Of a DNA stretch of 64,000 nucleotides, positions 1-64,000 are shown one piece after another; within the stretch, counting starts at the first letter, position 1, and each line of letters opens with the position of its first letter. This stretch comes from Candidatus Parcubacteria bacterium. Lineage in GTDB: Bacteria; Patescibacteriota; Minisyncoccia; UBA6257; HR35. The position numbers and the translations under genes are program-made. The stretch covers positions 523,547-587,546 of the forward strand of contig AP024681.1 of NCBI GenBank assembly GCA_025999335.1, written 5' to 3'. A model generated the notes under the pieces. It searched no databases and had not been told where the DNA came from. It worked only from the letters and a program-made list of their open reading frames with translations.

Positions 1-99
1 ATCGCCTAATTTTTTTGCTTCTTGGAAAAGTTTTAGATGACCCAAATGAGGAGGATCGAAACCGCCACTAACAGCTACAATAATTTTTTTCTTTTTCAT
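1..99 (-). CDS. Cytidylyltransferase-like nucleotidyltransferase, N-terminal fragment. The gene continues beyond the window's left edge.
   Basis: The reverse complement of 1-99 translates to MKKKKIIVAVSGGFDPPHLGHLKLFQEAKKLGD. The GGFDxxHxGH motif is the signature of the HxGH nucleotidyltransferase (cytidylyltransferase) superfamily. The ATG is at 97-99. Confidence 0.5.
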   Translation of the reverse strand, partial: MKKKKIIVAVSGGFDPPHLGHLKLFQEAKKLGD

Positions 100-225
100 T
101 TTTATTAAAAATTTTATTATTTTTCTAAAAATTTTTTGACTTTTTCTTAAAATTTTACTAAATTTGTTTCGTTTTATTAATCTAAAAAGGAACAGCAAAA
201 CTTTTTTATGTCTACAAAATTAATG

Positions 226-486
226 TCAAAATTGTTTTTTAACTGTACTTGCTAATTCAGGATTGTTTTTAATAGTTTTAGTTAATGTTTTATTTTGTTC
301 CAAAATAGTTGCTAATTGTGCTGTAAAACAAAAATAAATTTTAATCTTATTATGATACTCTGTTTCATTAATATATTTTTTATTGGTTATTTTATTTGTT
401 TTTAGCTTTGCTAAAATTTCATCAAGATTTTTTGAATTTAAAGCACTATTTTGTTTTTCTTGATAATTTTGTCTATAATTTTTCAT
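226..486 (-). CDS. Hypothetical small protein, 86 aa
   Basis: ORF from the six-frame track. No recognisable motif. Lys/Asn-rich. Confidence 0.25.
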   Translation of the reverse strand: MKNYRQNYQEKQNSALNSKNLDEILAKLKTNKITNKKYINETEYHNKIKIYFCFTAQLATILEQNKTLTKTIKNNPELASTVKKQF

Positions 487-490
487 TGCT

Positions 491-3142
491 TTGCATTGGT
501 TGGTTGACGATGATCTTAATATAATAAAATTATATTATATATTTGATTTTTTAAAACTTAGTTTAATGACAAAGGAACTTATTACTAAAATAATAATAGT
601 TATATTATTGATTGTTAATATTAATGTTTTTTATTTTATTTTTAGAAACAATGCTATCAAAAATTTTTCTTCCAATGATAATTTAATAGCTTCTTTAATA
701 GATGCTGAGAGCTATTTTTCGACTGTTTCTTCAAACTTTACGAACTACCAAAAATTAAGTTTAGATAAGCAAAAAGAAGATAATGAAAATAATCTTAGCA
801 ACAAAAAATATTTAGCTAATAATAAAACTCGCTACAATACAAACCAAGAACAGAGTTTAGACAGTGGTTTATTTTATTTTGAAGAAATACGAAAAAATTT
901 ATTAATCAATAAACAAAGCAGTAATTTTCTTCAAAATAATCAGTCATTGAATGCAAATATAGATTTTATAAATCAAAGTCAATTTTTTAATAAAGCTAAT
1001 AATCCATCAGCAGAAATAACTAATTTGCAATTTTCATCTAGTTCTGTTAAGGCAATTAACATTTTAAGTTCTTCAGTAATTATTAATTCTTCATCCGATA
1101 ATAACTTCCAAAATAATTATTATAATTACGCTTTTTTAAAGGCAACAATTAGCGCTCAAGATGATAAGAAAAATGATAATATTGTTTCATCGTTATCTCA
1201 TAAAAACGATATTTGTGAAGCGTATAAATCGAAAAATTATCCTAAAATTTTAATTTCCGAGATAAAATTTGAAGCAAAAGATAATCCTGATGATGAATAT
1301 ATAGAACTTTATAATCCAACTGATATAGAAATAGATTTGACCTGTTGGTCCTTAGAAAAATATGCTTCAAAACAAGACTCAAATTCATTGCCTAATGTGA
1401 CTATTTTATTGCCTGCTTCAAAATTTAACGGCGTCATAAGACCTTATTCGTTTTTTTTAATTACTTCTTCGTCGACAAAAGAAAAATATAAGGGTGATTT
1501 GGCTTATGCTCAAAGTTATTCTTTAGCTAAAAATAATACTATTATTCTTAAAAAACCTAACGGTGAAGTTGTCGATCTAATTGGTTATGGCGATAATAAA
1601 GAAAAAATTTATCAATATGAAGCAAATCCATTTTTAAGCCAAAATTTTTATAATAAATCAATTCAAAGAAAAAATTTACAAGATTCAGGCAATAATTCAG
1701 AAGATTTTTGGCTTAAAGATCCTAATCCTGAAAATTCAACTTTTCCTATTCGAAAACCAAGAGAAGATTTTATTGATTTAAGTAAAATAAACCTCGGTCA
1801 ACTTCAAGTTTTTATAATTACTAACGAAGAGAAAACATTATTAAAGTTAGTTCTTAATAGTCAACCATCTAATATTTTTTCGTCTAATTATGTTTACAAT
1901 CTTTTGATTGCAACTTCGGCTAATATTATGCGAATCGGTGAAAATCAATTAAATACGACAATGAATGTAAGTACTAACGGCGATTTGCTTGATAAGAATA
2001 TTAGTGTTTATTCGCATTTAGAAGATTTTGGTTCAACTTCAAGTTTGCTGTTATCGAAATTTGACTTTTCAACAACAGCTTTTGAAACAATAATCACTAA
2101 ATGTCCTTCAACTTCAACTTTATATTACTTTGCTATTTATCTTCAAGACTTGTTAGATAAAGAGAACAGAACAAGTTTTGCGATAGCTTCAACAACTTTG
2201 CCGGAACATTTGTGTAATCCTGAAGCTGAAGAAAAAATAACTTTTACTTCAACAACTACTTCAGCAACAGCGACGGTTAAAATTTTAATTTCCGAAGTAA
2301 GAGTTATTGAAGGAACATCTACGAACGAATATATTGAGCTTTATAATCCTAATAATACACCAATCAATTTAGCAGGATGGAAATTATTAAAATATAATAG
2401 TGAAAATAAAGCATCTACAATTATAAGTGATCGGACAAAATCTAAATTTAAGGATATTACTTTACAACCTTTTAGCTATTTGCTTCTTGCCAATACTTCA
2501 ACTTTATTGATTAATGGTAAAAATATTAATGTTGATTTGATTTATGCTTTATCTAATGATTTAGCTAAAAATAACTCGCTTGCTCTTGTTAATGATAAAG
2601 ATGTAATTGTTGATCAATTTTCTTGGGATAGGGCGAGTGATCATAAATCTTATTCAAGAAAAAAAATTGATGTTACTAGCGAAGATAATTATTTTACAGA
2701 TTTTACGGATTTAGGCAATGCTTATGATACTAACAATATTTCGGATTTTATTTTAGTTGATCCTAATCCTCAAAATTCATCAATCAGCAAACCCATTCCT
2801 CTTGATATTATAATGTCTAACTATGAATTGGAAAACAATAATTCTGAGGCTTTATTAAATATCATTCTTTCTTGGATAACGCCTTTTGTTTATGATAATG
2901 CTAATTATGAATATAGATTATTTTTTGCAACATCAGCAGATAACTTTTATTCTTTAGATGGCAAGGCTTCTTTTGTTTTGCCTCAATTTCAAGCTTTGTC
3001 TTTGCAGAAAGTTAAAATTACTAATTTAAATATCAATTCTTTAATTTCGGGAGATAGTTTTGATATCGCTGAATTAAAATTGAAATTAGAGTTATATAAA
3101 AATAATAATAAAATATCAGAAATAATCTATCGTAAAAATTGA
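491..3142 (+). CDS. Membrane-anchored or secreted protein with two lamin-tail-domain (LTD) repeats
   Basis: N-terminal hydrophobic segment (MTKELITKIIIVILLIVNINVFYFIF); the true start is probably the internal Met near 566. Two copies of the LTD signature: ILISEIKFEAKDNPDDEYIELYNPTDIEIDLTCWSL and ILISEVRVIEGTSTNEYIELYNPNNTPINLAGWKL. These follow the EFVELYNP...IDLSGW pattern of bacterial LTD proteins. Confidence 0.6.
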   Translation: MHWLVDDDLNIIKLYYIFDFLKLSLMTKELITKIIIVILLIVNINVFYFIFRNNAIKNFSSNDNLIASLIDAESYFSTVSSNFTNYQKLSLDKQKEDNENNLSNKKYLANNKTRYNTNQEQSLDSGLFYFEEIRKNLLINKQSSNFLQNNQSLNANIDFINQSQFFNKANNPSAEITNLQFSSSSVKAINILSSSVIINSSSDNNFQNNYYNYAFLKATISAQDDKKNDNIVSSLSHKNDICEAYKSKNYPKILISEIKFEAKDNPDDEYIELYNPTDIEIDLTCWSLEKYASKQDSNSLPNVTILLPASKFNGVIRPYSFFLITSSSTKEKYKGDLAYAQSYSLAKNNTIILKKPNGEVVDLIGYGDNKEKIYQYEANPFLSQNFYNKSIQRKNLQDSGNNSEDFWLKDPNPENSTFPIRKPREDFIDLSKINLGQLQVFIITNEEKTLLKLVLNSQPSNIFSSNYVYNLLIATSANIMRIGENQLNTTMNVSTNGDLLDKNISVYSHLEDFGSTSSLLLSKFDFSTTAFETIITKCPSTSTLYYFAIYLQDLLDKENRTSFAIASTTLPEHLCNPEAEEKITFTSTTTSATATVKILISEVRVIEGTSTNEYIELYNPNNTPINLAGWKLLKYNSENKASTIISDRTKSKFKDITLQPFSYLLLANTSTLLINGKNINVDLIYALSNDLAKNNSLALVNDKDVIVDQFSWDRASDHKSYSRKKIDVTSEDNYFTDFTDLGNAYDTNNISDFILVDPNPQNSSISKPIPLDIIMSNYELENNNSEALLNIILSWITPFVYDNANYEYRLFFATSADNFYSLDGKASFVLPQFQALSLQKVKITNLNINSLISGDSFDIAELKLKLELYKNNNKISEIIYRKN

Positions 3143-3242
3143 AATTTTTTATTAATGGTTTAAAGAATTTTGCAAGCGCTTAGGGTTATGAGATTTAAAT
3201 AATAATTATTAAAGCTTTTAGAATTTATAATATAGATTACCA

Positions 3243-4868
3243 ATGAAACTTCTTTTAGTTGAATCACCGATAAAAGCACGAACAATTAAAAAATTTTTAA
3301 AAGGTTATTTTGTCATTGCTACTTATGGACATTTTTTAGATTTACCGCAAAGAGAATTTGGAATTTATTTAAAAGATAATCAACTTGAAGCTAAATATGT
3401 GCCTTTAAAAGGAAAAAAGAAAATTATTGAAAAAATTAAAAAATTAGCTAAAAATAGCGAGGAAATTTTAATTGCCTCCGATCCTGATCGAGAAGGAGAA
3501 ATGATTGCTTATGAAATTAAAATGATTTTGCCGCAAAAAGAGCATAAAAAAATTAAAAGAATCAGTGTTCATGAAATTACTCAAAAAGCATTTTTAGAGG
3601 CTTTAAAAAATAAATCAGAAATTCTTGAAAGTTTAGTTAATGCTCAAAAAGGAAGAAGATATTTAGATAGAATTTTTGGTTATAAAATTTCACCACTTCT
3701 TTGGAGTTTTGGTAAAGCTTTATCAGCTGGAAGAGTTCAATCCGCAGCCCTGAGAATAATTATTGAGCGAGAAAAAGAGATTAGAGATTTCAAAAAAGAA
3801 GAATTTTTTGAGGTTTATTTAATTTTGGAAAACTTTTCTGCCTCTCGTCAGACAGGTCACTTAAAAGCTGTTTTAGTTGATAAAAATTTGCAAACCCTTA
3901 AGCTTAAAAAAGAAGACCTAGAAAAAGTTAAAAAAGATATTTTAAAAATTGAAAAGGTAAAACTAGAAACAATTATTGACGAAAAAAAGAAAATTTTTCC
4001 TCCTTTGCCTTTAGATACTGAGAATTTACAAAGATTAGCATATCGATTTTTAAAATTTCCACCTAAAAAGACAATGTTTTTAGCGCAAAAACTTTTTGAA
4101 ATGGGGCTGATTACATATCATCGTACTCAAAGCCATTTTATTAATAAAGATTTTTCCTTGAAATTGAAAAAATTTATTGAAGAGAATTATGGTAAAAAAT
4201 ATTTTTCTTTTCCTCGAAGCAAAAAAGAAAAATTCAGTTTTGAAGCTCATGAAGCTATAAGACCAACAAAAGTGGAAAAGCCCGATATTTATAATGATTT
4301 TTTGAAACTGTGGCAATTAATTTTAATGATAACGATTGCCTCTCATCTCAAACCTTTAGAATATTTAGAATCAAAATTTGTTTTCAAAAGCAATGATTTT
4401 TATTTTTTAGCAACTAATAAAGAACTTATTTTTGATGGTTTTGCGAAAGTTTTTCCAGTTAAAGAAAAGTTTACTCCGAAACCAAAAGTAAAAAAAGGCG
4501 CAGAATTTTCTATTTTAGATAAAGAATTTAAAAAAGTTGAAACTAAACCACCAGCAAGATTTACTGAAGCAAGTTTAATTAGAAAATTAAAAGAATTAGG
4601 AATTGGCAGACCTTCAACTTATGTGCAGACAATTGAAACTTTAAAAAAAAGAAGATATATAATTTTAGAAAAAAAGTATTTAAAGCCAACTGAACTTGGC
4701 GAGAAAGTTTATGAATATTTAAGCAAAAATTTTCCTGACCTAATTGATTTAAAATTTACAGCCTTAATGGAAGAAAATTTAGATAAAATTGCCCAAGATT
4801 TATTAGATTATCAAGAGTTTGTTATTAATTTTTTAAAAGAAGTAGAGAAAAAAATAAAACAAAATTGA
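3243..4868 (+). CDS. topA: DNA topoisomerase I (type IA), minimal form without C-terminal zinc fingers
   Basis: Toprim start LLVESPIKARTI and acidic motif ASDPDREGE. SAGRVQS box present. Catalytic-tyrosine motif LITYHRTQS present. Confidence 0.8.
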   Translation: MKLLLVESPIKARTIKKFLKGYFVIATYGHFLDLPQREFGIYLKDNQLEAKYVPLKGKKKIIEKIKKLAKNSEEILIASDPDREGEMIAYEIKMILPQKEHKKIKRISVHEITQKAFLEALKNKSEILESLVNAQKGRRYLDRIFGYKISPLLWSFGKALSAGRVQSAALRIIIEREKEIRDFKKEEFFEVYLILENFSASRQTGHLKAVLVDKNLQTLKLKKEDLEKVKKDILKIEKVKLETIIDEKKKIFPPLPLDTENLQRLAYRFLKFPPKKTMFLAQKLFEMGLITYHRTQSHFINKDFSLKLKKFIEENYGKKYFSFPRSKKEKFSFEAHEAIRPTKVEKPDIYNDFLKLWQLILMITIASHLKPLEYLESKFVFKSNDFYFLATNKELIFDGFAKVFPVKEKFTPKPKVKKGAEFSILDKEFKKVETKPPARFTEASLIRKLKELGIGRPSTYVQTIETLKKRRYIILEKKYLKPTELGEKVYEYLSKNFPDLIDLKFTALMEENLDKIAQDLLDYQEFVINFLKEVEKKIKQN

Positions 4869-5021
4869 TTTGAGATTTAATTTATTTTAATTAAATTTTT
4901 TATCCACTCGTATCATTGAATGTGATAAAATTTGCTAATATATTGTTAATATAAATTTTGTTATTATAATATAATTATACTTTTGTGTAACTAAGTAAAA
5001 CGCATAATTAAAAAATATTTA

Positions 5022-5738
5022 ATGAAGAAGATATTAAAATTAGTTAGCAAAAGAGAAATAGCCGAAAATACTTTGGAGTTTTGTTTTGAAAAGCCAGATG
5101 ATTTGAATTTTAAAAATGGTCAACATTTTGTAATAAAAATTGATAACTTATCTATGATTGACGAAAAAGGTAATGAGCGAGTTTTTTCTGTGGTTTCATC
5201 AGCTAATGATAAAAATTTATGTTTTGCCACAAGAATACGAGATTCTGCCTTTAAAAAAACTTTGAAAAGTTTAAACCAAGGAGATGAAGTGGAAGTTGAT
5301 GGTCCTTATGGCTATATGACATTACCTAAAAGTATTGACAAAGATTTAGTATTTATTGCCGGCGGGATAGGTATTACGCCTTTTATTGGAATGATTAGAT
5401 ACGCAATTCAAGAAAATTTACAATTTAGGATTTATCTTTTTTATTCTAATCGTCGTCCTGAAGATGCTGCTTATTTAGATGAACTTTTAAATTACAATAA
5501 AGAAGGCAAGATTAAATTAATAGCTACGATGACTCAATGGCAAGATTCTCGTATAAGCTGGGAAGGAGAGAAAGGTTATATTGATGAAACAATGTTAAAA
5601 AAATATATTCCTGATTTAAATAATGTTATTTTTTATATTGCTGGTCCTCCAGAAATGGTTTCAGCTATGCGTTCTTTACTTGAAAATCTTAATGTTGATG
5701 ATAGTAGCATTAAAAGTGAGGATTTTACTGGTTATTAA
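5022..5738 (+). CDS. FAD/NAD(P)-binding oxidoreductase of the ferredoxin-NADP reductase superfamily
   Basis: RxYS-type FAD motif (ERVFSVVSS). NAD-binding GGIGITPF motif. No C-terminal Fe-S cysteine cluster. Confidence 0.6.
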   Translation: MKKILKLVSKREIAENTLEFCFEKPDDLNFKNGQHFVIKIDNLSMIDEKGNERVFSVVSSANDKNLCFATRIRDSAFKKTLKSLNQGDEVEVDGPYGYMTLPKSIDKDLVFIAGGIGITPFIGMIRYAIQENLQFRIYLFYSNRRPEDAAYLDELLNYNKEGKIKLIATMTQWQDSRISWEGEKGYIDETMLKKYIPDLNNVIFYIAGPPEMVSAMRSLLENLNVDDSSIKSEDFTGY

Positions 5739-5808
5739 ATAGCTTATTATTTTAATAAATAATTGTTTTTATGTTTTAAAACTTCGATATTTGAAAGATA
5801 AATAAAAA

Positions 5809-6096
5809 TTGATAAAACCTAATAAATTAAATTTTTGTCATATTGTTTTCGGAAAATCAACTTATGCTCGTTGTGGTATTATTGTTAATGTTACACCTTT
5901 AGAGCCCCAGTGGGAAGGAACATTGGTTATCGAAATTTCTAACACAACCCCTCTGCCAGCAAAAATTTACGCTAATGAAGGAATTGCTCAACTAATCTTT
6001 TTAGAAGCTGATGAACCTTGCAAAATTTCTTATGCTGATCGTAAGGGAAAATATCAAAAACAAAAAAGTATAGTTTTACCAAAAGTTGAAAAATAA
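5809..6096 (+). CDS. dCTP deaminase/dUTPase-fold protein, C-terminal half only. Possibly a truncated gene.
   Basis: [57 protein letters not shown]...RKGKYQKQK aligns with the C-terminal ~95 residues of dCTP deaminase (GRSSLARLGL...GQLTLEL.N....I..G..I.QLVF.....P....Y....GSKYQGQ). Only 70 nt separate it from the upstream gene, so no N-terminal half is encoded. Confidence 0.5.
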
Positions 6097-6124
6097 TGTT
6101 CGAAATTAAAAAAATTTATAAAAA

Positions 6125-6817
6125 TTGAAATATATTTTTCTTCTTTCAAGGTTAATTTTAGGGTTTTATTTTTTATCGAATGCTTTTAACCATTTTAAGA
6201 ATTTGAGCATACTTGCTGAATATGCTAAAAGCAAAAATGTTCTAAAGCCGAAATTAGCTGTTATATTTACTGGCTTTCTTCTTTTAATAGGAGGCCTTTC
6301 GATTTTATTAGGAGTTTATATTGAAATTGGAGTTTTAGCTTTAACTTTATTCTTTTTACCGGTAAGTTTTATAATGCATAATTTTTGGAAAGTTCAAGAT
6401 CCGCAAATGAAAATGATTGAGATGGTAAATTTTACTAAAAATATGGCGATTTGGGCATGTATTTTGCTTTTACTTTTTGTTCCTCAACCTTTGAGTTATC
6501 TTGAACAATTAAAAATTTGCAAAGATTTGTCCGAAGAAGCCTGCTTTGCAAATGATAATTGTATCGGAATATACGGACCAAGTTATTGTTCTCCTTCTCC
6601 TTTGGAAATGTGTACAACAGATTTAGTTTTTAAGTACTGTTGGGCATCTGGTTTAAATGCTTATGAAATTCAACAAATAAAAAACGAATGTAGTAAAATC
6701 GGTGGCAAATTTAGAAAAGATAAAATTAGTGGTTATGAATGCCTTTGCGAGAAATCAGGTTATATTGGGGACTATGGATGTTTAGAAGATTTGATATATA
6801 AATTAGAATCGAACTAA
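6125..6817 (+). CDS. DoxX-family membrane protein fused to a C-terminal Cys-rich extracytoplasmic domain
   Basis: The N-terminal ~110 aa has DoxX-like hydrophobic helices (LILGFYFLSNAFNHF...FTGFLLLIGGLSILLG...FFLPVSFIMHNFW). The C-terminal ~110 aa contains 13 Cys. Confidence 0.5.
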   Translation: MKYIFLLSRLILGFYFLSNAFNHFKNLSILAEYAKSKNVLKPKLAVIFTGFLLLIGGLSILLGVYIEIGVLALTLFFLPVSFIMHNFWKVQDPQMKMIEMVNFTKNMAIWACILLLLFVPQPLSYLEQLKICKDLSEEACFANDNCIGIYGPSYCSPSPLEMCTTDLVFKYCWASGLNAYEIQQIKNECSKIGGKFRKDKISGYECLCEKSGYIGDYGCLEDLIYKLESN

Positions 6818-6943
6818 TTTTTGCTTTAAGTTTTTATTAATAATATAATATAATTTGAAAAAGAATTTAATTATTGTTTGCCTTCTGATAGCTTTCCGGT
6901 TAAATAAAACAAGTCGATATCCATTAAAACTAGAATATTAAAA

Positions 6944-7360
6944 ATGATTATCAAAAAGTTTAAGGGAAATTATCTTTTAAGAATTGAGCCAAACGAAGAA
7001 TTGTTTATTTCTTTATTAAATTTTAGTCGCAAGCATAACATTAAGTCAGGTTTTTTTTATGGTTTTGGCGCTTCAAAAAGTTGCATAATTGGAAGATATA
7101 ACGAAAAGAAAAAAGATTATGATTGGAAAAAAATTAATCAACAAATGGAAATTGGAAGCTTAACTGGCAATATAACTTACAAAGAAGGTCATCATTATTT
7201 ACACATCCATGCTGTTTTAGGAGATAAAAACTTAAAAACACTTTCGGGACACTTAAAAGAACTCGTTATTTTCCCAACCTGTGAAATAATGCTTTTTATT
7301 TTTAATAAGAAAATTGAAAGAAAATATGACCAATTAACAAATTTATTTTTGATTGATTAA
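6944..7360 (+). CDS. PPC/DUF296-family protein (predicted DNA-binding PCC domain)
   Basis: YLLRIEPNEELFISLLNF...GFGASKSC...MEIGSLTGNITYKEGHHYLHIHAVLGDKN...SGHLKELVIFPTCEIML matches the bacterial DUF296 pattern (y.lrl.pGe..GfG.a.....Ei.sL.G.i....H.Hl....d....GHL....v..T.Ei.l). Confidence 0.5.
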   Translation: MIIKKFKGNYLLRIEPNEELFISLLNFSRKHNIKSGFFYGFGASKSCIIGRYNEKKKDYDWKKINQQMEIGSLTGNITYKEGHHYLHIHAVLGDKNLKTLSGHLKELVIFPTCEIMLFIFNKKIERKYDQLTNLFLID

Positions 7361-8319
7361 TGTATCTTCTAGGAGATATTGGGGGAACAAAGACAAGGCT
7401 AATATTTTGTAAATCAGACGAAGATTTTAGAAAACAAAAATTGCAAATTTTCATAACACCTCAAAACTACAGAGAATTTTTAGAATTATTAAAAAGTATT
7501 CTTCATTCGTATAAATCAGCATCTATTACGCATTTATCTGCGTGTATTTTTGGTTTTGCAGGAATGTTGGATAAAAAGAAAGAAAAATTGATTTATGCTC
7601 CCAATCTAAGAAATTTTGAAAACAAAAATTTAAAAAGAGATTTAGAGAAAATTTTGAAGACAGAAGTTATTTTAGAAAATGATGCTGCTTTAGCTGGTTT
7701 AGGAGAAGGGAAATACGGAGTAGCTCGCCTGTCCGGCGGACAGGGGAAAAATTTTGATGTTTTTGGATATATAACTTTATCAACAGGAATAGGAGGAGTG
7801 AAGATTATTAAAGTTAAAATAAGCCGTCTGAATGAAGATCGAATAAATCACCTGAATGAAGATCGAATAAATTCGGTAAATATTCGAGTAAATAATTCGG
7901 TTTTTAATTCGGGTAATAATAATTCGGTAAATATTCGGGTAGATTTTAACACATTCGGTTTTGAGCCAGGACATTCTTTTTTGTTAACGGATAATTTTTT
8001 ATTCGAGGTAGAAGAACTGCTTGGTGGCGAAAATATTAGAAAAACTTTTGGTAAAAAACCTGAAGATATAAAAGATAAAAAGTTTTGGAACTTTTATCAT
8101 CAAATTCTTTCAATTTTTTTAATCAATGTTTCAATTTTCTGGTCTATTGATAAAATAATTTTAGGTGGTAGTGTAATAAAAAGTTTAGATTTTAAAAAAT
8201 TAAATTTATTGGTTAACAAACTTCACCCTTTACCGATCAAAATAAAAATAATAAAATCAAAACTCGGTGAAATGAGTGTTTTATATGGGGGATTGGCAAT
8301 AGTGAAGCAAAATTTATGA
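7360..8319 (+). CDS. Glucokinase/ROK-like sugar kinase (BadF/BadG/BcrA/BcrD ATPase fold) with an internal repeat insertion
   Basis: N-terminal LLGDIGGTKTRL resembles the glucokinase phosphate-1 motif. ENDAALAGLGEG motif present. ILGGS present. There is an in-frame insertion of short direct DNA repeats at ~7825-7945. Confidence 0.5.
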   Translation: MYLLGDIGGTKTRLIFCKSDEDFRKQKLQIFITPQNYREFLELLKSILHSYKSASITHLSACIFGFAGMLDKKKEKLIYAPNLRNFENKNLKRDLEKILKTEVILENDAALAGLGEGKYGVARLSGGQGKNFDVFGYITLSTGIGGVKIIKVKISRLNEDRINHLNEDRINSVNIRVNNSVFNSGNNNSVNIRVDFNTFGFEPGHSFLLTDNFLFEVEELLGGENIRKTFGKKPEDIKDKKFWNFYHQILSIFLINVSIFWSIDKIILGGSVIKSLDFKKLNLLVNKLHPLPIKIKIIKSKLGEMSVLYGGLAIVKQNL

Positions 8320-8331
8320 TATAATATAAAA

Positions 8332-8508
8332 ATGGGAACAAAACTTAGAGAAAAAATTTTAAATATTCAAAGTGAATTGGAGATTTTAAAAAGGGTTTTC
8401 TTGAAAAAGCCTGATTTTTCTATTGATGAAAAGAATTGGAAAAAGATTAGAACTGAGATTAAAAAACTTAGAAAAGAGCTTTCTAAAAAGATCTATGCAA
8501 AAAAATAA
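8332..8508 (+). CDS. Small 58-aa protein, candidate antitoxin. It overlaps the PIN gene start by 14 nt.
   Basis: Translates to MGTKLREKILNIQSELEILKRVFLKKPDFSIDEKNWKKIRTEIKKLRKELSKKIYAKK. Not in the supplied ORF track because it is under 60 aa. It sits immediately 5' of the PIN-domain ORF and overlaps it. Confidence 0.4.
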   Translation: MGTKLREKILNIQSELEILKRVFLKKPDFSIDEKNWKKIRTEIKKLRKELSKKIYAKK

Positions 8509-8938
8509 AGTCTTTTTAGATAGCAGTATTTTAATCACTGCTCTTCTTTTCTCTAAAGGTGTATCTTTCTATATACTGACAAACTTAAAAGACAAATTTC
8601 ACTTTCAAATTAACGATTATGTTTTAGAAGAAATTCTTAGAGTTTTGGATAAAAAATTTTCTGTAAAAAGAAAACTGAAAAATTACCTCTTTCTGCTTTT
8701 AGGTTTAGCTAAAGTAGAAATTTTACCTCTGCCTTCTAAAGCTTCTTTAAAAAATGTATCCAAAGTTCTTAACAAAGAAGATGCAATTATTTTAGCCTCT
8801 GCGGTTTATAATAGTAACTATCTTCTTACTTTAGATAAAGATTTTTTAACTGAAAAAGTTAGAAATTTTGCTAAGAATAATGACTGTTTAATTTTAACCC
8901 CTAAAGAATTTATTGAAGATTATCTCCCTAACGACTAG
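8495..8938 (+). CDS. PIN-domain ribonuclease (VapC-like toxin)
   Basis: Starting at MQKNKVFLDSSILITALL gives the canonical PIN N-terminal strand with its Asp. Further acidic residues lie at EEIL, EDAIILASA and TLDKDF. The track ORF begins 72 nt upstream at 8423, but that start overlaps the small upstream ORF. Confidence 0.6.
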   Translation: MQKNKVFLDSSILITALLFSKGVSFYILTNLKDKFHFQINDYVLEEILRVLDKKFSVKRKLKNYLFLLLGLAKVEILPLPSKASLKNVSKVLNKEDAIILASAVYNSNYLLTLDKDFLTEKVRNFAKNNDCLILTPKEFIEDYLPND

Positions 8939-8963
8939 GGGCTAGCGGTAAGAAACTGATATT

Positions 8964-9035
8964 CGGGCTGTGGTGCAGTGGTAGCACGCTGGCTTCGGGT
9001 GCCAGAGGTCGTGGGTTCAAGTCCCACCAGCCCGA
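8964..9035 (+). tRNA. tRNA-Pro(CGG)
   Basis: Hand-folded cloverleaf. Acceptor CGGGCTG/CAGCCCG. D-arm GTGC-AGTGGTA-GCAC. Anticodon stem CTGGC/GCCAG with loop TTCGGGT, giving anticodon CGG with G37. T-arm GTGGG-TTCAAGT-CCCAC. Discriminator A. CCA is not encoded. Confidence 0.85.
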
Positions 9036-9063
9036 CAGAATGACTTTTAGCTATTTAACAACG

Positions 9064-9133
9064 CTATTTTTTTTATAGATGTTTTTTTTGTATAATTATT
9101 TATTAATTGTAATTAATAGGTCGTTAATTTATT
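9064..9133 (+). promoter_or_regulatory. Conserved promoter module containing an extended -10 (TGTATAAT at 9089-9096), copy 1
   Basis: About 60 nt of near-identical sequence (ctattttttttatagatNtttttttgtataat...taataggtYgttaa) is found again at 10798-10854. Both copies lie upstream of secreted Cys-rich protein genes. Confidence 0.35.
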
Positions 9134-9312
9134 GCGATAAAAGTAATTGCTGATTTTATTAGTTATGGAAAATTAATTACAATTTTATTTTTAGTTAATT
9201 TCATTATTAAAAATTAATTGTTTTAAAGGTCAATCAATTAATTTAATAAATATTAAAGGTTAAAAATTATCAATTTTATAAAATAAGAAGTAAAAAATTT
9301 TTAATAATATTT

Positions 9313-10545
9313 ATGTTGAGTATGGCGATCTCGTTTTTAATATTTTCAACTGCAATTAACGCTCAAAGCACTAAAGATTCTGATCAGGATGGCATTTTTG
9401 ATGATAAAGATAACTGCCCTAATGTTTATAATCCTAAACAGGAAGATAAAAATCAAAACGGCATTGGTGATGCTTGTGAAGCAGTTCAATGTCCTGATAG
9501 CTCAACGATTGAGGGATATGTTATGCAATGCAAACAATCAGGTTTAGGTTATGAAACTTATCAAGATCAATCAGGTTGTACTCAAGTAAAATGCGTAACG
9601 ACTCAAAATATTTGTCCAAGCGAAACAGAGATAAATAATGCTGTTCAAAAATGTCAACAATCAGGTTCTGATTTTACTTATTACTATGACAACAATAAAT
9701 GCAAGCAAGTTCAATGTATCCCTAAGCAAAATACCTGTCCATCAGAAGCTGATGTTAATAAAAAAATTGAAACTTGCAGATCTCAAGGTTTAGATTATAA
9801 ATTAGAGTATGATAGTAATAAATGCAAGCAAGTTCAATGTATCCCTAAGCAAAATACCTGTCCATCAGAAGCTGATGTTAATAAAAAAATTGAAACTTGC
9901 AGATCTCAAGGTTTAGATTATAAATTAGAGTATGATAGTAATAAATGCAAGCAAGTTCAATGTATCCCTAAGCAAAATACCTGTTCAAGCTCAGAGACAT
10001 TAAATAGTATTATGGAAGATTGCAAGAAAAAAGGATTGGATTATGAATTTTATGAAGAGAATGGTTGTAAACAAGTAAAATGCAAGATACCCGAAAGAAA
10101 AGAATCAACTGAATGTAAAAAAACTGTACAGGGACAATGCATTACAATAACCTGTGGCGATGGTTATACTTTTAATTCTTGTGATGTTCAAAATATGTGT
10201 AAGAATGTTGAATGCAAAAAATTTACCAATGAAAAAGGTTGTTCAGTGTTAAAATGTTCAAATGGTTATGAAGAGTCAGAATGTCCATCAGAGCCTATCA
10301 AGCCAGAAAAACCAGATAAACCTAAGATAGAGTGCAAAACATTTAAAGATGAAAAAGGATGCACAGTTAAGAAATGTTCTGATGGTTCAGAAACTAAGGA
10401 TTGTCGCAATGTTAGGCCAACAAGAAATAAATGTAAAATTTCTACTTATCAATTAATTACTGGAAGACAGTGCGTGGTTAAAGAATGTACCAATGGTTAT
10501 CGCTCAGATAGTTGTAAGCCAAGCAAAAATAAGACAACGCAATAA
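9313..10545 (+). CDS. Secreted Cys-rich modular repeat protein with an N-terminal thrombospondin-type-3-like Ca-binding motif
   Basis: Signal-like N-terminus. DSDQDGIFDDKDNCPNVYNPKQEDKNQNGIGDAC matches the TSP3 DxDxDG...DNCP...Q.D.D.DG.GDAC pattern. It is followed by about six 41-aa four-Cys modules (KCKQVQCIPKQNTCPSEADVNKKIETCRSQGLDYKLEYDSN). Confidence 0.55.
   Translation: MLSMAISFLIFSTAINAQSTKDSDQDGIFDDKDNCPNVYNPKQEDKNQNGIGDACEAVQCPDSSTIEGYVMQCKQSGLGYETYQDQSGCTQVKCVTTQNICPSETEINNAVQKCQQSGSDFTYYYDNNKCKQVQCIPKQNTCPSEADVNKKIETCRSQGLDYKLEYDSNKCKQVQCIPKQNTCPSEADVNKKIETCRSQGLDYKLEYDSNKCKQVQCIPKQNTCSSSETLNSIMEDCKKKGLDYEFYEENGCKQVKCKIPERKESTECKKTVQGQCITITCGDGYTFNSCDVQNMCKNVECKKFTNEKGCSVLKCSNGYEESECPSEPIKPEKPDKPKIECKTFKDEKGCTVKKCSDGSETKDCRNVRPTRNKCKISTYQLITGRQCVVKECTNGYRSDSCKPSKNKTTQ
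9694..9985 (+). repeat. Perfect tandem repeat, 123-nt period, about 2.4 copies, in-frame inside CDS 9313-10545
   Basis: Units beginning at 9694, 9817 and 9940 are identical until divergence near 9985. Each unit encodes one 41-aa Cys module. Confidence 0.85.
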
Positions 10546-10630
10546 ATATTTAGTGATGTAATGATGTTTTTCATTTAAAAAGGTTAAGCAAATATAGAGA
10601 TTATAAATTTTTTAATAAACATTAAGCAAA

Positions 10631-10670
10631 AGTCTGTATCTATGTAAAATAGATACAGACTTTTTGTTTT
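10631..10670 (+). terminator. Rho-independent terminator
   Basis: 12-bp perfect stem agtctgtatcta / tagatacagact, 7-nt loop, then tttttgtttt. Confidence 0.6.
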
Positions 10671-10797
10671 TAAAAAACATTTTAAAATAATAACAATTAA
10701 AATTATTTTTTATTATAGTTTTTTATAAAAAGATTTTATTCGATTGAGTAAAAATATAATTGTTAATTCTAAAAAATATGCAACTAAATTAACAACA

Positions 10798-10854
10798 CTA
10801 TTTTTTTTATAGATATTTTTTTGTATAATTTATTTAATAGGTTGTTAAATAATT
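10798..10854 (+). promoter_or_regulatory. Conserved promoter module containing an extended -10 (TGTATAAT at 10822-10829), copy 2
   Basis: Near-identical to 9064-9133. It lies about 45 nt upstream of the start codon at 10874. Confidence 0.4.
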
Positions 10855-10873
10855 AATATATTTCTTATAAACA

Positions 10874-12208
10874 ATGAAAAAATTTTCTTTGTTAGCTCTA
10901 AGCGCTCTTTTAATCTTCAATTTTTCTTTTGCTCAACTGCAATCTTCAGAAGATGAAGAAGATTTGCTTTTTATTCAGTTATATAATTTAAGGGTTTTAA
11001 AAGTTGAGGAAGAAAATGACACTGATCTCAATTCTCAGCTAACTATTACCTCTAAAGTTTATAGATTTTCAAAATGTATAGTTTTTGAAGACGAAGAAGA
11101 CACAAAAGGTAAGATATGTCCTCCAGACATAAGAAAGAAAATTATCTCTAAAGAATTAAAAATAACAATATCAGATGAAACAAAAATTCTTGGAAAAGAT
11201 AGAAAACCATCTACGTTTGAAGATTTAAAAAATGCTTATAGAATTAATGTTTATGGCTATCTTGATTTAGAAGATAATTCACTTGAAGCTTTGGTTGTAA
11301 GAGTTATAGCTAAAAAAATAAAACCCTCTCCAAGTTTACCAAACACATCTGACACATCTGACGGTTATTTTGAAGTTATGGATGTCGATACGGGATTTGC
11401 TATTGATAATGTAAAGATAATAGCAAAATCTTTTCCTAAAATAACATTGGAAGAATGCAAAAAAATTGCTGATTGCAAAAAGCATTTATACAACCCAAAC
11501 CCGAGAGAACCTTCTCAAGAACCTGTGAGTCCTACAGAAGGGATGACTTTTACAAAAGAAGAGTTTAAAAAATACTTCAAAGAAGGACCAGAGGGATTAT
11601 ATTTTTATACCATCGAAGCAGAAGGGTATAAAAGAATGAATCTTCATAGAGTTAAATTAGATAAATCTGAGAAATTTAGTGACACAATAATGATGTCACC
11701 ACTATCGAGGAGTAATAATGGTAGATACAGGAATGATATACCAGAACTTCGCGAAGAATATATTCGTTCATTATTAAAACAAGGTACAGTTTTAGTTGTT
11801 GGTTTTGTGCACGACTCTTATTCGGGTGAACCAATTGCTGGAGTAAAAGTAAGAATACCAAAATTTAATTTAGTGACAACGACTAATGAACGAGGATTCT
11901 ATTTCTTTAATATTCCTGAATATTCATATTCAAATTCAGGCAAAAATAAAAATAATGTTATTGAAAATAAAAATAATGTTATTGATTATATGTGCAAAGA
12001 AATAATGAATACAGCCATAACATATATTTTTTCTAAGGACGGTTATAAAACCATTGAAAGACGCGAAGCATATCCTCTAAATTCTAATAATTATAATGAT
12101 GAGCTAGGACCATATTCTAAGTTAAATATAGAAATGGTTAAAGGAAAAGGCAAAATTTTCAATGATATTGTTCTTCCCGGCGCGTGTTTTCCGAAACCCT
12201 CTAATTAG
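10874..12208 (+). CDS. Secreted protein with a carboxypeptidase-regulatory-like (Cna-B/transthyretin-like) beta-sandwich domain
   Basis: Signal peptide MKKFSLLALSALLIFNFSFA. The segment VLVVGFVHDSYSGEPIAGVKVRIPKFNLVTTTNERGFYFF fits the G.V.D..G.PI.GA.V......TTTD..G.Y.F CarboxypepD_reg pattern. There is a short internal DNA direct repeat at ~11941-11990. Confidence 0.4.
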   Translation: MKKFSLLALSALLIFNFSFAQLQSSEDEEDLLFIQLYNLRVLKVEEENDTDLNSQLTITSKVYRFSKCIVFEDEEDTKGKICPPDIRKKIISKELKITISDETKILGKDRKPSTFEDLKNAYRINVYGYLDLEDNSLEALVVRVIAKKIKPSPSLPNTSDTSDGYFEVMDVDTGFAIDNVKIIAKSFPKITLEECKKIADCKKHLYNPNPREPSQEPVSPTEGMTFTKEEFKKYFKEGPEGLYFYTIEAEGYKRMNLHRVKLDKSEKFSDTIMMSPLSRSNNGRYRNDIPELREEYIRSLLKQGTVLVVGFVHDSYSGEPIAGVKVRIPKFNLVTTTNERGFYFFNIPEYSYSNSGKNKNNVIENKNNVIDYMCKEIMNTAITYIFSKDGYKTIERREAYPLNSNNYNDELGPYSKLNIEMVKGKGKIFNDIVLPGACFPKPSN

Positions 12209-12376
12209 GTTTTATTTCTTGTAATCACTGTTTTTTTACTAAATTTTTCTTAATAAAATTAATTTAATTTTAGATACTTTCTATTTTTTGTTGTTATTTT
12301 TATTGTTATTTTTTTGAATAGATGCTTTGATGAATTCATCTGGTTCTCTGTGATAGACGGCTGCTTGTTTAATTGT

Positions 12377-13216
12377 TCAGTCATCTATATGAGGATATTT
12401 TTGTTTTAGGCGTTGAATAGTCTTTAATACTTGCTTAATAAATTGATCCGTTGTACTGGGATGGTGAACAGCGGCGTGTTTAATTATCCAATCATCTATG
12501 TTGTATTTTTCTTTGAGACGCTCAATTTCTCTTAATACTTTTTCAATAAATTGATCGGGTGTTTCATCTTTAATATAATGAACAGCGGCATGTTTGATTA
12601 TTCGTTCATCTATTTGGGGATATTTTTCTTTTAAGCGTTCAATTTCAGTCATTACTTGTTGAATAAATTCATCTATTTTTTTTGGATAATTAATAATAGT
12701 ATGTTTAATAATCCATTCGTCTATAAGAGGATATTTTTTCTTTAATTCTTTTAGAATATTTGGACCTAAAAGATGTTGTCGTTTGGCAATATTAAGAATA
12801 AGCGATGGTGTTAGGCTACTGCCTTTTTTTATCTCGTTTTTTGCTTTTTTTAATACTGATCTAAAACTTAAACCATAAGCTCCAATTATTTTTTTTAATC
12901 TTTCTTTTTGTATTTGTATATTTTGTTTAGGATGTAGAATGCCTATTCTAAATGCAGCTTTGATATTTAATCTTAAACCATCTAAAAAAGTTTGTTCCAC
13001 ATCTTTTATTTCAAGGCCTAATTCTTGAGCAAGATTCAAGATTTTAATTTCATTTAATTTCACTTCAGGATCTGTTTGCCTTAATTCTTCCAAAATATTT
13101 TCAGCTATATTGATAAAACTCTCAACTTTTGCAGTATATTGACCTCTTATTTCTACTTTTTCTTCACGTATTTTTTGTTGTTGTTGCAATTCTTCTTTGG
13201 CTCTTTTTATATCCAT
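12377..13216 (-). CDS. Hypothetical protein built of about four diverged ~40-aa tandem modules
   Basis: The motif ...EKYPQIDERIIKHAAVHYIKDETPDQFIEKVLREIERLK... recurs with divergence about every 120 nt on the minus strand. Confidence 0.35.
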   Translation of the reverse strand: MDIKRAKEELQQQQKIREEKVEIRGQYTAKVESFINIAENILEELRQTDPEVKLNEIKILNLAQELGLEIKDVEQTFLDGLRLNIKAAFRIGILHPKQNIQIQKERLKKIIGAYGLSFRSVLKKAKNEIKKGSSLTPSLILNIAKRQHLLGPNILKELKKKYPLIDEWIIKHTIINYPKKIDEFIQQVMTEIERLKEKYPQIDERIIKHAAVHYIKDETPDQFIEKVLREIERLKEKYNIDDWIIKHAAVHHPSTTDQFIKQVLKTIQRLKQKYPHIDD

Positions 13217-13309
13217 TATTCATTATTATTTTAAGTTATTTTTTATTATTATTTAAAATAAATTTTTATTAATACAATTATTATCTTAAAATATATAAAA
13301 AATATTACA

Positions 13310-13720
13310 ATGACCGCCTTAGCATTAATTTTTACTTTAGCAGCGATTGGTATTAGCGAGACTGTTTATCTTATTCGTAAAAGAATTGCTTCAGAAAAAC
13401 CAGTGTGTATTATTGGCGAGGATTGCACAAAAGTTTTAACTAGTAAGTATAGTCGACTGTTTTTAATTCCTAATGATGTTTTAGGATTTTTAGCATACAT
13501 TGTTATAGCAACAATTTCAGCTTTTTTAGTTATCGGCGTTGAACCGGTTTCTTTTTGGAATTTTGTTCTTAAAATTTTAATTATTACTGCTTCTTTGATA
13601 TCTATCTTATTTACTTATCTTCAATGGCGAGTTATTAAAGCTTGGTGTTTTTGGTGTTTAATGTCAGCTTTTACGATTTGGCTAATGGGTGTTATAATAT
13701 TAGTGAGCCGAGTGATTTAA
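13310..13720 (+). CDS. Vitamin K epoxide reductase (VKOR)-family membrane thiol oxidoreductase
   Basis: Four hydrophobic segments. A loop Cys pair (CIIGEDC) follows TM1. A CXXC motif (CFWC) lies at the start of the last TM. This is the VKOR arrangement. Confidence 0.5.
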   Translation: MTALALIFTLAAIGISETVYLIRKRIASEKPVCIIGEDCTKVLTSKYSRLFLIPNDVLGFLAYIVIATISAFLVIGVEPVSFWNFVLKILIITASLISILFTYLQWRVIKAWCFWCLMSAFTIWLMGVIILVSRVI

Positions 13721-13733
13721 ATAATTATTTTCA

Positions 13734-14756
13734 ATGGGAAATTTTCAAGGAGGACAACCAACAATATCGACTCCAGATGATAATGAAAGATTTAAAAAAA
13801 TTGAAGAAGCGATTAATTTTCTTCGAGGAGTTAATATTGATTTTGAAGATGGAACAAAAATAACTTTTACTGATAAAGAATTGGAAGGAGTAAAAAAAAG
13901 TATTATTCAAAACCCAACATTTTTAAAAATATTTCTTGATATGATAAAACAACAATCAACTGAAGGCTTTGTCACAAAGTTTAAGCTTAATGTTCAAAAC
14001 CTACAAATTTCTCCTGAAGAGTGGAAAACTTGTGTTTTAGAACAACCATCACTTTTTGTTAGCTCACCAGAAACAATTAAATTCAATATCGAAGGAGTGG
14101 CTAGCTTTATAGCTGATATTTTACAAATATCTAAAGAAGAAGCTGAAAAACTTTATATTAGCAAAATTGCCTTGAAACATAGCTTTATAGCTGATATTTT
14201 ACAAATATCTAAAGAAGAAGCTGAAAAACTTTATATTAGCAAAATTGCCTTGAAACAACCATCACTTTTTACTCAATCTCCGGAAACAATAAAAACAAAA
14301 TTTGATCTTTATAATCTTTTTATAAATCAAGAAGAAAGTGGAATCACAGACTATTTGATTACCCAGCCTTCATATTTTACCCTTGCTTCCGAGAGAATAA
14401 TGGCTTTTTATGTTTTAGCAAAATTAATGAATAAAGAGTTAAGGTTTCGGATGTTAAAGGAAAATCCTCTTAATTTAGCTAGAGAAATGCTTTTTGGAGA
14501 AAATCGAGAAATTTTTGAGACATTATATGAATATTTCCGAAAACTTTTTGAACGAAGAAGAAGAATAAAAAGAAAAATAACTGACAGTGCTGAAATAGAA
14601 GCAAAAACAACCCTACGACATGCTGAAGTTCTTCTTAAATATTTTGGACCGAAGGAGCAAACGGGATTAACCCCAGAGCAGATTGAAAATATTAAAGAAT
14701 TAGTAACAAAAGTAAGAAATCATCTTAGAAAAGAGGAACTTAAAAAGAATAAATAA
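13734..14756 (+). CDS. Hypothetical helical-repeat protein (weakly mTERF-like) carrying a perfect in-frame 78-nt duplication
   Basis: Repeated QPSLF..SPETIK... motifs. DNA 14103-14180 is duplicated exactly at 14181-14258, encoding SFIADILQISKEEAEKLYISKIALK twice. Confidence 0.35.
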   Translation: MGNFQGGQPTISTPDDNERFKKIEEAINFLRGVNIDFEDGTKITFTDKELEGVKKSIIQNPTFLKIFLDMIKQQSTEGFVTKFKLNVQNLQISPEEWKTCVLEQPSLFVSSPETIKFNIEGVASFIADILQISKEEAEKLYISKIALKHSFIADILQISKEEAEKLYISKIALKQPSLFTQSPETIKTKFDLYNLFINQEESGITDYLITQPSYFTLASERIMAFYVLAKLMNKELRFRMLKENPLNLAREMLFGENREIFETLYEYFRKLFERRRRIKRKITDSAEIEAKTTLRHAEVLLKYFGPKEQTGLTPEQIENIKELVTKVRNHLRKEELKKNK

Positions 14757-14758
14757 AA

Positions 14759-15154
14759 ATGAAAAAAGCTTCATTTCATATTTTAAGAGTTGGTTTAGGG
14801 ATAACATTTTTGTGGATTGGAGTTTTAATTTTTAAACAACCTGAAGCTTGGGGTGGATATTTACAACCATGGGCAGCTGGTCTTTTGCCGGTTTCACTTT
14901 CTCAAGCGATGATGGGAACGGCAATTTTAGATATTATTATCGGCTTTTTGTTTCTTGTTGATACTTTAACTTGGTTAGCTTCTTTTTTAGCGATTTTACA
15001 TCTTGTTATTGTTTTAACTGTTAGCGGAATTACTGACATTACCGTAAGAGATATTGCTATTTTAGCTGCTGCTATTAGTATTATGCTTGATGCTTTGCCA
15101 CCAAAATTAATAGATAAATTAAAAATTTTGCATAAAGATAATAAAATTATATAA
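14759..15154 (+). CDS. Small integral membrane protein, hypothetical
   Basis: Three or four hydrophobic helices. No catalytic motif. Confidence 0.35.
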   Translation: MKKASFHILRVGLGITFLWIGVLIFKQPEAWGGYLQPWAAGLLPVSLSQAMMGTAILDIIIGFLFLVDTLTWLASFLAILHLVIVLTVSGITDITVRDIAILAAAISIMLDALPPKLIDKLKILHKDNKII

Positions 15155-15187
15155 TTATAAAAAGTCGTAATTTATTAAAAAGTTATT

Positions 15188-15763
15188 ATGTCAAATAAAA
15201 ATATTATTATTTTCGTTGTTTTGGCTATTGTTTTAGTAGTTGCTGCTTATTTTTTCTTTCAAAGTTCAGGTTTAAATTCAAGTTCTGAGTCATTATCGTT
15301 ACCACCGGTGAGTACTCCATCACCAACGGGAGAGTTCTCGACTGATTATTCAGCGCTTGAAACGACAACTAAAAAACCTTTAGAAACTGCTACTCAAACG
15401 CAAACAGAAAACACAACAACAAAATATACATCAACATCTTCAATGGAAACTCCAAAGGTGATTATTTATACTGATTCTGGTTATTCGCCAAATACTTTGA
15501 AAATAAAAGTCGGGGAATCGGTTACTTTTAAAAACCAGAGTTCACAAGCAATGTGGCCTGCTTCGGCTATGCATCCAAGTCATACAGTCTACAGCGGTAC
15601 ATCTTTAGTAGAGCACTGTCCTGATACCGCTGGAATTGCTTTTGATGCTTGCACGAGTATTCAACCAGGCAATTCTTGGAGTTTTACTTTTAATAAAAAA
15701 GGAAGCTGGAGATATCATGATCATTTAATTCCTTCTTTTACTGGAACAATTATTGTTGAATAA
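15188..15763 (+). CDS. Membrane-anchored protein with a Thr/Ser-rich linker and a C-terminal cupredoxin-like domain
   Basis: N-terminal TM segment, then a T/S-rich stretch. The C-terminal KVIIYTDSGYSPNTLKIKVGESVTFKNQ...SWSFTFNKKGSWRYHDHLIPSFTGTIIV follows the cupredoxin-fold pattern (F.P..l.v..G..V.f.N......H...........f.f...G.Y.Y.C..H..M.G.i.V). HDH replaces the usual Cys-His pair, and His-rich MHPSH and EHCPD segments are also present. Confidence 0.35.
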   Translation: MSNKNIIIFVVLAIVLVVAAYFFFQSSGLNSSSESLSLPPVSTPSPTGEFSTDYSALETTTKKPLETATQTQTENTTTKYTSTSSMETPKVIIYTDSGYSPNTLKIKVGESVTFKNQSSQAMWPASAMHPSHTVYSGTSLVEHCPDTAGIAFDACTSIQPGNSWSFTFNKKGSWRYHDHLIPSFTGTIIVE

Positions 15764-15802
15764 ATAAAGTTGAAAATTAATTAGATAGACAATTAAAATA
15801 AA

Positions 15803-16981
15803 ATGAATTACTTAAAAATAATTATCTTTAATCTAATAGGAGCTGTATTAATAATTGCATTTTTCCATATGCAATTATCTTTGGCTGAAGAAAATAATGG
15901 GTTAAGGAAAATTGTTGTTTTTCAAACAATTTTTAATGAATCTGCCAAAGATGAACTTATTGCTAAAGTTGGCGGTGTAAAACTTAAGAATCTTGATTTA
16001 ATTGGCGCTAAAGCTGTATGGTTGCCTGATCGAGCTGCGGTTGAAAAATTAAAATTACTACCAGGAGTTTTGCGTGTTGATGATGATGTGATTGTTGAAG
16101 CTCTTCAAAAAGGTTCAAATCAGTCAACTCAAATTTTACCTTGGGGAATTGACCGTATTGATGCTGAGTTAGTTTGGCCATTAGGAAATACAGCTGATTC
16201 AATAAAAGTTGGCATTATTGACACAGGCATTTCCAATAAACATCCAGATTTAACTTTAAATATTAGAGGCGGCTACAATGCTATTAATCCTCAAAAATCA
16301 TGGAATGATGATAATGGACATGGTTCGCATGTAGCTGGAATAGTTGCTGCCTTAAATAATACTATTGGCGTTGTTGGCGTTGGTCCACAAATAGATCTTT
16401 ATGCTATTAAAGTTTTAAATGCCAATGGTTCGGGTTATCTTTCTGATGTTATTGAAGGGATTCAATGGGCAATAGCTAACGGAATGCAAGTTGTTAATAT
16501 GAGTTTAGGCACAAGTCAAAATGTTCAATCATTGCATGATGCAGTTGTTGTCGCTAAAAATGCAGGCGTAATCATTGTAGCTGCTGCCGGTAATTCTGGT
16601 GGTTCGGTTTCATATCCAGCTGCTTATAATGAAGTAATTGCTGTTTCTGCCATTGATAAAAATAATCAAATTGCTTCTTGGTCGAGTAGAGGTCCAGAAG
16701 TTGATTTTGCTGCTCCCGGTGTATCTATTTATTCAACTTATAAAGGTACAAGTTATGCTACTCTTTCAGGCACATCAATGGCAGCGCCTCATGTTTCTGG
16801 AGCAATAGCTTTAGTTTTAAATACTTCTGTTGGTTCTTATGATATAAATAATAACGGAAAATGGGATCCTGATGAAATAAAAACAAAACTTTGTGATCGA
16901 GCGGTTGATTTAGGCGATCCAGGAGTAGATAATTTGTATGGTTGCGGTTTAGTTAATGCTTTTAACTCTATTCAGCCATAA
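15803..16981 (+). CDS. Subtilisin-like serine protease (peptidase S8) with an N-terminal propeptide
   Basis: Signal peptide, then an I9-like pro-region. Catalytic triad motifs VGIIDTGI (Asp), HGSHVAGIVAA (His) and GTSMAAPHVSGAIAL (Ser). Confidence 0.85.
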   Translation: MNYLKIIIFNLIGAVLIIAFFHMQLSLAEENNGLRKIVVFQTIFNESAKDELIAKVGGVKLKNLDLIGAKAVWLPDRAAVEKLKLLPGVLRVDDDVIVEALQKGSNQSTQILPWGIDRIDAELVWPLGNTADSIKVGIIDTGISNKHPDLTLNIRGGYNAINPQKSWNDDNGHGSHVAGIVAALNNTIGVVGVGPQIDLYAIKVLNANGSGYLSDVIEGIQWAIANGMQVVNMSLGTSQNVQSLHDAVVVAKNAGVIIVAAAGNSGGSVSYPAAYNEVIAVSAIDKNNQIASWSSRGPEVDFAAPGVSIYSTYKGTSYATLSGTSMAAPHVSGAIALVLNTSVGSYDINNNGKWDPDEIKTKLCDRAVDLGDPGVDNLYGCGLVNAFNSIQP

Positions 16982-17007
16982 GATAAGCAAACGATAAAAA
17001 ATTAATA

Positions 17008-19083
17008 ATGATAATATTTCATAAACAAGCAATGAAAAAATTTTTATCACTTTTTACACTTATTATTTTTATTTACCTTACCCCTATATTTGTTTTTGCT
17101 CAAGAAAGATTTAATTGGGAGCAAATTTTATTAGATAGAAAAAATACAGGAACTTTGTCAACAAGCTCCTTTTATTTTATGAAAGAAGGGGAAAAGGGGA
17201 AAAAATCTGTTAAGCTTGATCCTGTAAAAAAAGTTGAATTAGAACTAAAATATGGCGATGAAAAGTTAATTGAAATTCAAAAATTAGTAAAAGAGAAACC
17301 GATGAAAGGAAAAATAGTAGCTGTAGGCAGTGGTAAAAAATCTGAAGAAAAATTTATTAAAGCTTTAAAAAAAGCTTTTGACAATTATTTTAAATCTCAA
17401 GAGAGATTAACTGAAATATTAAAATCTTTACCCCAAAATAAAAATACCGAAGAATTAAAACAGAAGATTGCCGAAAGAGTAATTCTTCATCAGGCACTTT
17501 TTGATGAGATAACTGATCAGTTAGGAACAATTACGCAAGGTCAAGAAGTATTAAGAGGAATAGAAAAAAAAGATATTCGTCGCGGAATGGTGATAGCTAA
17601 ACCCGGAACGATAATAGCTCCTCGTTTTGAACAAGTGGTTAATAAACTTCCTTATCCTGAAGGTATTCGTGAGTTAAAAGCTTTAGAAATTTTAACCAGA
17701 ATAGAAGAAAATTTGCCTGAAAAAGCTAAAGAAGAAATCGAGACAGCAAAAAAAGCTATTCAAGAAAAGTTTATTAAAGGAAGAGAGACGCTAAAGCCAA
17801 CTGTGAGTGGGACGGCGGAAGCTGACGCGAAAATAGGAGAATTAAAAATAGAACAAGGAGCTTCGGGTTATCTTAAAGTTGAAGGCGTACCAGTAGAGAT
17901 AAAAGCATTCAATAAAGTCATTGAAGAATTAGAAAAAGAAGTCCAAAAACCTTCATTAGTTACTCAAAGACCAAATGTTGTTAATATTGAAGCATTAAGA
18001 TTATTAACAGAAAAAGTTAAAGAAGCAACTAAAGACGTGCGAAAAATTCAACAAACAACCGATAAATTAGAACAGACTAGAGTACGTTGGTTTAAGCTAA
18101 TAATAGATGATGTTGTCTTTGGCGAATTTAAAGAGATTTCAACAAATGGAGTAAAATCAGAAGGCGAAGATGGATATATTCTTTTGAAAAGCGGTTTTAT
18201 TTCTAAGGGCGGCAGAAAAGCAATGATAGATTGGATTAATGCTACAACCAGAAGAGAAGATCCAAGACGAACCGTTACAATACAACCACTTGATAGCAAT
18301 GGCAATCCTATAAAAACATATACATCCAAATGCGTAGTTATTAATAGCGAAAAAATTAATCTTAACGATAAAACAAAATCTACCATTGAAGAACTCAAAT
18401 TGAAATGCGAACAGAGAATAAAAATAAATGATGTTCCAAGTGAATCTGATTTTAAACAGAAATCAATGGATGAAAATGCCGGCGAGATAGAAAGAAGGTC
18501 TTGCCCCACAATTACTCCCGATATTTTAAAAGGAAAAGAAGAATGCTTAAAAGCAGCTAAGTATCTTGATGAAATATATCCGGGATGCGATTACACAAGT
18601 GCTTGTAAGGTAATGGATAATGATGCTGATGAAGTTCCAGGCTCTCAAAAACCATCTTTAGATTGCGGTCCCGCTCCAGGTGCTCCTGGAAATTGGAGGT
18701 GTATTGACGGCGCCTGGAAAGATGTAAGTCAATGTGGAAAAATTCAATGTATAAAATATTATCCGGTTTGTGGAAGCGATGGTAAAACTTATTCTTGCGG
18801 TGAAATTGATGCTGAATCTTGCGGCGTAAAAGTTGCTTATAAAGGAGAGTGTAAAAAAGAGGAACTTTTAACTCCACCTTTACCTTTGCCACGACAGCCA
18901 CCAGCAACATCGTCACTAAGCGTTCCAGCATTAAGATTACCTCAGGCAATTTTTTGTACCCAGGAATGGAATCCAGTTTGCGGAACAGATAATAAAACTT
19001 ATTCTAATGAATGCACTGCAAAAGCAGCCGAAGTTGGGATTCAATATAGAGGTGAATGTAGATCTTTTGTTTCTCCTTACTAA
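17008..19083 (+). CDS. Secreted protein with two C-terminal Kazal-type protease-inhibitor domains
   Basis: Signal peptide. The C-terminus contains CIKYYPVCGSDGKTYSCGEIDAESCGVKVAYKGEC and CTQEWNPVCGTDNKTYSNECTAKAAEVGIQYRGEC. Both match the Kazal C-x(n)-PVCG-xD-xTY-x(n)-C-x(n)-C pattern. Confidence 0.7.
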   Translation: MIIFHKQAMKKFLSLFTLIIFIYLTPIFVFAQERFNWEQILLDRKNTGTLSTSSFYFMKEGEKGKKSVKLDPVKKVELELKYGDEKLIEIQKLVKEKPMKGKIVAVGSGKKSEEKFIKALKKAFDNYFKSQERLTEILKSLPQNKNTEELKQKIAERVILHQALFDEITDQLGTITQGQEVLRGIEKKDIRRGMVIAKPGTIIAPRFEQVVNKLPYPEGIRELKALEILTRIEENLPEKAKEEIETAKKAIQEKFIKGRETLKPTVSGTAEADAKIGELKIEQGASGYLKVEGVPVEIKAFNKVIEELEKEVQKPSLVTQRPNVVNIEALRLLTEKVKEATKDVRKIQQTTDKLEQTRVRWFKLIIDDVVFGEFKEISTNGVKSEGEDGYILLKSGFISKGGRKAMIDWINATTRREDPRRTVTIQPLDSNGNPIKTYTSKCVVINSEKINLNDKTKSTIEELKLKCEQRIKINDVPSESDFKQKSMDENAGEIERRSCPTITPDILKGKEECLKAAKYLDEIYPGCDYTSACKVMDNDADEVPGSQKPSLDCGPAPGAPGNWRCIDGAWKDVSQCGKIQCIKYYPVCGSDGKTYSCGEIDAESCGVKVAYKGECKKEELLTPPLPLPRQPPATSSLSVPALRLPQAIFCTQEWNPVCGTDNKTYSNECTAKAAEVGIQYRGECRSFVSPY

Positions 19084-19141
19084 ATATATAAATTTTTTGA
19101 AATTTATATAATTTGATATTTTGAGTAATATATGTTAAAAT

Positions 19142-20704
19142 ATGATAGTCGCAAAAAGTTTTTTACTCATTATGAAAATTACAAAAACAATCCTGTTTAA
19201 TTTACTTTTTCTTATCGTCGCTTTATTATTTTCAATTGGCTTTAAACCTATTTTTAGCGCCAGCGTACCTCCTGAATTAGTTCAAGGCAATCCAACTTGT
19301 CAAAGCCTTGGTTATCAATATGAATTTAAAATAAGTCCTCCTAATAGTGGAACCTATTATCTTTTTGGAGATGTTGGTTCAATAACAGTGACCACCACTG
19401 GTCAAGGTACATTTGATTGGAGCTCTACTTTTGCTATTGATGCTGTTATTGCTAAGGGTGGTCCTAGCGCTAATGTTTATAAATATGATCCTCCTTCTGA
19501 ATCATTTAGCGATATAAATTTATCAACGCCTATTAACCAACAAAATAATAAACCTTATGGTTTGGGTCATATTAGTTTTTGTTTTGACATTGATCATCTT
19601 CAAATTTTTAAAACTGCTACTACTTCCTATGATAGAACTTGGAATTGGGATATAGAGAAAACAGCTAATCAATCAGATTTTGGAACAATTAATTTTGGAG
19701 AAATTAAAACAGCTACCTATACAGTAACACTTAGTGCGACTTCAACAGATAGTAACTGGAATGTTAGTGGAACAATAACCATTTTTAATGCCACCACAAA
19801 TCCAGCTGCAATTATTCAAAGTGTTTCTGATTTTCTTAACTTTTCAGGCACAGCGACAGTTACTTGCGGAGTAAGCTTCCCATATACTCTTCCAGGAGGG
19901 CAAACCTTAATTTGTACTTATTCTAAAAATGTTAACGGAACTAATGATAGTTTAAACACTGTTGAAGTTATGGCAATTACTTATTACGGTACTACTACCA
20001 ATAGTTCTGTTCTGATCGGTGGCGGAGTAACCGCTCCAGTAATTTGGGGAAATCCAAATCAAATTGATGAATGTGTGACTGTTAATGATTCTAATTCAAA
20101 TGGTCCTAAAAATCAAATAATTTGTAATACAGATTTAACTAATAATTCTTATACTTTTAATTATTCGGTAACGTTCAGCAAAGATCAAAACTCAGATGTT
20201 ATTTGGCAATGTAATCAAACCGAATATCAAAACACTGCTTCATTTATTGCTTCCGATACTTACACTGCTTCTTCGTCAAGTTGGATAATTAGAGGTAATA
20301 TTGAATGTCAAACTCAACAATTTTGTGCTTTCTCTCAAGGTTATTGGTTTGCTAAGCCTAATGTTGTTTGGCCAGATGTAAATGGTGGAAATTATGGACA
20401 AGTAACAATTGGTGGTTTCGATTATACCCAAAATGAGGGAAAAACAATCTGGAATACTTCTAATAAGGGAGGAATTAAAACAGTAAAGAAAGCTTTTTTA
20501 CAGGTTGCAGCAATTAAATTAAGCGGAGGTACGTCAAATAATTTGCCAGCCTCTGTTTGGGCAGATGTTCAACTTATAGAAAGTTGGCTTAATCAATTTG
20601 GTAAATTAAATCTTAATAATTTTCCTTCAATCAAAGATCAAGCAGTTTTTTCAGCTGCTGGTCGTTTGGGTGACTGGATTGACCAAAATCATTGCTCGGA
20701 CTAA
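19142..20704 (+). CDS. Secreted or membrane-anchored Thr/Ser/Asn-rich beta-rich protein, hypothetical
   Basis: N-terminal hydrophobic anchor. No catalytic motif. It is flanked by a 50-55-nt direct repeat (19004-19062 and 20726-20780). Confidence 0.35.
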   Translation: MIVAKSFLLIMKITKTILFNLLFLIVALLFSIGFKPIFSASVPPELVQGNPTCQSLGYQYEFKISPPNSGTYYLFGDVGSITVTTTGQGTFDWSSTFAIDAVIAKGGPSANVYKYDPPSESFSDINLSTPINQQNNKPYGLGHISFCFDIDHLQIFKTATTSYDRTWNWDIEKTANQSDFGTINFGEIKTATYTVTLSATSTDSNWNVSGTITIFNATTNPAAIIQSVSDFLNFSGTATVTCGVSFPYTLPGGQTLICTYSKNVNGTNDSLNTVEVMAITYYGTTTNSSVLIGGGVTAPVIWGNPNQIDECVTVNDSNSNGPKNQIICNTDLTNNSYTFNYSVTFSKDQNSDVIWQCNQTEYQNTASFIASDTYTASSSSWIIRGNIECQTQQFCAFSQGYWFAKPNVVWPDVNGGNYGQVTIGGFDYTQNEGKTIWNTSNKGGIKTVKKAFLQVAAIKLSGGTSNNLPASVWADVQLIESWLNQFGKLNLNNFPSIKDQAVFSAAGRLGDWIDQNHCSD

Positions 20705-20725
20705 AATATTTTTAATTTACTTTAA

Positions 20726-20780
20726 CTAATGCACTGCAAAAGCAGCCGAAGTTGGGATTCAATATAGAGGTGAATGTAGA
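20726..20780 (+). repeat. 55-nt duplicate of the 3' end of CDS 17008-19083. Direct-repeat partner of 19004-19062.
   Basis: ctaatgcactgcaaaagcagccgaagttgggattcaatatagaggtgaatgtaga is identical over a 50-nt core to 19013-19062. The two copies bracket gene 19142-20704. Confidence 0.8.
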
Positions 20781-20998
20781 CCATCAGTTAATTATTAATT
20801 CTTAAAATTATAAGCAATATAAACAGAAATAAAACATTCAATCCTTTAATGATAAATACCGATATCTGGTTATTTTGCTTTATTAGATTTGTCTTTATTA
20901 AGCAATGCTTTACCCAAGAAAAGATCTCTCTTTAAAAATTTATTCTTTTTAAAAAAGATTGTTAAAATTGAATTAATAAAAACTTTATTGTTATTTAA

Positions 20999-22762
20999 AT
21001 GAAAAAATTTTTATATCTGGGTATAGCTTTTTCTTTTTTATTATTGCCAACCGTTTTTGCAAATGTTGAGAATGCGTATGCTAACCCATATATTAAAGAT
21101 TTTGAAGCAAAAATTATCGTTAATAAGGATTCATCATTATTCATAACAGAAAAAATTGCTGTTTACTTTGGAGATAGTTTTGATAAAGGTATTTTATTGC
21201 GCGAATTACCAACCCAGATCAAAGTAGAGCAGGGAGTAATTAAAACGCCAGTTGAATTACTAATCGTAACTGATTTTGATACTAGAATTTTATATTATAA
21301 AGAAGATTATGATAATTTAAATCATGTAAAAATATTGAAAATTGAAAATCCTAATAAAACTACTAATGGTGTTAAATACTACAAAATATATTATTTAGTA
21401 AAGAATGCTATCGTTTCGCAAAATTCAGAATTCGATAAACTTTATTGGAATTTAAATGGTTACTTTGGTGACTTAATGATAGAAAATTTTAAAGCAGTAA
21501 TTACGTTTCCTAAAGAAATTAATTCACATAATACAAAAGTAGATTATTATATTGATTATTTTAATTTTAAAGACAAAAATTTGGTCAAATATCGTTGGTT
21601 GGATAATAATATTTTAGAATTTACTTCTTCAGCGATTCCTCAAAAAGGAAAAAGTATTATTGTTTCGTTAACTTTACCTAAAGGAATTTTTGCTTCACGT
21701 CAAATAAGTTTTTTTGAAAAATATAACGATTATTTAAATTATTTATCATTTTCAATCCCTCTAGTGACTTTAATTCTTTGCTTTTATTGGTGGTTAAAAT
21801 ATGGTAAAGATCCTATAGTCAGAAAACCCGTAGTTCCTGAATATGAACCTCCTGAAGGCTTATCTCCTCTAGAAATGGGAGTATTAATAATGAATGGAAG
21901 GTTTACTCCGGAATTGCTTGCTGCTGGAATTATGTATTTAGCTGGAAATGGATTAATAACGATTACAAGGTTGGAACAATCTTTGCTTGGTATTCCAGCA
22001 ACAGATTACAAAATTAAAAAAACAGAACTTGGGAAACAAAAAAGTAATATTGATATTAGCGATCAAAAAAATATTCTTCCCGAATTTGTGCTTCTTGCGA
22101 AACTTCCTGATGAATTTTTGATTTCATCTTTAAAGCATAAATTTAACAAAGAATTTATAGATATTCAAAATTATATTCATAATTCTTTAATAAAAAAGAA
22201 TATTTTTACTAGCGAAGGATTAAGATTAGTGAATTTTTGCTTTAGTATGGTTTTTGTTCTTTTTTTATTAGGAATTTTATCAACTTTTATATCGTTGGTA
22301 TTAGATGAAGTATTATTTACTATGATGATATTTGCAAGCGCTTTTATATTTTTTTTATTTGGACTAATTATGTCTAAAGTAACTCCAAAGGGTGCTGAAA
22401 TTTTATGGAGAATCAAAGGGTTTGAGCTTTATCTTGAAACTGCCGAACAATATCGTCAACAATTTTATGAACAGGAAAATGTTTTTGATAAATTTCTTCC
22501 CTATGCGATGGTCTTTGGTATTGCCCATTCGTGGGTTAGAACAATCAGTGAACTTTACGAAAAAAGTCCTGGCACAACTGATCCTTTGTGGTACCGTAAA
22601 TTCTATGATAACACGTCTAATGTTAATGTTGACGAATTTATTTCTACTTTAAATAATACTTCTTTAAGTGTTGCTTCTATTGTTGATATTAATAAAAGCG
22701 ATTCTAATGCCGACCGTAATGTTGGAGATAAGAAAGGGAAGGATAGTGAAGTTAAAATGTAA
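20999..22762 (+). CDS. DUF2207-like membrane protein: N-terminal extracytoplasmic domain, TM, soluble region, C-terminal TM pair
   Basis: Signal peptide. The size and topology match DUF2207. The conserved-looking segment LWRIKGFELYLETAEQYRQQF lies near the C-terminal TM helices. Confidence 0.4.
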   Translation: MKKFLYLGIAFSFLLLPTVFANVENAYANPYIKDFEAKIIVNKDSSLFITEKIAVYFGDSFDKGILLRELPTQIKVEQGVIKTPVELLIVTDFDTRILYYKEDYDNLNHVKILKIENPNKTTNGVKYYKIYYLVKNAIVSQNSEFDKLYWNLNGYFGDLMIENFKAVITFPKEINSHNTKVDYYIDYFNFKDKNLVKYRWLDNNILEFTSSAIPQKGKSIIVSLTLPKGIFASRQISFFEKYNDYLNYLSFSIPLVTLILCFYWWLKYGKDPIVRKPVVPEYEPPEGLSPLEMGVLIMNGRFTPELLAAGIMYLAGNGLITITRLEQSLLGIPATDYKIKKTELGKQKSNIDISDQKNILPEFVLLAKLPDEFLISSLKHKFNKEFIDIQNYIHNSLIKKNIFTSEGLRLVNFCFSMVFVLFLLGILSTFISLVLDEVLFTMMIFASAFIFFLFGLIMSKVTPKGAEILWRIKGFELYLETAEQYRQQFYEQENVFDKFLPYAMVFGIAHSWVRTISELYEKSPGTTDPLWYRKFYDNTSNVNVDEFISTLNNTSLSVASIVDINKSDSNADRNVGDKKGKDSEVKM

Positions 22763-23062
22763 AGAAGAATTTTTTGCTTTTGCCTTAATTATATTAAAGT
22801 GATGTTTTTTAAGCTTGTTAGAAGAAAAAGCAACTAAAGAGTTAGAAGATGATTTTGAAATTAAAACAAAAAAACTGAAAGAAAGTTGATAAAATAGTAA
22901 TTATGTAATTTTTAGTTTTTTATAATAAAGTTTTTTATTTCTAATTAAATTATTAAAAACTGTTAAACTATAAAAAATAGAATTTTGGCGATAAAACTCA
23001 ATTAGCTTTGAATAAAGTTAATTAAAATAATATTAACAATTAGCATAATCTTGCAAAAAATG

Positions 23063-23094
23063 ATATTCCAACATTCTTAAGAATGTTGGAATAT
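23063..23094. repeat. 32-nt perfect palindrome ATATTCCAACATTCTTAAGAATGTTGGAATAT, copy 1
   Basis: Perfect dyad symmetry read directly from the sequence. It lies 28 nt upstream of the ArsR-like gene. The 26-nt core TTCCAACATTCTTAAGAATGTTGGAA is shared with copies at 23404-23429 and 29576-29601. Confidence 0.9.
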
Positions 23095-23121
23095 TTTTTA
23101 TAGTAAAATAATAGTTAGAAG

Positions 23122-23418
23122 ATGAAAGATAAAGATAAAAAGGTAAAAACAGCAAAGCAATTAGAAAGATATTTTAAAGGAGTAGCTAATCATCGGAGGA
23201 TCGAAATTTTATATTTAATCGCTGAACAAGAAGGCATAACCCTTGATGGTATCGCCGGAATTTTAAATTGTAATTTTAAAACAGCTTCTGAACATACACG
23301 TCGATTGGTCCAAGCTGGTCTTGTTAAGAAAGAATATCAAGGAAGATGGGTTGTTCATTTTCTTACTCCTTATGGTAAGCGTTTTTTAGAATTCATAAAA
23401 ACATTCCAACATTCTTAA
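23122..23418 (+). CDS. ArsR/SmtB-like winged-helix transcriptional regulator
   Basis: 98 aa. An HTH-like core (ANHRRIEILYLIAEQEGITLDGIAGILNCNFKTASEHTRRLVQAGLV) is followed by a wing (KEYQGRWVVHF). The last codons and stop lie inside palindrome copy 2. Confidence 0.5.
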   Translation: MKDKDKKVKTAKQLERYFKGVANHRRIEILYLIAEQEGITLDGIAGILNCNFKTASEHTRRLVQAGLVKKEYQGRWVVHFLTPYGKRFLEFIKTFQHS

Positions 23419-23432
23419 GAATGTTGGAATGT
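23401..23432. repeat. 32-nt perfect palindrome ACATTCCAACATTCTTAAGAATGTTGGAATGT, copy 2
   Basis: Identical, including its 5' AAAA flank, to copy 3 at 29573-29604. It overlaps the ArsR-like stop codon and lies 20 nt upstream of rsmI. Confidence 0.9.
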
Positions 23433-23452
23433 TGTTTGTTATTTAATTCATT

Positions 23453-24109
23453 ATGAAACTTTATATTGTTCCAACGCCGATTGGAAATTTAAAGGATATT
23501 ACTTTGAGAGCTTTGGAGGTTTTAAGGTCAGTTAATTATATTGTTTGTGAAGACACCCGAAGAACAAAAATTTTACTTGATCATTATGACATTAAAGATA
23601 AAAAGTTAATTTCCTATTTTGCGCCAAGAGAAGAGAAGAAAATTCCAATGATTTTAGAAGTTTTAGAAAAAGAGGATATTGCTTTAGTTGTTGACGCCGG
23701 AATGCCAGGAATTTCTGACCCGGGATATAAATTGATTAAAACATCCTTAGAGCAGGGAATTGAAGTTGAAACTTTACCAGGACCGTCGGCATTTTTGACT
23801 GCTCTTATTGGTTCAGGATTGCCAACTGATAAGTTTTTATTTTTAGGATTTTTGCCAAAAAAAGGATTAGAAAATTATTTAAACAAATTTAAAGATTTAG
23901 AAGCTACAATAATTTTTTACGAATCGCCGCAAAGAATTTTAAAAACTTTAGATGTTATTGAAAATATTTTTGGAGATGGTTATCTTGTTATCGCTCGTGA
24001 GATTTCAAAAATCTATGAAGAATACATAAGAGGTAAGTTAAAAGAAATAAAAGAAAAATTAAAAGATAAAAAACTAAAAGGAGAGATGACGGTTGTTTTT
24101 AGAAGTTAA
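23453..24109 (+). CDS. rsmI: 16S rRNA (cytidine1402-2'-O)-methyltransferase RsmI
   Basis: MKLYIVPTPIGNLKDITLRALEVLRSVNYIVCEDTRRTKILL is the tetrapyrrole-methylase-fold RsmI N-terminal signature. ESPQR motif present. Confidence 0.8.
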   Translation: MKLYIVPTPIGNLKDITLRALEVLRSVNYIVCEDTRRTKILLDHYDIKDKKLISYFAPREEKKIPMILEVLEKEDIALVVDAGMPGISDPGYKLIKTSLEQGIEVETLPGPSAFLTALIGSGLPTDKFLFLGFLPKKGLENYLNKFKDLEATIIFYESPQRILKTLDVIENIFGDGYLVIAREISKIYEEYIRGKLKEIKEKLKDKKLKGEMTVVFRS

Positions 24110-24156
24110 GCTTTTGCAGGGAGGATAAATAAAATTATATGTTTTTTATTTTTTTT

Positions 24157-24200
24157 AAAGAAGAAAGCGACATTAATGTCGCTTCTTTCTTTTTTTCTTT
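24157..24200 (+). terminator. Rho-independent terminator
   Basis: A ~14-bp stem (aagaagaaagcgac / gtcgcttctttctt) with one mismatch, loop attaat, then a T-run. Confidence 0.6.
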
Positions 24201-24406
24201 CGCGGTGGTGGTGGTATGTATGGTTTTAGAGGAAAGAGCTTATAATAAATTATTCCTCCAATTATCACAAAAGAAAATCTTATAAGAACCACCGGAAAGA
24301 AAACATTCATAAAATAATCAAAATAGTTCATAACACACCTCCTTTAGTATTCTAACCTAAATTATAAAATATTTTTTATTAAATAGTGAATAGGTGAATA
24401 AATTTT

Positions 24407-24997
24407 TTATAAATATTCAGGTATTGAGAAACTAGCAAATTCTTTTAAGATATTCTTTTTGTATATTAATCTAGCCAATGCTTCTGCTTCTAATTTGGCA
24501 CCTGTAAGAGCATTGTGGGGTTTGGGTTCATCAGGTAAGCCAACATAGTTTAATATTTTGTCTAAATTTAAATCTGTGCGTCCATTTTTTATAGGTATAG
24601 GGATATTTTTTTGTAAACAATGAGCAAAACATATAGAATGTAAATCAATAATACGATGACCTAATTTCCAGTCAATGTTATATCTTAAAAAACTATGCCT
24701 TAAGAATTCTAAGTCAAAAAATGTGTTATGGCCAGCTAAAATTTTATTTTCAATTGGAGTTATCCATTCTATAAATAATTTAATAATTTCTTCTAAACTT
24801 TTTTTCTTAGGGTTTTTAATCTCGTTTTCAGTAAAGCCATTAATTGCTAAAGCCTCTAGAGATATTTCAGCTCCTTCAAATATATAGCATTCTTCATAAA
24901 ATTGATTTTCTGGTTGTTTAAAATCAATAGCTCCTATGCTTAAAATAGAATGTTTACGTGGATCAACTCCGCTTGTTTCTATGTCAACAACTATCAT
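24407..24997 (-). CDS. DEDDh-family 3'-5' exonuclease (DnaQ/RNase T-like)
   Basis: Exo I (VVDIETSG), Exo II (AGHNTFFDLEFL) and Exo III (H.ALTGAKLEAEALARL) motifs are present. Confidence 0.7.
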   Translation of the reverse strand: MIVVDIETSGVDPRKHSILSIGAIDFKQPENQFYEECYIFEGAEISLEALAINGFTENEIKNPKKKSLEEIIKLFIEWITPIENKILAGHNTFFDLEFLRHSFLRYNIDWKLGHRIIDLHSICFAHCLQKNIPIPIKNGRTDLNLDKILNYVGLPDEPKPHNALTGAKLEAEALARLIYKKNILKEFASFSIPEYL

Positions 24998-25101
24998 TTT
25001 TAAACAATCATAATTTAATTAAGGTAAAATAAATATCAAAATTGGGCATTTTTATATTATAACATAATATATAAATATATAATTTAAAATATATTAAATA
25101 A

Positions 25102-27777
25102 ATGAATTTTCATAGTTTATCAATCGAAGAAGCAATAAATAATTTAGAAAGTCATATAAAAGGTTTATCTTCCGAGGAAGCCGAGAAAAGATTAAAAAAA
25201 TTTGGTTTTAACATTTTGCCTGAAGAAAAAGAAGAATCTTATATATTTATATTTATAAAACAATTTAAAAATATTTTTAACATTGTTTTGGGATTAGTTT
25301 TAGTAATTTCTTTGTATCTTGGCAAAAATAACGATGCTTTAGTTGTTGCTGTTATAATGTTGATTAATGCTTTATTAGGTTTTGTATTTGAAATTAGAAC
25401 AAAAAATGCTTTGACTAAACTGCGGGCTTTATTTAGGCCCATGGCAAAAGTTTTTCGTGATCATGAATTGATTGAATTAGATGCTGCTTTTTTAGTTCCA
25501 GGTGACATTATTTTAGTTGAAGAAGGAGATTATTTGCCTGCAGATGTGAGATTTATAGAAGTTGATAGTTTAAAAATTGACGAGTCTACTTTAACGGGAG
25601 AATCTTTGCCAGTAGAAAAAAATATTGATAAGTTGCCAGAGGATACTAATATTGCCGATCAAAATAATATCGGTTTTATGGGAACTTATACGCTTGAAGG
25701 CAAAGGAAGGGGAATTGTTTTTAGAACCGGCGTTAATACTTATATAGGTACTATTTACGAGAAATATAAAGCTATCGAAGTACTTTCGCCTCATTTTCAA
25801 AAGTTATTTAGAGATTTGATATTAAAAATGATTTTAATTGCAGCTGCTTCGGGATTACTATTAATTTATTTTACTTTACGCAATCATTATACCTTTATTG
25901 ATTCTCTTGTTTTTATGTTAGCTGCTTTTGTTTCGGCAGTTCCCGAAGGTTTACCGGTGATAATTAGTGTTTTACTTGTTTTAAGCGCCTATAATTTGTA
26001 TAAAAAAAATGTTTTAGTAAAAAATTTACAGGCAACAGAAAACTTTTCAGTTATAAATTTACTTCTTTCTGATAAAACCGGTACTCTGACTAAAAATGTA
26101 ATGACGATACGAAAAATTTATGCAGATAACAAAGAAATAGAGGTTACTGGAGATGGTTATGATATGAAAGGTGACTTTATGATTGCTGATAAATATTTTG
26201 ATGTTTTAAATAATCAGGTTATGAAAAAACTTTTTGAAGCGATAGCTACGCTTGTTGAAGGTGAAATTATTAAAGATCATTCAGCGATTTTTAAAGGTAA
26301 TGCTCGTGACATAGCTTTATTAATTTTATTGGAGAAAGCTCGTCTTAAAAAGGAATTGCTTTTGGAAGATGTAACAATTACTAATAAAGAACCTTTTTCA
26401 CGAAGTAGTAAATTAAAATCAGTCACTATAAACAATAAAGGTGAGATTATTAATTATTATATAGGAGCGTTTGAAAATATTTTGCATCAAAGTCAAAAAG
26501 TGTTTACTTCTGAAGGTATTGTCGATTTTAATAACAAGGAGGCAATTTTGAATAAAGCTTTAGAGTATACTAATAAAGGTTTTTCTGTTTTAGGCATTAG
26601 TTTTAAAAACGAGGGTGCTGATCAACCTGTTGTATTTATTGGTTTATTAGCTTTTTATGATCCTCCCAAAGAAGAAGTTAAAGATGTTTTGCTTAAATTA
26701 AAAAGAGCGGGCATTGATGTGCGTATTTTAACCGGTGATCATAAAAACACAGCTATTGCTATAGCAAAAGAAATAGGTTTTGAAAATTGCAATGCTTTGA
26801 ATAACGAAGAAGTAGAACAATTATTGAACCATCCTGATAGTATAAATGATAAAAGAATTGTGCAACAGATGTTAGATACATATATTTTTGCACGTATTAC
26901 CCCTGAAACAAAAATGACGATTTTAGATTTTTATCAAAAACTGAATTTTTCTGTAGCTTACATAGGTGATGGCGTGAATGATGTTTTATGTCTTAAAAAA
27001 GCTGACATAGGAGTTAGTATGGGAAGTCGCAGCGCTGATATTGCTAAATCAGCTAGCGATATTATTTTAGTTGACGATAATCTGACGAGTTTGTTATCAG
27101 GCGTTGTTGAAGGTAGAAGAATTTTTGATAATTTAAGAAGAGTTGTTTTCTTTCTTATTACTACTAATGTCGCTGAAAGTTTAACGATTATTGGTGCTTT
27201 GTTTTTGGGTTATCCTTTTATTTTAAAACCTACACATATTTTATTTTTGAATTTTGTTACTGATACTTTAGTAGGAACAAGTTTAGCTTTTGAAAAAGGA
27301 TCAGGCAATGAATTAAAGTTACCTCCGCGTAATCCTAAAGAATCAATAATCACCTGGCAATTATTGCCGTTTCTTATTATTATGGCTTCATCGATGATGG
27401 TTTTAGCGATTTATACTTTTGATAGTTTCTATAGGATAACAGGTGACTATAATTTAGACACAGCGCGAACCTATGCTTTTTTAGTAATGAGCTTTACGCA
27501 ATTATATAATGCTATTAATTTACGAAGTTTGCATAACAGTTCACTTAAATTAAGTTTTAGACAAAATAAATATTTATTAACAGGCATAATTCTTTCATCT
27601 TTTTTACAAATTTTTGTTTTATATAATGAAAGATTAAGGAATTTTTTAGGTTTTGATTTTGTGAATATTTTTGATATAGTAATCATAATATTAATGAGTT
27701 CTATTGTTTTAGTTGTTGGCGAGTTATACAAATATACAAGGAAAAAGTTATACAATAGAACCAGCGAGAATAAATAA
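25102..27777 (+). CDS. Cation-transporting P-type ATPase, type II-like (Ca2+/Mg2+)
   Basis: DKTGTLT phosphorylation motif. TGDHKNTAIAIAKEIG and GDGVNDVLCLKKADIGVSMG hinge motifs. Ten predicted TM helices. Confidence 0.85.
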   Translation: MNFHSLSIEEAINNLESHIKGLSSEEAEKRLKKFGFNILPEEKEESYIFIFIKQFKNIFNIVLGLVLVISLYLGKNNDALVVAVIMLINALLGFVFEIRTKNALTKLRALFRPMAKVFRDHELIELDAAFLVPGDIILVEEGDYLPADVRFIEVDSLKIDESTLTGESLPVEKNIDKLPEDTNIADQNNIGFMGTYTLEGKGRGIVFRTGVNTYIGTIYEKYKAIEVLSPHFQKLFRDLILKMILIAAASGLLLIYFTLRNHYTFIDSLVFMLAAFVSAVPEGLPVIISVLLVLSAYNLYKKNVLVKNLQATENFSVINLLLSDKTGTLTKNVMTIRKIYADNKEIEVTGDGYDMKGDFMIADKYFDVLNNQVMKKLFEAIATLVEGEIIKDHSAIFKGNARDIALLILLEKARLKKELLLEDVTITNKEPFSRSSKLKSVTINNKGEIINYYIGAFENILHQSQKVFTSEGIVDFNNKEAILNKALEYTNKGFSVLGISFKNEGADQPVVFIGLLAFYDPPKEEVKDVLLKLKRAGIDVRILTGDHKNTAIAIAKEIGFENCNALNNEEVEQLLNHPDSINDKRIVQQMLDTYIFARITPETKMTILDFYQKLNFSVAYIGDGVNDVLCLKKADIGVSMGSRSADIAKSASDIILVDDNLTSLLSGVVEGRRIFDNLRRVVFFLITTNVAESLTIIGALFLGYPFILKPTHILFLNFVTDTLVGTSLAFEKGSGNELKLPPRNPKESIITWQLLPFLIIMASSMMVLAIYTFDSFYRITGDYNLDTARTYAFLVMSFTQLYNAINLRSLHNSSLKLSFRQNKYLLTGIILSSFLQIFVLYNERLRNFLGFDFVNIFDIVIIILMSSIVLVVGELYKYTRKKLYNRTSENK

Positions 27778-27823
27778 GTTTAGCGGTTTATTTAATTAAA
27801 ATATTAATTAAATATTTTTAATA

Positions 27824-29527
27824 ATGCTTAATAATTTTTTTTTAAAAAAGAAAAACGTTAAATATATTTTTGTTTGTGGCGGAGTTATGTCGGGCGTTGG
27901 TAAGGGAATAGCTACCTCATCTATTGCACGAATATTAGCTTGGCATGGCTATCAAACTACTTGTATCAAAATTGATCCTTATGTTAATGTTGATGCGGGG
28001 ACAATGAATCCGGTTGAACATGGCGAAGTTTTTGTTTTAAAAGATGGCACTGAATGTGATCAAGATATGGGACACTATGAAAGATTTTTAAATAAAGAAT
28101 TGACTAAGGAAAATTATATGACTACTGGCAGTGTTTATTTATCTTTAATCCAAAAAGAAAGAAGTTTATATTTTGATGGCAAGTGCGTTGAGGTTGTGCC
28201 GCATGTACCTCTTGAAGTTATTGATAAAATAAACAAAGCTCAAAAATTATCAAAAGCTGACATTGTTATTACCGAAATAGGTGGAACGATTGGCGAGTAT
28301 CAAAATCTTTTGTTTCTTGAAGCTGTTAGAATTTTAAAATTAAAATATCCCCAAGATGTTCTTTTGATTATGGTTAGCTATCTTCCTTATCAAGGCGAAG
28401 GTATGGAATTAAAAACTAAACCAACTCAATATGCTATTAGAAGTTTAAATTCCGCTGGTTTACAGCCAGATTTTATTTTAGCCCGCGCTATTATACCTCT
28501 TGACGATAATCGTAAGCAAAAAATTGCTTTTAATTGCAATTTAAATCCTGATGATGTTATTTCAGCTCCGGATGAGAATAATATTTATAAAATTCCCTTA
28601 AATTTTGAGAAAGATAAGCTTGGTATTAAAATTCTGTCTAAACTTAAGTTACGTCCTAAACGATCGCTTGCAAATGGTAGATCATTGTGGATTAAAAGAT
28701 TAGAGCAGATTAGACGAGCTACGAAAGAGATAAAAATTGGTATTGTTGGTAAATATTTTAAAACAGGCGATTTTGTTCTTTCTGATTCTTATATTTCAGT
28801 AATCGAGGCTATTAAGCATGCTAGTTGGTTTTTAGGTTATTTACCAAAAATTGATTGGTTAAATGCAGACGAGTTTGAAATAAATTCATCTAATTTATCG
28901 ATTTTAAAAAATTATCACGGTATTATTATCCCTGGTGGTTTTGGTAGTCGTGGCGTTGAAGGGAAGATTATGGCAATTAAATATTGTCGTCAAAATAAAA
29001 TTCCTTGTTTTGGTTTATGTTATGGTTTGCAGTTGATGATTGTTGAATTTGCTCGTAATATTTGTGGTTTGAAGGGTGCACACACAACCGAAGTTAATCC
29101 AAAAACAAAATATCCTGTTGTTGATATTTTAGAGGAACAAAAGAAATTGTTGAAGGAAAAACTTTATGGAGGTACTATGAGATTAGGAGATTGGGAATGC
29201 CAAATTAAAAAAGGGACAATTGCTTATGAAGCTTATAAAAAGATCTATGTTAATCAGCGTAAGCAACCTGCATTCATTAGTGTTCTTGAAAGACATCGTC
29301 ATCGTTATGAAATCAATCCTAAATATCATAAAATCTTACAAAAATACGGTTTTGTTTTTTCGGGTACGTCGCAAAAAGGTATTTTAGTGGAGATTGGTGA
29401 ACTTCCTCAAAAAATTCATCCTTTCTTTCTCGGTACTCAATTTCATCCTGAATTTAAGTCAAGATTTCTTCATCCTCATCCTTTATTTGTTGAATTTATC
29501 AGAGCTTCTAGTTTAAATGCAGCTTAA
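27824..29527 (+). CDS. pyrG: CTP synthase
   Basis: N-terminal synthetase domain (GGVMSGVGKGI). C-terminal class-I glutamine amidotransferase domain (GLCYGLQ). Confidence 0.9.
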   Translation: MLNNFFLKKKNVKYIFVCGGVMSGVGKGIATSSIARILAWHGYQTTCIKIDPYVNVDAGTMNPVEHGEVFVLKDGTECDQDMGHYERFLNKELTKENYMTTGSVYLSLIQKERSLYFDGKCVEVVPHVPLEVIDKINKAQKLSKADIVITEIGGTIGEYQNLLFLEAVRILKLKYPQDVLLIMVSYLPYQGEGMELKTKPTQYAIRSLNSAGLQPDFILARAIIPLDDNRKQKIAFNCNLNPDDVISAPDENNIYKIPLNFEKDKLGIKILSKLKLRPKRSLANGRSLWIKRLEQIRRATKEIKIGIVGKYFKTGDFVLSDSYISVIEAIKHASWFLGYLPKIDWLNADEFEINSSNLSILKNYHGIIIPGGFGSRGVEGKIMAIKYCRQNKIPCFGLCYGLQLMIVEFARNICGLKGAHTTEVNPKTKYPVVDILEEQKKLLKEKLYGGTMRLGDWECQIKKGTIAYEAYKKIYVNQRKQPAFISVLERHRHRYEINPKYHKILQKYGFVFSGTSQKGILVEIGELPQKIHPFFLGTQFHPEFKSRFLHPHPLFVEFIRASSLNAA

Positions 29528-29572
29528 TCTACATCGACGTACGCAAACTCAAACACACCATACCTTTTGAAA

Positions 29573-29604
29573 ACATTCCAACATTCTTAAGAATGTTGGA
29601 ATGT
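29573..29604. repeat. 32-nt perfect palindrome, copy 3. Probable bidirectional terminator between convergent genes.
   Basis: Identical to 23401-23432. It lies between the pyrG stop (29527) and the stop of the minus-strand gene ending at 29662. Confidence 0.9.
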
Positions 29605-29661
29605 CCTTAAAAATTACTTTTATTTTTTGTTTCTCTTGATTTCTTAAAAAATAAGAATAAA

Positions 29662-30993
29662 TTATCGGATTTTTTCAAATAAAAAAATTAAAGGATCAAT
29701 GTAACCATAATTTTGAGGACTATGAGGAGCATAGCCATAGCATTTAACTTTTTGACCTTTGATATTGCATTTAGCCGGCACTGGCGTTTCTAGTACAGGT
29801 TTAGTTTTAATTTCTAAATGTAAATGAGTATCCAAAGGGGTTTCTTTGTCGCATCCATCTTCTCCAATTCGCCAATAATTACAGCCAAAACCTGTTGCTC
29901 CAACCTTACCTAAAATTTGTCCAGCTTTTATAAAATCTTCTTCTTTAATTTTTGGATTAATTTCAGCCATATGACCATAAAGAGCATATAATTTTTCAGA
30001 TGTGAACTCTTGCGAACCTTCACGCGAACTTTTGCGAAAATCATTTTCAAACGCAAACTCCTGATATCTAGTTCGCACAGGTTCGCGATTATTATAGTTG
30101 TTTGCATCAGTTCGCGTCGCATTATTCTCTGTTTGCATTAGTTCGCGTTCGTTATAATTGTTCGCATTAGTTCGCGTTATTTCCACAATCACCGTATTTC
30201 CTAAGCCATGATCTTTTTCACCGTTTTTTATAATTTTTACAACTTTTCCGTCAGCTATTGAATAAACATTTAAATCTTTAGCTGACGGTAAAGGAGCAAT
30301 GTCAATGCCAGCATGTTGAATATAATCATTTTCTCTATCTTTTGAGTAAGTATAAGTTGTTCTTAAAGGATTGTTAAATTTTTGACGAATGAAGAATTCT
30401 TTAATATTTACTGGCTGATGAAATCCTTCTTTAATTTTAAAATTTTTGAAAGTTAAATAACTAATTACCAAATCTCCTGCTTTAGCAAGCTTGAAAAACT
30501 CTTGAGCATATTTATCTTCTAAACGGATACAACCACCTGTAAAATTTGAATTTACTCGTCTTCCATCGAGGTAATAAGGAATTTCATGGATGAAGAAATC
30601 TTCATACATTTGGACAGCATAATTCATATAAACAGGAAATAATGATGAAAAAAGCTTTTCTTTTTTGACGCCGATTCGAAAATAACCTGCTGGTGTTTGA
30701 TACCATTTTCCATAAGGAGCTTGATAAGCGATAGGAATTGTTTTTTTAAGTTCTCCGTTTTCAAAAAAATAAATTTTATTGTCAGTTAAATCGACTTCAA
30801 AAACCCTGTTTTCATTAATTTTTGGTTGTAAAACTTTATTTGTTTCTGTTAGGATGCTATTTTGGGGATCTCTATTATTAAAATTCAAAATAATTATTTT
30901 TGGTGTTAAGAATGAATCTAAATTATTAGTCGTTATTGCCGTTATATTGAAAATTGCTCCTAGTAATATAAAACTAAAAAATATATTTTGCAT
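29662..30993 (-). CDS. Bifunctional cell-wall enzyme: L,D-transpeptidase (YkuD) domain fused to a C-terminal M23/LytM peptidase domain
   Basis: Signal peptide. YkuD motifs FFIHEIPY...TGGCIRL are present. M23 motifs HAGIDIA, GATGFG and HLHLEI are present. A low-complexity Asn/Thr/Arg-rich repeat insertion (DNA repeats ~30036-30200) sits between the M23 motifs. Confidence 0.7.
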   Translation of the reverse strand: MQNIFFSFILLGAIFNITAITTNNLDSFLTPKIIILNFNNRDPQNSILTETNKVLQPKINENRVFEVDLTDNKIYFFENGELKKTIPIAYQAPYGKWYQTPAGYFRIGVKKEKLFSSLFPVYMNYAVQMYEDFFIHEIPYYLDGRRVNSNFTGGCIRLEDKYAQEFFKLAKAGDLVISYLTFKNFKIKEGFHQPVNIKEFFIRQKFNNPLRTTYTYSKDRENDYIQHAGIDIAPLPSAKDLNVYSIADGKVVKIIKNGEKDHGLGNTVIVEITRTNANNYNERELMQTENNATRTDANNYNNREPVRTRYQEFAFENDFRKSSREGSQEFTSEKLYALYGHMAEINPKIKEEDFIKAGQILGKVGATGFGCNYWRIGEDGCDKETPLDTHLHLEIKTKPVLETPVPAKCNIKGQKVKCYGYAPHSPQNYGYIDPLIFLFEKIR

Positions 30994-31179
30994 TTCTAAT
31001 CTTTATTAGATAATTTTAATTTTATTATTTTTCTTATTATATTATAATTATGTTAGTTTTACTTTGAATTTGTTAATTAGATATTGTATTTAATCAAAAT
31101 AATTTTCGATGTCTTTTATAATTTTGTATAAATTATATAATGTTATATAATAATATTTATAATTAATTTAATATTATAA

Positions 31180-31710
31180 ATGCAAAAAATTGCTTTTATT
31201 ATAGCTAAAAGATATTTTCGAGATGAAGAATTTTTTGTGCCAGCTAGGATGTTAGAAAATGCTGGTTATGAAGTAGTTGTTGTGAGTAATGCTAAGAAAG
31301 GAGAAAGTGCTGTTGGTGCAAATGGCGGTGAGGTTGTTGTTGATTTAGAATTAGAAAATTTAAATCCTGAAAATTTTGATATGGTAGTTTTTGTTGGTGG
31401 TCCAGGAGCTTTGGAAAATTTGGATAATGAAATTAGTTATAAAATTGCCCAAAAAACTGTTGAGTTGAAGAAAAAATTAGCAGCGATTTGCATTGCGCCA
31501 ACGATTTTAGCTAAAGCTGGAGTTTTGAAAGGCAAGAAAGCAACCTGTTGGTCAAGTGAAGAAAACAAAAAACCAATTAAAGTTTTAGAAGAAAATGGCG
31601 CAGAATATACTGGTGAAGATGTTGTTCGCGATGGGGATTTAGTTACTGCCAATGGTCCAGCAGCTGCTGAAAAATTTGGTAAAATATTATTAGAAATATT
31701 GAAAGAATAA
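31180..31710 (+). CDS. DJ-1/PfpI-family protein
   Basis: VVFVGGPGA motif. Nucleophile-elbow Cys in AAICIAPTILAKAG. Confidence 0.75.
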   Translation: MQKIAFIIAKRYFRDEEFFVPARMLENAGYEVVVVSNAKKGESAVGANGGEVVVDLELENLNPENFDMVVFVGGPGALENLDNEISYKIAQKTVELKKKLAAICIAPTILAKAGVLKGKKATCWSSEENKKPIKVLEENGAEYTGEDVVRDGDLVTANGPAAAEKFGKILLEILKE

Positions 31711-31752
31711 AGAAAAGAAAGTTCTCTACAAAATAAAAACAACAATCATTAT

Positions 31753-31805
31753 TCCGGGGTAGTTCAGTGGTACCTGCCTACCGGCAGGCAGGGAACGCGC
31801 GGCTG
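31753..31805 (+). pseudogene. Degenerate 5' half of tRNA-Asn, ending inside the anticodon and carrying a 20-nt palindromic insert in the D-loop
   Basis: tccggggtagttcagtggta + [cctgcctaccggcaggcagg] + gaacgcgcggctg matches nt 1-34 of the intact tRNA-Asn at 32052 apart from the insert. Sequence then diverges (cataat...). Confidence 0.7.
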
Positions 31806-31821
31806 CATAATATAAAATAAA

Positions 31822-32061
31822 ATGAATTATTACGTGTATGTTTTGAGAAGTTTGAAAACAGGAAAACATTATATAGGTATAAGCAAAAATCCAGAGAAGA
31901 GACTAAAAGAGCACAACAAAGGGGATAGTAAATTTACGAAAGGTCATAGACCATGGGTTTTGGTTTATAAAGAGTTTGTTGGTAATAGATTAAAAGCTAG
32001 AGTAAAAGAAAAAGAATTGAAAAGATCATACACAAAACGAAAAAATTTTATTCCGGGGTAG
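31822..32061 (+). CDS. GIY-YIG nuclease-superfamily small protein, 79 aa
   Basis: MNYYVYVLRSLKTGKHYIGISKNPEKRLKEHNKG is the classic GIY-YIG motif (YVY...YIG...R..EH). The stop codon lies inside the first 10 nt of the intact tRNA-Asn. Confidence 0.7.
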   Translation: MNYYVYVLRSLKTGKHYIGISKNPEKRLKEHNKGDSKFTKGHRPWVLVYKEFVGNRLKARVKEKELKRSYTKRKNFIPG

Positions 32062-32123
32062 TTCAGTGGTAGAACGCGCGGCTGTTAACCGCGATGTCGT
32101 AGGTTCGAATCCTACCCCCGGAG
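32052..32123 (+). tRNA. tRNA-Asn(GUU), intact
   Basis: Hand-folded. Acceptor TCCGGGG/CCCCGGA. D-arm GTTC-AGTGGTA-GAAC. Anticodon stem CGCGG/CCGCG with loop CTGTTAA, giving anticodon GTT with A37. T-arm GTAGG-TTCGAAT-CCTAC. Discriminator G. Confidence 0.85.
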
Positions 32124-33710
32124 CAAAGAGGACTGATTTTCGCTTAAATTCTCAAAATCCCTATTAAAATCTTGCTTTTCTTGATTTTTAGCTGGTTCGA
32201 ATACACCCTCTTTCTCTAACTCACCAGGAAGATCCATTATTCGAACCGTAAATATAGGCTCAATCTTTACATTCAGCTTTTTATCCTTTACTATAAATTC
32301 AGAACCTATACACTTTAAAATAGTCCTTTTAGTGGCAATATCTCCGTTAAGATAAGCTTCTTTTATCTTTCCCACGATATTTACATAGTCAATAGCATAA
32401 TCAATCCATCTATCATCTTCATATTCTTGTTCTCTTAACATAGTTTCAATAGCTTGCTTTCTTTTTCTTAGCGGTTCAATATTCCTTTGAAATTCCTCCT
32501 CAGTAATCTCTCCGCTTGATTTCATATTTATTAAGTTATCAATCTGATTAGTTATAGCAGAATACATTCTTTTATAATGACCTAAATTCTTTTCTCTTTC
32601 TTCTTTTCTTTTTCTTTGTTCTTCTTTCAAAGTACTAATAGCCCAGTTATGAATAGCTTCAGGAATGCTAATATTTGATAAAACTTCTAAAATTTCATTT
32701 TCTAACTCCTCCTCTCTTATTGGTTTTTGATGGCAAATTCCAGGATAATTTTTCTTTTTAGCACATTCATAATAAACATATCTCAGAACCCTACCATTTT
32801 TGTTTCTTTTCAATTTTTCATAGCTAGTTAAAACACCACCGCATTCACCACATCTTAATAAGCCTCTAAACATATGAACGATTTTCCTCTTTTTAGGACT
32901 TCCTTTTCTATTTAAAATTTCTTGAACCAATAACCAAGTTTCTTTATCAATAACAGGCTCATAATTTCCTTTATACCAATTACCAGAACCTTTAGGATAT
33001 TCAAACTCACCATAATAATCAGGACATCTTAACATTGCATAAAATTTACTCGGAGATAATCTTTTGCCATATCTATTTGTTAATCCCCACTCATCAACAG
33101 CTATTCTATAAACTTCTTTAGGAGTGTATTGACCACTTGCTAATGTTTCAAATACTTTTCTTATAATATGAAATCTTTCTGGATCAGGAAAATAGTTATG
33201 TTCGCCTTTAGGAGAATATTTGTTATTGAGATAACCCAAAGGAGCTAATCCTGGTTTAAATCCTTTTTCAGCTTTCTTTCTCAGCCCTCTTTTAGTATTA
33301 GTAGCGAGATCTCTAATATACTGGTTAGCCATTCCAGTTTCTACAGCCCATAATAAAGCGTTATCTTCTGGCTTATAAACTCTTTCTGGTGTTCTAATTT
33401 CTTTAATTATTTCTTTTTGTAAAAGCCATTGAATTGTTCCTGAATCAATAGGGTTCCTGCTAAGTCTATCAACTTTCCAACATAAAATAGCATTAGCCTC
33501 TCCTTTTTTAATTTTTTCAATCATTAAGTTAAAAATCTCCCTTCCCGGCTCTTTAGCACTTTTAGCTTCTGTTAAAATATCAACAACTTCTAAACCCTCT
33601 TTTTCTGCTAATTTTTGTAATTCTTCAACCTGAGATTCTAAAGATAAGACCTGTCTATCTTCTGACTCTGAACTTTTTCTAGCATATATAATGTATCTAA
33701 GTTTTCCCAT
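32112..33710 (-). CDS. Large serine recombinase/integrase
   Basis: The N-terminal resolvase catalytic domain has IIYARKSSESEDRQ (catalytic Ser) and VDRLSRN. A recombinase domain and a Cys-rich zinc ribbon (CGECGG...C..C) follow. The 3' end, including the stop, overlaps the last 12 nt of tRNA-Asn. Confidence 0.8.
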   Translation of the reverse strand: MGKLRYIIYARKSSESEDRQVLSLESQVEELQKLAEKEGLEVVDILTEAKSAKEPGREIFNLMIEKIKKGEANAILCWKVDRLSRNPIDSGTIQWLLQKEIIKEIRTPERVYKPEDNALLWAVETGMANQYIRDLATNTKRGLRKKAEKGFKPGLAPLGYLNNKYSPKGEHNYFPDPERFHIIRKVFETLASGQYTPKEVYRIAVDEWGLTNRYGKRLSPSKFYAMLRCPDYYGEFEYPKGSGNWYKGNYEPVIDKETWLLVQEILNRKGSPKKRKIVHMFRGLLRCGECGGVLTSYEKLKRNKNGRVLRYVYYECAKKKNYPGICHQKPIREEELENEILEVLSNISIPEAIHNWAISTLKEEQRKRKEEREKNLGHYKRMYSAITNQIDNLINMKSSGEITEEEFQRNIEPLRKRKQAIETMLREQEYEDDRWIDYAIDYVNIVGKIKEAYLNGDIATKRTILKCIGSEFIVKDKKLNVKIEPIFTVRIMDLPGELEKEGVFEPAKNQEKQDFNRDFENLSENQSSLLRG

Positions 33711-33799
33711 TATTTATGTGAATTATAATAAATTTTTCTTAAAATCGCTAAACTTTATTAAATTAATTTCGCCCATTTTTTCTATGTTTTTTGTATATA

Positions 33800-33960
33800 C
33801 CCCCTCAACGATGTCCCGAAATTCCAGTTACTTAACCTGACCTAACCAGGGGGTTCTTATATAGGACAGGTTAGGTTGAAAAAGGGTATTTAACGATGTC
33901 GGAAAATTCCAACCTGACCTGCCTATATAAACACCCCCTTAGGTAGGTTAGGTTGACAAC
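33800..33960. repeat. Iteron and inverted-repeat cluster in the non-coding gap between integrase and primase genes. Candidate att or ori.
   Basis: aacgatgtcSgAaaattcca occurs twice (33806-33826 and 33891-33911). aacctgacct occurs twice (33834-33843 and 33911-33920). aggttaggttga occurs twice (33868-33879 and 33945-33956). Three ccccct / aggggg runs also occur. Confidence 0.6.
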
Positions 33961-33980
33961 TTTTTCACATAACTAATAGG

Positions 33981-35924
33981 TTAGAACTGAATGTCTAAAA
34001 TTGATAAACTCTCTTTACTCGATACTTCTGCATCTTCACTCTTTTCGTTTAAAAACCAACGATATGTAGCTCCCTTTTTATTTTCTTTTGGGTTTCTGCA
34101 AATTGAACCCTTATCATAAAGGCGGTCTAATGAAGCTTTTAGTTTTTTTCTTGTTATTTTGATTCCTTCATTCTCGAGTTCTTCTTTTATTGCGCTATAG
34201 ATTTCTGATGTTGTTAGCTCTTTTCCAGAATTTTCCTGTAAAAAATTAATTACAGCTTCTTCAATTAAAATGTTTTCTTCTTCAGAGATGTTAATTGATT
34301 TCAATTTCCCATTTTCGTCGAATTCATAAACAAGCTCTTTTGGTTCAATTATTCTTCCCTGCGATCTTAAAATTCTTCTTTTTTTATTATTTTCATGAAT
34401 GTTTAGGGTAATAAGAATGTCAAACATACCAGCGAGTGCGTGTGTTCCTGCAATTGACTTAATCCCTTGTTCGCTTTTGATCGTATGATGCAGTACAATT
34501 AGCGTTGTCCTTCTTTCTTGAAGAAATCTCAAAAAATTTAGCAATAAATTGCTTACTTCACTAGCAGAGGTTTCGTCTCTAATGTCATTACCAACGATAC
34601 TTCTTAGAGTATCTATAATCAAGATATCGGGGCTTAAATTTTTCACAATCTCATTAACTCCTTCAATCCCTAACGCTAATGCTGGTAGTATCAAAAGATT
34701 CTCCTTAATCTTTTCGAAATCCAAGCCTTCAAATAGACCAAACTCTTCATAATTTTTGATTCTTTTCTTCCATAAACTTTTAGATTCTTCTGAGAGATAT
34801 AGAATTTTATAATTTTCAGCCCATCCTAAACAATTTCTAAAAATAAGCTCTGTTTTTCCAGTTTTAGGATACGCAGAAAGAATATGCGTCCACCCCTTAA
34901 CAATAAACCCATTTTCTCCAATTAAGGGTATGAACTCTAGTTGATCTTCTGTTTCGCTTAAGAGATCATCGATAGTAAAGAAGCCCTTCTTTAATTTTTC
35001 GATATAGTCATAATTTAATGTTTTTAAATCACCGCCCTGTTGGTAAAATTCGGTGACATCTTTCCCGCAGGGGAGATTTATTATATAAACATCGCTCACT
35101 GAAAGGCTTAATTTGTTTATTAGATTATTCAACCAAGTTTTTCCAGTCTCATCACGGTCTGGAATAAGAAAAATTTTCTTAAACCTCCTAATTATATCAA
35201 CCCATTCATCAAGCCATTTAGTTGTTCCGCCTCCTGCGATTGTCAGGACGTTGAAACCTTCTTGATTCAGTAAAATAGCATCCAATTCTCCTTCTACCAG
35301 ATATATTTCTTCCTTTTCAAAGTCAACACAGTTAATTGGAAATAAAGTTTTCTTTGTTCCCGATCTTAACCACTTATACTTTTCCAGGTTTGGATTTTCC
35401 TTTAAGGGATCACGCCTGATTTTATAGTTTACAATTTTTCCGCTTTCGTCAAAAATTGGGATCCCAATCCAATAATTTCCTTTTTTATCTTTAAAACAAC
35501 TAAAACCAAATTTAGCAATAGTTTCATCAGTTAGTTTTCTTTTCTTTAACCAATCCTTTAGCTCTTCCGTTAAATCAATCAATTTATAAAACCCTTCACT
35601 AGCTGCCTCTTCTGTTTTTTCTTCAATATCATCAATTTCTCTTAAATAATGTTTTTTTAGATACCTAATGGCATCTTTGGTTGTTAAATTATGACAAATT
35701 TTAATGAAAGAAATAACATTTCCGCCTTTTCCGCAACCAAAGCAATACCAACTATTGGTTTTAGGATATATAGTAAATGAAGGATGGTTATCGTTATGAA
35801 AAGGACATTTTATTTGAGGTGTTCTTCTATTAGGAATTGCAATATCAGTTTCTCTTTGAATTACTTCTTTAATATCGAGATTATTTATTTTTTCAAATAT
35901 GTTATAATTATTTTGTAAAGACAT
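33981..35924 (-). CDS. Bifunctional phage/plasmid-type primase-helicase (zf-CHC2 + Toprim primase fused to a RepA/DnaB-like P-loop ATPase)
   Basis: CHC2 zinc finger (CPFHNDNHPSFTIY...WYCFGCGKGGNVISF). Toprim (LVEGELDAILL). Walker A (AYPKTGKTEL) and Walker B (ILIIDTL) motifs. Confidence 0.75.
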   Translation of the reverse strand: MSLQNNYNIFEKINNLDIKEVIQRETDIAIPNRRTPQIKCPFHNDNHPSFTIYPKTNSWYCFGCGKGGNVISFIKICHNLTTKDAIRYLKKHYLREIDDIEEKTEEAASEGFYKLIDLTEELKDWLKKRKLTDETIAKFGFSCFKDKKGNYWIGIPIFDESGKIVNYKIRRDPLKENPNLEKYKWLRSGTKKTLFPINCVDFEKEEIYLVEGELDAILLNQEGFNVLTIAGGGTTKWLDEWVDIIRRFKKIFLIPDRDETGKTWLNNLINKLSLSVSDVYIINLPCGKDVTEFYQQGGDLKTLNYDYIEKLKKGFFTIDDLLSETEDQLEFIPLIGENGFIVKGWTHILSAYPKTGKTELIFRNCLGWAENYKILYLSEESKSLWKKRIKNYEEFGLFEGLDFEKIKENLLILPALALGIEGVNEIVKNLSPDILIIDTLRSIVGNDIRDETSASEVSNLLLNFLRFLQERRTTLIVLHHTIKSEQGIKSIAGTHALAGMFDILITLNIHENNKKRRILRSQGRIIEPKELVYEFDENGKLKSINISEEENILIEEAVINFLQENSGKELTTSEIYSAIKEELENEGIKITRKKLKASLDRLYDKGSICRNPKENKKGATYRWFLNEKSEDAEVSSKESLSILDIQF

Positions 35925-35976
35925 TTTGTATCATAAAGCCTCGCTACTCTAAAAAGATAGCGGGGCTTTTTCTTTT

Positions 35977-36150
35977 TTAATTTTGACCTTTAAGATGTTT
36001 AAGTACTTCTTCAATATCAAATCTTCTAATACTTCTTTCGTAACTTCTGATTGATTTCAGAACACCCATCTTCTCCCACCTTCTTAAAGTCTGTGGATGC
36101 ACGTTTAGGATTTTTGCAAGCTCTCCAATCTTGATAAATTTTTTCTCCAT
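35977..36150 (-). CDS. MerR/excisionase-family HTH protein, 57 aa. Candidate Xis or regulator.
   Basis: The reverse complement translates to MEKKFIKIGELAKILNVHPQTLRRWEKMGVLKSIRSYERSIRRFDIEEVLKHLKGQN. The I.ELA..L.V...TLRRWE..G.L pattern is the Xis/MerR HTH_17 signature. Not in the track because it is under 60 aa. It overlaps track ORF 36026-36313 in another frame. Confidence 0.5.
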   Translation of the reverse strand: MEKKFIKIGELAKILNVHPQTLRRWEKMGVLKSIRSYERSIRRFDIEEVLKHLKGQN

Positions 36151-36515
36151 TTTTTGCTTTATTTTTTAATGATCGACCTTTAATTTTTTCAAAATTGAAA
36201 ATAACTTTATAAAGCTCCAAAATTTTTATTTTCTGTCTTAAAACTTCATCTTCTTTTAGCTTCAAGCCCGTTTCTTTGAATGCCTTTTCAAATTCTTTTA
36301 AATCTCTTTCCATTTCTCTTAAATTCTTACATTTGCTATAGGGGGAGTAAGGGAGATTTTTTTAAATATTTACTCTCACCATAGCTAAAAAATGTAGAAA
36401 AAATTAGGCAAAATAAAAAAGGAGTCTAATTAGCCTTCTTAAATTTCTAGCTCTTGACAAGGTTTAATCAAAGCAAACAAATCTTATTAGTACTGTTGTT
36501 TTTTTATTAATTTTT

Positions 36516-38159
36516 CTAAAAACTTTTAACTGCTTTTATAAAATCTCTGTAATCCTCTTTATTAACACTCCCCAATTTTAAAAGAGAACATAGCTCATTT
36601 AACGCTCGCCATGATTTTTGAGATTTTTCTAATATTTTCAGTATTATTTCCTTTAACTGAGGTAAATCATCGAGAGCATCAGCCAACATCCATAACAAAT
36701 GAATTTTTTCTCCCTCGAATGGAGTCATATTTTGATCTGCAAAAACATCTGAATAATTGCTTTCAAACTTTTCTACAAAAATAATAGCCTCTTTTATCGA
36801 CTGAAATTCTGATAAAATTTTTGATTTAAGATCTTTTAATTCTTGCCTGTTTTTATTTAAGTGCCTTTGTCTTGTTCTAATTTCCTGTTGATTTCTTGTA
36901 TGAATAGGTGGGTTAACTTTTACTATACCACTTTTTACATAGTTAATTAATTGAGATTGTTTTTTAAGTTCTTTTATTTCTTTCTTCCCATTTTTAATCA
37001 GGCTATTAAATCTCATAAACAGTCTTATAGTGTGCCTCAACTCATATTCTTTAGAATTTTTTATCTCTAAAATAGTTTTTAATCTTTTTCTGAATTCATT
37101 GTTTTCAGTTAATAGATAGCAAAGAACCCTTTTAGTATATGTTTTTTCGTCTTTAAATACTTTTTTGTTTTTTATCCGTTCCCTCATATATAGCCTCCAA
37201 TCATCAGGGTTGAACTCATCATAAAAAACATAATTTTTTAGCAAAGAACCATAAATATCAGGAATTTTGAATTTTTCAATAAAGTTTTTGGTAATTATTT
37301 TATAAGGGACAATCCTGTTTTCTTTATAAGAGACCTCTAATAAAGCTAAATAACCATAAACATCTTCCGTGTTAATTTGTTGTCCCTTAAGTATGTTGAA
37401 GTTTGTAAGATTATCAATATAAACGAAAGTTTCGCTTAATGGAATTTCTAAAATGTTTCTAATTTTCCCTGCATTCTTTAATTTCTGGTTGTTATTCAGT
37501 TCATTAATTTTCTTTTCTAATATTTCTAATGTCCAAAACCTATAATCTCTAAAAACTTTTTCTAAAGAAAAATTTTCGTCTAATTTCTTATATTTTTCTT
37601 CAATTTTCTTTCTTAAATTTAAAAAATCTTGAACATTAATTTTATATTTTTTTCGAAACTTTGCTACCTCTTTTTTGAAATTGTCTAAATTATTAAAATC
37701 CCAGTAAGATAAATATCCATCAAAATAAAGAAGTAATTTTTCCTGAATTATTTCGAATTTATCTAAAGTAGCAGCTTTTTTAAAAAGACTAACTACTTCA
37801 TTCTCATTATTTTTTAAGTAATTTCTAATCACCCCCACAGCATCTCCAATTTTTTCATCTACATATTCCGTCTCTTCTTTTTTTCTAAAAAATTTTTCTG
37901 TATGACTTAACTCCCCGCCAATTTCTTTTATTTCATAATCTAAATCGAAACCGCATTTTTCTAAGAAAAAATTGGATGTTAAATAATCGATAATGTAATC
38001 CACTTGATCTTCTCTTAACTTTATTTCCTTCAATTCTTTAGGGTAAATAGGAAAATAATAAATATCATCAGGTAGTTTTTCGAATAATCTATAACCATTT
38101 CCGCTTTTCAATTGCTCTTTAATACCATTTTTAATTTTCTCTACTAGATTTTTTATCAT
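36516..38159 (-). CDS. Hypothetical 547-aa protein of unknown function. Island cargo.
   Basis: Long uninterrupted ORF, Lys/Glu/Asn-rich. I could not recognise any Walker, nuclease, HTH or transmembrane motif. Confidence 0.4.
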   Translation of the reverse strand: MIKNLVEKIKNGIKEQLKSGNGYRLFEKLPDDIYYFPIYPKELKEIKLREDQVDYIIDYLTSNFFLEKCGFDLDYEIKEIGGELSHTEKFFRKKEETEYVDEKIGDAVGVIRNYLKNNENEVVSLFKKAATLDKFEIIQEKLLLYFDGYLSYWDFNNLDNFKKEVAKFRKKYKINVQDFLNLRKKIEEKYKKLDENFSLEKVFRDYRFWTLEILEKKINELNNNQKLKNAGKIRNILEIPLSETFVYIDNLTNFNILKGQQINTEDVYGYLALLEVSYKENRIVPYKIITKNFIEKFKIPDIYGSLLKNYVFYDEFNPDDWRLYMRERIKNKKVFKDEKTYTKRVLCYLLTENNEFRKRLKTILEIKNSKEYELRHTIRLFMRFNSLIKNGKKEIKELKKQSQLINYVKSGIVKVNPPIHTRNQQEIRTRQRHLNKNRQELKDLKSKILSEFQSIKEAIIFVEKFESNYSDVFADQNMTPFEGEKIHLLWMLADALDDLPQLKEIILKILEKSQKSWRALNELCSLLKLGSVNKEDYRDFIKAVKSF

Positions 38160-38940
38160 TTTTGCTAAAATTTTATATTTCCTTATTAAAAAGTCAACTC
38201 TTAATTAAATTTTACCTAAAAGTTATAAAGCTTAAACCTTTTTAAAAGCTTACGGGCTTAAATGTATTTTGTGAAAATTTAAAAATTCCGCAGATTTTAC
38301 AAAAATTAAAAATCTTTATTATATTCACCACGAAGTCTATTCCTTGCTTTAAAAATAACTCCCTGTACCCCTCCCCTGGCTATGTTTAAACAAGCGCTCT
38401 TTACCACTATAGTTTCACTTTTTACTTTTTAAGTCATTCCATTATCTAACAAGAAGGAGATAATTTTTAAAGCAGAAATTTTTACTATAAAACACCATAA
38501 CACCATAACACTAAATTCTACAATCTGAATATTTAAATTAAATTTCAAAAATCCTCTCAAAAAACTAAGATTCCAAGCATAATTAAACCCTAAATTCCTT
38601 AAACAAAATTCACAATTTTTGATAAAATTTAATTAATAAAGGCTGAGAACAATGGTTGATAAAAATAATAAAAAGAATGATAAAAAATTTGTAGAGTTGA
38701 TCTGGCATGGAAAATATAAAGAATTTAATTTGAAAGATAAAATTTCTATCGAGAGACCAAATCTGCCGTTCCAGTTTATAGAAACAATTAATGAACCTAT
38801 ATAAATATGGAACAGCTTAAATATTTTCTAAATTAATTAAATTATACATAGCAACAGTTAGGTTATGAACAAGTTACTAGAAATTCGCATAAATTGCCCT
38901 AAGGAATATTTAAAAATAAATTAAAAAATAATGTTAAAAA

Positions 38941-41685
38941 ATGAGAAACTCGACAAACAATTGGAAGACGGTAGTATTAAAAAAGTTTGAGGAACTAGAT
39001 TATAAGAAAGAGATTCTTACAATTTTTGATGAAAGAACCAAAAAGATAGATTTTTCAAGTTGTATTAAGCAACATCAAAAACAGAACTTCGAAGACGAAG
39101 CTTACATAAGAGCCTATCTTGTTTTGAGACTCATAAAAGAGCTTAATTATCCATGTGAAGTGATAGAGTTAGAAAAAAAATATTCCATAGGTCATCCTTC
39201 TAAAAAAGAAGCCCGTTTAGATATTCTTGTTAAGACTAAAAGAGGAAATCCATTCATGTTATTAGAGTGCAAAACCCCAGATAACTTTATCAAAGAAAAA
39301 GATGATGCTCTAGAAAATCAACTTTTTGCAATTGCTAAGCACGAAATAAGAGGCGAAATAAAACCAAAATACTTAGTCTTATATACAATAGATATTGAAA
39401 ATGGAAAAGTTTTAGATAGAGCAATTATAATAGATTTCGAACAATACTCAACTTATGAAGATTGGAAAGAAGCAGGAGAATCTTCCTTGGATGAGATACC
39501 AGCAGATTATGGTATAGCAAAAAAATATACGTATGCCAACATAGAAAGACCAAATCCAAATGGTGGTTTAAAACCCCTAAGAAAAGATTATACTCTTGCA
39601 GATTTTGAAAAGCTAAGAGTAGATCTACATAACAAATTATGGGCTGGAGGTGAGGCTGATTACAACGATATCTTCTATCATCTAATAAAGATAATGCTCG
39701 TTAAAATATATGATGAGTTATTTACGCCCGAAGGAGGAATTTATGACTTTCAAATATTTTATAAGAATGGTGAACCAGAAACCCCAGAGGAACTAGCAGA
39801 AAGATTAGAAAAGAAATACAAAATCGCTTTAAAAGAACTTTTAAACTATGATGATGAAAAAATAAAGGAAATACCTTTGATTGAGAGAGATAAATTTACT
39901 TATGAAAAGTTATTCTATGCCGTAGAGAAACTCCAAGAAATTTCTTTAACAGAAAATATTCATAGCAAAGGAGAAGATGTTTTGGGCTTATTCTTTGAAA
40001 GCATATTACAAAACGAATTTAAACAAAGTAAAGGACAGTATTTCACTCATAAGAATATTGTAAGATTTTTAATTTATGCATTAGAATTAGATAAATTAGC
40101 GATAGACAAGTTGAATCAAACATATCCACACTTTCCATACATTATAGACCCTGCTGCTGGTAGTGGCACATTTCTTGTTGAAGCAATGAAAATTATTACA
40201 AAAGAAGTGTTGAGAAATAAAGATAAATTAAAACTTACTAGATCTTTAAAAGAAAAAATAAAGGACTTAGAAGACCCTAATAGGAAACATCGTTGGGCAG
40301 AAGATTATATTTATGGAATTGAGCCGAACGCCCGTTTAGGTTTAGCAACCAAACTAAACATGATTCTGCATGGCGATGGAAACATGAATATTTTTATTGA
40401 AGATGGTCTAATGCCTTTCAAAATAAAAGATGAAGCGTTTTACACGAGAAAGTGGAAAGGGAAGGATGTTGGTTTGTTGGCTGAGGGTGAAAATACGAGT
40501 ATTTACCCAAAACCAATAAATGGACGTTTTGATGTGGTACTATCAAACCCGCCTTTCTCTATGAAAATTGAGGCGATGAAAGCTTATAGGTACATAAAAG
40601 ATACCTTTGTTTTTTACGATAAGAAAAATTCAGAAAACTTATTTATAGAAAGATGGTTCCAGTTATTAGCCCCCAAAGGAAGATTAGGTGTTGTCTTGCC
40701 AGAAAGTGTTTTTGATACTAAAGAAAACCTATATATCAGGAATTTTCTTTATAAGTATTTCAAAATAAAGGCTATCATCAGCCTGCCTAAGGAAGCTTTT
40801 GAACCTTACACATCAACGAAGGTTAGTTTGTTAATTGCAGAAAAGAAAACCGATGAAGAAATTAAAGCATGGGAGGATAAATGGAGAGAGTATGCAAACA
40901 AATACAATAAATTAAGAAATTCAGAAATAATCCGGTTTTTCATAGAGAACGATAAAATTCTTAACTCTTTCAGAACACTTTTGGACAAACATAATATTGA
41001 AATAGATTATTCAAAAGTTTTGGTTCATGACTTGTTGGATGATAATTTGAAAGGTGAAATTGAAGCAAAAATATTACAAAATGATAAAAATAAATTTAAG
41101 GATTTGGTAAAGAAAATAAAATACTTTAAAGATAAATATAAACTGGACGAGTTAGATACTGAAGAAAATAAGAAAATTCTGAAGGAATTTCTGAAACAAT
41201 TTTATCCACAAGAGCAAGAGCTTAAGAGTTTTAAAGAACTCTTAGAATATGTTTATGATGATGTTCTGGAAATAGCCACTTTGGACTATCCACAAATTGA
41301 AGGGCAAAACAATTACTGTAATAGCTGGTGGGTTTTTGGAGAGGTATCTAAGCACTTTAATTATTCGATATTCTACGCTGAAGTTGAAAACATTGGGTAT
41401 AAGAGAACAAAGAGGGGCGAACAAGACAAAGACATTCCAATAAAAGATGAAAATGGAAATATCATCGCTTTTAAAAACGATTTCTTTAAAGTTAAAGCCG
41501 AGAAAGTGAAGAGAACATATTGGGTTAAGAAAGGGGATAAAGTAGTTCAGGAAGAAAAAGAGGAAATTATCAAAACCGACATAATAATAGATACAGAAAA
41601 TCCTGAAACTGTGCTTGACCATATAAGAAGTGCAAACATTTGGTCAGAAAATTCCAATTTTAATTTTGAGGTGAAAGAAAAATGA
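38941..41685 (+). CDS. Fused restriction endonuclease / N6-adenine DNA methyltransferase (Type IIG/IIB, BcgI-A-like)
   Basis: The N-terminal HSDR_N-like PD-(D/E)xK domain has RLDILVKTKRGNPFMLLECK. The central gamma-class MTase has motif X (GQYFTHKNIV), motif I (IDPAAGSGTFLVEA) and motif IV (VLSNPPFS). The C-terminal ~350 aa is helical and of unknown role. Confidence 0.7.
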   Translation: MRNSTNNWKTVVLKKFEELDYKKEILTIFDERTKKIDFSSCIKQHQKQNFEDEAYIRAYLVLRLIKELNYPCEVIELEKKYSIGHPSKKEARLDILVKTKRGNPFMLLECKTPDNFIKEKDDALENQLFAIAKHEIRGEIKPKYLVLYTIDIENGKVLDRAIIIDFEQYSTYEDWKEAGESSLDEIPADYGIAKKYTYANIERPNPNGGLKPLRKDYTLADFEKLRVDLHNKLWAGGEADYNDIFYHLIKIMLVKIYDELFTPEGGIYDFQIFYKNGEPETPEELAERLEKKYKIALKELLNYDDEKIKEIPLIERDKFTYEKLFYAVEKLQEISLTENIHSKGEDVLGLFFESILQNEFKQSKGQYFTHKNIVRFLIYALELDKLAIDKLNQTYPHFPYIIDPAAGSGTFLVEAMKIITKEVLRNKDKLKLTRSLKEKIKDLEDPNRKHRWAEDYIYGIEPNARLGLATKLNMILHGDGNMNIFIEDGLMPFKIKDEAFYTRKWKGKDVGLLAEGENTSIYPKPINGRFDVVLSNPPFSMKIEAMKAYRYIKDTFVFYDKKNSENLFIERWFQLLAPKGRLGVVLPESVFDTKENLYIRNFLYKYFKIKAIISLPKEAFEPYTSTKVSLLIAEKKTDEEIKAWEDKWREYANKYNKLRNSEIIRFFIENDKILNSFRTLLDKHNIEIDYSKVLVHDLLDDNLKGEIEAKILQNDKNKFKDLVKKIKYFKDKYKLDELDTEENKKILKEFLKQFYPQEQELKSFKELLEYVYDDVLEIATLDYPQIEGQNNYCNSWWVFGEVSKHFNYSIFYAEVENIGYKRTKRGEQDKDIPIKDENGNIIAFKNDFFKVKAEKVKRTYWVKKGDKVVQEEKEEIIKTDIIIDTENPETVLDHIRSANIWSENSNFNFEVKEK

Positions 41686-43076
41686 AAGTACAAAATATTA
41701 CTTTACAAAATATTTCTCGGAATTACTATCTGCGTTTAGATTATAAAATTAATGCGTATCATTCTCATATTAGAAAAGATTATAAAAATGGTTGGAAAGT
41801 AAAGGACTTCCTTAAAATTATCAAGGCAAATCAAACAAAACCAGAAAACTTTGATGAAGGATATTTAATAGAATTAGAACATATTTTAAGCGGAGATGTG
41901 GAATTGAATAATGTTAAAAAAGTTAATGAGATTGGTTCAGATAAAGTTATTCTTAATCAAGCTAATTTTGCTTATTGTAAACTGGAAACAGGTAAAGGCT
42001 ATTTTATAGCTCTTCCTGAGGACATTCCTGATTATGATGGTGTATCATTAATTGTTGGGTCTACAGAGCTAGTACCATGTAGAGTAAGCATTAATAACAA
42101 AATTGCGAAATATTATCTTACACACTTTAAAGAAATTTTTAATATGTTCCTTTCTGGAAAAACGCATAGAAGGATACATGAAATAGAATTCTTAAATATA
42201 GAACTTCCAAAAATAAAAATTAGCAATACTCTATTGGATAAGATAATTTCAATTGAGAAAGAAATCTCTAAACTTAAAACTCAAATCAAGGAACCTAAAA
42301 TTATTGTAGATGAAGTTTTCAGCAAATACTTTAAACTTGATCTGAAACAATATTCAAATTTAGAAAAGAAACATATATTTGGAGAAGATTTGTTTAACTT
42401 ATCTAAATCTGCACAACTCAGGAGTTCTCTAAAGTTTCATCATCCAAAATTTGATTTTGTTTTGAAAAAAATAAAAGAGTTCAAAACTGTAAAACTGAAA
42501 CAATTACTGAAAGAACCTGTAAGAAGAGGCGTTCAACCAGAATATGAAGAAGAAGGGGGAATCCTCGTAATAAAAACTATTAATGTAAATAAAGAAGGAT
42601 ACATTGATTTAACCGAAACCGAATTTGTTAGTGATGAGTTTTATAACAAAGTAAAAAAGAAGGCAGGAATTCAACAAGGAGACATTCTTATAACATCTAC
42701 AGGCGAAGGACGGGGGAAGGTAAGCTTATATGACTTAGATGAACCCGCAATTATAGATACTCACATATCAATAGTCAGGTGCAAAGAAGATGTGAATAAA
42801 AAATATTTAACCTACTTTTTGCTATCAAGTATGGGAGAGAACCAATTAAGTATTTTAGAGCAAGCCATTAAAGGAACCCCAGAAATTTATCCACGAGAAA
42901 TAGAAAAACTTATTGTAATCTATCCTCCCTCTGAAATTCAGAACAAAATAGTTGAAGAAATAGAGACAAAACTTAACGAACAAAGAAAAATTACCAGGCA
43001 AATAGAGAAACTAAAACAAGAAATAGATAAACTGATAGAAAAAGCAATTTTGGATAACAAACTAAAAAATGATTAA
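41682..43076 (+). CDS. Restriction-modification specificity (HsdS-like) subunit with two target-recognition domains
   Basis: The ATGA start/stop overlap with the upstream R-M gene suggests translational coupling. It is 464 aa with two variable halves separated and followed by conserved coiled-coil spacers (…ISKLKTQIKEP… and …ITRQIEKLKQEIDKLIEKAI…), as in Methylase_S. Confidence 0.6.
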   Translation: MKVQNITLQNISRNYYLRLDYKINAYHSHIRKDYKNGWKVKDFLKIIKANQTKPENFDEGYLIELEHILSGDVELNNVKKVNEIGSDKVILNQANFAYCKLETGKGYFIALPEDIPDYDGVSLIVGSTELVPCRVSINNKIAKYYLTHFKEIFNMFLSGKTHRRIHEIEFLNIELPKIKISNTLLDKIISIEKEISKLKTQIKEPKIIVDEVFSKYFKLDLKQYSNLEKKHIFGEDLFNLSKSAQLRSSLKFHHPKFDFVLKKIKEFKTVKLKQLLKEPVRRGVQPEYEEEGGILVIKTINVNKEGYIDLTETEFVSDEFYNKVKKKAGIQQGDILITSTGEGRGKVSLYDLDEPAIIDTHISIVRCKEDVNKKYLTYFLLSSMGENQLSILEQAIKGTPEIYPREIEKLIVIYPPSEIQNKIVEEIETKLNEQRKITRQIEKLKQEIDKLIEKAILDNKLKND

Positions 43077-43350
43077 GACTCTTGGGCGCGTGCGGGACTT
43101 TTTATTTAATTTTGTGAAGTTTATTTTTACAGTTCGCTAATAAACGAATATCTGATTCAAGCTTTTAGTCTTAGGTAAAATTATTCTAGAAATTTTAAAC
43201 ATTAATAATATTATTAAGTTGAAAGTAAAGAAGATGTCGAGAAGTCTAAAAGAAGGTTTTAATATCGCAAAACAACCCCAGCTGTATTCCTTATCTTCAA
43301 TTTCACTTTCCATTCTGTTTGTTTTATAATATTTTCAAGAGTTCGAATAA

Positions 43351-45144
43351 AATTTTCCCTGCGGAGGAGAAAGATTAGAAAAAGGAAAAACATACATCAT
43401 TAGATGGGAGTCCAATGGTGTTTCACATGTTTATCTTAAATTAAGAAAAGGTAATGATGCATACCCAGGACAGGAAGGAATGATATCCGGTATTATTTTT
43501 AATACAGGATTTTATCAGTGGACAGTTCCCAAAACATTACCATATGGAAATGATTACAAGATTAGGGTGATTGATGCTGATTTAATATCTTCAACAAATG
43601 TAGACACAGGACCTGTTATTGATGATAGCGATGCTTCATTTAGTATTGTCTCTTCAACAACTACTCCTTCAATCAGAGTTATTTCACCTAATGGAGGAGA
43701 AAATTGGACTATCGATTCTTATCAAAAAATAAAATGGAGCGCACTCAATGATAAAACAGTTAGTATTTATTTAAAAAGGTATATTTCTTGTCTTTATGCT
43801 CAGCCTAAGTGTCGATTAACAGAACCAATGCCTATAATTATTGCTGAGAATATTCCAAATATAGGTGAATATGATTGGCAAGTTGGGAATATTGTTAAAA
43901 AATTTGAATATCAAACTTTATCTTCAGGTAGTTATATTATTGAGATTAGAGGAAATAATTCAGGAGAAGTAGATGTTAGTGATAAACCGTTGCAAATTGT
44001 TTATACAAATAGTCCTTTAAATCCTTCAAAACAAGCTTGTATTCAGGCTACAACTTTTGCTTATGATCCTAAAAATCCATCAAAATGTCAAGAATTTTCA
44101 ACACCTTGCGATGTTCCCGAGGGTTGGCTAACAACAGATAAATGCCAACAAAAAAATACTTTCTTAGAACCTATGGAGGTGCCAGTATTGGTTATAAAAT
44201 ATTATCCTACTCAAAATGGACGAACTATTGATACTTCCATTACTTTGGATATTCCTCAAGGAAGAACTATCAAAGAACAAGATGAAATCACCAATAGTTT
44301 GAATAAAAAATTGATAAAAGCCCTAACTGAAGGAAGTAAATATCATGGTTATAAAAATTCTAATGCTTTACCTTTTTTAACTTATAAAGTGATTGCAGAA
44401 AAGACATTTTTGAAAAGATTACCTTTAACTGATAACAAAATAATAGATTACTTTAGTATTATGAAAGATCTTAATGTTTGTGATTATGTTGATAATAAAG
44501 GGGTTAAAGAAATTTGGATTTGGGCTTATGCTAGCAATTACGAAATAATGTGGGAATCTAATTTTTCATCTATTTATGGTGATATAAGTAATAGCAATCG
44601 AGACCCTAATGATTTGCCTGTTTGTAAAAAATCGTATACTGTTTACACTTATAATTATGGCAGAGAATATGCTACGGCTTTGGAGAATCATGGTCATCAA
44701 ATAGAGCATATCTTAAATTGGATTGATGGTCGAGATATAACACCAAATGATCAATGGGATAAGCTTTTATTCTGGGGTAAATTTGTTGGGCGAAATTTTG
44801 AAAATAAAATACTGCCTCCTGTTTCTGCTTGTGGTTGGATTCATTCTCCGCCAAATACAGAAAAAGATTATCATTGGTATGAGAAAACCCAAGTATTTTC
44901 AGACTGTGAGGATTGGAATCCAAATAGAACAGGCAAGAAAAAACCTGTAAACTGCGTTACCTGGACTGGTAATTCTGAATGTAAAGATGATGGCGGAGGA
45001 GAAATGTTTAAAATTTGGTGGATGCAAAATATTCCTGGCTATAAAAATGAGCTTTACTATAATAATATCAAACTAAGAAATTGGTGGGAATTTATTGGCG
45101 ATTTTGATGAAGCTTTGAAAATAGGGAAAAGTTTGACTTACTGA
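43351..45144 (+). CDS. Secreted Cys-rich beta-sandwich protein. Apparently 5'-truncated; the first ATG is at 43480.
   Basis: The reading frame is open from 43351 with no start codon. The upstream in-frame sequence …KTYIIRWESNGVSHVYLKLRKGNDAYPGQEGMISGIIFNTGFYQWTVPKTLPYGNDYKIRV is one coherent Ig-like 'Y.W.VP...G.DYKIRV' module, so coding sequence precedes the first Met. No signal peptide is present. A second Ig-like module follows, then a Cys-rich C-terminal region. Confidence 0.4.
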   Translation, partial: NFPCGGERLEKGKTYIIRWESNGVSHVYLKLRKGNDAYPGQEGMISGIIFNTGFYQWTVPKTLPYGNDYKIRVIDADLISSTNVDTGPVIDDSDASFSIVSSTTTPSIRVISPNGGENWTIDSYQKIKWSALNDKTVSIYLKRYISCLYAQPKCRLTEPMPIIIAENIPNIGEYDWQVGNIVKKFEYQTLSSGSYIIEIRGNNSGEVDVSDKPLQIVYTNSPLNPSKQACIQATTFAYDPKNPSKCQEFSTPCDVPEGWLTTDKCQQKNTFLEPMEVPVLVIKYYPTQNGRTIDTSITLDIPQGRTIKEQDEITNSLNKKLIKALTEGSKYHGYKNSNALPFLTYKVIAEKTFLKRLPLTDNKIIDYFSIMKDLNVCDYVDNKGVKEIWIWAYASNYEIMWESNFSSIYGDISNSNRDPNDLPVCKKSYTVYTYNYGREYATALENHGHQIEHILNWIDGRDITPNDQWDKLLFWGKFVGRNFENKILPPVSACGWIHSPPNTEKDYHWYEKTQVFSDCEDWNPNRTGKKKPVNCVTWTGNSECKDDGGGEMFKIWWMQNIPGYKNELYYNNIKLRNWWEFIGDFDEALKIGKSLTY

Positions 45145-45572
45145 ATAAATAATTTTTTTATTTTCAGTTAGATATTTTTTAATTAAATTTTGTTTCTAAA
45201 TTAGTTTTTAATTCATTAAGTAATCTTTTAGTTTCATCAAAAAATTTTCGTTGTTATTATAATTTTCAGTATAGAAAACAATTTTTAATTGATTTTGAGC
45301 AATTAGTTTTATAGTAAAAATTTCTTGAAGTTGAGAAGATATATTCAAATCTTTAGCTATCTTATTGTAAATATTTTCGATTTCATAAACAGATAATTTT
45401 TCAACTTCACCGCTAATATTAAAAAATGTTTTTTCTTTGAATTTCAGAAAAATTAAGTTTAATTTTTTTGTTTGTTTAATTTCGATTTCTTGAGATATTT
45501 GGCGTTTTTGTTTGTTTTTTTAAATAATTTTTCAAAAAATTTCATTTTTCATTTTTTATTTTAATAAGACTT

Positions 45573-46844
45573 TTATAATTTTAAAATAGTTTTTTTGAAA
45601 TTTGAAAACCTGTTTTCTTTAATTGACTTTCTAATTTCTTTAAATAAATTCAAAATCCAGAACACATTATGTTCAGTTAAAAGTATAATGCCGTAAATTT
45701 CTTTTTCGCGAAGCAGATGACAAATATATGCTCGTGAATATTTTCTACAAATATTACATTTGCATTTGGGATCAATAGGTTTTTTATCTGTTAAATATTT
45801 ACTTGCTTTTAAATTAATTCTTCCATTAAAACTAAATCCTGTTCCATGCCTTGCCCATCTGGTTGGAATTACACAATCAAATAAATCAATTCCTTGTTCA
45901 ATTGAATTCAAAATATCATCAATTTCTCCAATTCCCAAAAGATGTCGTGGTTTTTTATAATCAAGATAAGGCAAAGCCCAACTTAAAACTTTAATAATAT
46001 CTTTTTTACTTTTACCCAAACTTCCACCGATACCAAAACCAAAAAAGGGAAGTGAATTAATAAATTGAGCCGATTCTTTTCTTAAATCTTCATATTCTCC
46101 TCCTTGAACAATTCCAAACAAAACTTGATTTTTGGTTTTACCAAATTCATCCAAGCATTTAATTGCCCATTTATGAGTTCTTTTTAATGCTTCTTTTGTG
46201 TATTTATAATCAGACAAAGGGGAAGTGCATTCATCAAAAGCAAAAATAATATCTGCGCCCAAAATTTTTTGAACTTTAATTGAAATTTTTGGAGATAAAA
46301 ATAATTTTTGTCCATTGTAAGGATCAATAAATTCAACACCATCATCATAAATTCTAACCAGATTCTTTTTTAATGCAGATAAACGCGGATTTTTATCACG
46401 CGGATTTACGCCGATATTATTTTCTGTGTATATCCCGTTTTTTTTATTTTCCGCGTAGTTCCGCGTTAGTTCTGCAGAGTTTTTCATTTCCTCAGGAAAA
46501 ATATCTGCCACTTTTCCAACCCCATGTTCCATTCCGAAACCCAAACTAAAAACCTGAAATCCTCCACTATCAGTCATTAAAGGATAATTAATATTTAAAA
46601 ATTTATGCAAACTACCAAATTTTTTAATAATTTTATATTTTTCCTGACGAAAAAAATGAAAAGTATTAATCATAAAAATTTCAGCACCAAATTTTTTAGC
46701 TTGTTCAAAACTTAAACCTCGAATACCACCTTTTGTTGCAACAATTGCTAAATTAGGAGTTTTAATTAAACCATGAGGTGTTTTAAAAATTCCTAATCTT
46801 GCTTTTGTTGTTTTGTCTTTCTTTAATATTTTAAATTTAAACAT
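45573..46844 (-). CDS. tgt: tRNA-guanine transglycosylase (queuine tRNA-ribosyltransferase)
   Basis: LMTDSGGFQ catalytic motif. Zn site CKCNICRKYSRAYICHL (CxCxxC...H). A low-complexity repeat insertion lies around 46380-46470. Confidence 0.8.
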   Translation of the reverse strand: MFKFKILKKDKTTKARLGIFKTPHGLIKTPNLAIVATKGGIRGLSFEQAKKFGAEIFMINTFHFFRQEKYKIIKKFGSLHKFLNINYPLMTDSGGFQVFSLGFGMEHGVGKVADIFPEEMKNSAELTRNYAENKKNGIYTENNIGVNPRDKNPRLSALKKNLVRIYDDGVEFIDPYNGQKLFLSPKISIKVQKILGADIIFAFDECTSPLSDYKYTKEALKRTHKWAIKCLDEFGKTKNQVLFGIVQGGEYEDLRKESAQFINSLPFFGFGIGGSLGKSKKDIIKVLSWALPYLDYKKPRHLLGIGEIDDILNSIEQGIDLFDCVIPTRWARHGTGFSFNGRINLKASKYLTDKKPIDPKCKCNICRKYSRAYICHLLREKEIYGIILLTEHNVFWILNLFKEIRKSIKENRFSNFKKTILKL

Positions 46845-46845
46845 T

Positions 46846-47724
46846 TTAGTAAAATATTGTTTTAATTTTTGGATAAGGAATCTTAAATTTAATTTTATGA
46901 GCCAAATTCCAAATTAAATTATCAACTAAATAAGACGGCAAAGCTAATTTTTTTGATAAATTTTCTCCTAAAATAATACTTGCCCACCTTAATTCATTTT
47001 CCAAGATTGAATGTGTTTTGATATTTTTTTTATTTTTTATTTTATTTAAAATGTTTTTTGGCAAAGAAATTAGGTTAAAGTTTATAAACAATTGTGGTAA
47101 TTTATAATCAACAAAAACAGTTAATTCTTCTAACTCAGTTTTGAATTTTTTATCTAGTTTATTACCAATAATAAATTCAAAATATAAAAGTTGGTTTGGT
47201 TTTAAAAAATAAAAATTTCGATAATAATCTTTAAATTTTTTCAAATAAAAAAGATTTAAACAAAATTTTAATGGATTTTTGTTTTCTTCAAAGTAATTTA
47301 AAAAATCACCATCATAATTTTTATTGAGCCAAGCTAAAGCTTGTTTGAAAATTTTATATCTTAAATTAGCTAAATTATAATTTTCTTTTGGTGAAATTAA
47401 TTTTCTAAAAATATCAAAATCTATTTTATTAAAATTAATATTGAATAAATTTTTTGTTTTTAACAAAAGTCCATAGAATCCTTTTTCGTTTTTAAATTGC
47501 CAATTTTTAGGAAATTCCCATAATCTAAAATCTAAAACTCTAAGAAAAAATAAGAAATTACTTAATTTTTTAAGCTCAATATTTTTTAAATATTTTTTAA
47601 ATTTATCAAAATCTTGTTTTTCTTTTTTTATTAACTTAAAAAAGTCTGTATTAATTTCATTTGTTTCTATAATCCTAAATTGATAATTTTTATTTTTGTC
47701 TAATATAAAATTTTTCAAACTCAT
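46846..47724 (-). CDS. Hypothetical protein, 292 aa, immediately downstream of tgt
   Basis: ORF only. Lys/Asn/Phe-rich. No recognisable motif. Confidence 0.3.
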   Translation of the reverse strand: MSLKNFILDKNKNYQFRIIETNEINTDFFKLIKKEKQDFDKFKKYLKNIELKKLSNFLFFLRVLDFRLWEFPKNWQFKNEKGFYGLLLKTKNLFNINFNKIDFDIFRKLISPKENYNLANLRYKIFKQALAWLNKNYDGDFLNYFEENKNPLKFCLNLFYLKKFKDYYRNFYFLKPNQLLYFEFIIGNKLDKKFKTELEELTVFVDYKLPQLFINFNLISLPKNILNKIKNKKNIKTHSILENELRWASIILGENLSKKLALPSYLVDNLIWNLAHKIKFKIPYPKIKTIFY

Positions 47725-47744
47725 TTATAATAATTATAAATATA

Positions 47745-49079
47745 ATGAAAAACTATTTAACTATTTTGGAAAAATTAATATCTTTTAAAACAGTTTCAGC
47801 TGATAGTTGCAAGATTAATGAATTTAAAAGAATTATTAATTTTATCAAAAGTATTTTAATAAAAGAAGGTTTTAAAATTGACATAATTGGCAAGCAACAT
47901 CCTCTTTTTATAGCTTCGAAATTTATTTCTACTTCTTCAAAAACTATTGGTGTTTATTGTCATTATGATGTTCAACCTGTTGAACCATTAGACCAATGGA
48001 ATTGCGATCCTTTTAAGATGGTAATTAAAAATAATAAAATTTATGGTCGTGGTGTTGCTGATGACAAAGGACATTTATCTCAAAATATTTCTGCTGTATT
48101 AGATTTATTAAAAGAAAAAAAATTAAAAAATAATATTATTTTTATATTTGAAGGGGAAGAGGAACTTGGCTCACTAAATTTTGAAAAATATGTTAATGAA
48201 GTTAAGAATCATTTAAATAAAGTTGATTTATTTTTATTAAATGATGTAGGTATGATAAAAAATAATGTACCAACAATTTATTATGCTTTAAGAGGAATTA
48301 TTTATTTTGAACTTGAAATTTGGACAGGTAGTAGGGATTTACATTCAGGAGTTTATGGTAATTTAGTTTATAATCCTATTCAAATATTAATTGAACTTTT
48401 TTATAGAATCAGAAATCTAAAAGGTAATTTGAAAATACCGAAATTTTATAATCAATGTAGAAAAATTTCTATAAAAGAAAAAAAAATGTTGATAACAGAA
48501 GAAAAGGATTTAAATACTATTAAAAAAGCAAGTGGAGTATTTGCCTTAAATCCTTTAGATAAAAATTTTCCTTTAATATCTTCCAAAATTCATCCATCTT
48601 TGGAGGTAAATGGTTTTATTTCTGGTTATACAGCAGAAGGACCAAAAACAATTATTCCAAATTATGCCAAAATTAAATTTTCCATAAGATTAATTGAATA
48701 TCAAGATCCAAAAAATATTATCAGTTTAGTGAAGGATTTTATTCATAACAATTTGCCATCACAAATTAAGTATTCCTTAAAAGTTTTATCAGCATCTAAA
48801 CCTTTTTATTGTGATTATAAAAATTATTATTTTAAAAAAGTTTCAAAAATTTTGGAAGAAGAATTTGGCAATAAATGTGTTTTTACTCGAGAAGGTGGTA
48901 GTATTCCTGCTGCTGAAATTTTGTTGACAAAATTTAACAAACCAATAATTTTAACAGGTTTTATTTTGCCTGGTTCAAACATTCATGCTCCTAACGAAAA
49001 TTTTGATTTAAAAAATTTCTTAAAAGGTATAAATGTATTAAAAAAAATTTATAGTTTTTATTTTTCAGAAAATGATTAA
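47745..49079 (+). CDS. M20-family metallopeptidase (ArgE/DapE/CPG2-like)
   Basis: Metal-binding motifs HYDVQPV, GRGVADDKG and EGEEELGS are present. Confidence 0.7.
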   Translation: MKNYLTILEKLISFKTVSADSCKINEFKRIINFIKSILIKEGFKIDIIGKQHPLFIASKFISTSSKTIGVYCHYDVQPVEPLDQWNCDPFKMVIKNNKIYGRGVADDKGHLSQNISAVLDLLKEKKLKNNIIFIFEGEEELGSLNFEKYVNEVKNHLNKVDLFLLNDVGMIKNNVPTIYYALRGIIYFELEIWTGSRDLHSGVYGNLVYNPIQILIELFYRIRNLKGNLKIPKFYNQCRKISIKEKKMLITEEKDLNTIKKASGVFALNPLDKNFPLISSKIHPSLEVNGFISGYTAEGPKTIIPNYAKIKFSIRLIEYQDPKNIISLVKDFIHNNLPSQIKYSLKVLSASKPFYCDYKNYYFKKVSKILEEEFGNKCVFTREGGSIPAAEILLTKFNKPIILTGFILPGSNIHAPNENFDLKNFLKGINVLKKIYSFYFSEND

Positions 49080-49986
49080 TAAAAGATTAAAAATTATTGC
49101 CGGACCTTGTTCTGTAAATAAAAACAATATTAAAGATATTTATGAAATTGCTGATTTGAAAATAAATAATCAAAAAGTTATTTGGGGATTAAGGGTTGTT
49201 GGTTTGAAATCAAGAACTAATTTTGTTAAAGATGGCAAAGGGATGGGCATTGATTTTAAAGATTATATTAATAACTTGCGACAAATAATTAAAAGTAAAA
49301 ATTTTAAAAATTTAAAGATTTTCAAAAGTATTAAGTTAGCCCAAAAAATTTATCAAGAGACAAAAATGTTGGTTGCCACAGAGGTAATGGATCCTTTAAT
49401 TCAGCCTTATTTATATGAAAAAATAATACCTGCTTATAAATTATTACTTTGGAATCCTGCTGTTAATCAACTTGGCTGGCCTATTTTTCTGATGAGTCAA
49501 TATATTAAAAAGAATAAATGGTATTTAGGCCTGAAAAATCCAAAATGGGTTGGTGATTATTTGAAAAATGTTGATAATCTAAACTATTCAGAACGAACAA
49601 CGATGGAAAGAACTTGGGAGGGTTTGGTAAGTTATGCTAATTTAGCAAAAGAAAGAATTATTTTAATTCATCGTGGTGTTGATGTGCCTGAAAAGAAAAA
49701 TTATCGTAATGCTCCTGTTCATTATTTAGCCTGGAGAGTAAAAAAACATACGGGATGTTTATTATTTTTTGACCCATCACATTCTCATGGGCCTCGAATG
49801 AGAGAAAAAATATTGCCAGCAACAATTAAGGCAATGAAAATTATGATTGATAATCAATATCTTTATGATGGCATTTTAATTGAAGTAGGTCATTCAGAAA
49901 CTGATACCGAACAACATATAAGTTTAGAAGAATTTAAAAATTTATGTCAAGAATTATCAAAATTTAGGGAGCTTGAATCACAATGA
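49072..49986 (+). CDS. 3-deoxy-7-phosphoheptulonate (DAHP) synthase-family TIM-barrel enzyme, short Thermotoga/Pyrococcus-like type
   Basis: KIIAGPCSV (metal Cys), KSRTN (compare KPRTS) and LLFFDPSHSHGPRMRE...DGILIEVGHSE (compare ILVDPSHSGGRRDLV...GIIVEVHPEP) are present in the same order as in class Ibeta DAHPS/KDO8PS. Confidence 0.55.
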   Translation: MINKRLKIIAGPCSVNKNNIKDIYEIADLKINNQKVIWGLRVVGLKSRTNFVKDGKGMGIDFKDYINNLRQIIKSKNFKNLKIFKSIKLAQKIYQETKMLVATEVMDPLIQPYLYEKIIPAYKLLLWNPAVNQLGWPIFLMSQYIKKNKWYLGLKNPKWVGDYLKNVDNLNYSERTTMERTWEGLVSYANLAKERIILIHRGVDVPEKKNYRNAPVHYLAWRVKKHTGCLLFFDPSHSHGPRMREKILPATIKAMKIMIDNQYLYDGILIEVGHSETDTEQHISLEEFKNLCQELSKFRELESQ

Positions 49987-50738
49987 TTTATGTTATTTCT
50001 TTAGGAGGTAGTATTTTAGTTCCTGAAGAAATAAATATTGGTTTTTTAAGAAAATTTAAAAATTTAATTTTAAAAGAAATTAATAAAAACAAAAAATTTA
50101 TTATTATTGTTGGTGGAGGTAAAACAGCAAGAAAATATCAAGAAGTAGCCAAAAAACTAACCAAAATTTCAAATGAACATTTTTATGATCCTTTCAAAAA
50201 TGCTATGGTATGTTATACAGGATTATTGAAAAAAGAATCAGTTAAAATTTTTAATGAAGATCTTGATTGGTTGGGAATTCATGCAACAAGAATCAATGCT
50301 CATCTTCTTTTGACTATTTTTAGAAAATATGCTTATTACAGAATTATCAAAAACCCAAAAGAAAAAGTTAACTTCAAAGAAAAAATTTTAATTGCTGCTG
50401 GTTGGAAACCTGGTTTTTCAACTGATTATGATGCTGTTTTATTAGCCAAAACTTATAAATCAGATACTGTAATAAACCTAACTAATGTTGACTATGTCTA
50501 TGATAAAGATCCAAACAAATTTAAGAATGCCCAACCTTTAAAAGAAATAAACTGGAAAGATTACTTAAAATTAATTGAAAATAAATGGATTCCTGGTATG
50601 TCAGCGCCTTTTGACCCAATCGCTTCAAAAATCGCTCAAAAATTTGGAATAAAATGTATCATTATTAATGGTAATAAATTAAATGAATTTCAAAGATTTT
50701 TAGAAGGCAGAAAATTTAGAGGAACAGTAATTAAGTAG
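49983..50738 (+). CDS. pyrH: Archaeal-type UMP kinase (amino-acid kinase family)
   Basis: YVISLGGSILVPEEINIGFLRKF...FIIIVGGGKTARKYQEVAKK closely parallels archaeal UMPK ([22 protein letters not shown]...[20 protein letters not shown]). Its start overlaps the upstream gene's end by 4 nt. Confidence 0.7.
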   Translation: MIYVISLGGSILVPEEINIGFLRKFKNLILKEINKNKKFIIIVGGGKTARKYQEVAKKLTKISNEHFYDPFKNAMVCYTGLLKKESVKIFNEDLDWLGIHATRINAHLLLTIFRKYAYYRIIKNPKEKVNFKEKILIAAGWKPGFSTDYDAVLLAKTYKSDTVINLTNVDYVYDKDPNKFKNAQPLKEINWKDYLKLIENKWIPGMSAPFDPIASKIAQKFGIKCIIINGNKLNEFQRFLEGRKFRGTVIK

Positions 50739-50807
50739 TACTTCCTTCTTAGATTTATCCACATTTTCAATTTGACATTAATAAAAAAATATATTATAAT
50801 TTGAGTA

Positions 50808-52025
50808 ATGGTAATAGAAAGTTTTAAAGGACAACACCAGCAAAAAAAGATAGAGGAATATAAGAAAACTGCTGAAGCAACCCCTTCAACTGTTGAGGAA
50901 ATTTTAAAAGATAAATCAAGCGCAGAGTTATTTTTGAAAATTTTAAGCAGATATGAAATTGGTAAAGATGGGCAGATGACAGCAAGAGAAACCGGTGATA
51001 ATCCTTTGGCCCAAAAAATTCTTAAAGGAGAAACATTGGAAGAAAATGAGCTTAATCAATTAATAGAATATCAAAAAAAAATTAAAGAAATAACAGACAG
51101 CAGTAAAGAAACATTTGACTTAATAAAAAAAGAAGGAGGAGTTGAATATTTAGCATCTTTGTCTCCAGAATTTAGTAAGATTATTCAACTGGTAGGACCT
51201 GCCAAAGCTTCTCAATTATTAGAAAATTATTTAGCTTCAGTTTTAGTAGAACAACCTGAAAAATCTGAAAATCTAGCTCAACAAATAAAAAATGTTAATG
51301 AGAAGAGACAAGAATTAAAAGAACTTGATCAAGAAATTACTAAGTTAGCAAAGCAATATGGAATTCCAGAAGAAGAGATAAAAAAATTTTATGAATTAGC
51401 TCCTATTAATTACACTGAAGCTTGGCGATATCTTAAACAGGTAGTTGATAAGCATAGATCTTGGTTTGACAAGATTCTTTTATGGCGAAAAAACGAAATT
51501 ATTGAAGAGAGAATGATAAAATTAAACAAAGTTAATGACATAAAAAAATTATTAGAAGGTACAGTAAGATTCAACACAGAGAGTCGTAAGCTTGAAAAAA
51601 TTAACGGTATTAATCAATATATAGAAGAAATAGGTAAGATAATTGGAAGCGCTTTTTTAGAAACAAATGAGGGACGGGAATTATTAATCAAAGCCGTAGG
51701 AGGAAAAGAAATTCCAACGGAGAAAAGCAAAGAAGCATTGGAGATAAGTTTTCAAGAAGCTGGTAAAGAGTATCAAAACTTAACGAATAAAGAATATTTA
51801 GAAGAAGAATGGTATAAATTTTTAAAACAGGCGAGAAAAGGATGGGAGAGTATGACTTATGAACAAGTAAAAAATGAGTTTGACAAAATAGAGAACCAAC
51901 AAGAAAAAGAAAATTTAAAAAGCCAATTTAAAGAATCTCTTAAAAAGAAAAGAAAAGGGTCATTATTTAATTTCTTATGGAGCTTATTGGAGAACAAGAT
52001 TAACACAATTTTATGGAACCAATAA
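50808..52025 (+). CDS. Hypothetical coiled-coil protein, 405 aa
   Basis: Glu/Lys-rich predicted helical protein. No catalytic motif. Confidence 0.3.
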   Translation: MVIESFKGQHQQKKIEEYKKTAEATPSTVEEILKDKSSAELFLKILSRYEIGKDGQMTARETGDNPLAQKILKGETLEENELNQLIEYQKKIKEITDSSKETFDLIKKEGGVEYLASLSPEFSKIIQLVGPAKASQLLENYLASVLVEQPEKSENLAQQIKNVNEKRQELKELDQEITKLAKQYGIPEEEIKKFYELAPINYTEAWRYLKQVVDKHRSWFDKILLWRKNEIIEERMIKLNKVNDIKKLLEGTVRFNTESRKLEKINGINQYIEEIGKIIGSAFLETNEGRELLIKAVGGKEIPTEKSKEALEISFQEAGKEYQNLTNKEYLEEEWYKFLKQARKGWESMTYEQVKNEFDKIENQQEKENLKSQFKESLKKKRKGSLFNFLWSLLENKINTILWNQ

Positions 52026-52300
52026 CCGAAGAATTTATAAAAATATTGACAACAGAGAGTGAAGAGAATATAAGAAATTGGATAGTTAATAATTTTGATA
52101 AATTGCCAGAAGATTTGCAAACAGCTATCTTAGGAACATTTTTTGAAGAGGCATTAAATACTGCCTCTCAAGATTTATCTGAAAGAACTGATTACTTTCA
52201 GCAGATTTTGGATACCCATCAAAATTTAATTTCTCTAAAGAAAAGATTAGAAGATAAAATAAGAGAATTACAGATAAAAGAAGAAATAGATAAACTGTAG
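52013..52300 (+). CDS. Hypothetical small protein, 95 aa, overlapping the previous gene by 13 nt
   Basis: ORF only. Confidence 0.3.
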   Translation: MEPITEEFIKILTTESEENIRNWIVNNFDKLPEDLQTAILGTFFEEALNTASQDLSERTDYFQQILDTHQNLISLKKRLEDKIRELQIKEEIDKL

Positions 52301-52465
52301 TTGGTATTCATTTATTTTTACAATTTCAAATTGATAATTTTTATTTTCACTTAAAATTTTCTCTTTCAGTTCCTTTGATGATTCTTTCAAAAACGCTATA
52401 GCGTATTATAGAGGATTATTAACAGAGAAACGATTATTAAATAAAAATTTTTATCTGAAAGTTTT

Positions 52466-52475
52466 TTGGTATAAT
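52466..52475 (+). promoter_or_regulatory. Extended -10 promoter element (TTGGTATAAT; TG at 52467-52468, TATAAT at 52470-52475) upstream of the intron-containing tRNA-Asn
   Basis: TGnTATAAT about 45 nt upstream of the tRNA 5' end at 52522. Confidence 0.4.
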
Positions 52476-52521
52476 AATTTATATAGACAAAGAAAGCACT
52501 CTAAAATTTTTTTTTAAACAC

Positions 52522-52818
52522 TCCGGGGTAGTTCAGTGGTAGAACGCGCGGCTGTACTTAGTGCAGCTTCCATCCGTAAGGATGGATGAAAAACAGGGTG
52601 AAAACGGTGAAGCCCTCTAAAGGGTAATACCGTGCCAGCCTAAGCTGAAAAGCTTTGGAAGGTGTAGAGACTATTCCTTAATGGAAGTAGGCTTAGTAAT
52701 TTTACTAAGTCGAAGCACCCCGCCCCAGTAAAACTGGGTGAAGATATAGTCCACTCCTTAAGGAAACTTAAGGGAAAGTGTAACCGCGATGTCGCAGGTT
52801 CGAATCCTGCCCCCGGAG
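52522..52818 (+). tRNA. tRNA-Asn(GUU) interrupted by a group I intron in the anticodon loop. Exons are 52522-52555 and 52781-52818.
   Basis: The 5' exon is identical to nt 1-35 of the tRNA-Asn at 32052. The 3' exon taaccgcgatgtcgcaggttcgaatcctgcccccggag completes the anticodon loop CTGT|TAA. It differs from the other copy only by a compensatory T-stem pair (GCAGG/CCTGC versus GTAGG/CCTAC). Confidence 0.8.
52556..52780 (+). ncRNA. Group I self-splicing intron, 225 nt, no ORF
   Basis: The 5' exon ends in U and the intron ends in G (omega-G). The internal guide sequence GCAGC at intron nt 8-12 pairs with exon GCUGU (P1, with a U·G wobble). R-like element AGAGACUA and S element AAGAUAUAGUCC form P7 (GACUA/UAGUC). 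P/Q-like GGGUGAAA and GCCCUCUAAAGGG segments are present. Confidence 0.7.
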
Positions 52819-52859
52819 CACAGAAGAATAATTTTCATCCTCTTTTTCAAAAATTTTAA

Positions 52860-53777
52860 TTAATAAGGTTTTAAAAATTTTTCGCTTAGCCATTTTAAAA
52901 GTTCTTTTAAATATGGTAGAAATTGTGTAATAGTATCAACGACTGGGGCGAAGATATTTATTTTCTCAATAATAAGATTATTTAAACGATTAGTCCTATT
53001 AAGCTCTCTAATTAGATAGTTGTTTAATCTTGGAAGCCACTCTTCTTTATAAAGTTCTATAGTTTCGGGTTTTCCTTCTACATAAGATAAAGCTACTTTT
53101 TCTGGATTTAAGATCGAGCCATCAAGTATTTTTTTAATTCTTTCTTCTTTCATAACATAAATAATCCAAGAGTCTCCGTATAATTTTTTCAGCTCTTCAT
53201 CGCTGTAGCCACCTTTTATGATTTGAGAAGTTTCATAGAGTTGAGACCAGAAAGTAAATTCATGATTAAGTTTTGCTGCTCGCAACCTTTCTTTAGCATT
53301 CGTATATTCTTTAAAATACGGAAAGCTGATTAGATTTTCAATGTTCTTTCTAATCGGCGAATCGCTAGGAATTTTAGCCAATACATGATTGGCGATTTCT
53401 AAAACTATTAATTCATACCGCTTCTCTATTATATCCACCGGAGCCTTCTCTAATTTTTGAAAATCTTTAATGTAAATTTCAACTAATTCGTCATTAACAC
53501 CATATTGATTCAAAAGTTCCAATAATTTATATTTATCCAGTTTGTTTTTAGTTTCATCATTCGCTTTTTTCTCGTGTTTCTTTAACTCGGCTATTAATTT
53601 TTTTTCTTCAGTTTTCCAACCTTTTTCTAATCTTCTGATAATGTTTGCCAATCCAGGTGTGTTTAGTATGAAATTAATATAACTTGGCAATATATTTAAA
53701 AATGTTCTAGCATCTCCGTCTTTTAATTCATAATAATATCTTTCTAAAGTTTCTTTAATTGAATTTTTATAATTCAT
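52860..53777 (-). CDS. Hypothetical protein, 305 aa
   Basis: ORF only. Helical, Glu/Lys-rich. Confidence 0.3.
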   Translation of the reverse strand: MNYKNSIKETLERYYYELKDGDARTFLNILPSYINFILNTPGLANIIRRLEKGWKTEEKKLIAELKKHEKKANDETKNKLDKYKLLELLNQYGVNDELVEIYIKDFQKLEKAPVDIIEKRYELIVLEIANHVLAKIPSDSPIRKNIENLISFPYFKEYTNAKERLRAAKLNHEFTFWSQLYETSQIIKGGYSDEELKKLYGDSWIIYVMKEERIKKILDGSILNPEKVALSYVEGKPETIELYKEEWLPRLNNYLIRELNRTNRLNNLIIEKINIFAPVVDTITQFLPYLKELLKWLSEKFLKPY

Positions 53778-54178
53778 TTTTTAATTCTCATAATCTCAAT
53801 ATATTTTAGCAAAATTCAAAATCGTTCTATACAGCAACAACAATTTTTCCTTTGAAGTTTCGTTTAGATCGGGAACGTTCTTTACTACAATTTTCTTTTT
53901 TGACATCCTCAATGCTTTTAATTACGACGACCAAACCAAAAAATCTTCAATTTTCTTTTCTGATTCAATCTCAAAATCTTTTTAAGCTTAGAACCAGTTA
54001 CAAGCTCTGTATCAAAGTAACTTTTTAAACAGAAAATCAGTTAAAAATCTTTTAAATCGTTAATTTTTTCATCTTTGTTGAGCCCCATTATACTAAATTT
54101 CCGCAACTTGTCAAGATCTTTAAAGATATTGAATTTTTGGTAAAATTTAATCATAATTAATTTTAAAGACCTAAGATA

Positions 54179-54874
54179 ATGGAAAAAGAAAATTTTATTA
54201 GTTTTATTAGAGAAAATTGGCTTAGGTTACTTATTAGTATCCTGTTATTTGTTGCAGTTTCAGGAATTATAGCTGGATTTTTTATGAGGATGTCCCAAAA
54301 TAAACAATTTGAAGAATTAAAAAACGAAATGAATCAATCATTTGTAGAATTATTTCAGGCATCACAAGAGGCAAAATTTTGTTTGCAGTCAGAATTTTTA
54401 GAAGATAAAAAATTAATTGAAGAGTGCTATACGAGTTTAAAAAATTACAAAGAAAAATTTAATGAAGTTCAGTTGCTTTTAGGTAAAATAACAGATTACT
54501 TTAAAAAATACCAAAAGAGCATTTCCGATGAAAGAGATAAAAAATTTATTGGAGATTTTATTCGTTTTTTTGAATCAAATTATTATAAAGATATGCGAGA
54601 TGGAATATTAATTTATGCTGGAGTTCTAATTAATTTTTTTGATTATTTAAGAACCAAAGATTTAGATAATCTTACAAACCCTGAGAAAGCAGAATTACGA
54701 GAACTTATTGATGATGTGGCGAACACTGAGAATTCTTTAATTATTAAAGCTAAAAGATTGAAAAATTTTCTTTATGAAAACTTCGATGAAGAATTTATAA
54801 ATTACGCTAAAAAATATATGCCACAAATACTTAGCATAGAAGATACATTAGAAACAGAAAAGCGAGATAATTAA
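54179..54874 (+). CDS. Hypothetical membrane-anchored protein, 231 aa
   Basis: One N-terminal TM segment (LLISILLFVAVSGIIAGFFM), then a helical domain. Confidence 0.3.
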   Translation: MEKENFISFIRENWLRLLISILLFVAVSGIIAGFFMRMSQNKQFEELKNEMNQSFVELFQASQEAKFCLQSEFLEDKKLIEECYTSLKNYKEKFNEVQLLLGKITDYFKKYQKSISDERDKKFIGDFIRFFESNYYKDMRDGILIYAGVLINFFDYLRTKDLDNLTNPEKAELRELIDDVANTENSLIIKAKRLKNFLYENFDEEFINYAKKYMPQILSIEDTLETEKRDN

Positions 54875-54939
54875 ATCTAGAAAAATATTAGGTAGGGGGC
54901 AAATAACGCAGAAATTCGATTTTACTATAACATTTCCAA

Positions 54940-56073
54940 ATGCAACGCGAAGATGAAATCAATAATAAAAATTTATACAATGAAAATCAAGATTTAAATT
55001 TTAAAGAATTCTTAGCTTATTTAATAGATTGTTTAATCTTAGCTATTATTTTCTTGTTTGTTTTGTTTGAGTTTATTTATACTGTTATCCCTGATCATCC
55101 ACAGCGGATCAGCAAAATAGATTTAAAAGAAATTTACCGCGAGCAACAAGAGCAGCTAGACAGACAAATATTTTTTAGCAATACACAAGAATATGAATAT
55201 GATAAACAATCCAACCAAGATTTAGTTCAACTTAAACAAGAACTTGAAAAAATTAAAAAAACGCTTATAGAAACCAAAAAAATAGTTGAGAAAGATAAAG
55301 AAAAAAGAATAGAAATAGAATTACAAAAAAATTATCTTTTAAGTATATCAAAAGATATAAATCAAAAACCAGTAGACGAGACAAATCAAGATTATACAAC
55401 AGAATATCTTATAGAAAAGGCAAAAATTTTCATAGTGAAAGTAGATTGTTTTGATAAACATGGAAACATAGTAGAGGGTTCGGGCATTTTGTATGGTTTG
55501 AATTCTAATAATCAAAGTATAGTTCTGACAAATAATCACATCACAAGGGATGCAGATTTTTGTATTATATCTTATTCTACCGATCCAACAAGAGGCTTAA
55601 TTGATTTTTATATTGCATATTCCGTTTATTACCCATCTGTTATACCTTTAAATATAATGGAACTAATAGATTTTGATTTTCTAAGAATAGAAGCAAAGTT
55701 TAGATTTAACGATGAAGGTAAAATAGAAATAATTCCCGATGCCTCTTTAAAAATCATTAACCATTCACCAACGGTTTGCAGAAGTGATCAAATAAAACTG
55801 GGAGATGGAATAATTGTATTTGGTTATCCTGGGGCTGGGGGGACTTATCTTACTGTCACCGAAGGAATAATTAGTGGTTACGATGGAGATTTTTATCTTG
55901 TTACTTCTGCTAAAATCGATAAAGGAAATTCTGGTGGCGGAGCATTTAGTAAAACGCGTCTTTGTTTAGTCGGGATGCCCACTTTTGCCATAAGAGGAAG
56001 AATGGAAAGCTTTGGTAGGTTAATAAATATGGCTTATATTGAACAAAATTTTCTTTCAAAGATATTTCAATAA
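54940..56073 (+). CDS. Membrane-anchored trypsin-like serine protease (chymotrypsin fold, S1 family)
   Basis: N-terminal TM segment and coiled-coil. The C-terminal protease domain has a His region (VLTNNHITRD), a glycine-rich IVFGYPGAGG segment and a catalytic Ser in the GNSGG-type motif (DKGNSGGGAF). Confidence 0.55.
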   Translation: MQREDEINNKNLYNENQDLNFKEFLAYLIDCLILAIIFLFVLFEFIYTVIPDHPQRISKIDLKEIYREQQEQLDRQIFFSNTQEYEYDKQSNQDLVQLKQELEKIKKTLIETKKIVEKDKEKRIEIELQKNYLLSISKDINQKPVDETNQDYTTEYLIEKAKIFIVKVDCFDKHGNIVEGSGILYGLNSNNQSIVLTNNHITRDADFCIISYSTDPTRGLIDFYIAYSVYYPSVIPLNIMELIDFDFLRIEAKFRFNDEGKIEIIPDASLKIINHSPTVCRSDQIKLGDGIIVFGYPGAGGTYLTVTEGIISGYDGDFYLVTSAKIDKGNSGGGAFSKTRLCLVGMPTFAIRGRMESFGRLINMAYIEQNFLSKIFQ

Positions 56074-56193
56074 GTAAATTCAATTTTTTTTAATAAGTAC
56101 TTTTACTTTTTAGACTTTTTATTTTTGAAGTTACTAAAGAGATGAAAAAAATTAAAGAACAACAAAGGTCGGAATTATTAACAACAAAATAAG

Positions 56194-56466
56194 ATGAACA
56201 AAGATAAAACGATAATTTGGTCAATAGTTATTTTGATTGTTTATTTAATTTTGGTATCTGCTTTTGTTGTTTATTGGCAATTGGTAAGACCAGCAATGAT
56301 TGTTAAAAAATGTTGGGGAGATGCCGAAAAAGTAATGGAAGAAATAAAAGGAGAAGAAAACTCAAGCGAAAGGATTAGGTTGATTTGGGATGTTCGTTTT
56401 AAAAGATTTTGTTTAGCTAAACAGGGGTTGTTACAATCAATTTTCACTGGAGATTTAAGCGAATAA
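56194..56466 (+). CDS. Small membrane protein, 90 aa, hypothetical
   Basis: One TM helix. ORF only. Confidence 0.3.
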   Translation: MNKDKTIIWSIVILIVYLILVSAFVVYWQLVRPAMIVKKCWGDAEKVMEEIKGEENSSERIRLIWDVRFKRFCLAKQGLLQSIFTGDLSE

Positions 56467-56593
56467 TTACCAATGAAATTTGTTTTATTTACTTATAGCG
56501 GAGAAGGACTTCCAATTGCTTATAAAATGCCGGTTTAATTATATTTCAAATAATTTTTTAAAAGTTGATTAATTTTAGATTTTCGAATAAAAT

Positions 56594-56854
56594 TTGAATA
56601 AGATTAATATTAACCTGCCAAAAATGAAAAAGATATTTACCGTCGGTTTAATAGTCCTATTATTAAACTTTCTCTTTTTTAATTTTGCCGAAGCTTATGT
56701 TAGAGTAAGAGGTTATTCTAGGAAAGATGGAACTTATGTAATGCCTCATTATAGAACTTATCCCAATAGATATAAATGGGATAACTGGTCAAGCAGGGAT
56801 AATTATAATCCATTTACTGGTAAAAAAGGATATAAAAGATTGTATTCATGGTAA
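56594..56854 (+). CDS. Small secreted protein, 86 aa, hypothetical
   Basis: Signal-like N-terminus. Tyr/Arg/Trp-rich. Confidence 0.3.
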   Translation: MNKININLPKMKKIFTVGLIVLLLNFLFFNFAEAYVRVRGYSRKDGTYVMPHYRTYPNRYKWDNWSSRDNYNPFTGKKGYKRLYSW

Positions 56855-57804
56855 AACACGAAGAAGCAAAAGAAGTAAAATCTAAAATTATGAGAACAGT
56901 GTTTAATAAATTTATCGTGTTGATAGTTGTATCAAGTTTTATTTTCAGTATAAATATTGGTTACGCTCATCCAGGTAGAACTGATAAATATGGTTGCTAC
57001 GTATGTAGAACCAATTGTTCACGATGGGGGTTGCAATACGGTGAATACCATTGCCATAATAAGAAATTAATGGGTGGTAATAAGAAAAAATCCTCAGAGT
57101 TGAACAAGGAAAATAGCGTAGACAAAGATAAACTTACTAAGCTCTTGCTTGACTTTATAGATTTAAATAAAAGAGTTAGAGATGTCCAAACAAACCTGGA
57201 GAAAGTTAATGCCCAATTAAGTGATATAGAAGAAAAATTTAATTTTTTGAAGAACGAATATAATCTTGAACCGAAAGACGAAGACTCCTTGATAGAGTTA
57301 ATAAATATATTAAAACCTCATATAGAAGAAATGAATAAAAAACTTCCTATAGCTATTGATGTTATAAATAGCTCTTTTAAATTAATATCCGATATTAAGA
57401 CGCAGCAAGAATATTCTGATGTTTTGGGGGTTTATATTACCACTGAAGCTTTTGTAAGTAGTGCCGAAATTCGATTAAAGGATCTCCCTAAAATCCTCAA
57501 TGACCTTACAAAATTGTTAGATATGACCATAAATGCATATGAGCACCGAAAACAATATGAACAATTTCGCCAAGGTGAATACGAAACATTGCAACGATGT
57601 AATAGATTATTATCAGAAATAGATAATCTACGTAGTCAGATAAATAGCATAAGACAAATGGCTTTAGATGAGGCAGCTAAGGCTGGTGGGATTGTGACGC
57701 AATCACAAGTTGAGGAGATTGTTTATAATAGGACTCGAGAAATTTATAATAAAATTCAAGACAAGATTTTAGAAATGAAAATGGCGGGATGCGATGTTTT
57801 TTAA
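56848..57804 (+). CDS. Membrane-anchored protein with an N-terminal Cys/His motif and a long coiled-coil, hypothetical
   Basis: TM segment, then HPGRTDKYGCYVCRTNCSRWGLQYGEYHCH (Cys/His-rich, possibly metal-binding), then about 230 aa of coiled-coil. Confidence 0.3.
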   Translation: MVKHEEAKEVKSKIMRTVFNKFIVLIVVSSFIFSINIGYAHPGRTDKYGCYVCRTNCSRWGLQYGEYHCHNKKLMGGNKKKSSELNKENSVDKDKLTKLLLDFIDLNKRVRDVQTNLEKVNAQLSDIEEKFNFLKNEYNLEPKDEDSLIELINILKPHIEEMNKKLPIAIDVINSSFKLISDIKTQQEYSDVLGVYITTEAFVSSAEIRLKDLPKILNDLTKLLDMTINAYEHRKQYEQFRQGEYETLQRCNRLLSEIDNLRSQINSIRQMALDEAAKAGGIVTQSQVEEIVYNRTREIYNKIQDKILEMKMAGCDVF

Positions 57805-57836
57805 ACTCAGTTTGTTTCTATACGTACAATGGATTT

Positions 57837-58190
57837 TTAATCTTCCTCATCCAGCACAATCAAAGGCTTTCTTTCTATCTCTACCTCTTGCTTTTCAGTA
57901 TACCCTTGCTTAGACGAAAGAAGTTTAGCTATAGCAATGTTTACCTTATTCAATAACCCAGCATTGATTAATAACTTAGTTTGTTTAAGGTTCAAAATCT
58001 CAAGCGTGTCGGAAAATTCTTTATATTGTCTTTTCCATTCATAAATCGTATCTCTGTTAACGCCTAATACCAAAGCCAATCCCTCAATTGAGGGAATAAC
58101 ATCGCCGTATTTTTGATGATTCTCAACATAATCTTTTGCTATTTTTACTACATCCTGACTATATTTTGTTGGTCTTCCTCTTTTAGCCAT
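57837..58190 (-). CDS. Phage terminase small-subunit-like HTH protein. No other phage genes are adjacent.
   Basis: MAKRGRPTKYSQDVV...IPSIEGLALVLGVNRDTIYEWKRQY...LL.AGLLNKVN resembles the N-terminal HTH and core of small-terminase (Terminase_5/P27-like) proteins. Confidence 0.45.
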   Translation of the reverse strand: MAKRGRPTKYSQDVVKIAKDYVENHQKYGDVIPSIEGLALVLGVNRDTIYEWKRQYKEFSDTLEILNLKQTKLLINAGLLNKVNIAIAKLLSSKQGYTEKQEVEIERKPLIVLDEED

Positions 58191-58591
58191 GATCGGTTAT
58201 TAATTTTATCACAAACTAATTTAACCAAAATATATAAAGTAGTAGTGGGGGTTGTTGAAAATATATAAAGTTAAGGTGTGGGTATTAATATTTCATCGCC
58301 AATACCTTCATTTTCATTATCTGTGTTATACTATAACTATCCAAGGTTCGCAATGAATTAATATAGGCGAGCCACGTGCCAGAGTTTGCTTCACAAACAC
58401 GGTACATTGCCGTGAACCGTACTATGCTCTGGTTCACGGTCGTACCAGAGCGAAGCACGGTTTACAGCTCCGCAACAGAGATTAAATTTTTTATCGGTGC
58501 TTTGAGTTTTCGGGTTTTTATTTTGTGAAATTTAATTTGGTAAATTTTTAATTGCCGAGTAGATTATTTTTTAGTAAAATAAAATTGAGAT

Positions 58592-59554
58592 ATGGTAATA
58601 AAAGATAAAGTATACGGAAAAATAAAAATTAAAGAACCTGTTTTGTTAGAATTATTGAAGTCCCCATCGGTTTTGAGATTGAAAAATATTGCTCAATTTG
58701 GCATTCCCGATAAATATTATCACCTTAAAAATTTTAATCGGTACGAACATAGTGTTGGGGTTATGATTCTTTTAAAGAAATTGGGAGCGACGCTAGAAGA
58801 ACAAATCGCGGGTCTTTTACATGATGTTTCAGTTCTGGCTTTTTCTCACATTTCTGATTGGGTTTTCGGAGAGGGACAAAAAGGAATAGAAGATTATCAT
58901 GATAAACTACATAAAATTTTTGTTAAAAATACAGAAATACCGAAAATTTTGGTAAAGCACGATTTTGATCTAGAAAGGATTTTAGATCAGCGTAATTTTA
59001 GTTTACTGGAAAGAAGCGCACCCGATTTATGTGCCGATAGAGTTGATTATTCTTTAAGAGAATTTAAGCATTGGTTAAATCCAAAAATAGTAAGCCTTTG
59101 TATCAAAGGGTTGGTAAATTACAATGGCGAAATGGTTTTCTCAAATCAAAAAACGGCTTTTAATTTTGCAGTTAATTATTTAAAACTTCAAACTCAACAC
59201 TGGGGAGGATATGAAGCTATGATGAGATACTACTTGTTTTCTAGTATTTTGAAAATTGCGATAGAAGAAAAAACTTTGGTAGAAAAAGATTTTTGGAAAG
59301 ACGATAGATGGGTATTAAATAAATTAGAAAGGAGTAAAAAACAAAAAATAAAAGAAGTTTTAAAAGTGTTAAAAAACAAGAGATTAAAAAGAATAAAGAA
59401 CAGTTCAGGTGATAAAATTATTAAAAAATTTAGATACGTTGATCCGAAAGTAATATCAAATGGAAAATTAATTAGATTAAGTCAGTTACTTCCTAAATTT
59501 AAAACAATAATTGATAAACACCGAAAAATAAACGAAAGAGGATTAATTGTATAA
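58592..59554 (+). CDS. HD-domain metal-dependent phosphohydrolase
   Basis: H...HD signature in RYEHSVGVMILL...IAGLLHDVS. A downstream Asp is present. Confidence 0.6.
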   Translation: MVIKDKVYGKIKIKEPVLLELLKSPSVLRLKNIAQFGIPDKYYHLKNFNRYEHSVGVMILLKKLGATLEEQIAGLLHDVSVLAFSHISDWVFGEGQKGIEDYHDKLHKIFVKNTEIPKILVKHDFDLERILDQRNFSLLERSAPDLCADRVDYSLREFKHWLNPKIVSLCIKGLVNYNGEMVFSNQKTAFNFAVNYLKLQTQHWGGYEAMMRYYLFSSILKIAIEEKTLVEKDFWKDDRWVLNKLERSKKQKIKEVLKVLKNKRLKRIKNSSGDKIIKKFRYVDPKVISNGKLIRLSQLLPKFKTIIDKHRKINERGLIV

Positions 59555-59887
59555 ATTTTCGAAAAATACTTTTTATTGAATTAAATTTCAAAAAGTGAGT
59601 CCGCCGAATAGTAGGCGAGTGAAAATTACAGTTGTTTTAAATTTCTCTTTTTTGATTTGCAAATTAAATTAGGTAAAATTACAGTAAAAGTTTGAAACAA
59701 GCTTGATTGCAAAGCACAGAGACTAATTTTCGCTTTTTTCAAAATCACTATTAATTTCTTCGTTTTTCTTTAGTTTTTGCTGGTTTGATAAATTTTTGAG
59801 ATATTTTTAGATTTATCATTTTGTTTAAATAATTTTTATCCACACATTGTATTTGCTGTTCTAAGATTAATTAACTATAATGAAATT

Positions 59888-61897
59888 ATGAATAGATTAT
59901 TAAAATTATTATTTATAATATTTGTCTTTGTGTTGATGATTGTTGGAATAATAAATGTTAAAGCGGAGAAATTATCTATAAAAAATTCCTTAACAAATCA
60001 TTCATTCTATTCTATAAATTCTACAAAAGACATTTTTGGAAATAAAATCGCCTTTTTTAGTTTTAAGAAAGACAATAAAACTAATTTAACAAGCAAACAA
60101 GATATGATGACAAAAATTTCTGTGCCGCAAGTATTAGCTTTAAATGTTAATAAACAAAATCTTGTAAATAAAAATTTACAAACTTCAAAGAAAAAACAAC
60201 CCTTACGACTTCAAAAAAAATCACGAACCATAAAACAAAATAAAAATGCACCGAAACCAATAAATAAAAATTTAAATAAAAGACAATTACAACAAGATGA
60301 TCAAATTTTTAAAGCAATAAGTCAATATCAAGGAAGTGATTCGTTTGGACAATGCGATTCTTTTTCTCCTCAGGTTATTATCAAGGATATTCAAGATACA
60401 AAGGCGCTGGGTTTTGGTTGGGCAAGGCCTATTGGCGATGTATTTGCCCAAGAAACAGTTGAAAGACAGAATGGTAATTACGATTTTTCTACTCCTGATG
60501 CTGCAGTTAGAAAATTGCAAGCGGCAGGTTTAAGGATTTTTGGCACTCTTTTTCCAACAGGTATGCCTAGAATACCACAATCTGTTGATATAAAAAGTTT
60601 TGAAAATTATGTCAAAGTAATAGTTGATCGTTATAATGGCGATGGCAAAAATGATATGCCAGGACTTGTTACTAAAATTACTCATTGGCAAGTTGGCATA
60701 GAACCATTTTGCACTACTGCTGGCGAGAGTTGTTACAAAAATTTCTTTGATTTAGTGAAAACTGCTTACCAAGCAGCAAAAAGTGTTGATACATCGTTAA
60801 TGATTTCTCCTGGAGGACCAGCTCCTATTTTTGATCCTAACGGCAATGAGGATAGAATGGCTGCTGGTATTTTTGGTTATTTTTTTGAAAATGGTGGCGC
60901 AAATTATATGGACTTTTTCAACTTTCATTATCTTGTTGGAGCAAAAAATCATGATATTAAAAGATACATTGATTATTGGAGAAAGTATATTCCTCAAAAT
61001 AAAGAAATTTGGCTCTCGGAAACTGGTAGTCGTGATGTTGGTGATCGACACACTATATCTTCAAATGTTCAAGAAGAAGCGGATTGGGTAAGAAAACATA
61101 TTAATGATTCTTTCCAAGGTGGCATTGCTAAGATTTTTTGGTGTCGCGCTGAACATTCTTATTCTGATATGCCCGAAGTTGTAAAAGTACTTCAAGAATT
61201 CGCAAAGCAATACGGCGGTAATCCTATATGTTCTGTAACTAAAAGGCAAACTCAACCAATATCTATGCAGTCTAATCAGCAAGGAGTAGTTATGCAAGGA
61301 GGTAACATTCAGGAAGGAAATATGCAGCAATTTGGTGGAACAATACCAGCAACTGGAATGGTTCAACAGGGAGGACAATCCCAGATGTTTGGTATGCCTA
61401 ATTTTTCTCAACAACAAAGTGGAAGTATGATGTCTCCTGGAGGTATGCCAATGCAGGGCAATCAAACGCAAGGAGGACAAACGCAAGGTGGGCAACAACA
61501 ATTTGGAGGTATGATGCAACAATCATTAGGAGGGTTTCAGCAATTTGGAGGCAGTTTTCAACAGCCCGGTGGTATGATGCAACAACAAGTTGGTAGTTTT
61601 CAACAGCCCGGTAATTTTCAGCAATTTGGAGGATTTAGTGGCGGAGGTTATTGTGGCGACAATCAATGCGATTTAATCGAACAACAAACTGGAGGTTGTC
61701 CCCAAGATTGTCGTCAGAATAGTGGGACTTTTAAATCTGGTAGTTTTCAACAATTTAGTACTATGATGCAAACAGATGGAAAAACGCAACCTGTTAATAC
61801 TTTTCAACAAATTAAAAATAATTTGCAGCAACCCGAAAGTTTTAGCTCAGATTGTATTCAGGAATTAAATAGGCAAAATACTAGTTTTCAACAATAG
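59888..61897 (+). CDS. Secreted clan-A-like TIM-barrel glycoside hydrolase candidate with a long Gln/Gly-rich low-complexity C-terminus
   Basis: Signal/TM N-terminus. HWQVGIEPF resembles the W.vGNEP acid/base region. IWLSETGS resembles the (I/V)TE(T/L)G nucleophile region of GH5/30/39-type enzymes. The C-terminal ~250 aa consist of QQFGG/MMQQ repeats and end in a Cys-rich tail. Confidence 0.4.
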   Translation: MNRLLKLLFIIFVFVLMIVGIINVKAEKLSIKNSLTNHSFYSINSTKDIFGNKIAFFSFKKDNKTNLTSKQDMMTKISVPQVLALNVNKQNLVNKNLQTSKKKQPLRLQKKSRTIKQNKNAPKPINKNLNKRQLQQDDQIFKAISQYQGSDSFGQCDSFSPQVIIKDIQDTKALGFGWARPIGDVFAQETVERQNGNYDFSTPDAAVRKLQAAGLRIFGTLFPTGMPRIPQSVDIKSFENYVKVIVDRYNGDGKNDMPGLVTKITHWQVGIEPFCTTAGESCYKNFFDLVKTAYQAAKSVDTSLMISPGGPAPIFDPNGNEDRMAAGIFGYFFENGGANYMDFFNFHYLVGAKNHDIKRYIDYWRKYIPQNKEIWLSETGSRDVGDRHTISSNVQEEADWVRKHINDSFQGGIAKIFWCRAEHSYSDMPEVVKVLQEFAKQYGGNPICSVTKRQTQPISMQSNQQGVVMQGGNIQEGNMQQFGGTIPATGMVQQGGQSQMFGMPNFSQQQSGSMMSPGGMPMQGNQTQGGQTQGGQQQFGGMMQQSLGGFQQFGGSFQQPGGMMQQQVGSFQQPGNFQQFGGFSGGGYCGDNQCDLIEQQTGGCPQDCRQNSGTFKSGSFQQFSTMMQTDGKTQPVNTFQQIKNNLQQPESFSSDCIQELNRQNTSFQQ

Positions 61898-61955
61898 AAT
61901 AACGTGATGCAAACTATATTATAATTTTAAATATTAATTAGTTCTTTATTAAAAC

Positions 61956-62363
61956 ATGAACGATTGTGTTTTTTGTAAAATTGTTCGGAGAGAAGAACCT
62001 GCAAAAATAATCTATGAAAATGAAGATGTTATCTGTTTTTTGCCGAAGACAATTCAAGTTTATGGACATACTTTGGTTGTTCCTAAGAAGCACTTTCAAG
62101 ATCTTTATGATATTCCGGAAAATTTACTATGCGAGTTAATTAAAATTGTTCAATTTTTAACTAAAGAGTACAAAACAAAAATTGGAGCTACCGGAATGAA
62201 TGTTTTGCATGCTAGCGGCAAAGACGGTCAACAATCTGTATTTCACTTCCACTTCCATTTATTCCCGCGCTTCAAAGATGATGGTTTAGACACTTGGCCT
62301 CAATTGCCTAAAAAAGATTTTGATGCTGATGAGATGTGGCAGAAACTAAAAATAACTAATTAA
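61956..62363 (+). CDS. HIT-family (histidine triad) nucleotide hydrolase
   Basis: CVFCKIV at the N-terminus. Histidine-triad motif HFHFHLFPR. Confidence 0.8.
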   Translation: MNDCVFCKIVRREEPAKIIYENEDVICFLPKTIQVYGHTLVVPKKHFQDLYDIPENLLCELIKIVQFLTKEYKTKIGATGMNVLHASGKDGQQSVFHFHFHLFPRFKDDGLDTWPQLPKKDFDADEMWQKLKITN

Positions 62364-62893
62364 ATTTATTGTGCTCAAATATATTTTGAAATGAAATATA
62401 TATGAGGCTATAACCTTCATAAAAATCGTAAGTCTCGAAGCGAAGAGGAATAGATTTAGTGTTCAGAGAGAAAAATAAGTTACGATGATTGGCGGGGGAT
62501 AAAGGATAAAGTATATTGAATAAGCGATACAGTTGTAATAAAACGCTTGTTTTAACAGAAAGACACGAACTTCAAGATGCTGTGATATTTGTTTTTTGCT
62601 TACGAAAAGAAATTTTACATCATTTAAGCTTTTAAATTTTGTTCAAAAAATTTAACACAAAGTTTAGTATTCAAATATTTTAGTCTCTATATCTTTTAGC
62701 AATAAAAACCTAAAATTCATTGAACATCTTTTAATAGACATAGAAGAAAAAAGAAAAATTGTATAAAATATTATAAAGTATATCGAAGACGAATCCGCTA
62801 AAACTGTTAGAAAGTTATTAAAATAGAAGTTTGATTTTTAAAAATTATTTAGTGAGGTGACCATTGAGTTTGTTGGAATAAGGATTAAATTTT

Positions 62894-63928
62894 ATGAAAA
62901 CATATTTTTCAACATTTATAACTGGCGCACAAGAAATAATAAAAGAATTTCTTGAAAAAAGAGGATGTAAAGTTAAATTATTGCTTGATGGTTTGGTTGT
63001 GTTCGAGTCTAATCGCCCCGCAAACGAAATTAGGCGCTTCCTGATTTTTAATAATACATTTATATTGCTGCGTTCCTTTAGCAACTTTAAGCCAAACATT
63101 AAATCTTTGGAGAGGATACTTGTTATTATTAGCCATAGCAAAGATTTGCTATCAAAAATTGCAAACAATCTTCCTTCGGGCCGAAGGAATTTTAAAATTA
63201 TATGTTCACTAGAGAATCGAATGGTTTCAGTCCGACGTTCTTTATTAAAAGCACTCGAAGCGATTATTTTAAAAATATATGGCATGAGATTAAACATCAA
63301 AAATCCAGATCTTGAATTTTGGTTTCTTTTAAGGCGCGAAGGGTATGGATTTTTTGGTATAAGAATTACTTATCAATCTAGAAAGGAAAAATATCGTGAG
63401 AGAGGTGAACTTAGAAAAGAAATTGCGTATATTATGAGCTTAATATCTGATCCGAGCCCAGAAGATATTGTAATCGATCCATTTGCTGGGTATGGAAGTA
63501 TACCATTAGAACGAGCAAAGAATTTTTCTTATAAGGAAATTATAGCTGTGGATAAAGATAAAAATCTAGTTTCCCGGCTTAAGGAAAAAGTAAAAACTTT
63601 TAAAAGAAAGATAACTATAATTTGGGGTGATGCGTTAGCTTTGGATGAGACACCCGATTTTTATGTTACTAAAATTATTTCTGATCCACCTTGGGGAGAA
63701 TATAAGAAAATTCCGAATCTAGAGAAATTTTATGAAGCTATGCTTAGAGAATTTAACCGAATTTTAAAACCAAACGGTATTATTGTTCTTCTTATTGGTG
63801 CTAAAGAAATTTTTGAGAAGGTTCTACAAGCTAAATTCTCTCGTGTTTTATTGCTTAAAAGAAAATACGACATTCTTGTATCTGGCAAAAAGGCAGCTAT
63901 TTATTGTTTAGTTAAAAATATTTTATAA
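62894..63928 (+). CDS. THUMP-domain RNA methyltransferase (RlmL/Trm14-like, m2G or m6A class)
   Basis: N-terminal THUMP-like region. Class I SAM-dependent MTase motif I (IVIDPFAGYGSIPLERA) and motif IV (ISDPPWG). Confidence 0.7.
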   Translation: MKTYFSTFITGAQEIIKEFLEKRGCKVKLLLDGLVVFESNRPANEIRRFLIFNNTFILLRSFSNFKPNIKSLERILVIISHSKDLLSKIANNLPSGRRNFKIICSLENRMVSVRRSLLKALEAIILKIYGMRLNIKNPDLEFWFLLRREGYGFFGIRITYQSRKEKYRERGELRKEIAYIMSLISDPSPEDIVIDPFAGYGSIPLERAKNFSYKEIIAVDKDKNLVSRLKEKVKTFKRKITIIWGDALALDETPDFYVTKIISDPPWGEYKKIPNLEKFYEAMLREFNRILKPNGIIVLLIGAKEIFEKVLQAKFSRVLLLKRKYDILVSGKKAAIYCLVKNIL

Positions 63929-64000
63929 AGATTAAGCCTAACCTATATATTAGTTTAAGAATTATTATATTTCTTATATATTATAAAATTCAATAAGATA

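Follow-up and report, generated by a model that had tools for sequence, protein, structure and literature searches.

BsaXI of Geobacillus stearothermophilus is a Type IIB restriction-modification (RM) system of known structure (PDB 8W0P, 8W2P and 8W2Q; Shen et al., NAR 2025, PMC11997821). Residues E73, D90, E105 and K107 of its RM subunit were shown by mutagenesis to be essential. The C-terminal part of the subunit carries a "knob", which cradles the specificity (S) subunit, and a helical "paddle", which is needed for cleavage and in which D816 and E823 are required, the substitutions D816A and E823A abolishing cutting (PMC11997821). Most BsaXI homologues of less than 800 aa are devoid of a paddle and its key residues are not conserved across the family, while homologues of more than 850 aa were described as carrying it (PMC11997821). 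For the way in which the two double-strand breaks arise in BsaXI, three hypotheses were put forward (PMC11997821). Enzymes of the BcgI type, likewise made of RM and S, cleave to either side of a bipartite site; the C-terminus of their RM subunits is a single M.EcoKI-like helix joining the CR1/CR2 bundle (PMC11997821).

The locus described here belongs to a Candidatus Parcubacteria metagenome-assembled genome (MAG) and lies in the window, i.e., the whole 64,000-nt stretch of DNA that was analysed. It very likely encodes an apparently intact RM system of the BsaXI family, of Type IIB, in a cassette of two genes (Table 1). As an anti-phage system it is of a known and ordinary kind, set apart only by a modified C-terminal appendage.

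Table 1. Features of the RM cassette (coordinates in the window)
Feature	Coordinates	Strand	Basis or remark
Two-gene RM cassette as mobile unit (~43 bp leader, RM, S, ~26 bp GC-rich/T-run trailer)	38898..43102	+	blastn against related loci
RM subunit gene	38941..41685	+	ORF, 914 aa; nuclease, connector, N6-adenine MTase, knob, beta-hairpin
PD-(D/E)xK endonuclease domain (aa 1-190); catalytic E78, D94, E109, K111	38941..39510	+	Pfam HSDR_N_2; alignment to BsaXI
Multi-helical connector (aa ~191-345)	39511..39975	+	AF2 helices 219-331; aligned with BsaXI connector 193-348
Gamma-class N6-adenine methyltransferase (aa 346-635); motifs X 365-370, I 403-411, IV 536-539	39976..40845	+	Pfam N6_Mtase, Eco57I
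Enlarged knob (aa 636-797), predicted docking cradle for an S-subunit TRD	40846..41331	+	AF2 helices 638-779; role predicted from BsaXI
Long K/E-rich beta-hairpin (aa 846-890; strands 850-864, 867-882)	41476..41610	+	AF2, pLDDT ~84-96 except tip
Translational-coupling junction	41669..41685	+	GGTGA Shine-Dalgarno core (GAGGTGA from 41667), then ATGA stop/start overlap
S (specificity) subunit gene	41682..43076	+	ORF, 464 aa

The RM and S genes and their relation to known systems

Both ORFs are exactly as the original prediction had placed them, including the 914-aa size of the first product and the coupling to the second through an ATGA stop/start overlap of 4 nt. The GAGGTGA Shine-Dalgarno sequence lies 9 nt upstream from the S start; the RM start codon is without an obvious Shine-Dalgarno sequence. 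The two genes overlap by the identical 4 nt in a related locus (L002), and homologues of the RM and S proteins come from contigs of equal length. Scans of positions 38100-43600 for promoters and terminators gave counts equal to the shuffled expectation, with none above background.

The fusion of a PD-(D/E)xK nuclease with a gamma-class N6-adenine methyltransferase, proposed from the sequence, is borne out by Pfam matches to HSDR_N_2 (aa 53-120, E 1.3e-8), N6_Mtase (aa 345-663, E 7e-29) and Eco57I (E 1e-11), the E-values being far beyond chance. The N-terminal D...LLECK motif that had been pointed out corresponds to D94 and to E109-C-K111 within "FMLLECK", and E78, D94, E109 and K111 align to the four essential residues of BsaXI. 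In two family alignments (55 and 46 sequences), D94 and K111 are invariant; each of E78 and E109 shows no variation in one alignment and occurs in at least 90% of the sequences of the other. All three predicted methyltransferase motifs, X ("GQYFTH"), I ("DPAAGSGTF") and IV ("NPPF"), were found, and their order X-I-IV assigns the domain to the gamma class. N536, P537 and P538 of motif IV and D403 and G407 of motif I are invariant in these alignments, and F539, S408 and G409 are present in at least 90% of the sequences.

The closest characterised relative of the RM protein is RM.BsaXI (8w0p_A), by sequence (E 1.9e-179, covering aa 6-669 and 740-829) as well as by fold, since the AF2 model (pLDDT 85.8) has 8w0p_A as its best PDB match in Foldseek (E 9e-62, TM 0.69, 855 columns), the chains of Type I HsdM coming a far second (E 1e-12). 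The two RM proteins are of nearly the same size (914 against 916 aa), share about 40% identity over the 855 aligned columns and have the same order of nuclease, helical connector, gamma N6-adenine methyltransferase and a knob placed ahead of the final strand of the sheet. Both also have the catalytic tetrad and a C-terminal "TxLD" helix. The hosts differ, BsaXI originating from a Firmicute and the present system from a CPR bacterium.

The S protein (464 aa, against 476 aa in BsaXI) gave no Pfam match above threshold, but models of Type I specificity subunits matched it (PADLOC, E down to 1e-21; NCBIfam PRK09737, E 4e-12). Its best sequence match is S.BsaXI (E 2.3e-10), and its AF2 model (pLDDT 84.1) retrieved 8w0p_C as the top Foldseek match (E 5.5e-23, TM 0.65). 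As in BsaXI, the model is arranged as TRD1 (~37-176), CR1 (~182-265), TRD2 (~269-413) and CR2 (~417-462), in keeping with the HsdS-like partner with two TRDs that had been expected. Among 25 S homologues, the TRDs are hypervariable and shuffled while the CRs are conserved. With TRDs only weakly similar to those of BsaXI (S identity ~19%), the S subunit almost certainly recognises a target other than AC N5 CTCC. A Candidatus Parcubacteria MAG has an annotated S protein that is 100% identical.

Hence the Type IIB-like architecture originally proposed stands at the levels of sequence, profile and fold, but its nearest characterised relative is BsaXI and not BcgI. BcgI, BveI, Hso63250II and HpyUM share with the present system the fusion of nuclease and methyltransferase, the separate S subunit and the lack of an ATPase. 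In contrast to this group, the protein described here has a knob of the BsaXI type, and the single M.EcoKI-like C-terminal helix is not present in its AF2 model. The Type I core (HsdM2-HsdS; EcoKI and EcoR124I), which provides the second-tier matches, resembles the system in its HsdM-like gamma methyltransferase fold and HsdS-like subunit with two TRDs. However, the nuclease is here fused N-terminally to the methyltransferase, there is no HsdR translocase-nuclease, and cutting would be expected to occur at fixed positions independently of ATP. The predicted absence of an HsdR helicase was upheld, as no SF2 (HsdR-type) helicase was found in any window ORF of at least 500 aa or in the scanned ORFs adjacent to the cassette. 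A Type ISP or Type I reading is rejected, since no such ATPase is present among these ORFs. Single-chain Type IIG/IIL enzymes and the RMS-fusion Type IIB enzymes (MmeI, BpuSI and AloI-like) also combine a PD-ExK nuclease with a gamma methyltransferase, but in the present system S is separate, translationally coupled and endowed with two TRDs.

The best NCBIfam names are MAD2 for the RM protein (E 3e-43, 148 bits) and MAD5 for the S protein (E 3e-8, 33 bits). Membership of MADS was rejected because these scores are far below the curated cut-offs (720 bits for MAD2 and 400 bits for MAD5) and the partner genes are absent, none of the other MADS genes being found among the scanned neighbouring ORFs. 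BREX/PglX, a name suggested by the NCBIfam and PADLOC searches, likewise fails the score cut-offs and lacks its partner genes. The similarity to MAD2 and MAD5 reflects shared HsdM/HsdS-like domains only.

The C-terminal appendage and the proposed mode of action

The region beyond the methyltransferase core had been estimated at 350 aa and described as having no assigned role. It comprises in fact about 280 aa (636-914), and the 2025 cryo-EM study of BsaXI assigns to the homologous region the docking of S (knob) and DNA binding and cleavage (paddle). In the AF2 model, the knob helices lie between a strand at 628-635 and the WWVFGEV/strand 811-814 region. As a helical insertion they precede the final strand of the methyltransferase sheet, and in the predicted model this region aligns with the BsaXI knob. 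At 162 aa, the knob segment exceeds that of the ~790-aa class and of BsaXI-like representatives (83-107 aa), and it is about 55 aa longer than in BsaXI itself.

The helical paddle is absent from the model. Its site is occupied by the two-stranded beta-hairpin, in a segment of 45 aa, compared with a family baseline of 21 aa and with the antiparallel coiled-coil insert of ~100 aa that forms the paddle in BsaXI-like representatives; after the knob and the hairpin, the model ends with a short helix (891-898). The rule that length above 850 aa denotes a paddle thus fails for the present clade, in which the extra length stems from the knob (+55 aa) together with two extensions of beta-hairpin form. 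The hairpin is kept in the close clade and has a dN/dS of 0.03, and is therefore under strong purifying selection. By analogy with BsaXI, the charged hairpin of about 33 residues may take over the role of the paddle, either in contacting DNA or in positioning the nuclease near the cleavage site.

Judged from its homology to BsaXI, the 914-aa RM protein would assemble with S into an (RM)2S heterotrimer, in which either RM copy is seated on a TRD of its own through a cradle made of the knob and the last methyltransferase beta-strand. Each of the two different TRDs would recognise one half of an asymmetric bipartite target, and the distance between the halves would be fixed by the antiparallel CR1/CR2 helices. 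Each RM subunit would then flip one adenine, one per strand, into the NPPF pocket for N6 methylation with SAM, so that both strands would carry m6A. On unmethylated, foreign DNA, the Mg2+-dependent PD-ExK domains would be expected to make double-strand cuts at set distances to either side of the site, with the hairpin acting near the cleavage site from the topological position of the paddle. A short fragment would thereby be excised, with neither ATP nor a translocase taking part, and hemimethylated host DNA would be protected.

Lacking the BsaXI paddle, the enzyme could instead cut on one side only, in the manner of Type IIG but with S as a subunit of its own, or could have altered cut distances or stoichiometry. 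Given the requirement for D816 and E823 in BsaXI, the absence of a paddle from the model means that the cleavage competence and cut geometry of BsaXI are not simply transferable, and engineered S variants of BsaXI were shown to cut asymmetrically or imprecisely (PMC9159934). On the other hand, the paddle is missing from most homologues of less than 800 aa and its key residues vary, hence it is not a general requirement. Moreover, two distinct TRDs in a pseudo-symmetric S fold imply two bound RM subunits and therefore a nuclease on each side. This alternative is consequently regarded as improbable, and cleavage on both sides as in BsaXI is preferred.

Selection, mobility and genomic neighbourhood

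The RM gene is under strong purifying selection, with an overall dN/dS of 0.059 against L002 and no value above 0.105 in any of the domains that allowed the calculation, 0.105 being that of the nuclease domain. These values bear on the proposal that the proteins act only as a Type I-like M2S methyltransferase, orphan or epigenetic, with a vestigial nuclease domain. RM homologues are indeed publicly annotated as "type I restriction enzyme M protein" or "HsdM family". In addition, co-expression of the RM and S subunits of BsaXI was shown to be toxic in E. coli owing to insufficient methylation (PMC9159934), which in some lineages could select against keeping the nuclease. However, the four catalytic residues are intact here and conserved across the family, and selection acts on the nuclease domain itself, which makes a methyltransferase without nuclease activity very unlikely.

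Comparison with related loci by blastn delimits a cassette of 4.2 kb. Homology of 85-87% at the nucleotide level starts at 38898-38904 in four of them (L002, L003, L004 and L006); in L002 its other end lies at 43102. The flanks of the loci are unrelated. At these four loci, the GC content is 30-32% within the cassette and 40-50% in the flanks. Copies are present in hot-spring and vent MAGs of several phyla; the cassette is thus mobile and has moved between distant thermophiles. In the present genome, it adjoins a serine-integrase/primase island at tRNA-Asn, the neighbouring genes encoding an integrase, a primase-helicase and proteins of unknown function. A search for att sites of the island or cassette, as direct and inverted repeats between 31800 and 45600, returned AT-rich matches at chance level only, which mark no boundary.

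Upstream of the cassette and outside its homology, a 50-aa ORF (38652-38804) could be a truncated gene fragment. It may resemble the N-terminus of Type III-like methyltransferases; as a controller protein or a methyltransferase remnant it was rejected, since it gave no Pfam or NCBIfam match and no plasmid tblastn match. The position next to the island and this fragment, together with the S gene of L002, which appears truncated or frameshifted (an ORF of 281 aa with homology running past its end), would suit an inactive, decaying remnant carried passively, but this is the least probable reading of all because both window ORFs are complete and recur without any change in an independent assembly (L001), full-length orthologues with 66-89% identity are common, and purifying selection is strong.

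Among these relatives, one RM protein (P0010, 74% identity) is of 1395 aa and has an added S-type domain (Pfam PF01420), which indicates an RM-S fusion. Many representatives of the 50%-identity clusters of the family extend ~215-270 or ~500 aa past the conserved C-terminal helix, as expected of one or two fused TRDs. The clade of the present gene consists of one 50%-identity cluster and one fragment of 500 aa, all from thermophile metagenomes.

Implications for the BsaXI family and its hosts

The cassette leaves the current view of RM systems unchanged. For annotation, it implies that this locus and hundreds of homologues, now carrying Type I or HsdM labels, are to be named RM and S subunits of BsaXI-family Type IIB systems. 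For enzymology, a Type IIB enzyme from a thermophile with a new pair of TRDs could provide a new specificity for uses of the 2b-RAD type, and its natural design, paddle-less and with a beta-hairpin, is a comparator for the function of the BsaXI paddle. It is conceivable, although doubtful, that in structure the clade is a subtype of its own among BsaXI-like Type IIB enzymes, in which a rigid, charged arm made of a two-stranded beta-ribbon replaces the alpha-helical paddle at the cleavage site. If so, comparison with BsaXI could settle by what mechanism Type IIB enzymes position their double-strand breaks, the question raised by the BsaXI study, and the cassette would exemplify an RM system recently exchanged between thermophiles of very distant lineages, CPR bacteria and perhaps archaea among them. 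For the biology of the host, it is a further case of a CPR (Parcubacteria) genome with an apparently intact, transferred RM defence cassette.

The gene pair and its BsaXI family

The genes of the nuclease-methyltransferase fusion (RM) and of the specificity subunit (S) share four bases, ATGA, exactly where the original prediction had placed both ORFs and their overlap, and a Shine-Dalgarno sequence, GAGGTGA, lies 9 nt 5′ of the S start codon. RM matches three Pfam domains, namely HSDR_N_2 (aa 53-120), N6_Mtase (aa 345-663) and Eco57I. The first, together with D94 and the 'LLECK' motif (E109, K111), bears out the HSDR_N-type nuclease motif read earlier from the sequence. The predicted N6-adenine methyltransferase motifs X ('GQYFTH'), I ('DPAAGSGTF') and IV ('NPPF') are likewise present, in gamma-class order. 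S gave no Pfam match above thresholds but matches many Type I specificity-subunit profiles (E down to 1e-21 in PADLOC and 4e-12 in NCBIfam), as anticipated for a separate HsdS-like protein. No SF2 helicase domain was found in the window ORFs of at least 500 aa or in the scanned neighbouring ORFs, in agreement with the predicted lack of an HsdR helicase.

BsaXI of Geobacillus stearothermophilus is a Type IIB enzyme characterised biochemically and structurally; it assembles as an (RM)2S heterotrimer, targets AC N5 CTCC and cleaves on both sides of its site, in a reaction blocked by hemimethylation (PMC11997821; PMC9159934). In a PDB sequence search, RM matched RM.BsaXI (8w0p_A, 916 aa) with E 1.9e-179 over aa 6-669 and 740-829, which at the level of sequence settles the family as BsaXI. 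The same chain was the top Foldseek match (E 9e-62, TM 0.69, 855 columns, 40% identity) of the AF2 model of RM, built from a 55-sequence alignment (pLDDT 85.8, pTM 0.76), with Type I HsdM chains far lower (E 1e-12). Similarly, S.BsaXI was the top match of S both in sequence (E 2.3e-10) and in structure (E 5.5e-23, TM 0.65). Four BsaXI nuclease residues, E73, D90, E105 and K107, are essential by mutagenesis (PMC11997821). They align to E78, D94, E109 and K111 of the window RM, positions that are invariant or nearly so among 55 close and distant homologues and among 46 representatives of 50%-identity clusters. The gene pair is hence supported as a BsaXI-family Type IIB system of RM and S, which sharpens the Type IIB-like reading first proposed.

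A profile-free search of 1.84 billion representatives returned 4118 RM matches at E <= 1e-3 and 289 at E <= 1e-30; the window clade comprises one 50% cluster and one 500-aa fragment. Public labels of RM homologues include "type I restriction enzyme M protein", "HsdM family" and "N-6 DNA methylase", and the homologues are systematically under-annotated.

Specificity subunit and partnership with RM

In the AF2 model of S (pLDDT 84.1), two target-reading domains, TRD1 (37-176) and TRD2 (269-413), alternate with the conserved helical regions CR1 (182-265) and CR2 (417-462). Across 26 aligned S homologues, CR1, CR2 and a short stretch at the N-terminus are conserved, and each TRD position is occupied by one of several unrelated alleles, which recombine freely. 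The window TRD1 allele is common to the homologous proteins P0122-P0124 and the TRD2 allele to P0126-P0130. The TRDs are weakly similar to those of BsaXI, so that an asymmetric bipartite target other than that of BsaXI would be expected.

That RM and S belong together as partners is supported by several observations. The 4-nt overlap recurs in L002, a related Desulfofervidaceae contig, and in six cases the contigs carrying an RM homologue and an S homologue are equal in length. The homologue P0010 (1395 aa, 74% identity) carries an extra S-type domain, PF01420, and is as long as a full RM-S fusion would be. Many 50%-cluster representatives also run about 215-270 or about 500 aa past the conserved C-terminal helix, the size that would be expected of one or two fused TRDs.

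In L002 (4281-5668 of that contig), the S gene call is limited to a 281-aa ORF; its TRD1 region shares no homology with that of the window, and homology to the window TRD2/CR2 runs on beyond the stop. This gene is frameshifted or decaying, or else affected by an assembly error.

Genomic setting and mobility of the cassette

Features of the locus (window positions) and C-terminal segments of RM (aa positions)
Feature	Position	Strand	Length
tRNA-Asn	32052-32124	+	
Large serine recombinase	32112-33710	-	532 aa
Primase-helicase	33981-35924	-	647 aa
MerR/excisionase-like HTH protein	35977-36150	-	57 aa
ORF left of cassette	within 32052-38159	-	547 aa
Short upstream ORF	38652-38804	+	50 aa
Cassette (extent of DNA homology with relatives)	38898-43102		
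RM gene (ORF call)	38941-41685	+	914 aa
Antisense ORF within RM gene	41242-41622	-	126 aa
S gene (ORF call)	41682-43076	+	464 aa
ORF downstream of cassette	43480-45144	+	554 aa
tRNA-guanine transglycosylase (423 aa) and Q_salvage gene	45573-47724	-	
RM knob	aa 636-797		162 aa
RM hairpin site	aa 846-890		45 aa

An identical 4.7-kb segment occurs in an independent Logan assembly (L001), and the annotation of a Candidatus Parcubacteria MAG (KatS3mg097) includes a protein that matches S at 100% identity. In six further contigs (L002, L003, L004, L005, L006 and L007), all from hot-spring or vent MAGs, DNA homology is limited to the cassette, at 85-87% identity. Flanks are unrelated among loci: L003 carries an undecaprenyl-diphosphatase (BacA), a DeoC-family aldolase and an enoyl-ACP reductase, L006 a two-component system, and L002 a toxin-antitoxin pair and a staphylococcal-type nuclease (SNase) gene. 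Cassette GC is 30-32% against 40-50% in the flanks of L002, L003, L004 and L006, about 8-20 points lower; in the window it equals the 29% of the host. Because homology is confined to the cassette, with unrelated flanks and a GC contrast, the RM and S genes travel together as one unit, independent of the adjoining island. The cassette contigs, which are short and may be mis-binned, fall into bins of five bacterial lineages (Desulfofervidaceae, Aquificaceae, Parcubacteria, Persephonella and Nitrospirae) and of one archaeon (Acidilobaceae). This distribution, with the GC contrast, points either to a recent horizontal spread of the cassette, its donor being low in GC, or to errors in binning.

The adjoining region, 32052-38159, looks like a small integrative element. 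The 3′ end of its recombinase ORF runs into the last 13 bases of the tRNA-Asn; a search for att repeats of this element was negative, and its 547-aa ORF has no match in Pfam, NCBIfam, PADLOC or PHROGs.

The 50-aa ORF MVDKNNKKNDKKFVELIWHGKYKEFNLKDKISIERPNLPFQFIETINEPI, separated by 136 bp from the RM gene that follows it, is also gene-called on the Logan contig; the homology of the cassette does not reach it, and searches of Pfam, NCBIfam and plasmids gave no match. The W-x-G-K...P-x-Q-x-I-E pattern of this ORF presumably resembles that at the N-terminus of Type III-like DNA methyltransferases, so the ORF may be what is left of an older system. Downstream, the 554-aa ORF has a Kre9/KNH-like Ig domain as its sole match and begins abruptly, lacking any clear signal peptide; the insertion may have disrupted a surface-protein gene and left this ORF as its truncated end. 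L001 stops at window position 43343, just 5′ of this ORF. Just right of the island, the adjoining transglycosylase and queuosine-salvage genes are normal CPR core metabolism and mark the return to the chromosomal backbone.

The C-terminal region of RM

The 2025 BsaXI structures largely account for the C-terminal extension, originally left without an assigned role. The BsaXI knob is a multi-helical element inserted ahead of the last strand of the methyltransferase sheet, with which it forms a hydrophobic cradle for one TRD of S, and the paddle is a long antiparallel two-helix element with two residues, D816 and E823, on which cleavage depends (PMC11997821). In the AF2 model of the window RM, the knob (helices 638-779) is followed by a short sheet, a long beta-hairpin (strands 850-864 and 867-882; KVKAEKVKRTYWVKK-GD-KVVQEEKEEIIKTDIII) and a closing helix (891-898).

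Measured between family-wide anchor residues, the knob spans 83-107 aa both in the ~790-aa class and among BsaXI-like representatives, and 160-180 aa in several clades other than that of the window. The hairpin site has a baseline of 21 aa ('NDLYxxDxxGxIxIDxxNPKT'), reaches 33-43 aa in a few clades and holds a coiled coil of about 100 aa in the BsaXI-like P0181, P0184, P0188 and P0198. The site is therefore a protrusion hot spot, at which BsaXI bears a helical paddle whereas the window clade has an extended beta-ribbon. The hairpin is kept across orthologues of 66-89% identity, and its dN/dS against the L002 orthologue is 0.03, compared with 0.059 for the whole RM gene, 0.096 for the knob and 0.105 for the nuclease domain.

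A very hydrophobic, low-complexity antisense ORF overlaps this strongly constrained C-terminal coding region and is most likely spurious.

What retains interest is thus the beta-hairpin modelled in place of the BsaXI paddle, together with the larger knob, in the window clade. The hairpin might perform the paddle's job near the cleavage site; that it is a functional replacement for the paddle is a tentative proposal, which we place on the doubtful side. If it does replace the paddle, the clade would be a useful natural experiment on the placement of Type IIB cuts.

Follow-up and report, generated by a model that had tools for sequence, protein, structure and literature searches.

Positions 52522-52818 of the window, the 64-kb stretch of the Candidatus Parcubacteria bacterium KatS3mg097 genome analyzed here, very probably hold a tRNA-Asn(GUU) gene of a member of the Paceibacteria (Patescibacteria/CPR) that is split between U35 and U36 by an ORF-less, 225-nt group I intron of IA architecture, which would self-splice along the pathway proposed below. 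A sequence-only reading of the window had found this split gene, and correctly so, but the locus is already published (Nakagawa et al., mSystems 2026, PMC13011429; bioRxiv preprint of July 2025, 10.1101/2025.07.03.662931).

A tRNA-Asn gene interrupted within its anticodon

The sequence-only reading had called a second tRNA-Asn(GUU) gene here, split at 35/36. The call stands: run with intron detection, ARAGORN reports tRNA-Asn(gtt) [52522,52819] i(35,225), and the boundaries and the cloverleaf agree with it. The 5' exon, which ends in ...GGCUGU, reproduces nucleotides 1-34 of the intact tRNA-Asn elsewhere in the window without a mismatch, while the 3' exon matches that copy at 37 of 39 positions. 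Joined together, the exons (52522-52555 plus 52781-52818) give a 72-73-nt RNA that folds into a cloverleaf with anticodon GUU (-31.5 kcal/mol, RNAfold), as the intact copy also does. The spliced product and the intact gene (32052-32124) are the same at 71 of 73 positions, which bears out the reading's further claim that the exons are almost identical to the uninterrupted tRNA-Asn at 32052-32123. Because the two mismatches form both sides of a single T-stem pair (C-G versus U-A), they are compensatory, and these exon-2 differences recur in relatives L181-L186 and L191.

Whether the gene is detected depends on how the programs are run. In default mode on the whole 64-kb window, ARAGORN missed the split gene and called just two uninterrupted tRNAs; Rfam at the gathering threshold on the whole window listed the same two and missed the locus too, as its default filters drop the Intron_gpI match. 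On 52450-52900 alone, the Rfam Intron_gpI search that the sequence-only reading had proposed returned RF00028 at 54.4 bits (E 3.3e-13), a match that spans the model in full (1-253) and lies only 4.4 bits above the curated gathering score of 50 bits. The default misses are thus a matter of filter and option, not evidence of absence, and in CPR genomes, screens run at default settings would systematically pass over tRNA genes that an intron splits at 35/36. Such overlooked genes bear on estimates of genome completeness, a point already in print. Near the split gene, a scan for promoters and terminators gave nothing better than shuffled sequences.

Architecture of the intron

The intron starts with ACUU and ends with AGUG, placing the terminal omega-G at 52780, and its G+C content is 44%, compared with 29% for the window. 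The group I hallmarks that the sequence-only reading had seen in the intervening 225 nt (52556-52780) were all recovered: an exon whose last base is U and an intron whose last base is G, an internal guide GCAGC (52563-67) that pairs with exon GCUGU (52551-55) and sets U35.G at the splice site, and R-like and S-like elements that form P7 (Table 1). The guide/exon and P7 pairings are far beyond chance. Folding P1-P9, as that reading had also suggested, yielded the complete set plus P7.1 and P7.2, with P2 at 52570-85, P3 formed by GGGUG with CACCC, and P4, P5, P6/P6a, P8 and P9 all mapped. Folding to minimum free energy without constraints reproduces the P2-P6 region, P7.1, P7.2 and P9, and places P8 in a variant register. 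Inspection by eye revealed no convincing P10 pairing. The window's intron contains no homing endonuclease ORF, for which 225 nt and a 3-nt P1 loop leave no room.

Hairpins P7.1 and P7.2 between P7 and P3' are a hallmark of subgroup IA in the Michel-Westhof classification, and it is by this layout that we take the window's intron to belong to subgroup IA. Among published introns at 35/36, 25 of 28 are IA, and no Patescibacteria tRNA intron is IC (PMC13011429).

Table 1. Features of the split tRNA-Asn gene, the intron-less copy and its neighborhood (window coordinates)
Feature	Position	Strand	Description or evidence
Extra tRNA-Asn 5' exon copy	31753-31806	+	nt 1-20 and 21-33 exact; stops at the anticodon, 35/36 site
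Free-standing GIY-YIG nuclease gene, 79 aa	31822-32061	+	Pfam PF01541, E 5e-15; KatS3mg097_540
Intron-less paralog tRNA-Asn(GUU)	32052-32123	+	ARAGORN; Rfam tRNA 73.7 bits
Large serine recombinase	32112-33710	-	Pfam Resolvase, Recombinase, Zn_ribbon_recom; NCBIfam XisF/Ccr-like
Island primase-helicase	33981-35924		
Island type IIG restriction-modification enzyme	38941-41685		
Split tRNA-Asn(GUU), 5' exon	52522-52555	+	tRNA positions 1-35, ends G34 U35; ARAGORN intron mode
P1 helix	52550-52568	+	exon GGCUGU plus intron AC paired with internal guide GUGCAGCU; U35.G wobble at 5' splice site
Group I intron, 225 nt, IA-type architecture, no ORF	52556-52780	+	RF00028; P1-P9 map; covariation; PMC13011429 Table S3
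P7	52669-52751	+	GACUA 52669-73 with UAGUC 52747-51
Elements enclosed by P7		+	P7.1 52674-86; P7.2 52690-52711; P3' 52716-20; P8 52724-38
Split tRNA-Asn(GUU), 3' exon	52781-52818	+	U36 to discriminator base

Conservation of the fold in related introns

A scan for the P7/J8-7 pattern in one genome per species yielded 59 loci, many of them in Patescibacteria, and a metagenome scan with an exon-junction, guide and P7 pattern yielded at least 120 stretches, from which spliced tRNAs were rebuilt by a minimal/canonical-length product rule. Among the metagenome matches listed, 78 were resolved, comprising at least 49 tRNA-Asn(GUU), at least 26 tRNA-Asp(GUC) and at least 3 tRNA-Tyr genes, all split after U35. 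All 49 Asn introns among the matches listed end in ...G/UAA (the slash marks the intron end), 38 of them as GUG/UAA. The P7.1/P7.2 layout of the window is shared, again among the matches listed, by about 20 Asn introns and by none of those in tRNA-Asp or tRNA-Tyr. The Asp and Asn introns from the one-genome-per-species scan lack the window's P7.1/P7.2, which MAFFT misaligned against them.

The set used to assess covariation consisted of the window's intron and 20 metagenomic Asn introns (21 homologs), aligned with MAFFT with no structure fitting. In these 21 sequences, all 6 pairs of P2 covary and 98% are formed, 6 of the 7 pairs of P9 have changed on both sides, and P4 and P3 are 100% and 91% paired, respectively. 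The cores of P1 and P7 are invariant across the set; P1 forms in all 21 members, with U35 opposite G and U33 opposite A. None of 500 shuffles reached the covariation score, and controls with slid pairing partners collapsed. As MAFFT misaligns hairpins of variable length, P7.1, P7.2 and P8 were folded sequence by sequence, and these single-sequence folds contain P7.1 in 20, P7.2 in 20 and P8 in all of the 21 sequences, formed by unrelated sequences. Covariation in the 20 metagenomic relatives thus supports the fold, including the P3-P8 core with its P3/P7 pseudoknot.

Among the matches listed, all recovered 35/36 introns, Asn, Asp and Tyr alike, lie in tRNAs with a GUN anticodon, under a scan pattern that itself demanded CUGU and GCAGCUU. 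Such tRNAs share C32-U33-G34-U35, which is complementary to the conserved guide GCAG, and this pairing may explain the confinement of the intron family to them.

Relation to published tRNA introns

Table S3 of PMC13011429 contains an entry for GCA_025999335.1 (Paceibacteria), with the tRNA at 576068-576364 and the intron at 576102-576326. Its 297-nt string is identical to the whole split gene in the window and has the same boundaries, which places the window at 523547-587546 of that genome; with the exact locus listed there, the finding is therefore already known. The sequence-only reading had been aware of no such intron reported from tRNA-Asn or from a CPR-like genome, a remark since overtaken by the paper's 15 tRNA-Asn cases and its entry for this locus. 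In 95 complete Patescibacteria genomes, the authors found 35/36 group I introns in 15 tRNA-Asn(GUU) and 3 tRNA-Asp(GUC) genes, frequent misannotation of such split genes as Thr(UGU) interrupted at 33/34, and HNH genes within four of the Asn introns; nearly all Patescibacteria tRNA introns were classed as IA (PMC13011429). The window's intron shares with these the host tRNA, the insertion site, the phylum and the IA-type class. The paper does not discuss the paired intron-less copy of the window's genome or its GIY-YIG/recombinase context.

The self-splicing group I introns of cyanobacterial and plastid tRNA-Leu(UAA), Azoarcus tRNA-Ile and Agrobacterium tRNA-Arg resemble the window's intron in being small and ORF-less and in interrupting the anticodon loop, with a U at the exon end and a G at the intron end. 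They belong to subgroup IC3, however, whereas the window's intron is IA-type, has P7.1/P7.2 and sits at 35/36. P7.1 and P7.2 are likewise found between P7 and P3' in the IA phage introns T4 td and Twort orf142-I2, but these interrupt protein-coding genes, are larger and often come with endonuclease genes, while that of the window is minimal (225 nt) and lies in a tRNA. The insertion sites of the tRNA-Leu, tRNA-Ile and tRNA-Arg introns are 34/35, 36/37 or 33/34 (PMC13011429).

Proposed splicing pathway

In the pathway we propose, P1 would arise where the last six exon bases, GGCUGU, pair with the internal guide GCAGCU, U35 and G forming a wobble. An external guanosine held in P7 would then attack 3' of U35, after which the terminal G (52780) would move into the G-site. 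Attack by the free 3'-OH of U35 on the bond between this G and U36 would finally ligate a normal tRNA-Asn and release the intron.

Precise in vitro self-splicing at 35/36 has been reported for one Asn and one Asp example from Patescibacteria, with an omega-G-to-C control (PMC13011429). The assayed Asn homolog (GCA_016700035.1) is about 60% identical to the window's intron and differs from it in having one hairpin after P7 where the window has two. By analogy with this Patescibacterium tRNA-Asn intron, the window's own RNA would be expected to splice, although selection for splicing could be weakened by the intron-less paralog that lies about 20 kb from it.

The intron-less copy and its surroundings

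As the sequence-only reading had pointed out, tRNA-Asn copies with and without the intron (52522-52818 and 32052-32123) occur in the same genome. Such coexistence is rare (PMC13011429), and the window's genome is one of the rare cases of both forms of the same tRNA. Upstream of the intron-less copy lies an additional copy of the tRNA-Asn 5' exon, interrupted by a 20-nt GC-rich hairpin at 31773-92, and next to it a free-standing GIY-YIG nuclease gene whose stop codon falls within the 5' end of the intron-less tRNA-Asn. The PF01541 domain spans residues 2-73 of the 79-aa protein, and Pfam detected no separate DNA-binding domain in it, only the bare catalytic domain. The protein matches the group I intron endonuclease model TIGR01453 weakly, at 23.9 bits, below the cut-off. 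With dN/dS of 0.05-0.16 across relatives, the nuclease is under purifying selection. Rfam assigned no RNA family to the 5' exon fragment/GIY-YIG region (31600-32250).

On the other side, the 3' end of a large serine recombinase gene overlaps the intron-less tRNA-Asn's 3' end and marks the start of what looks like an integrated island (32112 to ~45200). Besides the recombinase, a primase-helicase and a type IIG restriction-modification enzyme, the island holds hypothetical proteins, and it is absent from the syntenic relatives L187 and L189. From ~45.5 kb on, the genes are ordinary ones, such as those for TGT, queuosine salvage, an M20 peptidase and an amino-acid kinase. The TGT and queuosine-salvage genes (45573-47724) sit between the two copies of tRNA-Asn(GUU), itself a queuosine substrate.

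Intron-plus and intron-minus alleles in relatives

The module of 5' exon fragment, GIY-YIG gene and tRNA-Asn is present in every close GIY-YIG homolog examined, preceding tRNA-Asn in L181-L188, and the nuclease measures 79-84 aa among these homologs. In L181-L186, the tRNA-Asn downstream of the GIY-YIG gene carries a 35/36 intron that shares 80-83% overall identity with that of the window, and as much as 96% in places. L187 and L188, whose nuclease is 97.5% identical, resemble the window in having no intron in the tRNA downstream. The L187 fragment reads ...GGCUGU/AUAAUAU and ends exactly at 35/36 (slash); the window has a U-to-C change at the last base. We found no description of this module in the literature, and PMC13011429 makes no mention of GIY-YIG or free-standing endonucleases.

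An HNH-like ORF occupies the P1 loop of some related introns: L185 (643-1032) and L191 (6648-7004) have it intact, L182 (3313-3435) has a version truncated to 40 aa, and the introns of the window, L181 and L183 lack it. The L185 and L191 ORFs match PF01844 weakly over nearly the full model (E 0.034 and 4e-4, respectively); at E <= 0.01, Pfam gave no family for the L185 ORF, and HNH matches to it were weak and came at permissive thresholds. This pattern of presence and truncation looks like a cycle of endonuclease gain and decay.

The order of genes in L189 follows that of the window on either side, running from CTP synthase, YkuD and DJ-1 directly into an intron-bearing tRNA-Asn and then onward from a Trypsin_2 protein. 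Given this collinearity, window positions 31753-52521 (20.8 kb) are extra relative to L189. In both L189 and L190, the 4-12.5 kb retrieved contain the intron-bearing gene alone, at the syntenic position. The intron-less tRNA-Asn of L187 (6902-6974) and the intron-containing one of L189 (6574-6877) both lie directly downstream of DJ-1 and have the same 3' flank, CACAGAAGAAUAAUUUUCA, and they represent an intron presence/absence polymorphism at one locus. Both alleles are found in the window, 20.4 kb from each other, with the recombinase island and a housekeeping block between them. Beside related intron-bearing genes, an intron-less tRNA-Asn was found at none of 49 loci (281 kb), all with short flanks.

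Alternative explanations

The presence of an intact second tRNA-Asn invites the view that the split gene is a redundant, decaying pseudogene whose intron no longer splices, all tRNA-Asn being supplied by the copy at 32052; since coexistence of the two forms is rare (PMC13011429), one copy could be dispensable. We regard this as very unlikely. All conserved core elements of the intron are intact, its sequence is 80-83% identical to the introns of L181 and L183, and the exons are undamaged, their exon-2 differences matching the only tRNA-Asn genes detected in relatives. In the synteny partner L189, moreover, the intron-bearing gene is the sole copy at the locus. The identity of the gene could also be questioned, as moving both boundaries by 2 nt still leaves U at the exon end and G at the intron end and turns the gene into a tRNA-Thr(UGU) with an intron at 33/34. 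This is what tFind calls for the locus in Table S3 of PMC13011429, and ARAGORN makes the same miscall for L025, L032, L039 and L059. Yet the tRNA body shares 97% identity with the genome's own tRNA-Asn, and the sequenced spliced product of a homolog has the 35/36 junction (PMC13011429), so that a tRNA-Thr(UGU) is almost certainly the wrong identification. The 33/34 boundary itself was rejected because in the P1 helix of all 21 homologs it is U35 that faces G, in the defining wobble, whereas U33 faces A.

A split tRNA-Asn(GUU) remains our preferred reading on both counts, and a further alternative touches only the claim that its genome holds both copies. Strain variants with and without the intron could have been stitched in tandem during assembly: the locus next to DJ-1 holds one allele in some close relatives and the other allele in others (L187 versus L189), and one short-read contig breaks within the repeated tRNA 5' half. 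However, the 20.8-kb interval that separates the two copies holds single-copy genes (TGT, amino-acid kinase and others) and no duplicated flanks, and the record, classed as a complete genome, consists of one 680-kb contig. We consider an assembly artifact highly improbable.

A possible set of selfish elements at one site

The clade's tRNA-Asn may host three selfish elements at 35/36, namely the ORF-less IA intron, the HNH gene gained and lost in the P1 loop and the conserved free-standing GIY-YIG gene. On this proposal, which we hold to be doubtful, the GIY-YIG nuclease would cut tRNA-Asn DNA at or near the site and so promote its own homing together with that of the intron, in the collaborative manner; the partial duplication and the intron polymorphism would likewise be its work, and the window's two copies would be a snapshot of this process. 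In collaborative (trans) homing, a single target serves both a free-standing endonuclease and an intron that lacks an ORF (reviewed in PMC3984707), as exemplified by T4 mobE/I-TevIII (PMC2790892) and F-CphI/psbA (PMC6083498), and T4 SegB is a GIY-YIG enzyme located in a tRNA cluster (PMC2330249). The present case is similar in that a conserved free-standing GIY-YIG gene adjoins tRNA-Asn and that the 35/36 site of the ORF-less intron coincides with the end of the duplicated 5' exon. It differs from those systems in that the nuclease is merely a catalytic domain of 79-84 aa whose cleavage here is putative, and from simple homing in that the GIY-YIG gene of the window and of L187 adjoins an intact, apparently uncut intron-less tRNA-Asn. 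The bare catalytic domain and the intact intron-less target next to it count against simple homing. We therefore treat the GIY-YIG/5' exon fragment module and the intron-plus/minus polymorphism as modest leads only; together, the GIY-YIG module, the duplicated 5' exon and the recombinase island offer a testable case of tRNA intron gain, loss and mobilization in ultra-small bacteria.

GC-rich palindromic units are inserted into the 5' exon fragment at its D-loop region, in one to about three copies depending on the relative (L182 2905-2998; L183 92-165; L187 6573-6655; window 31773-31792), and they were never seen in the functional tRNA copies of the window and its relatives. These units possibly break the homology between the direct repeats.
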